Origin: Eledone cirrhosa | Lineage: Eukaryota | Direction of reading: 5' to 3' | NCBI GenBank assembly: GCA_964016885.1 | Contig: OZ024750.1 | Span: 41,726,001-41,790,000, forward strand | DNA length: 64,000 nucleotides | Shown here: positions 1 through 64,000 of the stretch, in pieces | Layout: the number at the start of each line of letters is the position of its first letter | How positions within the stretch are numbered: the stretch's first letter is position 1 | Program-made: the position numbers and the translations under genes | Notes under the pieces: generated by a model | Seen by the model: the letters and a program-made list of their open reading frames with translations, nothing else | Databases searched by the model: none | Told to the model about the DNA's origin: nothing

Positions 1-3000
1 ACACCCCACTCTAGGTGGTATATCTCAGCTGTGGCAGGGAGTGACAGACATAAACCCCAGTCTTGGTGGTATATCTCAGCTGTGGCAGGGACTGCCAGAC
101 TCTACACCCCAGTCTAGCTGGTATATCTCAGCTGTGGTGGGGAGTGACAGACTCTACACCCCAGTCTAGGTGGTATATCTCAGCTGTGGTAGGGAGAGTT
201 AGACTCTACACCCCAGTCTAGGTGGTATATCTCAGCTGTGGTGGGGACTGACAGACTCTACACCCCAGTCTAGCTGGTATATCTCAGCTGTGGTAGGGAG
301 TGACGTACTCTACACCCTAGTCTAGGTGGTATATCTTAGCTGTGGTAGGGTGTGACAGACTCTACACCCCAGTCTAGCTGGTATATCTCAGCTGTGGTAG
401 GGAGTGACAGACTCTACACCCTAGTCTAGGTGGTATATCTCAGCTGTGGTAGGGAGTGACAGACTCTACACCCCAGTCTAGGTGGTATATCTCAGCTGTG
501 GTGGGGAGTGACAGACTCTACACCCCACTCTAGGTGGTATATCTCCACTGTGGTAGGGAGTGACAGACTCTACACCCCAGTCTAGGTGGTATATCTCAGC
601 TGTGGTAGGGAGTGACAGACTCTACACCCCAGTCCAGGTGGTATATCTCAGCTGTGGTAAAGAGTGACAGACTCTGCACCCCAGTCTAGGTGGTATATCT
701 CAGCTGTGGTGGGGAGTGACAGACTCTACACCCCAGTCTAGGTGGTATATCTCAGCTGTGGCAGGGAGTGACAGACTCTACACCCCAGTCTAGGTGGTAT
801 ATCTCAGCTGTGATAGGCAGTGACAGACTCTACACCCCAGTCTAGGTGGTATATCTCAGCTGGGAGTGACAGACTCTACACCCCAGTCTAGGTGGTATAT
901 CTCAGCTGTGGTAGGGTGTAACAGACTCTACACGCCAGTCTAGGTGGTATATCTCAGCTGTGGTAGGGAGTCACAGACTCTACACCCCAGTCTAGAGGGT
1001 ATATCTCAGCTGTGGTAGGGAGTGACAGACTCTACACCCCAGTCTAGGTGGTATATCTCAGTTGTGGTAGGGAGTGACAGATTCTACACCACAGTCTAGA
1101 GGGTATATCTCAGCTGTGGTAGGGAGTGGCAGACTCTACACCCCAGTCTAGGTGGTATATCTCAGCTGTGGTAGGGAGTGACAGACTCTACACCCCGGTC
1201 TAGGTGGTATATCTCAGCTGTGGTAGGGAGTGACAGACTCCACACCCCAGTCTAGGTGGTATATCTCAGCTGGGAGTGAAAGACTCTCCACCCTAGTCTA
1301 GAGGGTATATCTCAGCTGTGGTAAGGAGTGACAGATTCTACACCCCAGTCTAGGTGGTATATCTCAGCTGTGGTAGGGAGTGTCAGACTCTACACCCCAG
1401 TCTAGGTGGTATATCTCAGCTGTGGTAGGGAGTGACAGACGCTACACCCCAGTCTAGGTGGTATACCTCAGCTGTGGTAGAGAGTGACAGACTCCACACC
1501 CCAGTCTAGGTGGTATATCTCAGCTGTGGTAGGGAGTGACAGACTCTACACCCCAGTCTAGGTGGTATATCTCAGCTGTGGCAGGGAGTGACAGACTCTA
1601 CACCCCAGTCTAGGTGGTATATCTCAGCTGTGGTAGGAAGTGACAGACTCTACACCCCGGTCTAGGTGGTATATCTCAGCTGTGGTAGGGAGTGACAGAC
1701 TTTACACCCCAGTCTTGGTGGTATATCTCAGCTGTGGTAGGGAGTGACAGACTCTACACCCCACTCTAGGTGGTATATCTCAGCTGTGGTACTGAGAGGT
1801 AGACTCTACACCCCAGTCTAGGTGGTATATCTCAGCTGTGGTGGGGACTGACAGACTCTACACCCCAGTCTAACTGGTATATCTCAGCTGTGGTAGGGAG
1901 TGACAGACTCTACACCCTAGTCTAGGTGGTATATCTCAGCTGTGGTGTGGAGTGACAGACTCTACACCCCAGTCTAGGTGGTATATCTCAGCTGTGGCAG
2001 GGAGTGACAGACTCCACCCCCCAGTCTAGGTGGTATATCTCAGCTGTGGTGGGGAGTGACAGACTCTACACCCCACTCTAGGTGGTATATCTCAGCTGTG
2101 GCAGGGAGTGACAGACATAAACCCCAGTCTTGGTGGTATATCTCAGCTGTGGCAGGGACTGACAGACTCTACACCCCAGTCTAGCTGGTATATCTCAGCT
2201 GTGGTGGGGAGTGACAGACTGTACACCCCAATCTAGGTGGTATATCTCAGCTGTGGTAGGGAGAGTTAGACTCTACACCCCAGTCTAGGTGGTATATCTC
2301 AGCTGTGGTGGAGACTGACAGACTCTACACCCCAGTCTAGCTGGTATATCTCAGCTGTGGTAGGGAGTGACGGACTCTACACCCTAGTCTAGGTGGTATA
2401 TCTTAATTGTGGTAGGGAGTGACAGACTCTACACCCCACTCTAGGTGGTATATCTCAGCTGTGGCAGGGAGTGACAGACATAAACCCCAGTCTTGGTGGT
2501 ATATCTCAGCTGTGGCAGGGACTGACAGACTCTACACCCCAGTCTAGCTGGTATATCTCAGCTGTGGTGGGGAGTGACAGACTCTACACCCCAGTCTAGC
2601 TGGTATATCTCAGCTGTGGTAGGGAGAGTTAGACTCTACACCCCAGTCTAGGTGGTATATCTCAGCTGTGGTGGGGACTGACAGACTCTACACCCCAGTC
2701 TAGCTGGTATATCTAAGCTGTGGTAGGGAGTGACGGACTCTACACCCTAGTCTAGGTGGTATATCTCAGCTGGTGGTAGGGAGTGACAGACTCTACACCC
2801 CAGTCTAGCTGGTATATCTCAGCTGTGGTAGGGAGTGACAGACTCTACACCCTAGTCTAGGTGATATATCTAAGCTGTGGTAGGGAGTGACAGACTCTAC
2901 ACCCCAGTCTAGGTGGTATATCTCAGCTGTGGTGGGGAGTGACGGACTCTACACCCTAGTCTAGGTGGTATATCTTAATTGTGGTAGGGAGTGACAGACT

Positions 3001-6000
3001 CTACACCCCTCTCTAGGTGGTATATCTCAGCTGTGGCAGGGAGTGACAGACATAAACCCCAGTCTTGGTGGTATATCTCAGCTGTGGCAGGGACTGACAG
3101 ACTCTACACCCCAGTCTAGCTGGTATATCTCAGCTGTGGTGGGGAGTGACAGACTCTACACCCCAGTCTAGCTGGTATATCTCAGCTGTGGTAGGGAGAG
3201 TTAGACTCTACACCCCAGTCTAGGTGGTATATCTCAGCTGTGGTGGGGACTGACAGACTCTACACCCCAGTCTAGCTGGTATATCTAAGCTGTGGTGGGG
3301 AGTGACAGACTCTACACCCCACTCTAGGTGGTATATCTCAGCTGTGATAGGGAGTGACAGACTCTACACCCCAGTCTAGGTGGTATATCTCAGCTGTGGT
3401 GGGGAGTGACAGACTCTACACCCCAGTCTAGGTGGTATATCTCAGCTGTGGTAGGGAGAGGTAGACTCTACACCCCAGTCTAGGTGGTATATCTCAGCTG
3501 TGGTTGGGAGTCACAGACTCTAAACCCCAGTCTAGCTGGTATATCTCAGCTGTGGTAGGGAGTGACAGACTCTACACCCCAGTCTAGGTGGTATATCTCA
3601 GTTGTGGTAGGGAGTGACAGATTCTACACCACTGTCTAGAGGGTATATCTCAGCTGTGGTAGGGATTGGCAGACTCTACACCCCAGTCTAGGTGGTATAT
3701 CTCAGCTGTGGTAGGGAGTGACAGACTCCACACCCCAGTCTAGGTGGTATATCTCAGCTGGGAGTGACAGACTCTACACCCCAGTCTAGGTGGTTTATCT
3801 CAGCTGTGGTAGGGAGTGGCAGACACTACACCCCAGTCTAGGTGGTATATCTCAGCTGGGAGTGAAAGACTCTCCACCCCAGTCTAGAGGGTATATCTCA
3901 GCTGTGGTAAGGAGTGACAGATTCCAAACCCCAGTCTAGGTGGTATATCTCAGCTGTGGTAGGGAGTGTCAGACTCTACACCCCAGTCTAGGTGGTATAT
4001 CTCAGCTGTGATAGGGAGTGACAGACGCTACACCCCAGTCTAGGTGGTATACCTCAGCTGTGGTAGAGAGTGACAGACTCCACACCCCAGTCTAGGTGGT
4101 ATATCTCAGCTGTGGTAGGGAGTGACAGACTCTACACCCCAGTCTAGGTGGTATATCTCAGCTGTGGCAGGGAGTGACAGACTCTACACCCCAGTCTAGG
4201 TGGTATATCTCAGCTGTGGTAGGAAGTGACAGACTCTACACCCCGGTCTAGGTGGTATATCTCAGCTGTGGTAGGGAGTGACAGACTTTACACCCCAGTC
4301 TTGGTGGTATATCTCAGCTGTGGTGGGGAGTGACAGATTCTACACCCCAGTCTAGGTGGTATATCTCAGCTGTGGTAGTGAGAGGTAGACTCTACACCCC
4401 AGTCTAGGTGGTATATCTCAGCTGTGGTGGGGACTGACAGACTCTACACCCCAGTCTAGCTGGTATATCTCAGCTGTGGTAGGGAGTGACAGACTCTACA
4501 CCCTAGTCTAGGTGGTATATCTCAGCTGTGGTGTGGAGTGACAGACTCTACACCCCAGTCTAGGTGGTATATCTCAGCTGTGGCAGGGAGTGACAGACTC
4601 CACCCCCCAGTCTAGGTGGTATATCTCAGCTGTGGTAGGGAGTAACAGACTTTACACCCCAGTCTTGGTGGTATATCTCAGCTGTGGTGGGGAGTGACAG
4701 ATTCTACACCCCAGTCTAGGTGGTATATCTCAGCTGTGGTAGTGAGAGGTAGACTCTACACCCCAGTCTAGGTGGTATATCTCAGCTGTGGCAGGGAGTG
4801 ACAGACATAAACCCCAGTCTTGGTGGTATATCTCAGCTGTGGCAGGGACTGCCAGACTCTACACCCCAGTCTAGCTGGTATATCTCAGCTGTGGTGGGGA
4901 GTGACAGACTCTACACCCCAGTCTAGGTGGTATATCTCAGCTGTGGTAGGGAGAGTTAGACTCTACACCCCAGTCTAGGTGGTATATCTCAGCTGTGGTG
5001 GGGACTGACAGACTCTACACCCCAGTCTAGCTGGTATATCTCAGCTGTGGTAGGGAGTGACGGACTCTACACCCTAGTCTAGGTGGTATATCTTAGCTGT
5101 GGTAGGGAGTGACAGACTCTACACCCCAGTCTAGCTGGTATATCTCAGCTGTGGTAGGGAGTGACAGACTCTACACCCTAGTCTAGGTGGTATATCTCAG
5201 CTGTGGTAGGGAGTGACAGACTCTACACCCCAGTCTAGGTGGTATATCTCAGCTGTGGTGGGGAGTGACAGACTCTACACCCCACTCTAGGTGGTATATC
5301 TCAGCTGTGGCAGGGAGTGACAGACTCTACACCCCAGTCTAGGTGGTATATCTCAGCTGGGAGTGACAGACTCTACACCCCAGTCTAGGTGGTATATCTC
5401 AGCTGTGGCAGGGAGTGACAGACTCTACACCCCAGTCTAGGTGGTATATCTCAGCTGTGGTAGGGAGTGGCAGACTCTACACCCCAGTCTGGGTGGTATA
5501 TCTCAGCTGTGGTAGGGAGTGACAGACTCTACACCCCAGTCTAGGTGGTATATCTCAGCTGTGGTAGGGAGTGACAGACTCCACAGCCCAGTCTAGGTAG
5601 TATATCTCAGCTGGGAGTGACAGACTCTACACCCCAGTCTAGAGGGTATATCTCAGCTGTGGTAAGGAGTGACAGACTCTACACCCCAGTCTAGGTGGTA
5701 TATCTCAGCTGTGGTGTGGAGTGACAGACTCTACACCCCAGTCTAGGTGGTATATCTCAGCTGTGGCAGGGAGTGACAGACTCCACCCCCCAGTCTAGGT
5801 GGTATATCTCAGCTGTGGTGGGGAGTGACAGACTCTACACCCCACTCTAGGTGGTATATCTCAGCTGTGGCAGGGAGTGACAGACATAAACCCCAGTCTT
5901 GGTGGTATATCTCAGCTGTGGCAGGGACTGCCAGACTCTACACCCCAGTCTAGCTGGTATATCTCAGCTGTGGTGGGGAGTGACAGACTCTACACCCCAG

Positions 6001-9000
6001 TCTAGGTGGTATATCTCAGCTGTGGTAGGGAGAGTTAGACTCTACACCCCAGTCTAGGTGGTATATCTCAGCTGTGGTGGGGACTGACAGACTCTACACC
6101 CCAGTCTAGCTGGTATATCTCAGCTGTGGTAGGGAGTGACGTACTCTACACCCTAGTCTAGGTGGTATATCTTAGCTGTGGTAGGGTGTGACAGACTCTA
6201 CACCCCAGTCTAGCTGGTATATCTCAGCTGTGGTAGGGAGTGACAGACTCTACACCCTAGTCTAGGTGGTATATCTCAGCTGTGGTAGGGAGTGACAGAC
6301 TCTACACCCCAGTCTAGGTGGTATATCTCAGCTGTGGTGGGGAGTGACAGACTCTACACCCCACTCTAGGTGGTATATCTCCACTGTGGTAGGGAGTGAC
6401 AGACTCTACACCCCAGTCTAGGTGGTATATCTCAGCTGTGGTAGGGAGTGACAGACTCTACACCCCAGTCCAGGTGGTATATCTCAGCTGTGGTAAAGAG
6501 TGACAGACTCTGCACCCCAGTCTAGGTGGTATATCTCAGCTGTGGTGGGGAGTGACAGACTCTACACCCCAGTCTAGGTGGTATATCTCAGCTGTGGCAG
6601 GGAGTGACAGACTCTACACCCCAGTCTAGGTGGTATATCTCAGCTGTGATAGGCAGTGACAGACTCTACACCCCAGTCTAGGTGGTATATCTCAGCTGGG
6701 AGTGACAGACTCTACACCCCAGTCTAGGTGGTATATCTCAGCTGTGGTAGGGTGTAACAGACTCTACACCCCAGTGTAGGTGGTATATCTCAGCTGTGGT
6801 AGGGAGTGGCAGACTCTACACGCCAGTCTAGGTGGTATATCTCAGCTGTGGTAGGGAGTCACAGACTCTACACCCCAGTCTAGAGGGTATATCTCAGCTG
6901 TGGTAGGGAGTGACAGACTCTACACCCCAGTCTAGGTGGTATATCTCAGTTGTGGTAGGGAGTGACAGATTCTACACCACAGTCTAGAGGGTATATCTCA
7001 GCTGTGGTAGGGAGTGGCAGACTCTACACCCCAGTCTAGGTGGTATATCTCAGCTGTGGTAGGGAGTGACAGACTCTACAACCCGCTCTAGGTGGTATAT
7101 CTCAGCTGTGGTAGGGAGTGACAGACTCCACACCCCAGTCTAGGTGGTATATCTCAGCTGGGAGTGAAAGACTCTCCACCCTAGTCTAGAGGGTATATCT
7201 CAGCTGTGGTAAGGAGTGACAGATTCTACACCCCAGTCTAGGTGGTATATCTCAGCTGTGGTAGGGAGTGTCAGACTCTACACCCCAGTCTAGGTGGTAT
7301 ATCTCAGCTGTGGTAGGGAGTGACAGACGCTACACCCCAGTCTAGGTGGTATACCTCAGCTGTGGTAGAGAGTGACAGACTCCACACCCCAGTCTAGGTG
7401 GTATATCTCAGCTGTGGTAGGGAGTGACAGACTCTACACCCCAGTCTAGGTGGTATATCTCAGCTGTGGCAGGGAGTGACAGACTCTACACCCCAGTCTA
7501 GGTGGTATATCTCAGCTGTGGTAGGAAGTGACAGACTCTACACCCCGGTCTAGGTGGTATATCTCAGCTGTGGTAGGGAGTGACAGACTTTACACCCCAG
7601 TCTTGGTGGTATATCTCAGCTGTGGTGGGGAGTGACAGACTCTACACCCCACTCTAGGTGGTATATCTCAGCTGTGGTAGTGAGAGGTAGACTCTACACC
7701 CCAGTCTAGGTGGTATATCTCAGCTGTGGTGGGGACTGACAGACTCTACACCCCAGTCTAACTGGTATATCTCAGCTGTGGTAGGGAGTGACAGACTCTA
7801 CACCCTAGTCTAGGTGGTATATCTCAGCTGTGGTGTGGAGTGACAGACTCTACACCCCAGTCTAGGTGGTATATCTCAGCTGTGGCAGGGAGTGACAGAC
7901 TCCACCCCCCAGTCTAGGTGGTATATCTCAGCTGTGGTGGGGAGTGACAGACTCTACACCCCACTCTAGGTGGTATATCTCAGCTGTGGCAGGGAGTGAC
8001 AGACATAAACCCCAGTCTTGGTGGTATATCTCAGCTGTGGCAGGGACTGACAGACTCTACACCCCAGTCTAGCTGGTATATCTCAGCTGTGGTGGGGAGT
8101 GACAGACTGTACACCCCAATCTAGGTGGTATATCTCAGCTGTGGTAGGGAGAGTTAGACTCTACACCCCAGTCTAGGTGGTATATCTCAGCTGTGGTGGA
8201 GACTGACAGACTCTACACCCCAGTCTAGCTGGTATATCTCAGCTGTGGTAGGGAGTGACGGACTCTACACCCTAGTCTAGGTGGTATATCTTAATTGTGG
8301 TAGGGAGTGACAGACTCTACACCCCACTCTAGGTGGTATATCTCAGCTGTGGCAGGGAGTGACAGACATAAACCCCAGTCTTGGTGGTATATCTCAGCTG
8401 TGGCAGGGACTGACAGACTCTACACCCCAGTCTAGCTGGTATATCTCAGCTGTGGTGGGGAGTGACAGACTCTACACCCCAGTCTAGCTGGTATATCTCA
8501 GCTGTGGTAGGGAGAGTTAGACTCTACACCCCAGTCTAGGTGGTATATCTCAGCTGTGGTGGGGACTGACAGACTCTACACCCCAGTCTAGCTGGTATAT
8601 CTAAGCTGTGGTAGGGAGTGACGGACTCTACACCCTAGTCTAGGTGGTATATCTCAGCTGGTGGTAGGGAGTGACAGACTCTACACCCCAGTCTAGCTGG
8701 TATATCTCAGCTGTGGTAGGGAGTGACAGACTCTACACCCTAGTCTAGGTGATATATCTAAGCTGTGGTAGGGAGTGACAGACTCTACACCCCAGTCTAG
8801 GTGGTATATCTCAGCTGTGGTGGGGAGTGACAGACTCTACACCCCACTCTAGGTGGTATATCTCAGCTGTGGTAGGGAGATACAGACTCTACACCCCAGT
8901 CTAGGTGGTATATCTCAGCTGTGGTGGGGAGTGACAGACTCTACACCCCAGTCTAGCTGGTATATCTCAGCTGTGGTAGGGAGTGACAGACTCTACACCC

Positions 9001-11767
9001 CAGTCTAGGTGGTATATCTCAGCTGTGGTAGGGAGTGATAGACTCTACACCCCAGTCTAGGTGGTATATCTCAGCTGTGGTAGGGACTGACAGACTCTAC
9101 ACCCCAGTCTAGGTGGTATATCTCAGCTGTGGTAGGGAGTGATAGACTCTACACCCCAGTCTAGGTGGTATATCTCAGCTGTGGTAGGGAGTGACAGACT
9201 CTACACCCCAGTCTAGGTGGTATATCTCAGCTGTGGTAGGGAGTGATAGACTCTACACCCCAGTCTAGGTGGTATATCTCAGCTGTGGCAGGGAGTGACA
9301 GACTCTACACCCCAGTCTAGAGGGTATATCTCAGCTGTGGTAGGGAGTGACAGACTCTACACCCTAGTCTAGGTGGTATATCTCATCTGTGGTGGGGAGT
9401 GACAGACTCTACCCCCCAGTCTAGGTGGTATATCTCAGCTGTGGCAGGGAGTGACAGACTCCACACCCCAATCTAGGTAGTATATCTCAGCTGTGGTGGG
9501 GAGTGACAGACTCTACACCCCACTCTAGGTGGTATATCTCAGCTCTGGCAGGGAGTGACAGACATAAACCCCAGTCTTGGTGGTATATCTCAGCTGTGGT
9601 AGGGAGTGACAGACTCTACACCCCAGTCTAGGTGGTATATCTCAGCTGTGGTAGGGAGTGGCAGACTCTACACCCCAGTCTGGGTGGCATATCTCAGCTG
9701 TGGTAGGGAGTGACAGACTCTACACCCCAGTCTAGGTGGTATATCTCAGCTGTGGTAGGGAGTGACAGACTCCACACCCCAGTCTAGGTGGTATATCTCA
9801 GCTGGGAGTGACAGACTCTACATCCCAGTCTAGAGGGTATATCTCAGCTGTGGTAAGGAGTGACAGACTCTACACCCCAGTCTAGGTGGTATATCTCAGC
9901 TGTGGTAGGGAGTGACAGACTCTACACCCTAGTCTAGGTGGTATATCTCAGCTGTGGTGTGGAGTGACAGACTCTACACCCCAGTCTAGGTGGTATATCT
10001 CAGCTGTGGCAGGGAGTGACAGACTCCACACCCCAGTCTACGTGGTATATCTCAGCTGTGGTGGGGAGTGACAGACTCTACACCCCACTCTAGGTGGTAT
10101 ATCTCAGCTGTGGCAGGGAGTGACAGACATAAACCCCAGTCTTGTTGGTATATCTCAGCTGTGGCAGGGACTGACAGACTCTACACCCCAGTCTAGCTGG
10201 TATATCTCAGCTGTGGTGGGGAGTGACAGACTCTACACCCCAGTCTAGGTGGTATATCTCAGCTGTGGTAGGGAGAGTTAGACTCTACACCCCAGTCTAG
10301 GTAGTATATCTCAGCTGTGGTGGGGACTGACAGACTCTACACCCCAGTCTAGCTGGTATATCTCAGCTGTGGTAGGGAGTGACGGACTCTACACCCTAGT
10401 CTAGGTGGTATATCTCAGCTGTGGTAGGGAGTGACAGACTCTACACCCCAGTCTAGCTGGTATATCTCAGCTGTGGTAGGGAGTGACAGACTCTACACCC
10501 CAGTCTAGGTGGTATATCTCAGCTGTGGTGGGGAGTGACAGACTCTACACCCCAGTCTAGCTAGTATATCTCAGCTGTGGTAGGGAGTGACAGACTCTAC
10601 ACCCCAGTCTAGGTGGTATATCTCAGCTGTGGTAGGGAGTGATAGACTCTACACCCCAGTCTAGGTGGTATATCTCAGCTGTGTTAGGGATTGACAGACT
10701 CTACACCCCAGTCTAGGTGGTATATCTCAGCTGTGGTAGGGAGTGATAGACTCTACACCCCAGTCTAGATGGTATATCTCAGCTGTGGTAGGAAGTGACA
10801 GACTCTACACCCCAGTCTAGGTGGTATATCTCAGCTGTGGTAGGGAGTGATAGACTCTACACCCCAGTCTAGGTGGTATATCTCAGCTGTGGCAGGGAGT
10901 GACAGACTCTACACCCCAGTCTAGAGGGTATATCTCAGCTGTGGTAGGGACTGACAGACTCTACACCCTAGTCTAGGTGGTATATCTCAGCTGTGGTGGG
11001 GAGTGACAGACTCTACACCCCAGTCTAGGTGGTATATCTCAGCTGTGGCAGGGAGTGACAGACTCCACACCCCAGTCTAGGTAGTATATCTCAGCTGTGG
11101 TGGGGAGTGACAGACTCTACACCCCACTCTAGGTGGTATATCTCAGCTGTGGCAGGGAGTGACAGACATAAACCCCAGTCTTGGTGGTATATCTCAGCTG
11201 TGGTAGGGAGTGACAGACTCTACACCCCAGTCTAGGTGGTATATCTCAGCTGTGGCAGGGAGTGACAGACTCTACACCCCAGTCTAGCTGGTATATCTCA
11301 GCTGTGGTAGGGAGTGACAGACTCTACACCCTAGTCTAGGTGGTATATCTCAGCTGTGGTGGGGAGTGACAGACTCTACACCCCAGTCTAGGTGGTATAT
11401 CTCAGCTGTGGCAGGGAGTGACAGACTCCACACCCCAGTCTAGGTAGTATATCTCAGCTGTGGTGGGGAGTGACAGACTCTACACCCCACTCTAGGTGGT
11501 ATATCTCAGCTGTGGCAGGGAGTGACAGACATAAACCCCAGTCTTGGTGGTATATCTCAGCTGTGGTAGGGAGTGACAGACTCTACAGCCCAGTCTAGGT
11601 GGTATATCTCAGCTGTGGTGGGGACTGACAGACTCTACACCCCAGTCTAGGTGGTATATCTCAGCTGTGGTGGGGAGTGACAGACTCTACACCCCAGTCT
11701 AGGTGGTATATCTCAGCTGGGAGTCACAGACTCTACACCCCAGTCTAGGTGGTATATCTCAGCTGTG
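1..11767. repeat. 52-bp satellite array (~225 copies, runs off the window start)
   Basis: Tandem unit ACAGACTCTACACCCCAGTCTAGGTGGTATATCTCAGCTGTGGTAGGGAGTG with recurrent 51-bp (ACATAAACCCC) and shorter (CAGCTGGGAG) variants; ends at ...CAGCTGTG 11767. Confidence 0.98.
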
Positions 11768-12077
11768 CTCTACAAGGACACTGTCAGAGTGAACAGCCAG
11801 CAACATCCACTATATCAACCACTCCACCTCACAAGGCTCCTTCTTCAGAAAGGGAGGTTTCAAGCTGGTATGAAAAGGGTTAACAAAGCAGTTATTTTAA
11901 TGTTGAGCTTCTTTAACTGTATCATCGGCTGGCAAGAAGCCATTTGGCAAGTTTGACTTTAGAGGAAACTAATAGATCTTTCTATCATTAAATTAGGTTT
12001 TAACTGATATCTCACACCTCAACTACTGGCAATGTTCTAGCAGCCCCATGTTTCATCTGTGACCAAAGAAGGTCTTT

Positions 12078-12114
12078 TTATATATATATATATCAACCTA
12101 TATGTATATACATA

Positions 12115-12159
<45 letters not shown>

Positions 12160-12277
12160 GTGTGTGTGTGTGTGTGTATATATATATGTGTATATAATTA
12201 TATATATATATATGTATTATATATATATATGAGTAATGCTCAAACCAGTTTGTTACTGAATCCATCTTAATTTATTA

Positions 12278-12355
<78 letters not shown>

Positions 12356-12459
12356 TCATCATCATGATTTGACGTCTGCTTTTCCCTGCTTGCAAGGGCG
12401 GGAATATATATAAAGCAATTATGGTGAAATAACCCCATCTTAACTACTCTTATTAATTT

Positions 12460-12503
<44 letters not shown>

Positions 12504-12905
12504 ATAGAATGAAACGAAATCTCCTTTCTCACTCTTAGTACGGCACTTACTTAAATATAAGTATGTATGTATGTATGTATACGTACATACATATATGTAT
12601 ACAGACGTACAGTAGTATGTATATATATATACACACATGCACACATATATATATATGCACATATCGGTTTACCGAACATTTATTATAATGTTCGGTTTGT
12701 TTGTTTGTAAACAAACAAACAGCCCGAATTACGCCGTACAGATATATGTGTGCATGTATGTATATATATACATACTACTTTACATCTGTATACATATATA
12801 TATGTACATGTACATACATATATACTTACATATATATATATATATATACCAGTTACTATATGCCTGAATTATTGTTGGCATTTTGCTTACATCAATTTTA
12901 TTTTC

Positions 12906-12960
<55 letters not shown>
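12078..12960. repeat. Cluster of (AT)n, (GT)n, (AG)n and (ATGT)n microsatellites
   Basis: Directly visible di- and tetranucleotide runs; source of the YIYI ORFs. Confidence 0.95.
12353..12403 (-). mobile_element. ~50-bp 3' end of the RTE LINE family, severely 5'-truncated
   Basis: CATCATCATGATTTGACGTCTGCTTTTCCCTGCTTGCAAGGGCGGGA closely matches the LINE 3' end at 14010-14054; (AT)n on both sides. Confidence 0.85.
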
Positions 12961-12963
<3 letters not shown>

Positions 12964-13066
12964 ATAGGGAGATAAAGACGATTATTTTTTTTTCCTTTTA
13001 TTTTTTCTCTTTTTTACTTTGTGTGAAGTGTTAAGGTATTAGTTAATTTATTTATTAATTAATAAT

Positions 13067-13247
13067 TGTTTCTACTTTTGGCACAAGGCCAGCAATTAAC
13101 CCAGTGTATTACTGGTACTTTATTTTATCGACCCCGAAAGGATGAAAGGCAAAGTTAACCTCGGCGGGATTTGAACTCAGAATGGCAAGGACCGTAACTC
13201 TATGCGTCAAAGCATGGCGTCCGACCCTCTACTGGTACTGCCAATCC
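13067..13247 (-). mobile_element. tRNA-headed SINE
   Basis: Minus-strand box-B-like GAGTTCAAATCC, core CCGAGGTTAACTTTGCCTTTCATCCTTTCGGGGTCGATAAAATAAAGTACCAG, tail GTAGAAACAATT; 18-bp TSD TATTTATTAATTAATAAT at 13049-13066 and 13248-13265. Confidence 0.9.
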
Positions 13248-13355
13248 TATTTATTAATTAATAATGGCATTTATTTATTTATTTAATCATCATTTTATCC
13301 CTATTTTCATATATATATATTCCAATTCATGTGCTCCTTCTCCACATTTTATAAT

Positions 13356-13454
<99 letters not shown>

Positions 13455-13556
13455 ATTTGCGTGTATATATATCCATATGTGGTTGACGGCTGAGATAAAA
13501 GAGTACTCAATACCTATGTAGACTTTAAATATATCACTTCATTATGGCTAAATAAT

Positions 13557-13746
13557 TGTTTCTACTTTTTGGCCCAAGGCCAGAAATTACCCAGTGTATT
13601 ACTGGTACTTTATTTTTATCGACCCCGTAAGGATGAAAGGTAAAGTCAACCTTGGCGGGATTTGAACTCAGATCATAAAGGGACGTAACTATGCTGGAAA
13701 GCATGGCGTCCGACCCTCCACCGATACTGCCAATCCACCGCCCTTA
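13557..13746 (-). mobile_element. tRNA-headed SINE, full length
   Basis: Same family as 13067-13247; 14-bp TSD TATGGCTAAATAAT at 13543-13556 and 13747-13760. Confidence 0.92.
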
Positions 13747-13992
13747 TATGGCTAAATAATGAGTCTTGTTAATAGGGAGTGATGTCTAGTTATTCTGGAG
13801 ACTAACTATCTAGCCTTAATAAAATAAATAAATATATATACTTTTAACAGTCCGTTCTGAAATCATTAGGAATGAAACAACTGTTCTAGTCCTGTAGAAG
13901 CCACTTCTATATTAAATAATGATGTTTACACTCTATTAATTCATTGAGTACCTTTTTAACTCAATTAATCTACCTACTCAGAATCTACCTAT

Positions 13993-16900
13993 ATCATCAT
14001 CATCATCATCATCATCATTTTACGTCCGCTTTTCCCTGCTTGCAAGGGTGGGACGGGTCTTATTCAGCACAGCATCTCTCCACTCGTCACGGTCCCTCGT
14101 CATCTCCACCGTGAGCTTCAATGATCTGAGGTCTGTTCTCACCACCTCCGCCCATGTTTTTCGTGGTCTACCTCTACCACGTCTTCCCTCAACTGGCATT
14201 TCCTGGCACTTCTTCACCCATCGGTCATCCTCCATGCGCATCACATGTCCATACCACCTCAGTCTCCTCTCCCGTACACTACATTCTATCCCTCTCAGAC
14301 ACAGTTTCTCTCTCAACACATTTATGCTGGGTCGTTCACGCACATTTACACTGCACATCCAACGGAGCATGCTTGCCTCATTTCTCTCCAGCCGTCGCAT
14401 ATCCTCTGCGGTTGCTGCCCATGTCTCACTACCATGCAGCATCGCGCTCCTCACACAGGCATCATACAACCGGCCTTTCGTATGCAGGGAGAAACCCTTC
14501 TTCGTCAACAGAGGAAGCAGCTCCCTAAACTTCTTCCAACCCGTCCTTATTACTATGGCCTCGGAACACCCTCCTCCCATGCTAATCTGATCTCCTAGGT
14601 ACCGGAAGCTATCCACCACTTCTATAGCGCCCTCTCGCATTTGAAAAATGTGTCTATCAGTGCGACTTCTACTGTCTAATTTCCCTGTACATCTACTGCA
14701 TACATATTTCTCCCTACCTGTTAGTTTGCCTGCTATCCCGCTACATCTCTTGTGTACCCAGGACCTGCATTGTGTGCATTTTATAGAATTTATGCCAGTT
14801 CCTTTTCTGCAAATCGAACATGGCCATTTCCCTGACGGAATCAGGGTTTTGTCCTCTTTTCTACTCATCAACACTTTTGTCTTAGCTAGATTTACTCTCA
14901 GTCCTCTTGCTTCCAACTGCTGTTTCCATAGCCGGAATTTATTCTCTAGCTCCTCTACTGATTCTGCCATAAGAGCCAGATCGTCAGCATAGAGAAGTTC
15001 CCATGGACAGCCAGTCTTAAACTCCTCTGTTATGGCTTGGAGGACTATAATGAACAAGAGCGGGCTGAGGACCGAACCCTGATGTACTCCTACTTGTATC
15101 TGGAATTCCTCACTAAACTCCATTCCTACTCTGACTTTACTGAGAGTACCTCTGTACAAAGTTTGCACTGTCCTCACAAGCCATTCCTCAACACCCAGCT
15201 TCCTTAGGGACCACCAGATGACAGATCGGGGTACCCTATCAAAGGCCTTCTCTAGGACAACAAAGGCTAAGTATAGTGGCTTATTCTTCTCTAAGAACCT
15301 CTCTTGCATTTGTCTCACCAAGAAGAGGGCATCTGTTGTACTCTTCCCAGGCACAAAACCAAACTGCTTTCTCATCTAGTTTGACCCTTTCTCTAATTAG
15401 TTGTGCTAAAATCCTTTCTGCCACTTTCATAACCTGATCTATCAGCTTTATACCCCTATAATTGCTCCTCTCCAAAGCATCCCCTTTACCTTTGTAGCAA
15501 TTTATGAGAATACTGCTGCACCAGTCTTTGGGTATGACACCACCATATATAGCCTGATTGATGATGCGTGCAACCAGTTTAGTGCCTACGTCCCCTGATG
15601 CCTTCAGCATCTCAGCAACTATTCCCGATGGTCCGGCCGCCTTACCATTCTTCATTTCCCTAATCGCCTCTTGGACCCTATATTCGTCAATCTCAATAGC
15701 TGGTCCCTCTGTCGGATCTACCAAGGGTAATTTCTCTCTCTCCCATTCGTTCTCCACATTCATCAGTCTCTCATAATGACATTTCCAGGCCTCCTTTTTC
15801 TGGTCATTCATGACACTAAGTACACCGGCATCATCCCGGACACATTTATCACCAACAACATCCTGATTTGCATTGACACACTGCCTTGCAATGTGGAACA
15901 CCGCACGCCTCTGATCTTCCCGTCGCAGAACATTGGCAAACTTCCTACTCTCTGCCTCCCTGCGTGCTAAGTACACCTGACGTCTAGCTTCTCTCTTAGT
16001 GGCTGTATATTCTTCCCTACTCCCACCCTTTTTCCAAGCCTTCCATGCTAGTCTTTTGTCTCTAATAGCCTTATCTACTGTGCTGTTCCACCACCAGGTC
16101 ACTCTCTGTCTGGTTGGAGCTCTGCTCCAGCCACAGGTTTCATCAGTAGCCTGCAGCAAGTTGTCACGTAAGAACTTCCAGTTATTATCTATGTCATACG
16201 TCTCTAAATCGTCTTCTTTTTCGTCATATACATCTTGAAGGGCTTTCCTAAATTTGAATTTTAGTGAAAGGTCTTTTAGCTTCCAGACCTTTCTTCTCCA
16301 CACCTTCCTATATGTCTCATTCCATCTCTTGCTTACTGAGATATCACTAACAACTAACCTATGCTGTGGGGTACATTCTTCCCCAGGGTATGCCTTGGTA
16401 TTAGACACTATCTGCCTGTCCCGCTGCCTAACTAGCAGGAAGTCAATCTGGCTTATGTGCTCACCAGATTTGTAGGTTATTAGGTGATTGGCAGGTTTCT
16501 GGAAGTTTGTGTTGCAAATAGTCAATGTACTTGCATCACAAAATTCAAGAAGTCTCACTCCTTTTTCATTTCTTGAACCGTAACCGTGCCCACCATGTAC
16601 CCCAGTGTAATCATCCTGGAGCTGTCCAACATGACCATTGAAGTCTCCTGCTAGCATAACGATGTCTCCGTCCTCTGTCATTGTGGTTGTTTGCAAGAGT
16701 TGCTCATAAAAGCAGTCTTTCTCATCTTTGCCTAGGCCTGCTTGGGGAGCATAGACCGAGATGATTGTCAGTAGTCTCCTACCTACAACTAATCTAAGCT
16801 TAATTATTCGATTACTAACTCGAACTACCTCTATTGTCTTATTGATCCATTTCTCAGCCAGGAAAATGCCTACTCCCCCTAACCCATCATCCTTACCTAC

Positions 16901-17078
16901 CTAGAATAGCTTATAGCTAAGACGCTTGCCTATGACTAGTCTTGCAGAGGCACCTCTCCATCTCACCTCTTGCACGCAGCACACATCCACCTGCCTTCTC
17001 TCCAGCATCTCCGCTATTTCAGCAGATCTACCTCTGAGAGTGCCAACATTAAGTGTTGCAACTCTGAGATGCGACGTC

Positions 17079-17083
<5 letters not shown>
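13993..17083 (-). mobile_element. RTE-clade non-LTR retrotransposon (LINE), coding region essentially complete, (GAT)n tail
   Basis: Single APE+RT reading frame reconstructed from three ORF pieces; the stop codon at 14022-14020 is followed almost directly by a (GAT)n tail; the 5' end abuts an (AT)n run. Confidence 0.95.
14020..17083 (-). pseudogene. Disabled APE endonuclease / reverse transcriptase ORF (~1020 codons)
   Basis: APE motifs [46 protein letters not shown]; RT motifs NYRGIKL, QFGF, LEKAFD, GVHQGSVLSPLLF, YADDL, FRYLG; RTE C-terminus RLRWYGHV..RGRGRPRKTW. Lesions: TAG at 16903-16901 (likely Trp), +1 frameshift near 15369, GTC (Val) at 15258-15256 in place of the motif-A Asp. Confidence 0.93.
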
Positions 17084-17278
<195 letters not shown>

Positions 17279-17280
17279 TT

Positions 17281-17537
17281 TGCCACGGCAAAAAAGCACC
17301 CAGCCCACACTGTAAAGTGGACGTGTAGGCACCACAGAAAAAGCACCCAGCACTCACTGTAAATGAGGTTAGTGTTAGGAAGGGCATCCAGCTGTAGAAA
17401 TTAAGCCAAAATCAGTCCCTGTATGAGCAAGGCATGGTCAGCCGACTAGACACTGCCCACAACAGGACAACCTGTCTAACCCATGCTAGCATGGAAGAAC
17501 GGACGTAAAACGGTGATGATGATGATGATGATGATGA
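17281..17537 (+). mobile_element. RTE-tailed SINE-like element, 5'-truncated
   Basis: TGCCAC..AAAAAGCACCCAG..CTGTAAA segment (twice), GTTAGGAAGGGCATCCAGCTGTAGAAA motif, tail CCATGCTAGCATGGAAGAACGGACGTAAAACGGT(GAT)n resembling the LINE 3' end. Confidence 0.85.
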
Positions 17538-17794
17538 TATTTCATGGCATGACTTTTCATTGAACAACTTCATTCATCAAAGTGACTTCTTATTAAAAAG
17601 ACTTTTGTTGTAAGAATGTTCCATATAAAAATTTTCTAAATATAGAATAATTCTAATACGAAATAAAATTAGAATTTCCATCTGTAAATTTAGTTTAAAA
17701 AAAAGTAAAACAGTGAGAGAGCTTTAAAAATATCTCCTTGTACTATTTTCATATTTTCATATAGGTTAAATACATCATACACAATCAAGCCCAC

Positions 17795-17862
17795 CAACGT
17801 CAACTTTGTCTTTCATCCTTTTGAGGTTGATAGAAAAAATACCAGTCTAGTACTGTGGTTGA
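17795..17862 (+). mobile_element. Degraded fragment of the tRNA-headed SINE core
   Basis: GTCAACTTTGTCTTTCATCCTTTTGAGGTTGATAGAAAAAATACCAG matches the SINE core. Confidence 0.65.
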
Positions 17863-18055
17863 TTCTTCCTCTATATCTCTTTCTCACTTCCTCTCTCCCT
17901 CTTTCTATTCTTCCCTGGAAGAAATCTGCTGTATTCAGGTCTGGAGAGGAGATGGGGTCTGCCGGGCTTAAAAGATGCCCTGGAAAAATGCTGTATGTCA
18001 CTACAGGACCCTTATGACTTCACCAGGAGTTATGGGATTAAAAGAAATAGATCAC

Positions 18056-19577
18056 CATCATCATCATCATCATCATCATCATCATGTCAAGTTTCCTCAG
18101 ACTCCATAGATATTTATACTTCTCCACTTGTCCTCATCCAACATGGCTTCCGCGAGTTCATTTCTTTCTGAGACTTGTGTCTTTACAAACCTACTCCAGA
18201 AACGTAGCAAGAGGCCAACATCTTGTTCTTCTACCATGTGACATTTCCCATAGCAGTATCTGGTGTAATGTCTGACATGTGACAGTTCCCATAGCAGTAT
18301 CTGGTGTAATGTCTCAGTCATGTGACAGTTCCCATAGCAGTAACTGGTGTAATGTCTCAGTCATGTGACAGTTTCCATAGCAGTAACTGGTATAATACAT
18401 CAGTCTTGTACAGTTCCTATAGCAGTAACTGGTATAATGTCTCAGACAGTTCCTATAGCAGTATCTGGTGTAATGTCTCAGTCATGTGACAGTTTCCATA
18501 GCAGTATCTGGTATAATGTCTCAGTCATGTGACAGTTTCCATAGCAGTAACTGGTATAATACATCAGTCTTGTACAGTTCCTATAGCAGTAACTGGTATA
18601 ATGTCTCAGTCATGTGACATTTCCCATAGCAGTATCTGGTATAATGTCTCAGTCATGTGACAGTTTCCATAGCAGTAACTAGTATAATACATCAGTCTTG
18701 TACAGTTCCTATAGCAGTAACTGGTATAATGTCTCAGACAGTTCCTATAGCAGTAACTGGTATAATGTCTGACATGTGACAGTTCCCATAGCAGTATCTG
18801 GTGTAATGTCTCAGTCATGTGACAGTTTCCATAGCAGTAACTGGTATAATACATCAGTCTTGTACAGTTCCTATAGCAGTAACTGGTATAATGTCTCAGA
18901 CAGTTCCTATAGCAGTAACTGGTATAATGTCTGACATGTGACAGTTCCCATAGCAGTATCTGGTGTAATGTCTCAGTCATGTGACAGTTTCCATAGCAGT
19001 AACTGGTATAATGTCTGACATGTGACAGTTCCCATAGCAGTATCTGGTGTAATGTCTCAGTCATGTACAGTTCCTATAGCAGTAACTGGTATAATGCCTG
19101 TCATGTGACAGTTCCCATAGCAGTAACTGGTATAATGCCTGTCATGTGACAGTTCTCATAGCAGTAACTGGTATAATGTCTCAGTCATGTACAGTTCCTA
19201 TAGCAGTAACTGGTATAATGCCTGTCATGTGACAGTTCCCATAGCAGTAACTGGTATAATGCCTGTCATGTGACAGTTCTCATAGCAGTAACTAGTATAA
19301 TGTCTCAGTCATGTGACAGTCCCCATAGCAGTAACTGGTGCAATGTCTGTCATGTGACAGTTCCTATAACAGTAACTGGTATAATGTCTGTCATGTGACA
19401 GTTCCTATAACAGTAACTGGTATAACGTCAATCATGTGACAGTTACCATAGCAGTAACTGGTATAATGTCTGTCATGTGACAGTTCCTATAACAGTAACT
19501 GGTATAATGTCTGTCATGTGACAGTCCCCATAGCAGTAGCATGTATAACGTCTCTGCCTCATCTCTTCACCATACGT
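18056..19577 (-). mobile_element. Old RTE-like LINE 3' fragment interrupted by its own minisatellite
   Basis: Minus-strand translation LIGHVW*RDEAETLYMLLLW (from 19577) ... TLHQILLWEMSHGRRTRCWPLATFLE*VCKDTSL / ERNELAEAMLDEDKWR, then (GAT)n tail at 18085-18056. Confidence 0.8.
18235..19550. repeat. ~43-bp minisatellite with shorter variants (~30 copies)
   Basis: Unit GTCATGTGACAGTTCCCATAGCAGTAACTGGTGTAATGTCTCA. Confidence 0.95.
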
Positions 19578-19585
19578 GACCTATG

Positions 19586-19938
19586 AGTCTACCACCTTAC
19601 AGGGTAGACTGGGTGCATTTTATTGTGGCACCAGCACTGTCACCTTACAGAGTAGACTGGGTGCATTTTATTGTGGCACCAGCTCTGTCACCTTACAGGG
19701 TAGACTGGGTGCATTTTATTGTGGTACCAGCACTGTCACCTTACAGAGTAGACTGGGTGCATTTTATTGTGGCACCAGCACTGTCACCTTACAGAGTAGA
19801 CTGGGTGCATTTTATTGTGGCACCAGCACTGTCACCTTACAGAGTAGACTGGGTGCATTTTATTGTGGCACCAGCACTGTCACCTTACAGAGTAGACTGG
19901 GTGAATTTTATTGTGGCACCTGCACTACCATTTTACAG
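19586..19938. repeat. 48-bp minisatellite (~7 copies), SINE-derived
   Basis: Unit ACCTTACAGAGTAGACTGGGTGCATTTTATTGTGGCACCAGCACTGTC; reverse complement resembles 17281-17315. Confidence 0.93.
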
Positions 19939-20002
19939 ATTCCCTAAGTGACACCAATGAACTGTCAGGATAGAAACATTTTTAACAAATATTATTTGAA
20001 AT

Positions 20003-20176
20003 TGGCAGTATTGGTAGAGTGTCGGACGCCATGCTTTCCAGCATAGTTACGTCCCTTTACGATCTGAGTTCAAATCCCGCCGAGGTTGACTTTGCCTTTC
20101 ATCCTTACGGGGTCGATAAAATAAAGTACCAGTAATGCACTGAGTAATTGCTGGCCTTGTGCCTAAAGTAGAAACA
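20003..20176 (+). mobile_element. tRNA-headed SINE
   Basis: GAGTTCAAATCC, core and tail present; 12-bp TSD ATTATTTGAAAT at 19991-20002 and 20177-20188. Confidence 0.92.
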
Positions 20177-20214
20177 ATTATTTGAAATAATAACATAATG
20201 GAATATTGCTGCAG

Positions 20215-20500
20215 AGAGTTACGTCCCTTTACATTCTAAGTTCAAATCCCACTGAATTTAGCTTTACCTTTCATCTTTATGGGGTCGATAAAATAAAGTA
20301 TCAGCAACAAACTGGGGTCAATTTAATTGACTTACCCCTTGCCCAAAATTGTTAGCCTTAAGCCTAAATCACAAGCTATATATTTTGAGTTCAAATCTTG
20401 CTGAGGTTAGCTTTGCCTTAACGGATTCATAAAATAAAGTACCAGTAATGCACTGGTGTTGATTTAATTGTTGGCCTTATGCCTAAATCAGAAACCAATA
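20215..20500 (+). mobile_element. Two degraded, 5'-truncated copies of the same SINE in tandem
   Basis: AGTTCAAATC..CTTT(A/G)CCTT..ATAAAATAAAGTA..GCCT..GCCTAAATCA twice (~20215-20380, ~20385-20500). Confidence 0.75.
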
Positions 20501-20699
20501 TGAAATTTTCATTGCCATTAACAACCCGCCTTACCTAAATACAAAGTAAAACCTACTACAGTCAGTAGGCACCTCTAACAAAATACACCCCCGTCCCACT
20601 ACCCCCACCCTATCCACACCGCCCCTTTCAATGTAAAGTTATGTTGGTACCACAACATCCAGTCCGAAACAAATGAGGTTGTGTAGGTATCATGACAAA

Positions 20700-21492
20700 A
20701 AAACACACAGTCCACGCTGTAATGTGGCCGTGTAGGCAACACGGTAAAAACCTCCCAGTTCCACACTGTAAATGTGGTTGGTGTTAGGAAGGGCATCCAG
20801 CCGTAGAAAACCCACCAGACAGTCCACGCTGTAATGTGGCCGTGTAGGTAACATGGTAAAAGCCTCCCAGTTCCACACTGTAAATGTGGTTGGTGTTAGG
20901 AAGGGCATCCAGCCGTAGAAAACCCACCAGACAGTCCACGCTGTAATGTGGCCGTGTAGGTAACATGGTAAAAGCCTCCCAGTTCCACACTGTAAATGTG
21001 GTTGGTGTTAGGAAGGGCATCCAGCCATAGAAAACCCGCCAGACAGTCCACGCTGTAATGTGGCCATGTAGGTAACACGGTAAAAACCTCCCAGTTCCAC
21101 ACTGTAAATGTGGTTGGTGTTAGGAAGGGCATCCAGCCATAGAAAACCCGCCAGACACTCCACGCTGTAATGTGGCCGTGTAGGTAACACGGTAAAAACC
21201 TCCCAGTTCCACACTGTAAATGTGGTTGGTGTTAGGAAGGGCATCCAGCCGTAGAAAACCCGCCAGACACTCCACGCTGTAATGTGGCCGTGTAGGTAAC
21301 ACGGTAAAAACCTCCCAGTTCCACACTGTAAATGTGGTTGGTGTTAGGAAGGGCATCCAGCCGTAGAAAACCCGCCAGACAGTCCTATACGAGCAAGACA
21401 ACCACTCTTGCCTCAAGTGGGAAAACTCCCGTCCAAACCCATGCAAGCGTGGAATATGGACGTTAAACGATGATGATGATGATGATGATGAT
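20700..21492 (+). mobile_element. RTE-tailed SINE-like element with internal 112-bp unit amplified six times
   Basis: 112-bp period (AGTCCACGCT at 20709, 20821, ...) containing GTTAGGAAGGGCATCCAGCCGTAGAAA, followed by CCATGCAAGCGTGGAATATGGACGTTAAAC(GAT)n. Confidence 0.88.
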
Positions 21493-21699
21493 TGATTCTC
21501 TATCAACCATTATGTCTTTGGAAGACCCAGTGCCATATTTCTGCCATTCCTGATTATTCCAGAAATGTTTCCCATTGTTCTATAACTCCATAGAAAGGTA
21601 AAAACATCCAATATTTCCCAGGCAACACACAAGTCTTTCACCTACTCTCACTCCTTTGTCAAAGCATTCCAGCAAAGAATTCTTTACCTTTCATCTGGA

Positions 21700-21759
21700 A
21701 GTTGCTGCTGTTGTTGCTGCTGCTGCTGCTGTTGTTGTTGTGGCTGCTGGTGTTGCTAC

Positions 21760-21791
<32 letters not shown>

Positions 21792-22218
21792 CTGTTGCTG
21801 CTGTGGATGCTGCTGTTGCTGTGGCTGTGGCTGTTGTTGTTGTTGTGGCTGCTGGTGTTGCTACTGTTGCTGTTGCTGCTGCTTCTGTTGTGGCTGCTGC
21901 TGTTGCTGCTGTTGTTGTTGTGGCTGCTGCTGTTGCTACTGCTGCTGTTGCTACTGCTGTTGCTGCTGCTGTTGCTGCTGCTGTTGCTGCTGCTGTTGCT
22001 GTTGCTGCTGCTTCTGTTGTGGCTGCTGCTGTTGTTGCTGTTGCTGTTGCTGCTGATGTTGTTGTTGTTGTTGTTGTTGTTGTGGCTGCTGATGTTGCTA
22101 CTGTTGCTGTTGCTGCTGCTTCTGTTGTGGCTGCTGCTGTTGCTGCTGTTGTTGTTGTGGCTGCTGCTGTTGCTACTGCTGCTGTTGCTACTGCTGTTGC
22201 TGCAGCGGTTGCTGCTGC

Positions 22219-22253
<35 letters not shown>

Positions 22254-23053
22254 CTTCTGTTGTGGCTGCTGCTGTTGTTGCTGTTGCTGTTGCTGCTGAT
22301 GTTGTTGTTGTTGTTGTTGTTGTTGTGGCTGCTGATGTTGCTACTGTTGCTGTTGCTGCTGCTTCTGTTGTGGCTGCTGCTGTTGCTGCTGTTGTTGTTG
22401 TGGCTGCTGTTGTTGCTGCTGTTGCTGTGGCTGATGCTGCTGTTGTTGTTGTTGTTGTGGCTGCTGATGTTGCTACTGTTGCTGTTGCTGCTGCTTCTGT
22501 TGTGGCTGCTGCTGTTCCTACTGCTGTTGCTGCTGTGGTTGCTGCTGTTGTTGCTGTTGTTGTTGTCGCTGCTGATGTTGCTATTGTTGTTGTTGCTGCT
22601 GCTGTTGCTGCTGCTGTTGCTGATGCTGCTGTTGTTGTTGTTGTGGCTGCTGGTGCTGTTTCTGTGGTTGTTGTTGTGGCTGCTGATGTTGCTGCTGTTG
22701 CTGCTACTGTTGCTGTTGTTGTTATTGTGGCTGCTGAAGTTGCTTCTGTTGCTGCTACTGTTGCTGTGGCTGATGCTGCTTTTGTTGTTGTTGTGGCTGC
22801 TGTTGTTGCTACTGTTGCTGTTGCTGCTGCTTCTGTTGTGGCTGATGCTGTTGCTGTTCCTGCTGTTGTTGTTGCTGTTGTTGTTGTATCTGTTGCTGTT
22901 GTATCTGTTGCTGTTCCTGCTGTTGTTGTTGCTGCTGTTGTTGTTGTTGTATCTGTTGCTGTTGCTGTTGTTGTTATTGTTGTTGTTGTAGCTGATGTTG
23001 CTGTTGCTGTTGTTGTTGCTGCTGTTGCTGCTGCTGTTGCTGCTGCTGCTGTT
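21700..23053. repeat. Compound (GTT/GCT)n trinucleotide array
   Basis: Visible; produces the poly-AV, poly-L and poly-NS ORFs. Confidence 0.97.
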
Positions 23054-23144
23054 ACAATGTGTGACAGTCAATTAATATTGGTTTCTAATTTTGCCCCACG
23101 ACCAGCAATTACATCATATACTGGGGCATCTTATGGCTCTAGCT

Positions 23145-23332
23145 ATACAGAGTGTACTGGGTGTAAGATATCATGACACCAGCACTACTCCGTTACAGAG
23201 TATACTGGGGGAATGTTATGACTCCAGCACTACTCCTTTACAGAGTGTACTGGGTGCATGTTATTGTGGCACCAGCACAGCACTACCATTTTACAGAGTG
23301 TACTGGGTGCATGTTATTGCAGCACCAACACT
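23145..23332. repeat. ~4 degenerate copies of the SINE-derived ~48-bp unit
   Basis: TACAGAGTGTACTGGGTGCATGTTATTGTGGCACCAGCAC repeated. Confidence 0.8.
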
Positions 23333-23386
23333 AGAGAGCTCAATATGTTTTTATACAATTCTCACTCTCCTTACACATCACAAGTC

Positions 23387-23429
23387 CACCACTACCACCA
23401 CCACCACCACTACCACCACCACCACCACC

Positions 23430-23481
<52 letters not shown>

Positions 23482-23558
23482 CGACGACGACGACGACGAC
23501 GACAACAACAACAACAACAACAACAGCAACAACAACAACAACAACAACGACGACGACA
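23387..23558. repeat. (CAC)n-(CAA)n-(GAC)n compound microsatellite
   Basis: Visible. Confidence 0.95.
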
Positions 23559-23867
23559 ATGTCCTCACCTTTCTAATTATAATAGTTTATAACAAAACAA
23601 GTGATGACGGACATCATAGTGTGATATAATAAACTGAGCTATAGATTAGAGTTTTCTAAAGTCCCATGGACTCTAAATGATGATATCAGTTCCAAAGAAC
23701 ACTAGGGTTCCATAATGAAATTCTGAAGTTCCACAAGATAAGACATCTTTTAATGAAAAAAAAAAATTATGTCTTTTCTTTTTATGTGAAGAAATCCCCT
23801 CTCTAAAACAATTTCTATTTCATCTCATGTCTTATTAAAATTAGGGTGGCAAGAGGTGTCTGTAAAA

Positions 23868-24045
23868 TATAGGTGTGTATTCCATGATTTGGGGAAAATG
23901 TATCAGTTATTCTGTAATAAAGTAATAGGTGTGTATTCCATGGCTTTTGGAAAATTGTAGGAGTTGTTTCGTGACAAAATAATAGGAATGTGTTCCATGG
24001 TTTGGGGAAAATTATAACAGTTATTCCGTGACAAAATAAGTTTGG
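23868..24045. repeat. Old degenerate ~57-bp tandem repeat, 3 copies
   Basis: ATAGG..TGT..TTCCATG..TT..GGAAAAT..AGTT.TT three times. Confidence 0.6.
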
Positions 24046-24567
24046 AAAGAACCATTATAGAGATGTTTGTATCCAGAATCTCACAGTAATACGTTTGCCA
24101 ATGCTTCTCCAAATTTGTTTTGTTTTTGTTGTTTATTTTCTATTAAAGAAATTGCTTTTGGTAAAACTTTTACAATACTATTGTGTGATGGCAGTGAAAG
24201 AATCTACTTCCCACTTCAAATAATTTGCTACTGAAGGTGATAGAATACTCTGGGGATTTCTTAATATATAATTAACCTTTTAAAAGAAACATAGAAATGA
24301 AAGCTCCATTACAGAAACCATACAAATAACATTGTAACTCTTCTCTGTTCATTATGAAGAAGTCAGGTTACAGTTTTCTACACTGCAACAATCATTTGGT
24401 AATTATTCTTCCATTTCTGGTGGTGCCAGACAGAAGGACTAAATCCCAGAGTTAAAACCAAATTAATCAGTTTGTGAGAATAACTTCTAGTTATCAGGTG
24501 CAAAACAAACATTTCATTACTGCAACTATTCCAACCTCTCACTACATTACATTAAATTATACCCATT

Positions 24568-24760
24568 ACCATCATTTTATGTCTGCTCTCCGTGTTGGCA
24601 TGGGTTGGACAGGATGGTGTCATAACCTCAGACAAGATATGGTCAGATAACTGTCATGCTCATAAGTATTCTGATGTGGATTCTACAGCAGATGCCCATC
24701 CTAACGCCAGACACTTCACAGCATGGACTATGTGTATGTGCTTTCTATTGTGGCACCAGT
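24568..24760 (-). mobile_element. Degraded RTE-tailed SINE-like element leading into the 48-bp array
   Basis: Reverse complement reads GGTGCCACAATAGAAAGCAC..GCGTTAGGATGGGCATCTGCTGTAGAA..CCTGTCCAACCCATGCCAACACGGAGAGCAGACATAAAATGATGG. Confidence 0.75.
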
Positions 24761-27094
24761 ACTACCACTCTCTAGAGTGTACTGGGTACATTCTATTGTG
24801 GCACCAGTACTACCACTCCCTAGAGTGTACTGGGTACATTCTATTGTGGCACCAGTACTACCACTCCCTAGAGGGTACTGGGTACATTCTATTGTGGCAC
24901 CAGTACTACCACTCTCTAGAGGGTACTGGGTACATTCTATTGTGGCACCAGTACTACCACTCCCTAGAGTGTACTGGGTACATTCTATTGTGGCACCAGT
25001 ACTACCACTCCCTAGAGGGTAGTGGGTACATTCTATTGTGGCACCAGTACTACCACTCTCTAGAGGGTACTGGGTACATTCTATTGTGGCACCAGTACTA
25101 CCACTCCCTAGAGTGTACTGGGTACATTCTATTGTGGCACCAGTACTACCACTCTCTAGAGTGTACTGGGTACATTCTATTGTGGCACCAGTACTACCAC
25201 TCCCTAGAGGGTACTGGGTACATTCTATTGTGGCACCAGTACTACCACTCTCTAGAGGGTAGTGGGTACATTCTATTGTGGCACCAGTACTACCACTCCC
25301 TAGAGGGTACTGGGTACATTCTATTGTGGCACCAGTACTACCACTCTCTAGAGTGTACTGGGTACATTCTATTGTGGCACCAGTACTACCACTCTATAGA
25401 GTGTACTGGGTACATTCTATTGTGGCACCAGTACTACCACTCTCTAGAGTGTACTGGGTACATTCTATTGTGGCACCAGTACTACCGCTCCCTAGAGGGT
25501 ACTGGGTACATTCTATTGTGGCACCAGTACTACCACTCTCTAGAGTGTACTGGGTACATTCTATTGTGGCACCAGTACTACCACTCTATAGAGTGTACTG
25601 GGTACATTCTATTGTGGCACCAGTACTACCACTCTCTAGAGTGTACTGGGTACATTCTATTGTGGCACCAGTACTACCACTCCCTAGAGGGTAGTGGGTA
25701 CATTCTATTGTGGCACCAGTACTACCACTCCCTAGAGGGTACTGGGTACATTCTATTGTGGCACCAGTACTACCACTCTCTAGAGTGTACTGGGTACATT
25801 CTATTGTGGCACCAGTACTACCACTCCCTAGAGTGTACTGGGTACATTCTATTGTGGCACCAGTACTACCACTCCCTAGAGGGTAGTGGGTACATTCTAT
25901 TGTGGCACCAGTACTACCACTCCCTAGAGGGTACTGGGTACATTCTATTGTGGCACCAGTACTACCACTCTCTAGAGGGTAGTGGGTACATTCTATTGTG
26001 GCACCAGTACTACCACTCTATAGAGTGTACTGGGTACATTCTATTGTGGAACCAGTACTACCACTCCCTAGAGGGTAGTGGGTACATTCTATTGTGGCAC
26101 CAGTACTACCACTCCCTAGAGGGTACTGGGTACATTCTATTGTGGCACCAGTACTACCACTCTCTAGAGTGTACTGGGTACATTCTATTGTGGCACCAGT
26201 ACTACCACTCCCTAGAGGGTAGTGGGTACATTCTATTGCGGCACCAGTACTACCACTCTCTAGAGGGTACTGGGTACATTCTATTGTGGCACCAGTACTA
26301 CCACTCCCTAGAGGGTAGTGGGTACATTCTATTGTGGCACCAGTACTACCACTCTCTAGAGGGTAGTGGGTACATTCTATTGCGGCACCAGTACTACCAC
26401 TCTCTAGAGGGTACTGGGTACATTCTATTGTGGCACCAGTACTACCACTCTCTAGAGGGTACTGGGTACATACTATTGTGGCACCAGTACTACCACTCCA
26501 TAGAGGGTACTGGGTACATACTATTGTGGCACCAGTACTACCACTCCCTAGAGGGTACTGGGTACATTCTATTGTGGCACCAGTACTACCACTCTATAGA
26601 GTGTACTGGGTACATTCTATTGTGGCACCAGTACTACCACTCTCTAGAGTGTACTGGGTACATTCTATTGTGGCACCAGTACTACCACTCCCTAGAGGGT
26701 ACTGGGTACATTCTATTGTGGCACCAGTACTACCACTCCCTAGAGGGTACTGGGTACATTCTATTGTGGCACCAGTACTACCACTCTCTAGAGGGTACTG
26801 GGTACATTCTATTGTGGCACCAGTACTACCACTCTCTAGAGTGTACTGGGTACATTCTATTGTGGCACCAGTACTACCACTCCCTAGAGGGTACTGGGTA
26901 CATTCTATTGTGGCACCAGTACTACCACTCCCTAGAGGGTACTGGGTACATTCTATTGTGGCACCAGTACTACCACTCTCTAGAGGGTACTGGGTACATT
27001 CTATTGTGGCACCAGTACTACCACTCTCTAGAGGGTACTGGGTACATTCTATTGTGGCACCAGTACTACCACTCCCTAGAGGGTACTGGGTACA
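24743..27094. repeat. 48-bp minisatellite, 49 copies, highly homogeneous
   Basis: Unit TTCTATTGTGGCACCAGTACTACCACTCYCTAGAGKGTACTGGGTACA; 2352 bp / 48 = 49. Confidence 0.98.
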
Positions 27095-28366
27095 TTAACC
27101 TGTTTACTGCCGCGTATATTTCACACAGCTACAGTTTCTGTGTTGACTGCTGTGTATATTTTACACAGCTACAGTTGCTGTGTTGACTGCTGTGTATATT
27201 TTACACAGCTACAGTTGCTGTGTTGACTGCTGTGTATATTTTACACAGCTACAGTTGCTGTGTTGACTGCTGTGTATATTTAACACAGCTACAATTGCTT
27301 TGTTGACTGCCATGTATATTTTACACAGCTACAGTTGCTGTGTTGACTGCTGTGTATATTTTACACAGCTACTGATGCTGTGTTGACTGCCATGTATATT
27401 TTACACAGCTACAGTTGCTGTGTTGACTGCCGTGTATATTTTACACAGCTACTGTTGCTGTGTTGACTGCCGTGTATATTTTACACAGCTACTGTTGCTG
27501 TGTTGACTGCCGTGTATATTTTACACAGCTACTGTTGCTGTGTTGACTGTCATGTATATTTTACACAGCTACTGATGCTGTGTTGACTGCCGTGTATATT
27601 TTACACAGCTACAGTTGCTGTGTTGACTGTCATGTATATTTTACACAGCTACTGTTGCTGTGTTGACTGTCATGTATATTTTACACAGCTACTGTTGCTG
27701 TGTTGACTGCTGTGTATATTTTATACAGCTACAGTTGCTGTGTTGACTGTCATGTATATTTTACACAGCTACTGTTGCTGTGTTGACTGCCGTGTATATT
27801 TTACACAGCTACAGTTGCTGTGTTGACTGTCATGTATATTTTACACAGCTACAGTTGCTGTGTTGACTGTTGTGGATATTTTACACAGCTACAGTTGCTG
27901 TGTTGACTTTTGTGGATATTTGACACAGCTACAGTTGCTGTGTTGACTACTGTGTATATTTTACACAGCTACAGTTGCTGTGTTGACTGTTGTGGATATT
28001 TTACACAGCTAGAGTTGCTGTGTTGACTGTTGTGGATATTTTACACAGCTACAGTTGGTATCTTGACTACTGTGTATATTTTACACAGCTACAGTTGCTG
28101 TGTTGACCGCTGTGTATATTTTACACAGCTACAGTTGCTGTGTTGACTGTTGTGGATATTTTACACAGCTACAGTTGCTGTGTTGACTGTTGTGGATATT
28201 TTACACAGCTACTGTTGCTATGTTGACTGCCATGTATATTTTACACAGCTACAGTTGCTGTGTTGACTGTTGTGGATATTTTACACAGCTACAGTTGGTA
28301 TGTTGACTACTGTGTATATTTTACACAGCTACAGTTGCTGTGTTGACTGCTGTATATATTTTACAC
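27095..28366. repeat. 40-bp minisatellite (~31 copies), starting at TTAACC
   Basis: Unit TGTTGACTGCTGTGTATATTTTACACAGCTACAGTTGCTG with internal hairpin GCTGTGTA/TACACAGC. Confidence 0.97.
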
Positions 28367-28543
28367 TGAGCCAATCCCATTCTCTGAGCGACAGTAGCTA
28401 TAATCCGAAAAGAAGAAAAGATCAACATCATCGGTAAATACTGAGCCGCAGGTTTTATATCGGAGTTATCCCAGTTTCCTGAGTTGCCTTCTGTATGTAT
28501 CCATGTATATATATATATACATGCATACATGCACATACATATA

Positions 28544-28579
<36 letters not shown>

Positions 28580-28584
<5 letters not shown>

Positions 28585-28698
28585 AACGAGTAGGACCCCG
28601 ACGGTTGAGCTCAAGCCGTTTCGACAGCTAATTCTGTACGCCAGAATTAGCCGTCGAAACGGCTTGAGCTCAGCCGTCGGGGTCCTACTCGTTCCTAT
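28580..28698. repeat. 119-bp GC-rich palindrome (57-bp arms, 5-nt loop)
   Basis: 28580-28636 is the reverse complement of 28642-28698 with 2 mismatches. Confidence 0.95.
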
Positions 28699-29050
28699 TA
28701 CCCACTCTACTACCCTAAGTATTGAGTACTTTGGTGCGTTATCGTCCACCTGGTTCCTTACCACACTTCCTTCATTATATATATATATATATATATATAA
28801 TGTAACATAGAAGCAACATATTATTATCATCATTATGAGGAGGTCACCTGCAAATATTATGGTTGTTTAGAGGAATACTAAATTTATACCTTCTCCTCTG
28901 TTATTATATATACTTGGACTGTATGAATAAATTTTGTAAATGTACTACTGTGTCTGAGCTGCTGTTCTTAAACATACATAGACTCACAATCAATATTCTC
29001 TACAGAATCTATTAGAACCACAGATTTTTGACAGACACACATAAAATGTT

Positions 29051-29500
29051 AGATCTTTCCTGATATTTTAACCCTTTTTTAGACCAACCTGCTTCAAAAC
29101 AACCCTTTTGATAGACCCACGAAAAATACCATATCTTTCCTGATATTTTAACCCTTTTTTAGACCAACCTGCTTCAAAACAACCCTTTTGATAGACCCAC
29201 GAAAAATACCATATATTTCCTGATATTTTAACCCTTTTTTAGACCAACCTGCTTCAAAACAACTCTTTTGGTAGACCCACAAAAAATCCCATGTCTTTCC
29301 TGATTTTTTAACCCTTTTTATATCAACCTGCTTCAAAACAGCCCTTTTGGTTGATCCACATAAAACGCCATCTTTCCTGATATCTTAACCCTTTTTTATA
29401 CCAACCTGAAAACAACCATTCTCCTCTTATAACTAAATATTTTGGCAGACCCATATAAAATGCTACATCTTTGCTGACATTTTAACCCTTTTTAAAACAA
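29051..29500. repeat. 80-bp tandem repeat (~5 copies) containing TTAACCCTTTT
   Basis: TGATATTTTAACCCTTTTTTAGACCAACCTGCTTCAAAAC at 29061, 29141, 29221, 29301, then decaying. Confidence 0.92.
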
Positions 29501-29702
29501 GCCTTCTTCTCTGATACAAAACAGTTTATTTCAATGTATCCATATTAAGATATGTCTTCCATGATAGGTTATTTTTATATAAATACTAGTTTAATTGTTT
29601 AATCATGATAAAGTGAGTTGTATTATAATACAACTCACTTCAAATTCTTGATTAATTTCGAAACTAATAGAACATCATAGTCAGAATATTTCATCCTCAA
29701 CG

Positions 29703-31110
29703 CCAACAACAACAACACCACCATCACCGCCAACAATAACACCAACAACAACACTACCTCCACCACCACCACTACTACCACCACTACCACTACCTCCACC
29801 ACCACCACTACTACCACCACTACCACTACCACCACCACCACCACTGCCAACACTACCACCACCACTACCACCAGCACCACCACTGCCAACACTACCATCA
29901 CCACCACCACTGCCAACACTACCACCACCACTACCACCAGCACCACCACTGCCAACACTACCACCACCACCACCACTGCCAACACTACCACCACCACTAC
30001 CACCAGCACCACCACTGCCAACACTACCACCACCACCACCACTGCCAACACTACCACCACCACTACCACCAGCACCACCACTGCCAACACTACCACCACC
30101 ACCACCACTGCCAACACTACCACCACCACTACCACCAGCACCACCACTGCCAACACTACCACCACCACCACCACTGCCAACACTACCACCACCACTACCA
30201 CCAGCACCACCACTGCCAACACTACCACCACCACCACCACTGCCAACACTACCACCACCACTACCACCAGCACCACCACTGCCAACACTACCACCACCAC
30301 CACCACTGCCAACACTACCACCACCACTACCACCAACACCACCATTGCCAACACTACCACCACCACCACCACCACCACCCCCACCACCACTACCACCACC
30401 ATTGCCAACATTACCACCACCACCACCACTGCCAACACTACCACCACCACCACCACCACTACCACCACCACTGCCACCACTACCACCACCACCACTGCCA
30501 ACACTACCACCACCACTACCACCACCACCACCACTACCACCATCACTACCACCACCACCAACAACAACACCACCAACAACACCAACACTACCACCACAAT
30601 ACCCACTACCACCACCACCACCACTACCACCACCACTACCACCACCACCACCACTACCACCACCACTGCCAACACTACCACCACCACCACTACCAACACC
30701 ACTACCACCACTACCACCACCACCACCACTGCCAACACTACCACCACCACCACCACTACCCCCATCACAACCACCACTGCCAACACTACCACCACCACCA
30801 CCACCACTACCACTGCCAACACTACCACCACCACCACTACCACCATCACAACCACCACTGCCAACACTACCACCACCACCACTGCCAACACTACCACCAC
30901 CACCACCACCACCACTGCCAACACTACCACCACCACCACTGCCAACACTACCACCACCACCACCACTACCACCACCCCCACCACTGCCAACACTACCACC
31001 ACCACCACTACCACCATCACAACCACCACTGCCAACACTAGCACCACCACCACTGCCAACACTACCACCACCACCACCACCACCACTGCCAACACTACCA
31101 CCACCACCAT
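29703..31110. repeat. (ACC)n-based compound trinucleotide array with ACTGCCAACACT spacers
   Basis: Visible; produces the poly-V and poly-P ORFs. Confidence 0.97.
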
Positions 31111-31195
31111 TGTAGCAACAGTAAAAGACGAAGTAGGAGGAGGAAACAGCATGTCAGTGGATCAGGGATTGAAGTGAGGGTGAAATGAGTCCAGT

Positions 31196-31890
31196 AAGTT
31201 GCAAGGAGCAGAGACCATTGTAAAAACAGTGGAAGAGGTAGAAGACAGCGTGTCTGTGGGGCAGGGACTAGAGAGGGAGTGACGTGGGTGTAGCAAGTTC
31301 CACAGAGCAGATACCATTGTAGAAACAGTGGAAGAGGTAGAAGACAGCGTGTCTGTGGGGCAGGGACTAGAGAGGGAGTGACGTGGGTGTAGCAAGTTCC
31401 ACAGAGCAGATACCATTGTAGAAACAGTGGAAGAGGTAGAAGACAGCATGTCTGTGGGGCAGGGACTAGAGTGGGAGTGACGTGGGTCTAGCAAGTTCCA
31501 CAGAGCAGATACCATTGTAGAAACAGTGGAAGAGGTAGAAGACAGCGTGTCTGTGGGGCAGGGACTAGAGAGGGAGTGACGTGGGTGTAGCAAGTTCCAC
31601 AGAGCAGATACCATTGTAGAAACAGTGGAAGAGGTAGAAGACAGCATGTCTGTGGGGCAGGGACTAGAGAGGGAGTGACGTGGGTGTAGCAAGTTCCACA
31701 GAGCAGATACCATTGTAGAAACAGTGGAAGAGGTAGAAGACAGCGTGTCTGTGGGGCAGGGACTAGAGTGGGAGTGACGTGGGTCTAGCAAGTTCCACAG
31801 AGCAGATACCATTGTAGAAGAAGCAGAAGGTGGAGACAATATTTGTGGCCAGAGTCTAGAGTAGGAGTGACATGGGTGTAGCAAGTTATA
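31196..31890. repeat. 99-bp minisatellite (~7 copies)
   Basis: ACCATTGTA at 31214, 31313, ...; 33-aa periodicity in ORF 31162..31884. Confidence 0.95.
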
Positions 31891-31937
31891 AGGAAAGAAA
31901 CCATTATAGTAGTGGTAGAATAAAGTTCTGTGATTTG

Positions 31938-32750
31938 TCTTCTTCTTCCCCCATATATTCCTGAGAGGGTTGTGGGGCCAGAGTCCTCAAACACTCCATC
32001 CAGCGGGTCCTGCCAGAAGCAACTATCTCCAACTGATCTGGCTGGATCCCCAAGCATGACCAGCCAAGCTCATGGATGTTATCCAACCATCTTGCTTGGG
32101 GTCTCCCCCTGGGTCACCTACCAGTTGGTTTTGCCAATAAAATCTGTCCAGCGATTTTTTCCTAAGACATTCTAACCACATGGCCATAGTATCGGTGCTG
32201 TGATCTCTCAATTCAGAGAAGAAGTTGCGGCTCTACCTGGAGTGACACTCTGATTTCTGAGCTACACATCTGTCCAGCAATTCTTTCCTGAGACATTCTA
32301 ACCACATTCCTATAGTATTGGAGCTGTGATCTCTCAATTCAGAGAAGTTGAGGCTCTACCTGGAGTGACTCTCTGATTTCTGAGCTACAAATCTGTCCAG
32401 CGATTCTTTCCTGAGACATTCTAACCACATTCCTATAGTATTGGAGCTGTGATCTCTCAATTCAGAGAAGTTGAGGCTCTACCTGGAGTGACTCTCTGAT
32501 TTCTGAGCTACAAATCTGTCCAGCAATTCTTTCCTGAGACATTCTAACCACATTCCTATAGTATTGGAGCTGTGATCTCTCAATTCAGAGAAGTTGAGGC
32601 TCTACCTGGAGTGACTTTCTGATCTCCGAGTTACACATTTTATCAAGTAACGTTACTCCAAAGACCTTTCAGAGGAACCCCATTTTGGCTGTTTGTATTC
32701 GCGATCGTATCCTTTTGGTCAATACTCAGGATTCATGACTATGACTTGTA
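31938..32750 (-). mobile_element. Old RTE-clade LINE 3' fragment with internal 123-bp quadruplication
   Basis: Translation SHES*VLTKRIRSRIQTAKMGFL*KVFGVTLLDKMCNSEIRKSLQVEPQLL*IERSQLQYYRNVVRMSQERIAGQI ... PRGRPQARWLDNIHELGWSCLGIQPDQLEIVASGRTRWMECLRTLAPQPSQE; short (GAA)n near 31938-31947. Confidence 0.85.
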
Positions 32751-32926
32751 AATAAACAAAAAATAGAATCTCTCATTAGGTTTCAGTGAGAGATATTTAG
32801 GTTGCTGTGAGGTTCAATATCTGAAGTTCCTGGTAATAGTGAAATAATTCATAAAAATACCAAGAATTACAATACTAATTAATGCTGCCAATGATGTTTA
32901 TTAGAAATATCATTTTTATTTGATGT

Positions 32927-34070
32927 ATACACTTGTGAATCTATATACACACTTGTGAATCTATATACACACACAGGAAGCTATATGTACACACACAGGA
33001 ATTTATATACACACTCAGGAATCTATATACACACTCAGGAACACATATATAAACTTGTGAATATATATACACATGCCTCAATCTATATATATATATGCAC
33101 TCCTCAATCTATATATATATAGACTCCTCAATATATATACACACGCCTCAATCTATATATATATATACACTCCTCAATCTATATATATACACTCCTCAAT
33201 ATATATACACACACCTCAATCTCTATATATATATATACACTCCTCAATCTATATATATATACACTCCTCAATATATATACACACTCCACAATATATATAT
33301 ACACTCCTCATTTTATATACGCACTCAATCTACATGCACACTCAATCTATATACACACTCCTCAATATATACACACTCCTCAGTATATATTTACACTCCT
33401 CAATATATACACACTCCTCAGTATATATATACACTCCTCAATCTATATACACACTCCTCAATCTATATACACACTCCTCAATCTATATACATACTCCTCA
33501 ATATATATATACACTCATCAATATATATATACACACTTTTGAATATATATACACACTCCTCAATCTATTACACACTCCTCAATATATATATACACACTCC
33601 TCAGTATATATATACACTCCTCAATCTATATACACACTCCTCAATCTATATACACACTCCTCAATATATATATACACTCCTCAATATATATATACACACT
33701 TGTGAATATATATACACACTCCTCAATCTATATACACTCCTCAGTATATATATACATTCCTCAATCTATACACACTCCTCAATCTATATACACACTCCTC
33801 AATATATACACACTCCTCAGTATATATTTACACTCCTCAATATATACACACTCCTCAGTATATATATACACTCTTCAATCTATACACACTCCTCAATCTA
33901 TATACACACTCCTCAATATATACACACTCCTCAGTATATATATACACTCCTCAATCTATATACACTCCTCAATCTATATACACACTCCTCAATCTATATA
34001 CACACTCCTCAAAATATATACACACACATTAATCTATATACACACACATCAATCTATATATACACACTTG
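32927..34070. repeat. Degenerate ~20-25-bp minisatellite ACACTCCTCAAT(CT/AT)ATATAT
   Basis: Visible; unit length varies with the embedded (AT)n. Confidence 0.92.
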
Positions 34071-34139
34071 TGGCTCTAAGATAATTATGAGGTTTGCTGC
34101 AGAAATCCATATTATTTCATGACAGAATCACATTAAAAA

Positions 34140-34625
34140 GTAAAAACAAAAACATATAGAAAAATAAATGAAATAAATAAATAAAACAAATACAACCCCC
34201 TTCCCTTCCACTCCTTTATAATGACACAAAAAACAAACAAACAATACAAAGACAGCCCTCTCCCACGCTCCCCCTTAATAATGACAAAAAACACAAAATA
34301 ATAAAAATACAGCCCCTCACCCCCTCTTCTTTCCTTAATAATGACAAAAAAAATCATAATACAGACACACACACACACACACACACCCTTTTTTTTATGA
34401 CAAAAATATAAATAAATAATATAAAGACAAACCCCCTCCCCCCTCCCCTCCCCCTCCTCACCCCCCTTAATAATGACAACAAAAAAAACAAAATAATAGA
34501 AAGACATATCCCTACCGCCGCCACCCTACCCTTCCCCCTGCCACCACCAACCTACCACCACCACCCTACCACCACCAACCTACCACCACCACACTACCAC
34601 CACCACCCCAACCCATAATGACAAA
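34140..34625. repeat. Low-complexity degenerate repeat (TAATGACA-A-rich-C-rich)
   Basis: ATAATGACA recurs about every 60-70 bp in the first part, between A-rich and C-rich tracts. Confidence 0.6.
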
Positions 34626-34857
34626 ATCTGAAAGAAGGACGGAAACTAGCATTCTAATAAATTAAATATAATTTATTGGTAACGGTGGATTTAAATCTCA
34701 ACTTCAAACAATCCAATAAACATAAGAATTATCTCCATTGATTACCTTAATATATTATTGATCTCTGGTTTAGACACAAGGTCAGCAAATTTGGTGGAAG
34801 AAGGGGTGGGGGGAGAGAAGGAGGGTAGGGGTGATTATGTCAATCATAATATTTGAC

Positions 34858-35018
34858 TAATGGCAATAAATTAGCAGTTGTTAGAACGTTGGATAGAATA
34901 CTTTGGGGCATTGGTTCTGGCTTTCTGCTCTCTGAGTTCAAGTCCTGCCGAGGTCAACTTTGCCTTTCATCCTTTCGAGGTTGATAAAAAAAGGTACCAG
35001 TCTTGTATTGGGGTTGAT
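34858..35018 (+). mobile_element. tRNA-headed SINE, diverged
   Basis: GAGTTCAAGTCCTGCCGAGGTCAACTTTGCCTTTCATCCTTTCGAGGTTGATAAAAAAAGGTACCAG. Confidence 0.8.
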
Positions 35019-35092
35019 TCTTCCTCTATATCTCTTTCTCACGTTGTATCCTTCTCTGAAAGAAATCTGTTGTACTTTGGCTTCAATATGAG

Positions 35093-36318
35093 GGGCTGGT
35101 TACAGCCGGTTTGAACAGAAAGAGGTGAGAGAATCCTGGCTGGTTACAGCCGGTTTGAACAGAAAGAGGTGAGAGAATCCTGGCTGGTTACAGCTGGTTT
35201 GAACAGAAAGAGGTGAGAGAATTCTGGCTGGTTACAGCCGGTTTGAACAGAAAGAGGTGAGACAATTCTGGCTGGTTACAGCCGGTTTGAACAGAAAGAG
35301 ATGAGATAATTCTAGCTGGTTACAGCCAGTTTGAACAGAAAGAGGTGAGAGAATTCTGGCTGGTTACAGCAGGTTTGAACAGAAAGAGGTAAGAGAATTC
35401 TGGCTGGTTACAGCCGGTTTGAACAGAAAGAGGTGAGAGAATTCTGGCTGGTTACAGCCGGTTTGAACAGAAAGAGGTGAGAGAATTCTAGCTGGTTACA
35501 GCCGGTTTGAACAGAAAGAGGTGAGAGAATTCTGGCTGGTTACAGCCGGTTTGAACAGAAAGCGGTGAGAGAATTCTGGCTGGTTACAGCCGGTTTGAAC
35601 AGAAAGAGGTGAGATAATTCTAGCTGGTTACAGCCGGTTTGAACAGAAAGAGGTGAGAGAATTCTGGCTGGTTACAGCCGGTTTGAACAGAAAGAGGTGA
35701 GAGAATCCTGGCTGGTTACAGCCAGATTGAACAGAAAGGGGTGAGAGAATTCTGGCTGGTTACAGCCGGTTTGAACAGAAAGAGGTGAGAGAATTCTGGC
35801 TGGTTACAGCCGGTTTGAACAGAAAGAGGTGAGAGAATTCTGGCTGGTTACAGCCGGTTTGAACAGAAAGAGGTGAGAGAATTCTGGCTGGTTACAGCCG
35901 GTTTGAACAGAAAGAGGTGAGAGAATTCTGGCTGGTTACAGCCAGTTTGAACAGAAAGAGGTGAGAGAATTCTGGCTGGTTACAGCCGGTTTGAACAGAA
36001 AGAGGTGAGAGAATCCTGGCTGGTTACAGCTGGTTTGAACAGAAAGAGGTGAGAGAATTCTGGCTGGTTACAGCTGGTTTGAACAGAAAGAGGTGAGAGA
36101 ATCCTGGCTGGTTACAGCTGGTTTGAACAGAGAGAGGTGAGAGAACTCTGGCTGGTTACAGCCAGTTTGAACAGAGAGAGGTGAGAGAATCCTAGCCGGA
36201 TACAGCCGGTTTGAACAGAAAGAGGTGAGAGAATCCTGGTTGGTTACAGTCAGTTTGAACGGAAAGAGTTGAGAGAATTCTGGCCGGATATGGTCGGTTT
36301 AAATGCTAAATGGTTAAT
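35093..36318. repeat. 44-bp minisatellite (~27 copies), ending in ..GGTTAA
   Basis: Unit CTGGCTGGTTACAGCCGGTTTGAACAGAAAGAGGTGAGAGAATT. Confidence 0.97.
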
Positions 36319-36677
36319 GAGCAGGATTATTCTAAAAAATTAGAAATTCAACAGTCGAAGCTAAAATATTTCAAACTCACTAGTGTAAAGAATGTCACCT
36401 GCAATACATTAGAACTCTCAAAGATTTAAATTAGAAATAAAATAAAACTGAAATTGCTGTTCCCTTGTCTTTATGTTGAACATGAAGTCCTGGTTTCTCT
36501 CTCTTTCTATGTGTGTGTATGTGTGTGTGTCATAGACGTTTTAGCATCTGCTTTCCCTGCTATGCACATACACACACACATACACATATATATAGATATA
36601 AGTGTCTGCGTGTGTGTGTATATATGTATATATATATATCATAGTCGTTTTAGCATCTGCTTTCCCTGCCATGCATA

Positions 36678-36747
<70 letters not shown>

Positions 36748-36787
36748 GTAATAAACGACAGATATATTACTTTATATCATCTCTATT

Positions 36788-36865
36788 TATTTCATTATAT
36801 ATATTTCGAAGATGTAAAGTTTTATGTATAACATAAACCAAAACATGTCCTCTTCAGACAAAATA
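36788..36865 (-). ncRNA. Putative minimal type-I hammerhead ribozyme (HHR-1)
   Basis: Minus strand: UAUUUUGU-CUGAAGA-GGACAUGU..UUUAUGU uau ACAUAAA..ACAUCUUC-GAAA-U-AUAU-AUA/AUGAAAUA. Stems I and II pair; helix III is minimal with a palindromic loop. Confidence 0.65.
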
Positions 36866-37103
36866 TATAGAAAATGTATAATTTGTTCCTGATATGCTTG
36901 GAGACAAACGAACAGGACAGATCGGTGACCACCAAGCATATGATTAGAAAAACCTCAACACATAAGGGGATTACGTGACTGGGAGAAAACATTACAGTTG
37001 GTTTAAACGTTTCATAAATTATTTAAAATATAGCGTAATTAGATTGGTAAAAAAAAAAAAATTTTTAAAAAGATTGACCATTATTCAGTCCTAATCACTT
37101 ATA

Positions 37104-37326
37104 CAGGGTGGGCCAGAATTCATGACTCACTTGAGTCAGGAATTATTAAAAAATAAAAATATGAATTATTAAGAAATATAAATTATTAAGAAATAAAAAT
37201 GTAAATTAAGAAACCTGCTGAGCATATTAAGAAATAAAATAATAAATTAAAACAATACAAGTACAATAAAATAAGCATGTTAAGAAATATAACTAACAAG
37301 CGAGTCATGAATTCTGGCCCACACTG
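37104..37326. mobile_element. Tc1/mariner-type MITE, 223 bp
   Basis: 30-bp TIRs CAGGGTGGGCCAGAATTCATGACTCACTTG / CAAGCGAGTCATGAATTCTGGCCCACACTG (2 mismatches); TA at 37102-37103 and 37327-37328; AT-rich non-coding interior. Confidence 0.92.
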
Positions 37327-37806
37327 TAGATAGGTATCAAATCAAAAGTATATATTGTTTCAGGAATATTCTGTTAAGACAGGAATAATATTATTATTAT
37401 GGAGAAATAATAATAAAAGGGAAAAATATTGAAACAATTGTTAATACTTTGAATAAACTCTATTGTACAGCTGATCATGTTATACTTCACTTATTTACTA
37501 TATATATATATATATATACACACACACATATCTCTTTTACTCTTTTACCTGTTCCATCCATCCAGCTGAGTCAATGCTGGGGCACCGCCCTTGTTTATAT
37601 ATATATACATATATATATAACCAAAGATTAATATGGTTCGTTGATTATTCAACGAATACAATTTTAAAATAGATTAGAAGCACTCGACAGTGGATTTTCC
37701 TGGAGTATTTAATATTATTCAAAATATTAATAAAGGAAAAATATTCACATAAACAATACTGGAATTGAATAATCAAAACCGTAGCGGTATGTCGCATATC
37801 AAATCT

Positions 37807-37873
37807 TATATTTTGTCTGATGAAAACGTACTTAAACACCATTGTACCTTTGAAATATGTATAATAAAATATA
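37807..37873 (+). ncRNA. Putative minimal type-I hammerhead ribozyme (HHR-2)
   Basis: UAUAUUUUGU-CUGAUGA(37817-23)-AAAcGUAC..GUACcUUU-GAAA(37852-55)-U-AUGU-AUA/AUAAAAUAUA; 10-bp stem I with one G-U pair. Confidence 0.65.
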
Positions 37874-37915
37874 TATTTGGATTATGAGAATATTTTTCAT
37901 TTATTAATATTTTGA

Positions 37916-37955
<40 letters not shown>

Positions 37956-37981
37956 GTATGTAAATATATATATACATATAT

Positions 37982-38027
37982 AACCCATGCTAGCGTGGAA
38001 GAACGGACGTAAAACGGTGATGATGAT
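37982..38027 (+). mobile_element. Isolated 3' tail of the RTE-tailed SINE
   Basis: AACCCATGCTAGCGTGGAAGAACGGACGTAAAACGGTGATGATGAT, nearly identical to ~17478-17523; (AT)n on both sides. Confidence 0.85.
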
Positions 38028-38069
38028 ATATATATATCAAAATGAAAATCCGAAGGCAAGGTAAAATTC

Positions 38070-38158
38070 CAATCATTTAATCACGACACATGTTTCAATA
38101 AGAGATAGATCGATTGTGAAGCCATGATCGATTATCACTGATCTCATCAGATGAAAAT
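38070..38158 (-). ncRNA. Putative type-I hammerhead ribozyme, left arm (HHR-3)
   Basis: Mirror of HHR-4: CUGAUGA at 38150-38144, GAAA at 38096-38093, GUC at 38087-38085. Confidence 0.6.
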
Positions 38159-38237
38159 AACGATGTTCTCTCACAGAATTCATTCCCTCTCTGAGAGAAC
38201 ATCGTTATTTTTCTCCCTCATATCAAGAATTTGAAGA

Positions 38238-38332
38238 CAATTCATTTTCACCTGATGAGATCAGTGATAATCGATCATGGCTTCACAATCGATCTATCTC
38301 TTATTGAAACATGTGTCGTGATTAAATGATTG
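38238..38332 (+). ncRNA. Putative type-I hammerhead ribozyme, right arm (HHR-4)
   Basis: UCAUUUUCAC-CUGAUGA(38252-58)-long stem II (GAU/AUU, GAUA/UAUC, AUCGAU/AUCGAU)-GAAA(38306-09)-C-AUGU-GUC(38315-17)/GUGAUUAAAUGA. Confidence 0.7.
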
Positions 38333-38559
38333 GAATTTTACCTTGCCTTCGGTTTTTCATTTTGATACCTATACTCCGTTTTACATCATCTAGCTGTTCC
38401 CTTGAATGGAATTGGAGATATACAAAAGCGTGGAGAACTTAATATTGCTAACATAAAGTTATTGGACCATTTTACACAACCAATAATACACCTTACTATA
38501 TAACAACTATATATATATATATATAATTGGTGTTTGAACATCTGCTTTCCTTGCTCCCA

Positions 38560-38643
<84 letters not shown>

Positions 38644-38876
38644 GTATATATATATATACATATGTATATATATATATACATATGTATATATATATATATA
38701 CATATGTATATATATATATATATATATACATACATACATATACATATGAACAAATATATATAATCATTATAATTTTATGCCCACTTTCCACGGTTGCCCC
38801 CCCCCCTCTTCCCTCCACACCGAGCTATTCTTTGCCTCAATGTAATTTCTAAACTTACAAACACATACAGCTTTTC

Positions 38877-39368
38877 TTCGTTTCGTTTCGTTTCGTTTCG
38901 TTTCGTTTCGTTTCGTTTCGTTTCGTTTCGTTTCGTTTCGTTTCGTTTCGTTTCGTTTCGTTTCGTTTCGTTTCGTTTCGTTTCGTTTCGTTTCGTTTCG
39001 TTTCGTTTCGTTTCGTTTCGTTTCGTTTCGTTTCGTTTCGTTTCGTTTCGTTTCGTTTCGTTTCGTTTCGTTTCGTTTCGTTTCGTTTCGTTTCGTTTCG
39101 TTTCGTTTCGTTTCGTTTCGTTTCGTTTCGTTTCGTTTCGTTTCGTTTCGTTTCGTTTCGTTTCGTTTCGTTTCGTTTCGTTTCGTTTCGTTTCGTTTCG
39201 TTTCGTTTCGTTTCGTTTCGTTTCGTTTCGTTTCGTTTCGTTTCGTTTCGTTTCGTTTCGTTTCGTTTCGTTTCGTTTCGTTTCGTTTCGTTTCGTTTCG
39301 TTTCGTTTCGTTTCGTTTCGTTTCTTTTCTTTTCTTTTCTTTTCTTTTCTTTTCTTTTCTTTTCTTTT
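38877..39368. repeat. Perfect (TTTCG)~89 pentanucleotide followed by (TTTTC)n
   Basis: Uninterrupted run 38877-39323, then CTTTT units. Confidence 0.98.
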
Positions 39369-39654
39369 GTCCTTTTTTTATTGATTGAAGAAGTCTGCAA
39401 TTTTTCTATCTTTGTGCAATATTTCTATCTTTGAATACTTAAAGATCATAGAAACCAATTGCAATTCACTGTTTATAGTTGGAAATGTTTGTCTATAGTG
39501 AAAAAGAATTATAGTCATCTAAAACCAGTTTCATTATTTTATAACTGAAGCCATTATACTTAAAATAATAGCTTGGCAGGTTGGGGGGAGGGGGGGGCTG
39601 TGTTTATTTAATTTATATGATGTTGTTTTTTTCATGCATAGTTTTTGCTGTATT

Positions 39655-39754
39655 TTGTTTACATATATATATATATATACATATATTTATATTTATTTAT
39701 ATATATTTATATTTATTTTTTATATATATATTTATTTATATATATATATTTATT

Positions 39755-39785
<31 letters not shown>

Positions 39786-39896
39786 TTATATTTATTTATA
39801 TACATATGTTTATTTATATATATTTATATTTATTTATATACATATGTTTATTTATATATATATATTTATATTTATTTATATATATATATTTATATT

Positions 39897-39969
<73 letters not shown>
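39655..39969. repeat. (AT)n / (ATTT)n low-complexity tract
   Basis: Visible. Confidence 0.9.
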
Positions 39970-39970
<1 letters not shown>

Positions 39971-40302
39971 CTTGTCATTTACACAATTTGTTGAATCAGA
40001 ACTACATTTTGTAAATGATTCTAACTTTTATAAAAGCTAAGCTAATTGCTCTTTTGCCTTTTGAAACCCTTTTAAAATGATAGTTTTTTTCTTTCACAGG
40101 CTAATGGTATATTTGAAGAAAATTGAGGTGAACTGAACAAGAAACTTGAACTAACAACAGAGATATAGAAGAAGAATATATTCAATATTTTGGTGCGTGT
40201 GTGTGTGTGTGTTTGTGTGTGTCAGTATTTAGAATAGGTACACTTTATCCCTGTGTGTTGTAAGAGGTGACAAAAGGGTCATATATCTACACACACAGAC
40301 AC

Positions 40303-40410
40303 AATCCCGCCGAGGTTGACTTTGCCTTTCATCCTTACGGGGTCGATAAAATAAAGTACCAGTAATGAACTGGGTTATTGCTGGCCTTGTGCCTAAAGTA
40401 GAAACAAATA
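40303..40410 (+). mobile_element. 5'-truncated tRNA-headed SINE
   Basis: AATCCCGCCGAGGTTGACTTTGCC...GTGCCTAAAGTAGAAACAA, nearly identical to ~20073-20177. Confidence 0.88.
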
Positions 40411-40849
40411 TATATAATATAATATGTATGATGATCATGTTTTTCAGTAGAAAATCTCAATGGTCCAGAGCATCAATATTTCAAATTAAAAGATATATGT
40501 ATATATATATATAGAGAGAGAGGGAGAGAGAAAGATATATATATTGTTTTAGAAACACATAGTATTTTGTACAGATATATTTAGGTAAAAATACGTACTT
40601 CAAGGTGGAAAAGTTCTTCTTTCCTTGATAAATATCAAAGTATTTTGTACTTTATACTCTACTGGAACTTATTCAAAGACAAAATTCCTCTGATAATTAA
40701 TTCGTGTCTCCCATAGCTTTATCAAAATTGATAGTTGGTGATCAATGATCGATTGCTTAGATTTATTTTTGTTATGGTTTACAAATCATGGAATGGTACC
40801 ATAAGGAAGGAAGAACTTTTCCACCAGAAAATTTGGAGGAAGAATAAAG

Positions 40850-41010
40850 TTGATTAAATCAACTCTAGTACTTTCTTTTATTGAACTCCAGAAGGATGAA
40901 ATGTAAACTTGACCTCGGCAGGATTTGAACTTAGAATGTAAAGGGCTAAAAACAAATACCACAATGGCATTCTATCCAATGCCCCACCGATTCTGCCAAC
41001 CCATTGCTCT
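40850..41010 (-). mobile_element. Diverged tRNA-headed SINE
   Basis: GAAGGATGAAATGTAAACTTGACCTCGGCAGGATTTGAACTTAGAATGTAAAGGGC..CCGATTCTGCCAA is the reverse complement of the SINE head and core. Confidence 0.75.
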
Positions 41011-41046
41011 CACTTTATATATTATTGAATATCATTATCTTATCAA

Positions 41047-41238
41047 GGGCGGTGGATTGGCAGTATCGGAAGAGGGTCGGACGCCATGCTTTCCAGCATA
41101 GTTACGTCCCTTTACGACCTGAGTTCAAATCCTGCCGAGGTTGACTTTGCCTTTCATCCTTACGGGGTCGATAAAATAAAGTACCAGTAATGCATTGGGT
41201 AATTGCTGGCCTTGTGCCAAAAGTAGAAACAATTATTT
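41047..41238 (+). mobile_element. tRNA-headed SINE, full length
   Basis: GGGCGGTGGATTGGCAGTATCGG..GAGTTCAAATCC..core..GTAGAAACAATTATT. Confidence 0.92.
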
Positions 41239-41240
41239 AA

Positions 41241-41484
41241 CTTGACAGAAGATAATCTCTGACATGGAGATAGGTTTGTTGTCAAGTGTTGCATGGTAGG
41301 ATTGAAAATCAGTGCTGAAAAGACTGAGACACTGGTCCTCTCAAGGAAGCCTATGCTGTGCACTCTACATGTGAATGGAGTTCCACTGAAGAAGGTAGAG
41401 AAATTCTAGTAACTGGAGGCCATTTTCGCGAACTTCAGGAGCTGGTGTAGTAATGTGACAACTACAGCATGTGGTCATCATCAT
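41241..41484 (+). mobile_element. Old RTE-clade RT fragment running into the 40-bp satellite
   Basis: From 41269: DRFVVKCCMVGLKISAEKTETLVLSRKPMLCTLHVNGVPLKKVEKF**LEAIF (TAG TAA CTG GAG read as decayed KYLG); then, in another frame, GAGVVM*QLQHVVII. Confidence 0.75.
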
Positions 41485-44400
41485 GTGTAGTAATGTGACA
41501 ACTACAGCATGTGGTGATCATCATGTGTAGTAATGTGACAGCTAGAGCATGTGGTCATCATCATGTGTAGTAATGTGACAGCTACAGCATGTGGTCATCA
41601 TCATGTATAGTAATGTGACAGCTACAGCATGTGGTCATCATCATGTGTAGTCATGTGACAGCTACAGCATGTGGTCATCATCATGTGTAGTAATGTGACA
41701 ACTACAGCATGTGGTCATCATCATATGTAGTAATGTGACAGCTAGAGCATGTGGTCATCATCATGTGTAGTAATGTGACAGCTACAGCATGTGGTCATCA
41801 TCATGTGTAGTAATGTGACAGCTACAGCATGTGGTCATCATCATGTGTAGTAACGTGACAACTACAGCATGTGGTCATCATCATGTGTAGTAATGTGACA
41901 GCTAGAGCATGTGCTCATCATCATGTGTAGTAATGTGACAACTACAGCATGTGGTCATCATCATGTGTAGTAATGTGACAACTACAGCATGTGGTCATCA
42001 TCATGTGTAGTAATGTGACAACTACAGCATGTAGTCATCATCATGTGTAGTAATGTGACAACTACAGCATGTGGTCATCATCATGTATAGTAATGTGACA
42101 GCTACAGCATGTGGCCATCATCATGTGTAGTAATGTGACAGCTAGAGCATATGGTCATCATCATGTGTAGTAATGTGACAGCTAGAGCATGTGGTCATCA
42201 TCATGTGTAGTAATGTGACAGCTAGAGCATGTGGTCATCATCATGTGTAGTAATGTGACAACTACAGCATGTGGTCATCATCATGTGTAGTAATGTGACA
42301 GCTACAGCATGTGGCCATCATCATGTGTAGTAATGTGACAACTACAGCATGTGGTCATCATCATGTGTAGTAATATGACAGCTAGAGCATGTGGTCATCA
42401 TCATGTGTAGTAATGTGAAAGCTAGAACATGTGGTCATCATCATGTGTAGTAATGTGACAACTACAGCATGTGGTCATCATCATGTGTAGTAATGTGACA
42501 ACTACAGCATGTGGTCATCATCATGTGTAGTAATGTGACAGCTACAGCATGTGGTCATCATCATGTGTAGTAATGTGACAACTACAGCATGTGGTCATCA
42601 TCATGTGTAGTAATGTGACAGCTAGAGCATGTGGTCATCATCATGTGTAGTAATGTGACAGCTACAGCATGTGGTCATCATCATGTGTAGTAATGTGACA
42701 GCTACAGCATGTGGTCATCATCATGTGTAGTAATGTGACAGCTACAGCATGTGGTCATAATCATGTGTAGTAATGTGACAGCTACAGCATGTGGTCATCA
42801 TCATGTGTAGTAATGTGACAGCTACAGCATGTGGTCATCATCATGTGTAGTAATGTGACAGCTACAGCATGTGGTCATCATCATGTGTAGTAATGTGACA
42901 GCTACAGCATGTGGTCATCATCATGTGTAGTAATGTGACAACTACAGCATGTGGTCATCATCATGTGTAGTAATGTGACAGCTAGAGCATGTGGTCATCA
43001 TCATGTGTAGTAATGTGACAGCTACAGCATGTGGTCATCATCATGTGTAGTAATGTGACAGCTACAGCATGTGGTCATCATCATGTGTAGTAATGTGACA
43101 GCTACAGCATGTGGTCATCATCATGTGTAGTAATGTGACAACTACAGCATGTGGTCATCATCATGTGTAGTAATGTGACAGCTACAGCATGTGGTCATCA
43201 TCATGTGTAGTAATGTGACAGCTACAGCATGTGGTCATCATCATGTGTAGTAATGTGACAGCTACAGCATGTGGCCATCATCATCTGTAGTAATGTGACA
43301 ACTACAGCATGTGGTCATCATCATGTGTAGTAATGTGACAACTACAGCATGTGGTCATCATCATGTGTAGTAATGTGACATCTACAGCATGTGATCATCA
43401 TCATGTGTAGTAATGTGACAGCTACAGCATGTGGTCATCATCATCTGTAGTAATGTGACAACTACAGCATCTGGTCATCATCATGTGTAGTAATGTGACA
43501 GCTAGAGCATGTGGTCATCATCATGTGTAGTAATGTGACAGCTACAGCATGTGGTCATCATCATGTCTAGTAATGTGACAGCTACAGCATGTGGTCATCA
43601 TCATGTCTAGTAATGTGACAGCTACAGCATGTGGTCATCATCATGTGTAGTAATGTGACATCTACAGCATGTGATCATCATCATGTGTAGTAATGTGACA
43701 GCTACAGCATGTGGTCATCATCATGTGTAGTAATGTGACAGCTACAGCATGTGGCCATCATCATCTGTAGTAATGTGACAACTACAGCATGTGGTCATCA
43801 TCATATGTAGTAATGTGACAGCTACAGCATGTGGTCATCATCATGTGTAGTAATGTGACAGCTACAGCATGTGGTCATCATCATGTGTAGTAATGTGACA
43901 GCTACAGCATGTGGTCATCATCATGTCTAGTAATGTGACAGCTAGAGCATTTGGTCATCATCATGTGTAGTAATGTGAAAACTACAGCATGTGGTCATCA
44001 TCAGGTGTAGTAATGTGACAGCTACAGCATGTGGTCATCATCATGTATAGTAATGTGACAGCTACAGCATGTGGCCATCATCATGTGTAGTAATGTGACA
44101 GCTAGAGCATGTGGTCATCATCATGTGTAGTAATGTGAAAGCTAGAGCATGTGGTAATCATCATGTGTAGTAATGTGACAGCTAGAGCATGTGGTCATCA
44201 TCATGTGTAGTAATTTGACAACTACAGCATGTGGTCATCATCATGTGTAGTAATGTGACAGCTACAGCATGTGGCCATCATCATGTGTAGTAATGTGACA
44301 ACTACAGCATGTGGTCATCATCATGTGTAGTAATGTGACAGCTAGAGCATGGGGTCATCATCATGTGTAGTAATGTGAAAGCTAGAGCATGTGGTCATCA

Positions 44401-47400
44401 TCATGTGTAGTAATGTGACAACTACAGCATGTGGTCATCATCATGTGTAGTAATGTGACAGCTACAGCATGTGGCCATCATCATGTGTAGTAATGTGACA
44501 GCTACAGCATGTGGCCATCATCATGTGTAGTAATGTGACAGCTAGAGCATGTGGTCATCATCATGTGTAGTAATGTGACAGCTAGAGCATGGGGTCATCA
44601 TCATGTGTAGTAATGTGACAGCTAGAGCATGTGGTCATCATCATGTGTAGTAATGTGACAGCTACAGCATGTGGTCATCATCATGTATAGTAATGTGACA
44701 ACTACAGCATGTGGTCATCATCATGTGTAGTAATGTGACAGCTAGAGCATGTGGTCATCATCATGTGTAGTAATGTGACAGCTACAGCATGTGGTCATCA
44801 TCATGTGTAGTAATGTGACAGCTACAGCATGTGGTCATCATCATGTGTAGTAATGTGACAGCTACAGCATGTGGTCATCATCATGTGTAGTAATGTGACA
44901 GCTACAGCATGTGGTCATCATCATGTGTAGTATTGTGACAGCTACAGCATGTGGTCATCATCATGTGTAGTAATGTGACAGCTACAGCATGTGGTCATCA
45001 TCATGTGTAGTAATGTGACAACTACAGCATGTGGTCATCATCATGTGTAGTAATGTGACAGCTACAGCATGTGGTCATCATCATGTGTAGTATTGTGACA
45101 GCTACAGCATGTGGTCATCATCATGTGTAGTAATGTGACAGCTACAGCATGTGGTCATCATCATGTGTAGTAATGTGACAACTACAGCATGTGGTCATCA
45201 TCATATGTAGTAATGTGACAGCTACAGCATGTGGTCATCATCATGTGTAGTAATGTGACAGCTACAGCATGTGGTCATCATAATGTGTAGTAATGTGCCA
45301 CCTACAGCATGTGGTCATCATCATGTGTAGTAATGTGACAGCTACAGCATGTGGTCATCATCATGTGTAGTAATGTGACAACTACAGCATGTGGTCATCA
45401 TCATGTGTAGTAATGTGACAGCTACAGCATGTGGTCATCATCATGTGTAGTAATGTGACAGCTACAGCATGTGGTCATCATCATGTGTATTAATGTGCCA
45501 CCTACAGCATGTGGTCATCATCATGTGTAGTAATGTGACAGCTACAGCATGTGGTCATCATCATGTGTAGTAATGTGACAACTACAGCATGTGGTCATCA
45601 TAATGTGTAGTAATGTGCCACCTACAGCATGTGGTCATCATCATGTGTAGTAATGTGACAGCTACAGCATGTGGTCATCATCATGTGTAGTAATGTGACA
45701 GCTACAGCATGTGGTCATCATCATGTGTAGTAATGTGACAGCTACAGCATGTGGTCATCATCATGTGTAGTAATGTGACAGCTACAGCATGTGGTCATCA
45801 TCATGTGTAGTAATGTGACAGCTACAGCATGTGGTCATCATCATGTGTAGTAATGTGACAACTACAGCATATGGTCATCATCATGTGTAGTAATGTGACA
45901 ACTACAGCATGTGGTCATCATCATGTGTAGTAATGTGACAGCTAGAGCATGTGGTCATCATCATGTCTAGTAATGTGACAGCTAGAGCATGTGGTCATCA
46001 TCATGTGAAGTAATGTGACAACTACAGCATGTGGTCATCATCATGTGTAGTAATGTGACAGCTAGAGCATGTGGTCATCATCATGTGTAGTAATGTGACA
46101 GCTACAGCGTGTGGTCATCATCATGTGTAGTAATTTGACAACTACAGCATGTGGTCATCATCATGTGTAGTAATGTGACATCTACAGCATGTGATCATCA
46201 TCATGTGTAGTAATGTGACAGCTACAGCATGTGGCCATCATCATGTGTAGTAATTTGACAGCTACAGCATGTGGTCATCATCATGTATAGTAATGTGACA
46301 GCTACAGCATGTGGTCATCATCATGTGTAGTAATGTGACAGCTACAGCATGTGGTCATCATCATGTGTAGTAATGTGACAGCTACAGCATGTGGTCATCA
46401 TCATGTGTAGTAATGTGACAGCTAGAGCATGTGGTCATCATCATGTGTAGTAATGTGACAGCTACAGCATGTGGTCATCATCATGTGTAGTAATTTGACA
46501 ACTACAGCATGTGGCCATCATCATGTGTAGTAATGTGATAACTACAGCATGTGGTCATCATCATGTATAGTAATGTGACAGCTACAGCATGTGGTCATCA
46601 TCATGTGTAGTAATGTGACAGCTACAGCATGTGGTCATCATCATGTATAGTAATGTGACAGCTACAGCATGTGGTCATCATCATGTGTAGTAATGTCACA
46701 GCTACAGCATGTGGTCATCATCATGTATAGTAATGTGACAGCTACAGCATGTGGTCATCATCATGTGTAGTAATGTGACAACTACAGCATGTGTTCATCA
46801 TCATATGTAGTAATGTGACAGCTAGAGCATGTGGTCATCATCATGTGTAGTAATGTGACAGCTACAGCATGTGGTCATCATCATGTATAGTAATGTGACA
46901 GCTACAGCATGTGGTCATCATCATGTGTAGTAATGTGACAGCTACAGCATGTGGTCATCATCATGTGTAGTAATGTGACAACTACAGCATGTGTTCATCA
47001 TCATATGTAGTAATGTGACAGCTACAGCATGTGGTCATCATCATGTGTAGTAATGTGACAACTACAGCATGTGTTCATCATCATATGTAGTAATGTGACA
47101 GCTACAGCATGTGGTCATCATCATGTGTAGTAATGTGACAACTACAGCATGTGTTCATCATCATGTGTAGTAATGTGACAACTACAGCATGTGTTCATCA
47201 TCATGTATAGTAATGTGACAGCTACAGCATGTGGTCATCATCATGTGTAGTAATGTGACAACTACAGCATGTGTTCATCATCATATGTAGTAATGTGACA
47301 GCTACAGCATGTGGTCATCATCATGTGTAGTAATGTGACAACTACAGCATGTGTTCATCATCATGTGTAGTAATGTGACAACTACAGCATGTGTTCATCA

Positions 47401-50400
47401 TCATGTATAGTAATGTGACAGCTACAGCATGTGGTCATCATCATGTGTAGTAATGTGACAACTACAGCATGTGTTCATCATCATATGTAGTAATGTGACA
47501 GCTACAGCATGTGGTCATCATCATGTGTAGTAATGTGACAACTACAGCATGTGGTCATCATCATGTGTAGTAATGTGACAGCTACAGCATGTGGTCATCA
47601 TCATGTGTAGTAATGTGACAACTACAGCATGTGGTCATCATCATGTATAGTAATGTGACAGCTACAGCATGTGGTCATCATCATGTGTAGTAATGTGACA
47701 GCTACAGCATGTGGTCATCATCATGTATAGTAATGTGACAGCTACAGCATGTGGTCATCATCATGTGTAGTAATGTGACAGCTACAGCATGTGGTCATCA
47801 TCATGTGTAGTAATGTGACAACTACAGCATGTGTTCATCATCATATGTAGTAATGTGACAGCTAGAGCATGTGGTCATCATCATGTGTAGTAATGTGACA
47901 GCTACAGCATGTGGTCATCATCATGTCTAGTAATGTGACAGCTAGAGCATTTGGTCATCATCATGTGTAGTAATGTGAAAACTACAGCATGTGGTCATCA
48001 TCATGTGTAGTAATGTGACAGCTACAGCATGTGGTCATCATCATGTATAGTAATGTGACAGCTACAGCATGTGGCCATCATCATGTGTAGTAATGTGACA
48101 GCTAGAGCATGTGGTCATCATCATGTGTAGTAATGTGAAAGCTAGAGCATGTGGTAATCATCATGTGTAGTAATGTGACAGCTAGAGCATGTGGTCATCA
48201 TCATGTGTAGTAATGTGACAGCTACAGCATGTGGTCATCATCATGTGTAGTAATGTGACAGCTACAGCATGTGGCCATCATCATGTGTAGTAATGTGACA
48301 ACTACAGCATGTGGTCATCATCATGTGTAGTAATGTGACAGCTAGAGCATGGGGTCATCATCATGTGTAGTAATGTGAAAGCTAGAGCATGTGGCCATCA
48401 TCATGTGTAGTAATGTGACAGCTACAGCATGTGGTCATCATCATGTGTAGTAATGTGACAGCTACAGCATGTGGTCATCATCATGTGTAGTAATGTGACA
48501 ACTACAGCATGTGGTCATCATCATGTGTAGTAATGTGACAACTACAGCATGTGGTCATCATCATGTGTAGTAATGTGACAACTACAGCATGTGGTCATCA
48601 TCATGTGTAGTAATGTGACAGCTACAGCATGTGGTCATCATCATGTGTAGTATTGTGACAGCTACAGCATGTGGTCATCATCATGTGTAGTAATGTGACA
48701 GCTACAGCATGTGGTCATCATCATGTGTAGTAATGTGACAACTACAGCATGTGGTCATCATCATGTGTAGTAATGTGACAGCTACAGCATGTGGTCATCA
48801 TCATGTGTAGTATTGTGACAGCTACAGCATGTGGTCATCATCATGTGTAGTAATGTGACAGCTACAGCATGTGGTCATCATCATGTGTAGTAATGTGACA
48901 ACTACAGCATGTGGTCATCATCATATGTAGTAATGTGACAGCTACAGCATGTGGTCATCATCATGTGTAGTAATGTGACAGCTACAGCATGTGGTCATCA
49001 TAATGTGTAGTAATGTGCCACCTACAGCATGTGGTCATCATCATGTGTAGTAATGTGACAGCTACAGCATGTGGTCATCATCATGTGTAGTAATGTGACA
49101 ACTACAGCATGTGGTCATCATCATGTGTAGTAATGTGACAGCTACAGCATGTGGTCATCATCATGTGTAGTAATGTGACAGCTACAGCATGTGGTCATCA
49201 TCATGTGTAGTAATGTGACAACTACAGCATGTGGTCATCATCATGTGTAGTAATGTGACAGCTAGAGCATGTGGTCATCATCATGTCTAGTAATGTGACA
49301 GCTAGAGCATGTGGTCATCATCATGTGAAGTAATGTGACAACTACAGCATGTGGTCATCATCATGTGTAGTAATGTGACAGCTAGAGCATGTGGTCATCA
49401 TCATGTGTAGTAATGTGACAGCTACAGCGTGTGGTCATCATCATGTGTAGTAATTTGACAACTACAGCATGTGGTCATCATCATGTGTAGTAATGTGACA
49501 GCTAGAGCATGTGGTCATCATCATGTCTAGTAATGTGACAGCTAGAGCATGTGGTCATCATCATGTGTAGTAATGTGACAACTACAGCATGTGGTCATCA
49601 TCATGTGTAGTAATGTGACAGCTACAGCATGTGGTCATCATCATGTGTAGTAATGTGACAGCTAGAGCATGTGGTCATCATCATGTGTAGTAATTTGACA
49701 ACTACAGCATGTGGTCATCATCATGTGTAGTAATGTGACAGCTAGAGCATGTGGTCATCATCATGTGTAGTAATGTTACAGCTAGAGTATGTGGTCATCA
49801 TCATGTGTAGTAATGTGACAGCTAGAGCATGTGGTCATCATCATGTGTAGTAATGTGACAGCTACAGCATGTGGTCATCATCATGTGTAGTAATGTGACA
49901 ACTACAGCATGTGGTCATCATCATGTGTAGTAATGTGACAACTACAGCATGTGGTCATCATCATGTGTAGTAATGTGACAGCTACAGCATGTGGTCATCA
50001 TCATGTGTAGTAATGTGACAACTACAGCATGTGGTCATCATCATGTGTAGTAATGTGACAGCTAGAGCATGTGGTCATCATCATGTGTAGTAATGTGACA
50101 GCTACAGCATGTGGTCATCATCATGTGTAGTAATGTGACAGCTACAGCATGTGGTCATCATCATGTGTAGTAATGTGACAGCTACAGCATGTGGTCATCA
50201 TCATGTGTAGTAATGTGACAGCTACAGCATGTGGTCATCATCATGTGTAGTAATGTGACAACTACAGCATGTGGTCATCATCATGTGTAGTAATGTGACA
50301 GCTACAGCATGTGGTCATCATCATGTGTAGTAATGTGACAGCTACAGCATCTGGTCATCATCATGTGTAGTAATGTGACAGCTACAGCATGTGGTCATCA

Positions 50401-53400
50401 TCATGTGTAGTAATGTGACAACTACAGCATGTGGTCATCATCATGTGTAGTAATGTGACAGCTACAGCGTGTGGTCATCATCATGTGTAGTAATGTGACA
50501 GCTAGAGCATGTGGTCATCATCATGTGTAGTAATGTGACAGCTAGAGCATGTGGTCATCATCATGTGTAGTAATGTGACAACTACAGCATGTGGTCATCA
50601 TCATGTCTAGTAATGTGACAGCTACAGCATCTGGTCATCATCATGTGTAGTAATGTGACAACTACAGCATGTGGTCATCATCATGTGTAGTAATATGACA
50701 GCTACAGCATGTGTTCATCATCATGTGTAGTAATGTGACAGCTACAGCATGTGGTCATCATCATGTGTAGTAATGTGACAGCTACAGCATGTGGTCATCA
50801 TCATGTGTAGTAATGTGACAACTACAGCATGTGGTCATCATCATGTGTAGTAATGTGACAGCTACAGCATGTGGTCATCATCATGTGTAGTATTGTGACA
50901 GCTACAGCATGTGGTCATCATCATGTGTAGTAATGTGACAGCTACAGCATGTGGTCATCATCATGTGTAGTAATGTGACAGCTACAGCATGTGGTCATCA
51001 TCATGTGTAGTAATGTGACAACTACAGCATGTGGTCATCATCATGTGTAGTAATGTGACAGCTACAGCATGTGGTCATCATCATGTGTAGTATTGTGACA
51101 GCTACAGCATGTGGTCATCATCATGTGTAGTAATGTGACAGCTACAGCATGTGGTCATCATCATGTGTAGTAATGTGACAACTACAGCATGTGGTCATCA
51201 TCATATGTAGTAATGTGACAGCTACAGCATGTGGTCATCATCATGTGTAGTAATGTGACAGCTACAGCATGTGGTCATCATAATGTGTAGTAATGTGCCA
51301 CCTACAGCATGTGGTCATCATCATGTGTAGTAATGTGACAGCTACAGCATGTGGTCATCATCATGTGTAGTAATGTGACAACTACAGCATGTGGTCATCA
51401 TCATGTGTAGTAATGTGACAGCTACAGCATGTGGTCATCATCATGTGTAGTAATGTGACAGCTACAGCATGTGGTCATCATCATGTGTAGTAATGTGACA
51501 ACTACAGCATGTGGTCATCATCATGTGTAGTAATGTGACAGCTAGAGCATGTGGTCATCATCATGTGTAGTAATGTGACAGCTAGAGCATGTGGTCATCA
51601 TCATGTGAAGTAATGTGACAACTACAGCATGTGGTCATCATCATGTGTAGTAATGTGACAGCTAGAGCATGTGGTCATCATCATGTGTAGTAATGTGACA
51701 GCTACAGCGTGTGGTCATCATCATGTGTAGTAATTTGACAACTACAGCATGTGGTCATCATCATGTGTAGTAATGTGACAGCTAGAGCATGTGGTCATCA
51801 TCATGTCTAGTAATGTGACAGCTAGAGCATGTGGTCATCATCATGTGTAGTAATGTGACAACTACAGCATGTGGTCATCATCATGTGTAGTAATGTGACA
51901 GCTACAGCATGTGGTCATCATCATGTGTAGTAATGTGACAGCTAGAGCATGTGGTCATCATCATGTGTAGTAATTTGACAACTACAGCATGTGGTCATCA
52001 TCATGTGTAGTAATGTGACAGCTAGAGCATGTGGTCATCATCATGTGTAGTAATGTTACAGCTAGAGTATGTGGTCATCATCATGTGTAGTAATGTGACA
52101 GCTAGAGCATGTGGTCATCATCATGTGTAGTAATGTGACAGCTACAGCATGTGGTCATCATCATGTGTAGTAATGTGACAACTACAGCATGTGGTCATCA
52201 TCATGTGTAGTAATGTGACAACTACAGCATGTGGTCATCATCATGTGTAGTAATGTGACAGCTACAGCATGTGGTCATCATCATGTGTAGTAATGTGACA
52301 ACTACAGCATGTGGTCATCATCATGTGTAGTAATGTGACAGCTAGAGCATGTGGTCATCATCATGTGTAGTAATGTGACAGCTACAGCATGTGGTCATCA
52401 TCATGTGTAGTAATGTGACAGCTACAGCATGTGGTCATCATCATGTGTAGTAATGTGACAGCTACAGCATGTGGTCATCATCATGTGTAGTAATGTGACA
52501 GCTACAGCATGTGGTCATCATCATGTGTAGTAATGTGACAACTACAGCATGTGGTCATCATCATGTGTAGTAATGTGACAGCTACAGCATGTGGTCATCA
52601 TCATGTGTAGTAATGTGACAGCTACAGCATCTGGTCATCATCATGTGTAGTAATGTGACAGCTACAGCATGTGGTCATCATCATGTGTAGTAATGTGACA
52701 ACTACAGCATGTGGTCATCATCATGTGTAGTAATGTGACAGCTACAGCGTGTGGTCATCATCATGTGTAGTAATGTGACAGTTAGAGCATGTGGTCATCA
52801 TCATGTGTAGTAATGTGACAGCTAGAGCATGTGGTCATCATCATGTGTAGTAATGTGACAACTACAGCATGTGGTCATCATCATGTCTAGTAATGTGACA
52901 GCTACAGCATCTGGTCATCATCATGTGTAGTAATGTGACAACTACAGCATGTGGTCATCATCATGTGTAGTAATATGACAGCTACAGCATGTGTTCATCA
53001 TCATGTGTAGTAATGTGACAGCTACAGCATGTGGTCATCATCATGTGTAGTAATGTGACAGCTACAGCATGTGGTCATCATCATGTGTAGTAATGTGACA
53101 ACTACAGCATGTGGTCATCATCATGTGTAGTAATGTGACAGCTACAGCATGTGGTCATCATCATGTGTAGTATTGTGACAGCTACAGCATGTGGTCATCA
53201 TCATGTGTAGTAATGTGACAGCTACAGCATGTGGTCATCATCATGTGTAGTAATGTGACAGCTACAGCATGTGGTCATCATCATGTGTAGTAATGTGACA
53301 ACTACAGCATGTGGTCATCATCATGTGTAGTAATGTGACAGCTACAGCATGTGGTCATCATCATGTGTAGTATTGTGACAGCTACAGCATGTGGTCATCA

Positions 53401-56400
53401 TCATGTGTAGTAATGTGACAGCTACAGCATGTGGTCATCATCATGTGTAGTAATGTGACAACTACAGCATGTGGTCATCATCATATGTAGTAATGTGACA
53501 GCTACAGCATGTGGTCATCATCATGTGTAGTAATGTGACAGCTACAGCATGTGGTCATCATAATGTGTAGTAATGTGCCACCTACAGCATGTGGTCATCA
53601 TCATGTGTAGTAATGTGACAGCTACAGCATGTGGTCATCATCATGTGTAGTAATGTGACAGCTAGAGCATGTGGTCATCATCATGTGTAGTAATGTGACA
53701 GCTACAGCATGTGGTCATCATCATGTCTAGTAATGTGACAGCTAGAGCATTTGGTCATCATCATGTGTAGTAATGTGACAACTACAGCATGTGGTCATCA
53801 TGATGTGTAGTAATGTGACAGCTAGAGCATGTGGTCATCATCATGTGTAGTAATGTGACAACTACAGCGTGTGGTCATCATCATGTGTAGTAATTTGACA
53901 ACTACAGCATGTGGTCATCATCATGTGTAGTAATGTGACAGCTAGAGCATGTGGTCATCATCATGTCTAGTAATGTGACAGCTAGAGCATGTGGTCATCA
54001 TCATGTGTAGTAATGTGACAGCTACAGCATGTGGTCATCATCATGTGTAGTAATGTGACAGCTAGAGCATGTGGTCATCATCATGTGTAGTAATTTGACA
54101 ACTACAGCATGTGGTCATCATCATGTGTAGTAATGTGACAGCTAGAGCATGTGGTCATCATCATGTGTAGTAATTTGACAACTACAGCATGTGGTCATCA
54201 TCACGTGTAGTAATGTGACAGCTAGAGCATGTGGTCATCATCATGTGTAGTAATGTGACAGCTACAGCATGTGGTCATCATCATGTATAGTAATGTGACA
54301 GCTACAGCATGTGGTCATCATCATGTGTAGTAATGTGACAGCTACAGCGTGTGGTCATCATCATGTGTAGTAATGTGACAACTACAGCATGTGGTCATCA
54401 TCATGTGTAGTAATGTGACAGCTAGAGCATGTGGCCATCATCATGTGTAGTAATGTGACAGCTACAGCATGTGGTCATCATCATGTATAGTAATGTGACA
54501 GCTACAGCATGTGGTCACCATCATGTGTAGTAATGTGACAACTACAGCATGTGGTCAGCATCATGTGTAGTAATGTGACAACTACAGCATGTGGTCATCA
54601 TCATGTGTAGTAATGTGACAGCTAGAGCATGTGGTCATCATCATATGTAGTAACGTGACACCTAGAGCATGTGGTCATCATCATGTGTAGTAATGTGACA
54701 GCTACAGCATGTGGTCATCATCATGTGTAGCAATGTGACAGCTACAGCATGTGGTCATCATCATGAGCAGTAATGTGACAACTACAGCATGTGGTCATCA
54801 TCATGTGTAGTAATGTGACAGCTACAGCATGTGGTCATCATCATGTGTAGTAATGTGACAGCTGGAGCATGTGGTCATCATCATGTGTAGTAATGTGACA
54901 ACTACAGCATGTGGTCATCATCATGTGTAGTAACGTGACAGCTACAGCATGTGGTCATCATCATGTGTAGTAATGTGACAGCTAGAGCATGTGGTCATCA
55001 TCATGTGTAGTAATGTGACAGCTGGAGCATGTGGTCATCATCATGTGTAGTAATGTGACAACTACAGCATGTGGTCATCATCATGTGTAGTAATGTGACA
55101 ACTACAGCATGTGGTCATCATCCTGTGTAGTAATGTGACAGCTAGAGCATGTGGTCATCACCATGTGTAGTAATGTGACAACTCCAGCATGTGGTCATCA
55201 TCATGTGTAGTAATGTGACGGCTAGAGCATGTGGTCATCATCATGTGTAGTAATGTGACAGCTAGAGCATGTGGTCATCATCATGTGTAGTAACGTGACA
55301 GCTAGAGCATGTGGTCATCATCATGTGTAGTAATGTGACGGCTAGAGCATGTGGTCATCATCATGTGTAGTAATGTGACAGCTAGAGCATGTGGTCATCA
55401 TCATGTGTAGTAACGTGACAAATACAGCATGTGGTCATCATCATGTGTAGCAATGTGACAGCTACAGCATGTGGTCATCATCATGTGTAGTAATGTGACA
55501 ACTACAGCATGTGGTCATCATCATGTGTAGTAATGTGACAGCTAGAGTATGTGGTCATCATCATGTGTAGTAATGTGACAGCTAGAGCATGTGGTCATCA
55601 TCATGTGTAGTAACGTGACAGCTACAGCATATGGTCATCATCATGTGTAGTAATGTGACAGCTAGAGCATGTGGTCATCATCATGTGTAGTAATGTGACA
55701 GCTAGAGCATGTGGTCATCATCATGTGTAGTAATGTGACAGCTACAGCATGTGGTCATCATCATCTGTAGTAATGTGACAGCTACATCATGTGGTCATCA
55801 TCATCTGTAGTAATGTGACAGCTACAGCATGTGGTCATCATCATGTGTAGTAATGTGACAACTACAGCATGTGGTCATCATCATGTGTAGTAATGTGACA
55901 GCTACAGCATGTGGTCATCATCATCTGTAGTAATGTGACAACTACAGCATGTGGTCATCATCATGTGTAGTAATGTGACAGCTACAGCATGTGGTCATCA
56001 TCATGTGTAGTAATGTGACAGCTACAGCATGTGGTCATCATCATGTGTAGTAATGTGACAACTACAGCATGTGGTCATCATCATGTGTAGTAATGTGACA
56101 GCTAGAGCATGTGGTCATCATCATGTGTAGTAATGTGACACCTAGAGCATGTGGTCATCATCATGTGTAGTAATGTGACAGCTACAGCATGTGGTCATCA
56201 TCATGTGTAGTAATGTGACAGCTACAGCATGTGGTCATCATCATGTGTAGTAATGTGACAACTACAGCATGTGGTCATCATCATGTGTAGTGATGTGACA
56301 ACTACAGCATGTGGCCATCGTCATGTGTAGTAATGTGACAACTACAGCATGTGGTCATCATCATGTGTAGTAATGTGACAGCTACAGCATGTGGTCATCA

Positions 56401-59400
56401 TCATGTGTAGTAATGTGACAGCTAGAGCATGTGGTCATCATCATGTGTAGTAATGGGACAACTACAGCATGTGGTCATCATCATGTGTAGTAATGTGACA
56501 GCTACAGCATGTGGTCATCATCATGTGTAGTAATGTGACAGCTACAGCATGTGGTCATCATCATGTGTAGTAATGGGACAACTACAGCATGTGGTCATCA
56601 TCATGTGTAGTAATGTGACAGCTACAGCATGTGGTCATCATCATGTGTAGTAATGTGACAGCTACAGCATGTGGTCATCATCATGTGTAGTAATGTGACA
56701 ACTACAGCATGTGGTCATCATCATGTGTAGTAATGTGACAGCTACAACATGTGGTCATCATCATGTGTAGTAATGTGACAGCTACAGCATGTGGTCATCA
56801 TCATGTGTAGTAATGTGACAGCTACATCATGTGGTCATCATCAAGTGTAGTAATGTGACAACTACAGCATGTGGTCATCATCATGTGTAGTAATGTGACA
56901 ACTACAGCATGTGGTCATCATCATGTGTAGTAATGTGACAACTACAGCATGTGGTCATCATCATGTGTAGTAATGTGACAACTACAGCATGTGGTCATCA
57001 TCATGTGTAGTAATGTGACAACTACAGCATGTGGTCATCATCATGTGTAGTAATGTGACGGCTACAGCATGTGGTCATCATCATGTGTAGTAATGTGACA
57101 GCTACAGCATGTGGTCATCATCATGTGTAGTAATGTGACAGCTACATCATGTGGTCATCATCATGTGTAGTAATGTGACAGCTAGAGCATGTGGTCATCA
57201 TCATGTGTAGTAATGTGACAGCTAGAGCATGTGGTCATCATCATGTGTAGTAACGTGACAAATACAGCATGTGGTCATCATCAAGTGTAGTAATGTGACA
57301 GCTACAGCATGTGGTCATCATCAAGTGTAGTAATGTGACAACTACAGCATGTGGTCATCATCATGGGTAGTAATGTGACAGCTAGAGCATGTGGTCATCA
57401 TCATGTGTAGTAATGTGACAGCTACAGCATGTGGTCATCATCAAGTGTAGTAATGTGACAACTACAGCATGTGGTCATCATCATGTGTAGTAATGTGACA
57501 ACTACAGCATGTGGTCATCATCATGTGTAGTAATGTGACAGCTAGAGCATGTGGTCATCATCATGTGTAGTAATGTGACAGCTAGAGCATGTGGTCATCA
57601 TCATGTGTAGTAATGTGACAGCTACAGCATGTGGTCATCATCAAGTGTAGTAATGTGACAACTACAGCATGTGGTCATCATCATGTGTAGTAATGTGACA
57701 GCTAGAGCATGTGGTCATCATCATGTGTAGTAATGTGACAGCTACAGCATGTGGTCATCATCATGTGTAGTAATGTGACAGCTAGAGCATGTGGTCATCA
57801 TCATGTGTAGTAATGTGACAGCTAGAGCATGTGGTCATCATCATGTGTAGTAATGTGACAACATACAGCATGTGGTCATCATCATGTGTAGTAATGTGAC
57901 AACTACAGCATGTGGTCATCATCCTGTGTAGTAATGTGACAGCTAGAGCATGTGGTCATCACCATGTGTAGTAATGTGACAACTCCAGCATGTGGTCATC
58001 ATCATGTGTAGTAATGTGACAGCTAGAGCATTTGGTCATCATCATGTGTAGTAATGTGACAGCTAGAGCATGTGGTCATCATCATGTGTAGTAATGTGAC
58101 AGCTAGAGCATGTGGTCATCATCATGTGTAGTAACGTGACAAATACAGCATGTGGTCATCATCATGTGTAGCAATGTGACAGCTACAGCATGTGGTCATC
58201 ATCATGTGTAGTAATGTGACAACTACAGCATGTGGTCATCATCATGTGGAGTAATGTGACAGCTAGAGCATGTGGTCATCATCATGTGTAGTAATGTGAC
58301 AACTACAGCATGTGGTCATCATCATGTGTAGTAATGTGACAGCTACAGCATGTGGTCATCATCATGTGTAGTAATGTGACAACTACAGCATGTGGTCATC
58401 ATCATGTGTAGTAATGTGACAGCTACAGCATGTGGTCATCATCATGTGTAGTAACGTGACAGCTACAGCATGTGGTCATCATCATGTGTAGTAATGTGAC
58501 AACTACAGCATGTGGTCATCATCATGTGTAGTAATGTGACAGCTAGAGCATGTGGTCATCATCATGTGTAGTAATGTGACACCTAGAGCATGTGGTCATC
58601 ATCATGTGTAGTAATGTGACAGCTACAGCATGTGGTCATCATCATGTGTAGTAATGTGACAGCTACAGAATGTGGTCATCATCATGTGTAGTAATGTGAC
58701 AACTATAGCATGTGGTCATCATCATGTGTAGTAATGTGACAACTACAGCATGTGGCCATCATCATGTGTAGTAATGTGATAACTACAGCATGTGGTCATC
58801 ATCATGTGTAGCAATGTGACAGCTACAGCATGTGGTCATCATCATGTGTAGTAATGTGACAACTACAGCATGTGGTCATCATCATGTGTAGTAACGTGAC
58901 AGCTAGAGCATGTGGTCATCATCATGTGTAGTAACGTGACAGCTACAGCATGTGGTCATCATCATGTGTAGTAATGTGACAGCTAGAGCATGTGGTCATC
59001 ATCATGTGTAGTAGTGTGACAGCTAGAGCATGTGGTCATCATCATGTGTAGTAATGTGACAACTACAGCATGTGGTCATCATCATGTGTAGTAATGTGAC
59101 AACTACAGCATGTGGTCATCATCCTGTGTAGTAATGTGACAGCTAGAGCATGTGGTCATCACCATGTGTAGTAATGTGACAACTCCAGCATGTGGTCATC
59201 ATCATGTGTAGTAATGTGACAGCGAGAGCATGTGGTCATCATCATGTGTAGTAATGTGACAGCTAGAGCATGTGGTCATCATCATGTGTAGTAACTTGAC
59301 AAATACAGCATGTGGTCATCATCATGTGTAGCAATGTGACAGCTACAGCATGTGGTCATCATCATGTGTAGTAATGTGACAGCTACAGCATGTGGTCATC

Positions 59401-62400
59401 ATCATGTGTAGTAATGTGACAGCTAGAGCATGTGATCATCATCATGTGTAGTAATGTGACAACTACAACATGTGGTCATAATCATGTGTAGTAATGTGAC
59501 AGCTACAGCATGTGGTCATCATCATGTGTAGTAATGTGACAATTACAGCATGTGGTCATCATCATGTGTAGCAATGTGACAGCTACAGCATGTGGTCACC
59601 ATCATGTGTAGTAATGTGACAACTACAGCATGTGGTCATCATCATGTGTAGTAATGTGACAGCTAGAGTATGTGGTCATCATCATGTGTAGTAATGTGAC
59701 AGCTAGAGCATGTGGTCATCATCATGTGTAGTAACGTGACAGCTACAGCATGTGGTCATCATCATGTGTAGTAATGTGACAGCTAGAGCATGTGGTCATC
59801 ATCATGTGTAGTAATGTGACAGCTAGAGCATGTGGTCATCATCATGTGTAGTAATGTGACAGCTACAGCATGTGGTCATCATCATGTGTAGTAATGTGAC
59901 AGCTACATCATGTGGTCATCATCATCTGTAGTAATGTGACAGCTACAGCATGTGGTCATCATCATGTGTAGTAATGTGACAACTACAGCATGGGGTCATC
60001 ATCATGTGTAGTAATGTGACAGCTACAGCATGTGGTCATCATCATCTGTAGTAATGTGACAACTACAGCATGTGGTCATCATCATGTGTAGTAATGTGAC
60101 AGCTAGAGCATGTGGTCATCATCATGTGTAGTAATGTGACAACTACAGCATGTGGTCATCATCATGTGTAGTAATGTGACAACTACAGCATGTGGTCATC
60201 ATCCTGTGTAGTAATGTGACAGCTAGAGCATGTGGTCATCACCATGTGTAGTAATGTGACAACTCCAGCATGTGGTCATCATCATGTGTAGTAATGTGAC
60301 AGCTAGAGCATGTGGTCATCATCATGTGTAGTAATGTGACAGCTAGAGCATGTGGTCATCATCATGTGTAGTAACGTGACAAATACAGCATGTGGTCATC
60401 ATCATGTGTAGCAATGTGACAGCTACAGCATGTGGTCATCATCATGTGTAGTAATGTGACAACTACAGCATGTGGTCATCATCATGTGTAGTAATGTGAC
60501 AACTACAGCATGTGGTCATCATCATGTGGAGTAATGTGACAGCTAGAGCATGTGGTCATCATCATGTGTAGTAATGTGACAACTACAGCATGTGGTCATC
60601 ATCATGTGTAGTAATGTGACAGCTACAGCATGTGGTCATCATCATGTGTAGTAATGTGACAACTACAGCATGTGGTCATCATCATGTGTAGTAATGTGAC
60701 AGCTACAGCATGTGGTCATCATCATGTGTAGTAACGTGACAGCTACAGCATGTGGTCATCATCATGTGTAGTAATGTGACAACTACAGCATGTGGTCATC
60801 ATCATGTGTAGTAATGTGACAGCTAGAGCATGTGGTCATCATCATGTGTAGTAATGTGACACCTAGAGCATGTGGTCATCATCATGTGTAGGAATGTGAC
60901 AGCTACAGCATGTGGTCATCATCATGTGTAGTAATGTGACAGCTACAGCATGTGGTCATCATCATGTGTAGTAATGTGACAACTATAGCATGTGGTCATC
61001 ATCATGTGTAGTAATGTGACAACTACAGCATGTGGCCATCATCATGTGTAGTAATGTGATAACTACAGCATGTGGTCATCATCATGTGTAGCAATGTGAC
61101 AGCTACAGCATGTGGTCATCATCATGTGTAGTAATGTGACAACTACAGCATGTGGTCATCATCATGTGTAGTAACGTGACAGCTAGAGCATGTGGTCATC
61201 ATCATGTGTAGTAACGTGACAGCTACAGCATGTGGTCATCATCATGTGTAGTAATGTGACAGCTAGAGCATGTGGTCATCATCATGTGTAGTAGTGTGAC
61301 AGCTAGAGCATGTGGTCATCATCATGTGTAGTAATGTGACAACTACAGCATGTGGTCATCATCATGTGTAGTAATGTGACAACTACAGCATGTGGTCATC
61401 ATCCTGTGTAGTAATGTGACAGCTAGAGCATGTGGTCATCACCATGTGTAGTAATGTGACAACTCCAGCATGTGGTCATCATCATGTGTAGTAATGTGAC
61501 AGCTAGAGCATGTGGTCATCATCATGTGTAGTAATGTGACAGCTAGAGCATGTGGTCATCATCATGTGTAGTAACTTGACAAATACAGCATGTGGTCATC
61601 ATCATGTGTAGCAATGTGACAGCTACAGCATGTGGTCATCATCATGTGTAGTAATGTGACAGCTACAGCATGTGGTCATCATCATGTGTAGTAATGTGAC
61701 AGCTAGAGCATGTGATCATCATCATGTGTAGTAATGTGACAACTACAACATGTGGTCATAATCATGTGTAGTAATGTGACAGCTACAGCATGTGGTCATC
61801 ATCATGTGTAGTAATGTGACAACTATAGCATGTGGTCATCATCATGTGTAGCAATGTGACAGCTACAGCATGTGGTCACCATCATGTGTAGTAATGTGAC
61901 AACTACAGCATGTGGTCATCATCATGTATAGTAATGTGACAGCTAGAGTATGTGGTCATCATCATGTGTATTAATGTGACAGCTAGAGCATGTGGTCATC
62001 ATCATGTGTAGTAACGTGACAGCTACAGCATGTGGTCATCATCATGTGTAGTAATGTGACAGCTAGAGCATGTGGTCATCATCATGTGTAGTAATGTGAC
62101 AGCTAGAGCATGTGGTCATCATCATGTGTAGTAATGTGACAGCTACAGCATGTGGTCATCATCATGTGTAGTAATGTGACAGCTACATCATGTGGTCATC
62201 ATCATCTGTAGTAATGTGACAGCTACAGCATGTGGTCATCATCATGTGTAGTAATGTGACAACTACAGCATGGGATCATCATCATGTGTAGTAATGTGAC
62301 AGCTACAGCATGTGGTCATCATCATCTGTAGTAATGTGACAACTACAGCATGTGGTCATCATCATGTGTAGTAATCTGACAGCTACAGCATGTGGTCATC

Positions 62401-64000
62401 ATCATGTGTAGTAATGTGACAGCTACAGCATGTGGTCATCATCATGTGTAGTAATGTGACAACTACAGCATGTGGTCATCATCATGTGTAGTAATGTGAC
62501 AGCTACAGCATGTGGTCATCATCATGTGTAGTAATGTGACAGCTAGAGCATGTGGCCATCATCATGTGTAGTAATGTGACACCTAGACCATGTGGTCATC
62601 ATCATGTGTAGTAATGTGACAGCTACAGCATGTGGTCATCATCATGTGTAGTAATGTGACAGCTACAGCATGTGGTCATCATCATGTGTAGTAATGTGAC
62701 AACTACAGCATGTGGCCATCATCATGTGTAGTAATGTGACAACTACAGCCTGTGGTCATCATCATGTGTAGTAATGTGACAGCTACAGCATGTGGTCATC
62801 ATCATGTGTAGTAATGTGACAGCTACAGTATGTGGTCATCATCATGTGTAGTAATGTGACAACTACAGCATGTGGTCATCATCATGTGTAGTAATGTGAC
62901 AACTACAGCATGTGGCCATCATCATGTGTAGTAATGTGACAACTACAGCCTGTGGTCATCATCATGTGTAGTAATGTGACAGCTACAGCATGTGGTCATC
63001 ATCATGTGTAGTAATGTGACAGCTACAGTATGTGGTCATCATCATGTGTAGTAATGTGACAACTACAGCATGTGGTCATCATCATGTGTAGTAATGTGAC
63101 AGCTACAGCATGTGGTCATCATTATGTGTAGTAATGTGACAGCTACAGCATGTGGTCATCATCATGTGTAGTAATGTGACAACAACAGCATGTGGTCATC
63201 ATCATGTGTAGTAATGTGACAGCTACAGCATGTGGTCATCATCAAGTGTAGTAATGTGACAACTACAGCATGTGGTCATCATCATGTGTAGTAATGTGAC
63301 AACTACAGCATGTGGTTATCATCATGTGTAGTAATATGACAGCTACAGCATGTGGTCATCATCATTTGTAGTAATGTGACAACTACAGCATGTGGTCATC
63401 ATCATGTGTAGTAATGTGACAACTACAGCATGTGGTCATCATCATCTGTAGTAATGTGACAGCTACATCATGTGGTCATCATCATGTGTAGTAATGTGAC
63501 AGCTACAGCATGTGGTCATCATCATGTGTAGTAATGTGACAACTACAGCATGTGGTCATCATCATGTGTAGTAATGTGACAACTACAGCATGTGGTCATC
63601 ATCATGTGTAGTAATGTGACAGCTACATCATGTGGTCATCATCATCTGTAGTAATGTGACAGCTACAGCATGTGGTCATCATCATGCATAGTAATGTGAC
63701 AACTACAGCATGTGGTCATCATCATGTGTAGTAATGTGACAACTACAGCATGTGGTCATCATCATGTGTAGTAATGTGACAACTACAGCATGTGGTCATC
63801 ATCATGTGTAGTAATGTGACGGCTACAGCATGTGGTCATCATCATGTGTAGTAATGTGACAGCTACAGCATGTGGTCATCATCATGTGTAGTAATGTGAC
63901 AGCTACAGCATGTGGTCATCATCATGTGTAGTAATGTGACAGCTACAGCATGTGGTCATCATCATGTGTAGTAACGTGACAGCTACAGCATGTGGTCATC
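41445..64000. repeat. 40-bp satellite array (~564 copies, runs off the window end)
   Basis: Unit GTGTAGTAATGTGACA(G/A)CTA(C/G)AGCATGTGGTCATCATCAT; constant register except one extra base near 57863. Confidence 0.99.

Follow-up and report, generated by a model that had tools for sequence, protein, structure and literature searches.

Satellites occupy positions 1-11767 and 41445-64000 of the window, by which we mean the whole 64-kb stretch of DNA analysed here; their units are of 52 bp (228 copies) and 40 bp (564 copies), and several minisatellites lie between the two large arrays. A near-complete LINE at 14020-16900 on the minus strand encodes an AP-endonuclease (PF14529) and a reverse transcriptase (RT; PF00078, with a PHD-like insert); it is broken into two frames and is unrelated to the hammerhead ribozymes described below, which form a patch in a short non-satellite interval.

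Hammerhead motifs and insertions in the window

A strict descriptor scan (stem I of at least 4 bp, CUGANGA, stem II of at least 3 bp, GAAA, N-4 nt-N', UH) found exactly four type-I hammerheads in the 64-kb window, and all four have the CUGANGA/GAAA/UH core with three helices and an open stem I. Hammerhead A (36788-36865, minus strand) carries CUGAAGA and the helix III U-AUAU-A, with predicted cleavage after 36796. Hammerhead B (37807-37873, plus strand) carries CUGAUGA and U-AUGU-A, with predicted cleavage after 37863. Hammerhead C is present twice, at 38070-38158 on the minus strand (helix III C-AUGU-G, a U-G first pair in stem I, predicted cleavage after 38085) and at 38238-38332 on the plus strand (predicted cleavage after 38317). 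An earlier, sequence-only reading of this DNA had placed hammerhead folds at these four sites; the scan recovers every one, and the four cleavage positions predicted then are the same as ours. That reading had counted four folds of three sequences. The four motifs stand, while the independent insertions number only three: 38029-38158 and 38244-38373 form an inverted repeat of 130 nt with 97% identity, so that a single insertion supplies both the hammerhead at 38070-38158 and that at 38238-38332, one in each arm.

We give practically no credence to the idea that the motifs are chance folds in AT-rich sequence. The region has about 30% GC, and none of the 34 matches from an Rfam scan of the window (E≤1) was a hammerhead, the scan giving microsatellite noise only, both of which would suit chance; but the strict descriptor matched 0 of 2000 dinucleotide shuffles of 36301-38540 and none of 10 shuffles of 400 kb, a relaxed descriptor found one match in a share of 0.001 of the same shuffles of 36301-38540, and the hammerhead core is conserved across at least eight family clusters. 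The shuffle tests already refute the chance explanation. Hammerheads of the type found in Penelope-like elements (PLEs), with a long stem II, may lie outside the Rfam hammerhead models. The minimum-energy fold of the minus-strand copy at 38070 is not a hammerhead.

Insertion A (36746-37425, minus strand) is the 5'-truncated 3' end of a putative Hydra-type PLE, with its short end in (TA)n. It matches other copies over 36745-37103 and 37322-37425 and is split by a MITE-like insertion (37104-37326), flanked by TA and bounded by terminal inverted repeats of 25 bp, which is not part of the PLE. It has one arm only, in contrast to insertions B and C, which each have two inverted arms.

In insertion B, the inverted arm (37618-37752, minus strand) has the long end with a tail of ~94 nt and is truncated short of the hammerhead; the tail includes a bulged hairpin, hairpin 1 (37682-37706, minus strand; ACUC-CAG ... 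CUG-UC-GAGU), 5 nt past the short-end site. The sense arm (37754-37916, plus strand) has the short end and continues into (TA)n. A short fragment of another common repeat lies at 37981-38027, between insertions B and C, and was also seen at loci L017, L022 and L052.

In insertion C, the inverted arm (38035-38188, minus strand) has the short end and an internal deletion of ~37 nt, judged by eye against other copies, that trims distal stem I. The other arm (38190-38508, plus strand) has the long end, with a 141-nt tail at 38368-38508 that continues into (TA)n, and in this tail hairpin 1 (38373-38436, plus strand) has an expanded inner loop. An A/T difference between the short and long arms was set aside, being peculiar to the window copy and not family-wide. 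Comparison of 36700-38560 with three contig runs of one sample gave deep repeat cover and no piece across the junctions.

The sequence-only reading had called these hammerheads minimal and had seen helix III covary between copies. Neither description held: the stem II domains measure 43 nt (A), 28 nt (B) and 47 nt (C), with pairing confined to the first 3 bp and a distal helix, and the covariation is between families. Helix III consists of 1 bp plus an A-U pair. The 95 distinct hammerheads across the loci examined fall into eight clusters of at least three members and six singletons, and all eight clusters have a self-complementary sequence as their most frequent helix III hexamer (83/89 copies; UAUGUA, CAUGUG, UAUAUA and a UGCGCA variant), where the outer pair is required by the scan and the inner four bases would be self-complementary by chance at ~0.16. 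Tables of stem pairs depend on the scan in the same way and do not count as independent evidence of pairing.

Hammerheads with a single-pair helix III and a palindromic loop are described as cleaving poorly as monomers and better as dimers (PMC7229834, PMC6765202). The 1-bp helix III with a self-complementary loop predicts that monomers cleave slowly and that cleavage depends on dimers, and by analogy the window-type hammerheads probably act as dimers. In homodimer cofolding, copy A and the plus-strand C copy alone formed a helix III duplex, with competing pairings present, and we attach no weight to this result. Lying on opposite strands, the two C copies would not dimerise in cis; RNA transcribed through the pair would instead fold into a long duplex, and the ribozymes in the window stubs are probably idle.

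Protein-coding relatives and genomic background

No PLE-type ORF was found in the 64-kb window by tblastn, in agreement with the earlier statement that neither a PLE RT nor a GIY-YIG ORF is visible there, and the window pieces are indeed non-coding fragments. That reading had proposed looking for neighbouring PLE ORFs at other copies, and these were found for all three families; the first four family B copies examined had no ORF, and the link came from other loci. RT and, at the C-terminus, a GIY-YIG-type endonuclease (EN) occur in one ORF linked to the hammerhead repeat, every ORF copy examined being broken by stops or frameshifts. Continuity from EN to hammerhead was seen at independent loci over 1.6-2.0 kb in family A (76-82%), 0.6 + 1.5 kb in family B (87%) and 2.2 + 1.3 kb in family C (88-93%).

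Family C is represented by a full unit at L061, with the order pLTR - ORF - ~1.45-kb 3' UTR - pLTR in direct orientation over 4506 nt. The N-terminus of its ORF reads RRMRWKAFH and HADKTNN, so that the RWK and DKT motifs are both present. The inverted arrangement, with RT and EN, is seen at L063. At L064, a family C 3' end has a different Hydra-type ORF (2441-4990, minus strand) upstream of it, ~52% identical to the RT of family C, either by nested insertion or as a chimera.

Family B is co-linear from EN to hammerhead at L138 and L142, and at L083 its long end leads into the start of an ORF that reads SDKTNN, where DKT is present and the RWK region has decayed. At L139 (1-950), a PLE of another clade, with a two-cysteine EN and a canonical-looking GIY-YIG region, shares the locus with a family B end. 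Family A is co-linear from EN to hammerhead at L071, L146 and L147; its EN ORF has decayed, and the DKT/RWK region lies beyond the sequence seen.

The EN of all three families has the CxCx5C linker, CxxC and CxH, a single Cys between the GIY- and YIG-equivalent positions, and no CCHH. By ESM Atlas comparison, the RT part is similar to RVT_1/HTH_animal clusters of eukaryotes (score 0.97), while Pfam gave no RT match and only a weak GIY-YIG match (E 0.02) in one related ORF. Among the copies, direct and inverted pLTRs, 5' truncation and one-sided tails were all seen. The Hydra clade is described as C-terminal EN+ PLEs with a (TA)n target and canonical hammerheads, and includes Hydra-1_Obim from an octopus (Craig et al. 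2021, PMC8557442); the present families combine ends in (TA)n, and in family A also in (ATT)n-like tracts, with canonical hammerheads. Families A, B and C are thus assigned, by motifs and domain order rather than by a tree, as probable Hydra-type C-terminal EN+ PLE families, apparently uncatalogued. Naiad and Chlamys, which have an N-terminal EN and no canonical hammerhead, were ruled out by the C-terminal EN and canonical hammerheads, and Neptune was set aside on the CxCx5C linker and the absence of CCHH.

Very probably, then, the window motifs are pLTR hammerheads of three Hydra-type Penelope families, left by three 5'-truncated insertions into (TA)n that likely arose by target-primed reverse transcription from two internal sites. 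The proposal of PLE-type hammerheads from terminal repeats, with a helix III of 1 bp and a self-complementary loop, has thus gained families linked to RT/EN ORFs, and its companion, that the elements are non-autonomous, is not supported, all three families being tied to an RT/EN ORF at other loci. The window pieces are 5'-truncated pLTRs of protein-coding PLE families and not a separate non-autonomous class. It is improbable that they are instead non-autonomous retrozymes or mini-elements, copied by way of short circular RNAs with borrowed PLE proteins. The window copies and many of the top matches are 300-500 nt long and non-coding, a 1-bp helix III with a palindromic tetraloop is described as typical of amphibian retrozymes (PMC7229834), and a 2026 preprint derives retrozymes from pLTRs (bioRxiv 10.64898/2026.07.22.740005); against this, the 5' ends are not the same in all copies and reach co-linearly into 3' UTR and ORF, and the long end, where it continues, leads into an ORF start. 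No head-to-tail array of short units of the retrozyme type was found in the loci examined or, by TRF (score ≥1000), in the window. Short copies of these PLEs could nonetheless be re-mobilised in trans.

A first-look search of the 3.0-Gb genome gave 2180 candidates for family C, 1388 for A and 2883 for B. Among the 40 scored in each family, near-full-length matches show 97-99% identity in C, 85-93% in A and 82-97% in B. Copies terminate in (TA)n, or for family A also in (ATT)n-like tracts, and have variable 5' ends. Hammerheads are common: the strict scan of arbitrary DNA (40 stretches of 10 kb, 400 kb in all) found 11, in 9 of the 40 stretches, which extrapolates with wide error to ~80,000 motifs genome-wide, and this genome likely contains tens of thousands of Hydra-type Penelope elements. 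In 348 kb next to 108 copies belonging to A, B or C, there are 23 hammerheads of other families, a density of 6.6 per 100 kb as against 2.75 in arbitrary DNA (~2.4x). Within the window, 11 of the 44 (TA) tracts of at least six units fall in 36300-38800. This high background and the (TA)n-rich patch together make the cluster an effect of a shared target, and by a hand estimate hundreds of such hammerhead triplets are expected genome-wide. The patch had been called a landing zone; the (TA)n richness and the ~2.4x density bear this out in a modest sense only.

The cluster is ordinary and without sign of host function. That the host has selected a ribozyme array here, such as an RNA-processing module, is accordingly very improbable: the three insertions within 1.6 kb are the sole hammerhead matches in the window and 20 kb of flanking sequence, as such an array might be, but the background (11 per 400 kb, and 6.6 per 100 kb beside other copies) and the concentration of (TA) tracts speak against it, as do copies that differ in age (C 97-99%, A 85-93%), occupy both strands and show ordinary decay (the MITE insertion, the deletion).

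Elsewhere, hammerhead-bearing ends often lie in or beside ORF remnants of other Hydra-type families (L006, L018, L063, L083 and others), which suggests repeated insertion into (TA)n made by earlier copies.

Two 3' ends, paired arms and bulged hairpins

The Penelope RT is the sister of telomerase, and open questions in PLEs include how the start of copying is chosen and why inverted insertions carry a tail at one end. In the present families there are two discrete 3' ends; for family C these are at window positions 38367 (short) and 38508 (long). Family C yielded 24 outward-facing arm pairs, one of them at a locus edge, and all 23 classifiable pairs combine a short with a long end (22 called by script, plus the window pair, whose left arm the script mislabelled and which was classed by eye). 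Sixteen of the 23 were retrieved by a query without the tail, and one locus with two inward-facing long ends was left out of the count. In family B, the script scored 22 of 23 classifiable pairs as short+long, and the exception reads as a diverged long tail; 16 of the pairs come from loci found with a query that spans both ends, and an unbiased query gave 5/5 mixed pairs. The two arms of family B agree at a subfamily site in 21/21 insertions (15 T/T, 6 C/C).

Arm spans in family C run from 300 to 3798 nt, so that junction positions vary widely, with spans of ~340-350 nt in 10 of the 24 pairs. Family C inversions often join at or near a palindromic stretch ~60 nt upstream of the hammerhead (window 38159-38215), which may be a preferred stop or fold-back site.

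In about ten families, the tail opens with a bulged hairpin, ACUC-CRG ... YYG-NN-GAGU, and a second stem follows further on. In 16 tails, 92% of cells pair, compared to 25-59% in slid controls; 13 cells are changed on both sides, compared to 3.9 in shuffles (reached by 0 of 500), and four pairs show two-sided change, compared to 2.7 (reached by 65 of 500). The tails were chosen with a pattern and are related by ancestry, which makes the test partly circular, and the covariation is modest. The short end lies 5 nt before hairpin 1 in family C (window coordinates) and 4 nt before it in two small families; in family B, 5 nt is the commonest distance (9/22) and 15/22 fall at 3-6 nt, the distance being scorable by script in some families only.

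Hairpin 2 is known only from the three read-through loci and folds past the long end in two of them. At L061 (family C), GCUC...GAGC begins 4 nt past the long end, and at L083 (family B) a clean GCUC-CC...GG-UA-GAGC follows it, both folding at ~-5 kcal/mol; at L117 (family C), the site has a substitution and does not fold. A twin-hairpin scan up to 260 nt from the cleavage site gave no match. An Rfam scan matched no family to the tail, and a literature search covering passages of open-access papers and few supplements found no description of such hairpins. The two hairpins are likely start signals for reverse transcription.

The Poseidon protein is reported to nick both strands in vitro and to start reverse transcription on an uncleaved RNA template at two internal sites, which delimit a tail of 30-40 nt (PMC11167929). 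By analogy with the in vitro behaviour of Poseidon_Ac (PMC11167929), the RT/EN protein of the present families would bind element RNA that covers the pLTR and the ORF start, and its endonuclease would nick both strands of the self-complementary (TA)n target. One nicked strand would prime ~5 nt before hairpin 1 and give the short end; the other would prime close to the ORF start, ~4 nt before hairpin 2, and give the long end with its tail. Both cDNAs would extend back across the intact hammerhead, end prematurely and be joined head-to-head, which would yield B and C as seen in the window. Since the hammerhead lies 50-190 nt upstream of the putative starts, even very short copies retain it, and cDNAs that traverse it imply a template RNA that is uncleaved or re-ligated. 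Strict short+long pairing goes beyond what the in vitro data predict, since the PAc start sites were found to have no strand difference (Frangieh et al., PMC11167929).

Inverted pLTRs with a one-sided tail are known, and self-priming or endonuclease resolution has been proposed for them (PMC8557442, PMC3846280). From the same PLE origin, fold-back self-priming could have produced the inverted arm, and endonuclease resolution the one-sided tail, an account that we consider rather unlikely and that is a live alternative for the inversion. It has been put forward in both of those papers, many family C copies have a palindromic stretch at the inversion junction, and the 21/21 concordance of arms is explained just as well if one arm was copied from the other. 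Against it, a short arm cannot template a long arm, the junction positions are widely variable (spans of 300-3798 nt), and in the Poseidon_Ac study genomic tail ends were mapped to two in vitro RT starts (PMC11167929). The more specific form of the two-start reading is that a twin bulged-hairpin signal (RCUC-C...G-NN-GAGY) fixes two RT starts ~95-140 nt apart and that one integration uses both, one per nicked (TA)n strand, from the same RNA; we give it an even chance. If true, it would explain the PLE signature of an inverted repeat with one tail.

Relation to known elements

These results extend the known association of hammerheads with PLEs to three Hydra-type families, including a young one whose copies are 97-99% identical. 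What is new is a longer, structured tail in new families of a known clade, and the two-start reading is a testable novelty: a long tail between two conserved hairpins, with strict short+long pairing, opens the questions of PLE starts and inversions to a Poseidon-type assay.

As described for the Hydra clade (PMC8557442), the present families have RT followed by a C-terminal GIY-YIG-type EN, with RWK, DKT, CxCx5C and CxxC/CxH and no CCHH, a (TA)n target, a hammerhead near the 3' end, and tandem or inverted pLTRs with a one-sided tail. The published Hydra hammerheads, including that of Hydra-1_oBim (PMC8557442, file S2), are of other sequence, with a short stem II and a helix III of 3-4 bp, whereas here stem II has 26-47 nt and helix III is 1 bp with a self-complementary tetraloop. 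The family C unit, at 4.5 kb with a 1.45-kb 3' UTR, is longer than the <3 kb given for Hydra elements generally, a descriptive figure (PMC8557442), and the tails of ~95-140 nt exceed the 30-40 bp published for PLEs.

Amphibian retrozymes share with the window the type-I hammerhead with a single-pair helix III and a palindromic tetraloop (axolotl HHR_Amex1 type; Cervera and de la Pena 2020, PMC7229834), and the reported dimer dependence of HHR_Amex1-type hammerheads (PMC7229834) is likewise predicted here. Retrozymes are tandem non-coding units of 170-400 nt, whereas the present copies are dispersed, variably truncated ends of ORF-bearing elements.

The closest experimental parallel is Poseidon_Ac (Frangieh et al. 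2024, PMC11167929), which likewise has two discrete 3' ends downstream of a hammerhead with a tail between them, and an AT-rich target. PAc uses an uncleaved RNA template (PMC11167929), and we infer the same here. The Poseidon_Ac starts are described as free of strand bias and as lying inside the ORF at a stem-loop that is AC-rich, and the tail there measures 30-40 nt (PMC11167929), whereas in the present families both ends are found upstream of the ATG, with a bulged hairpin 4-5 nt further on, and are paired strictly as short and long.
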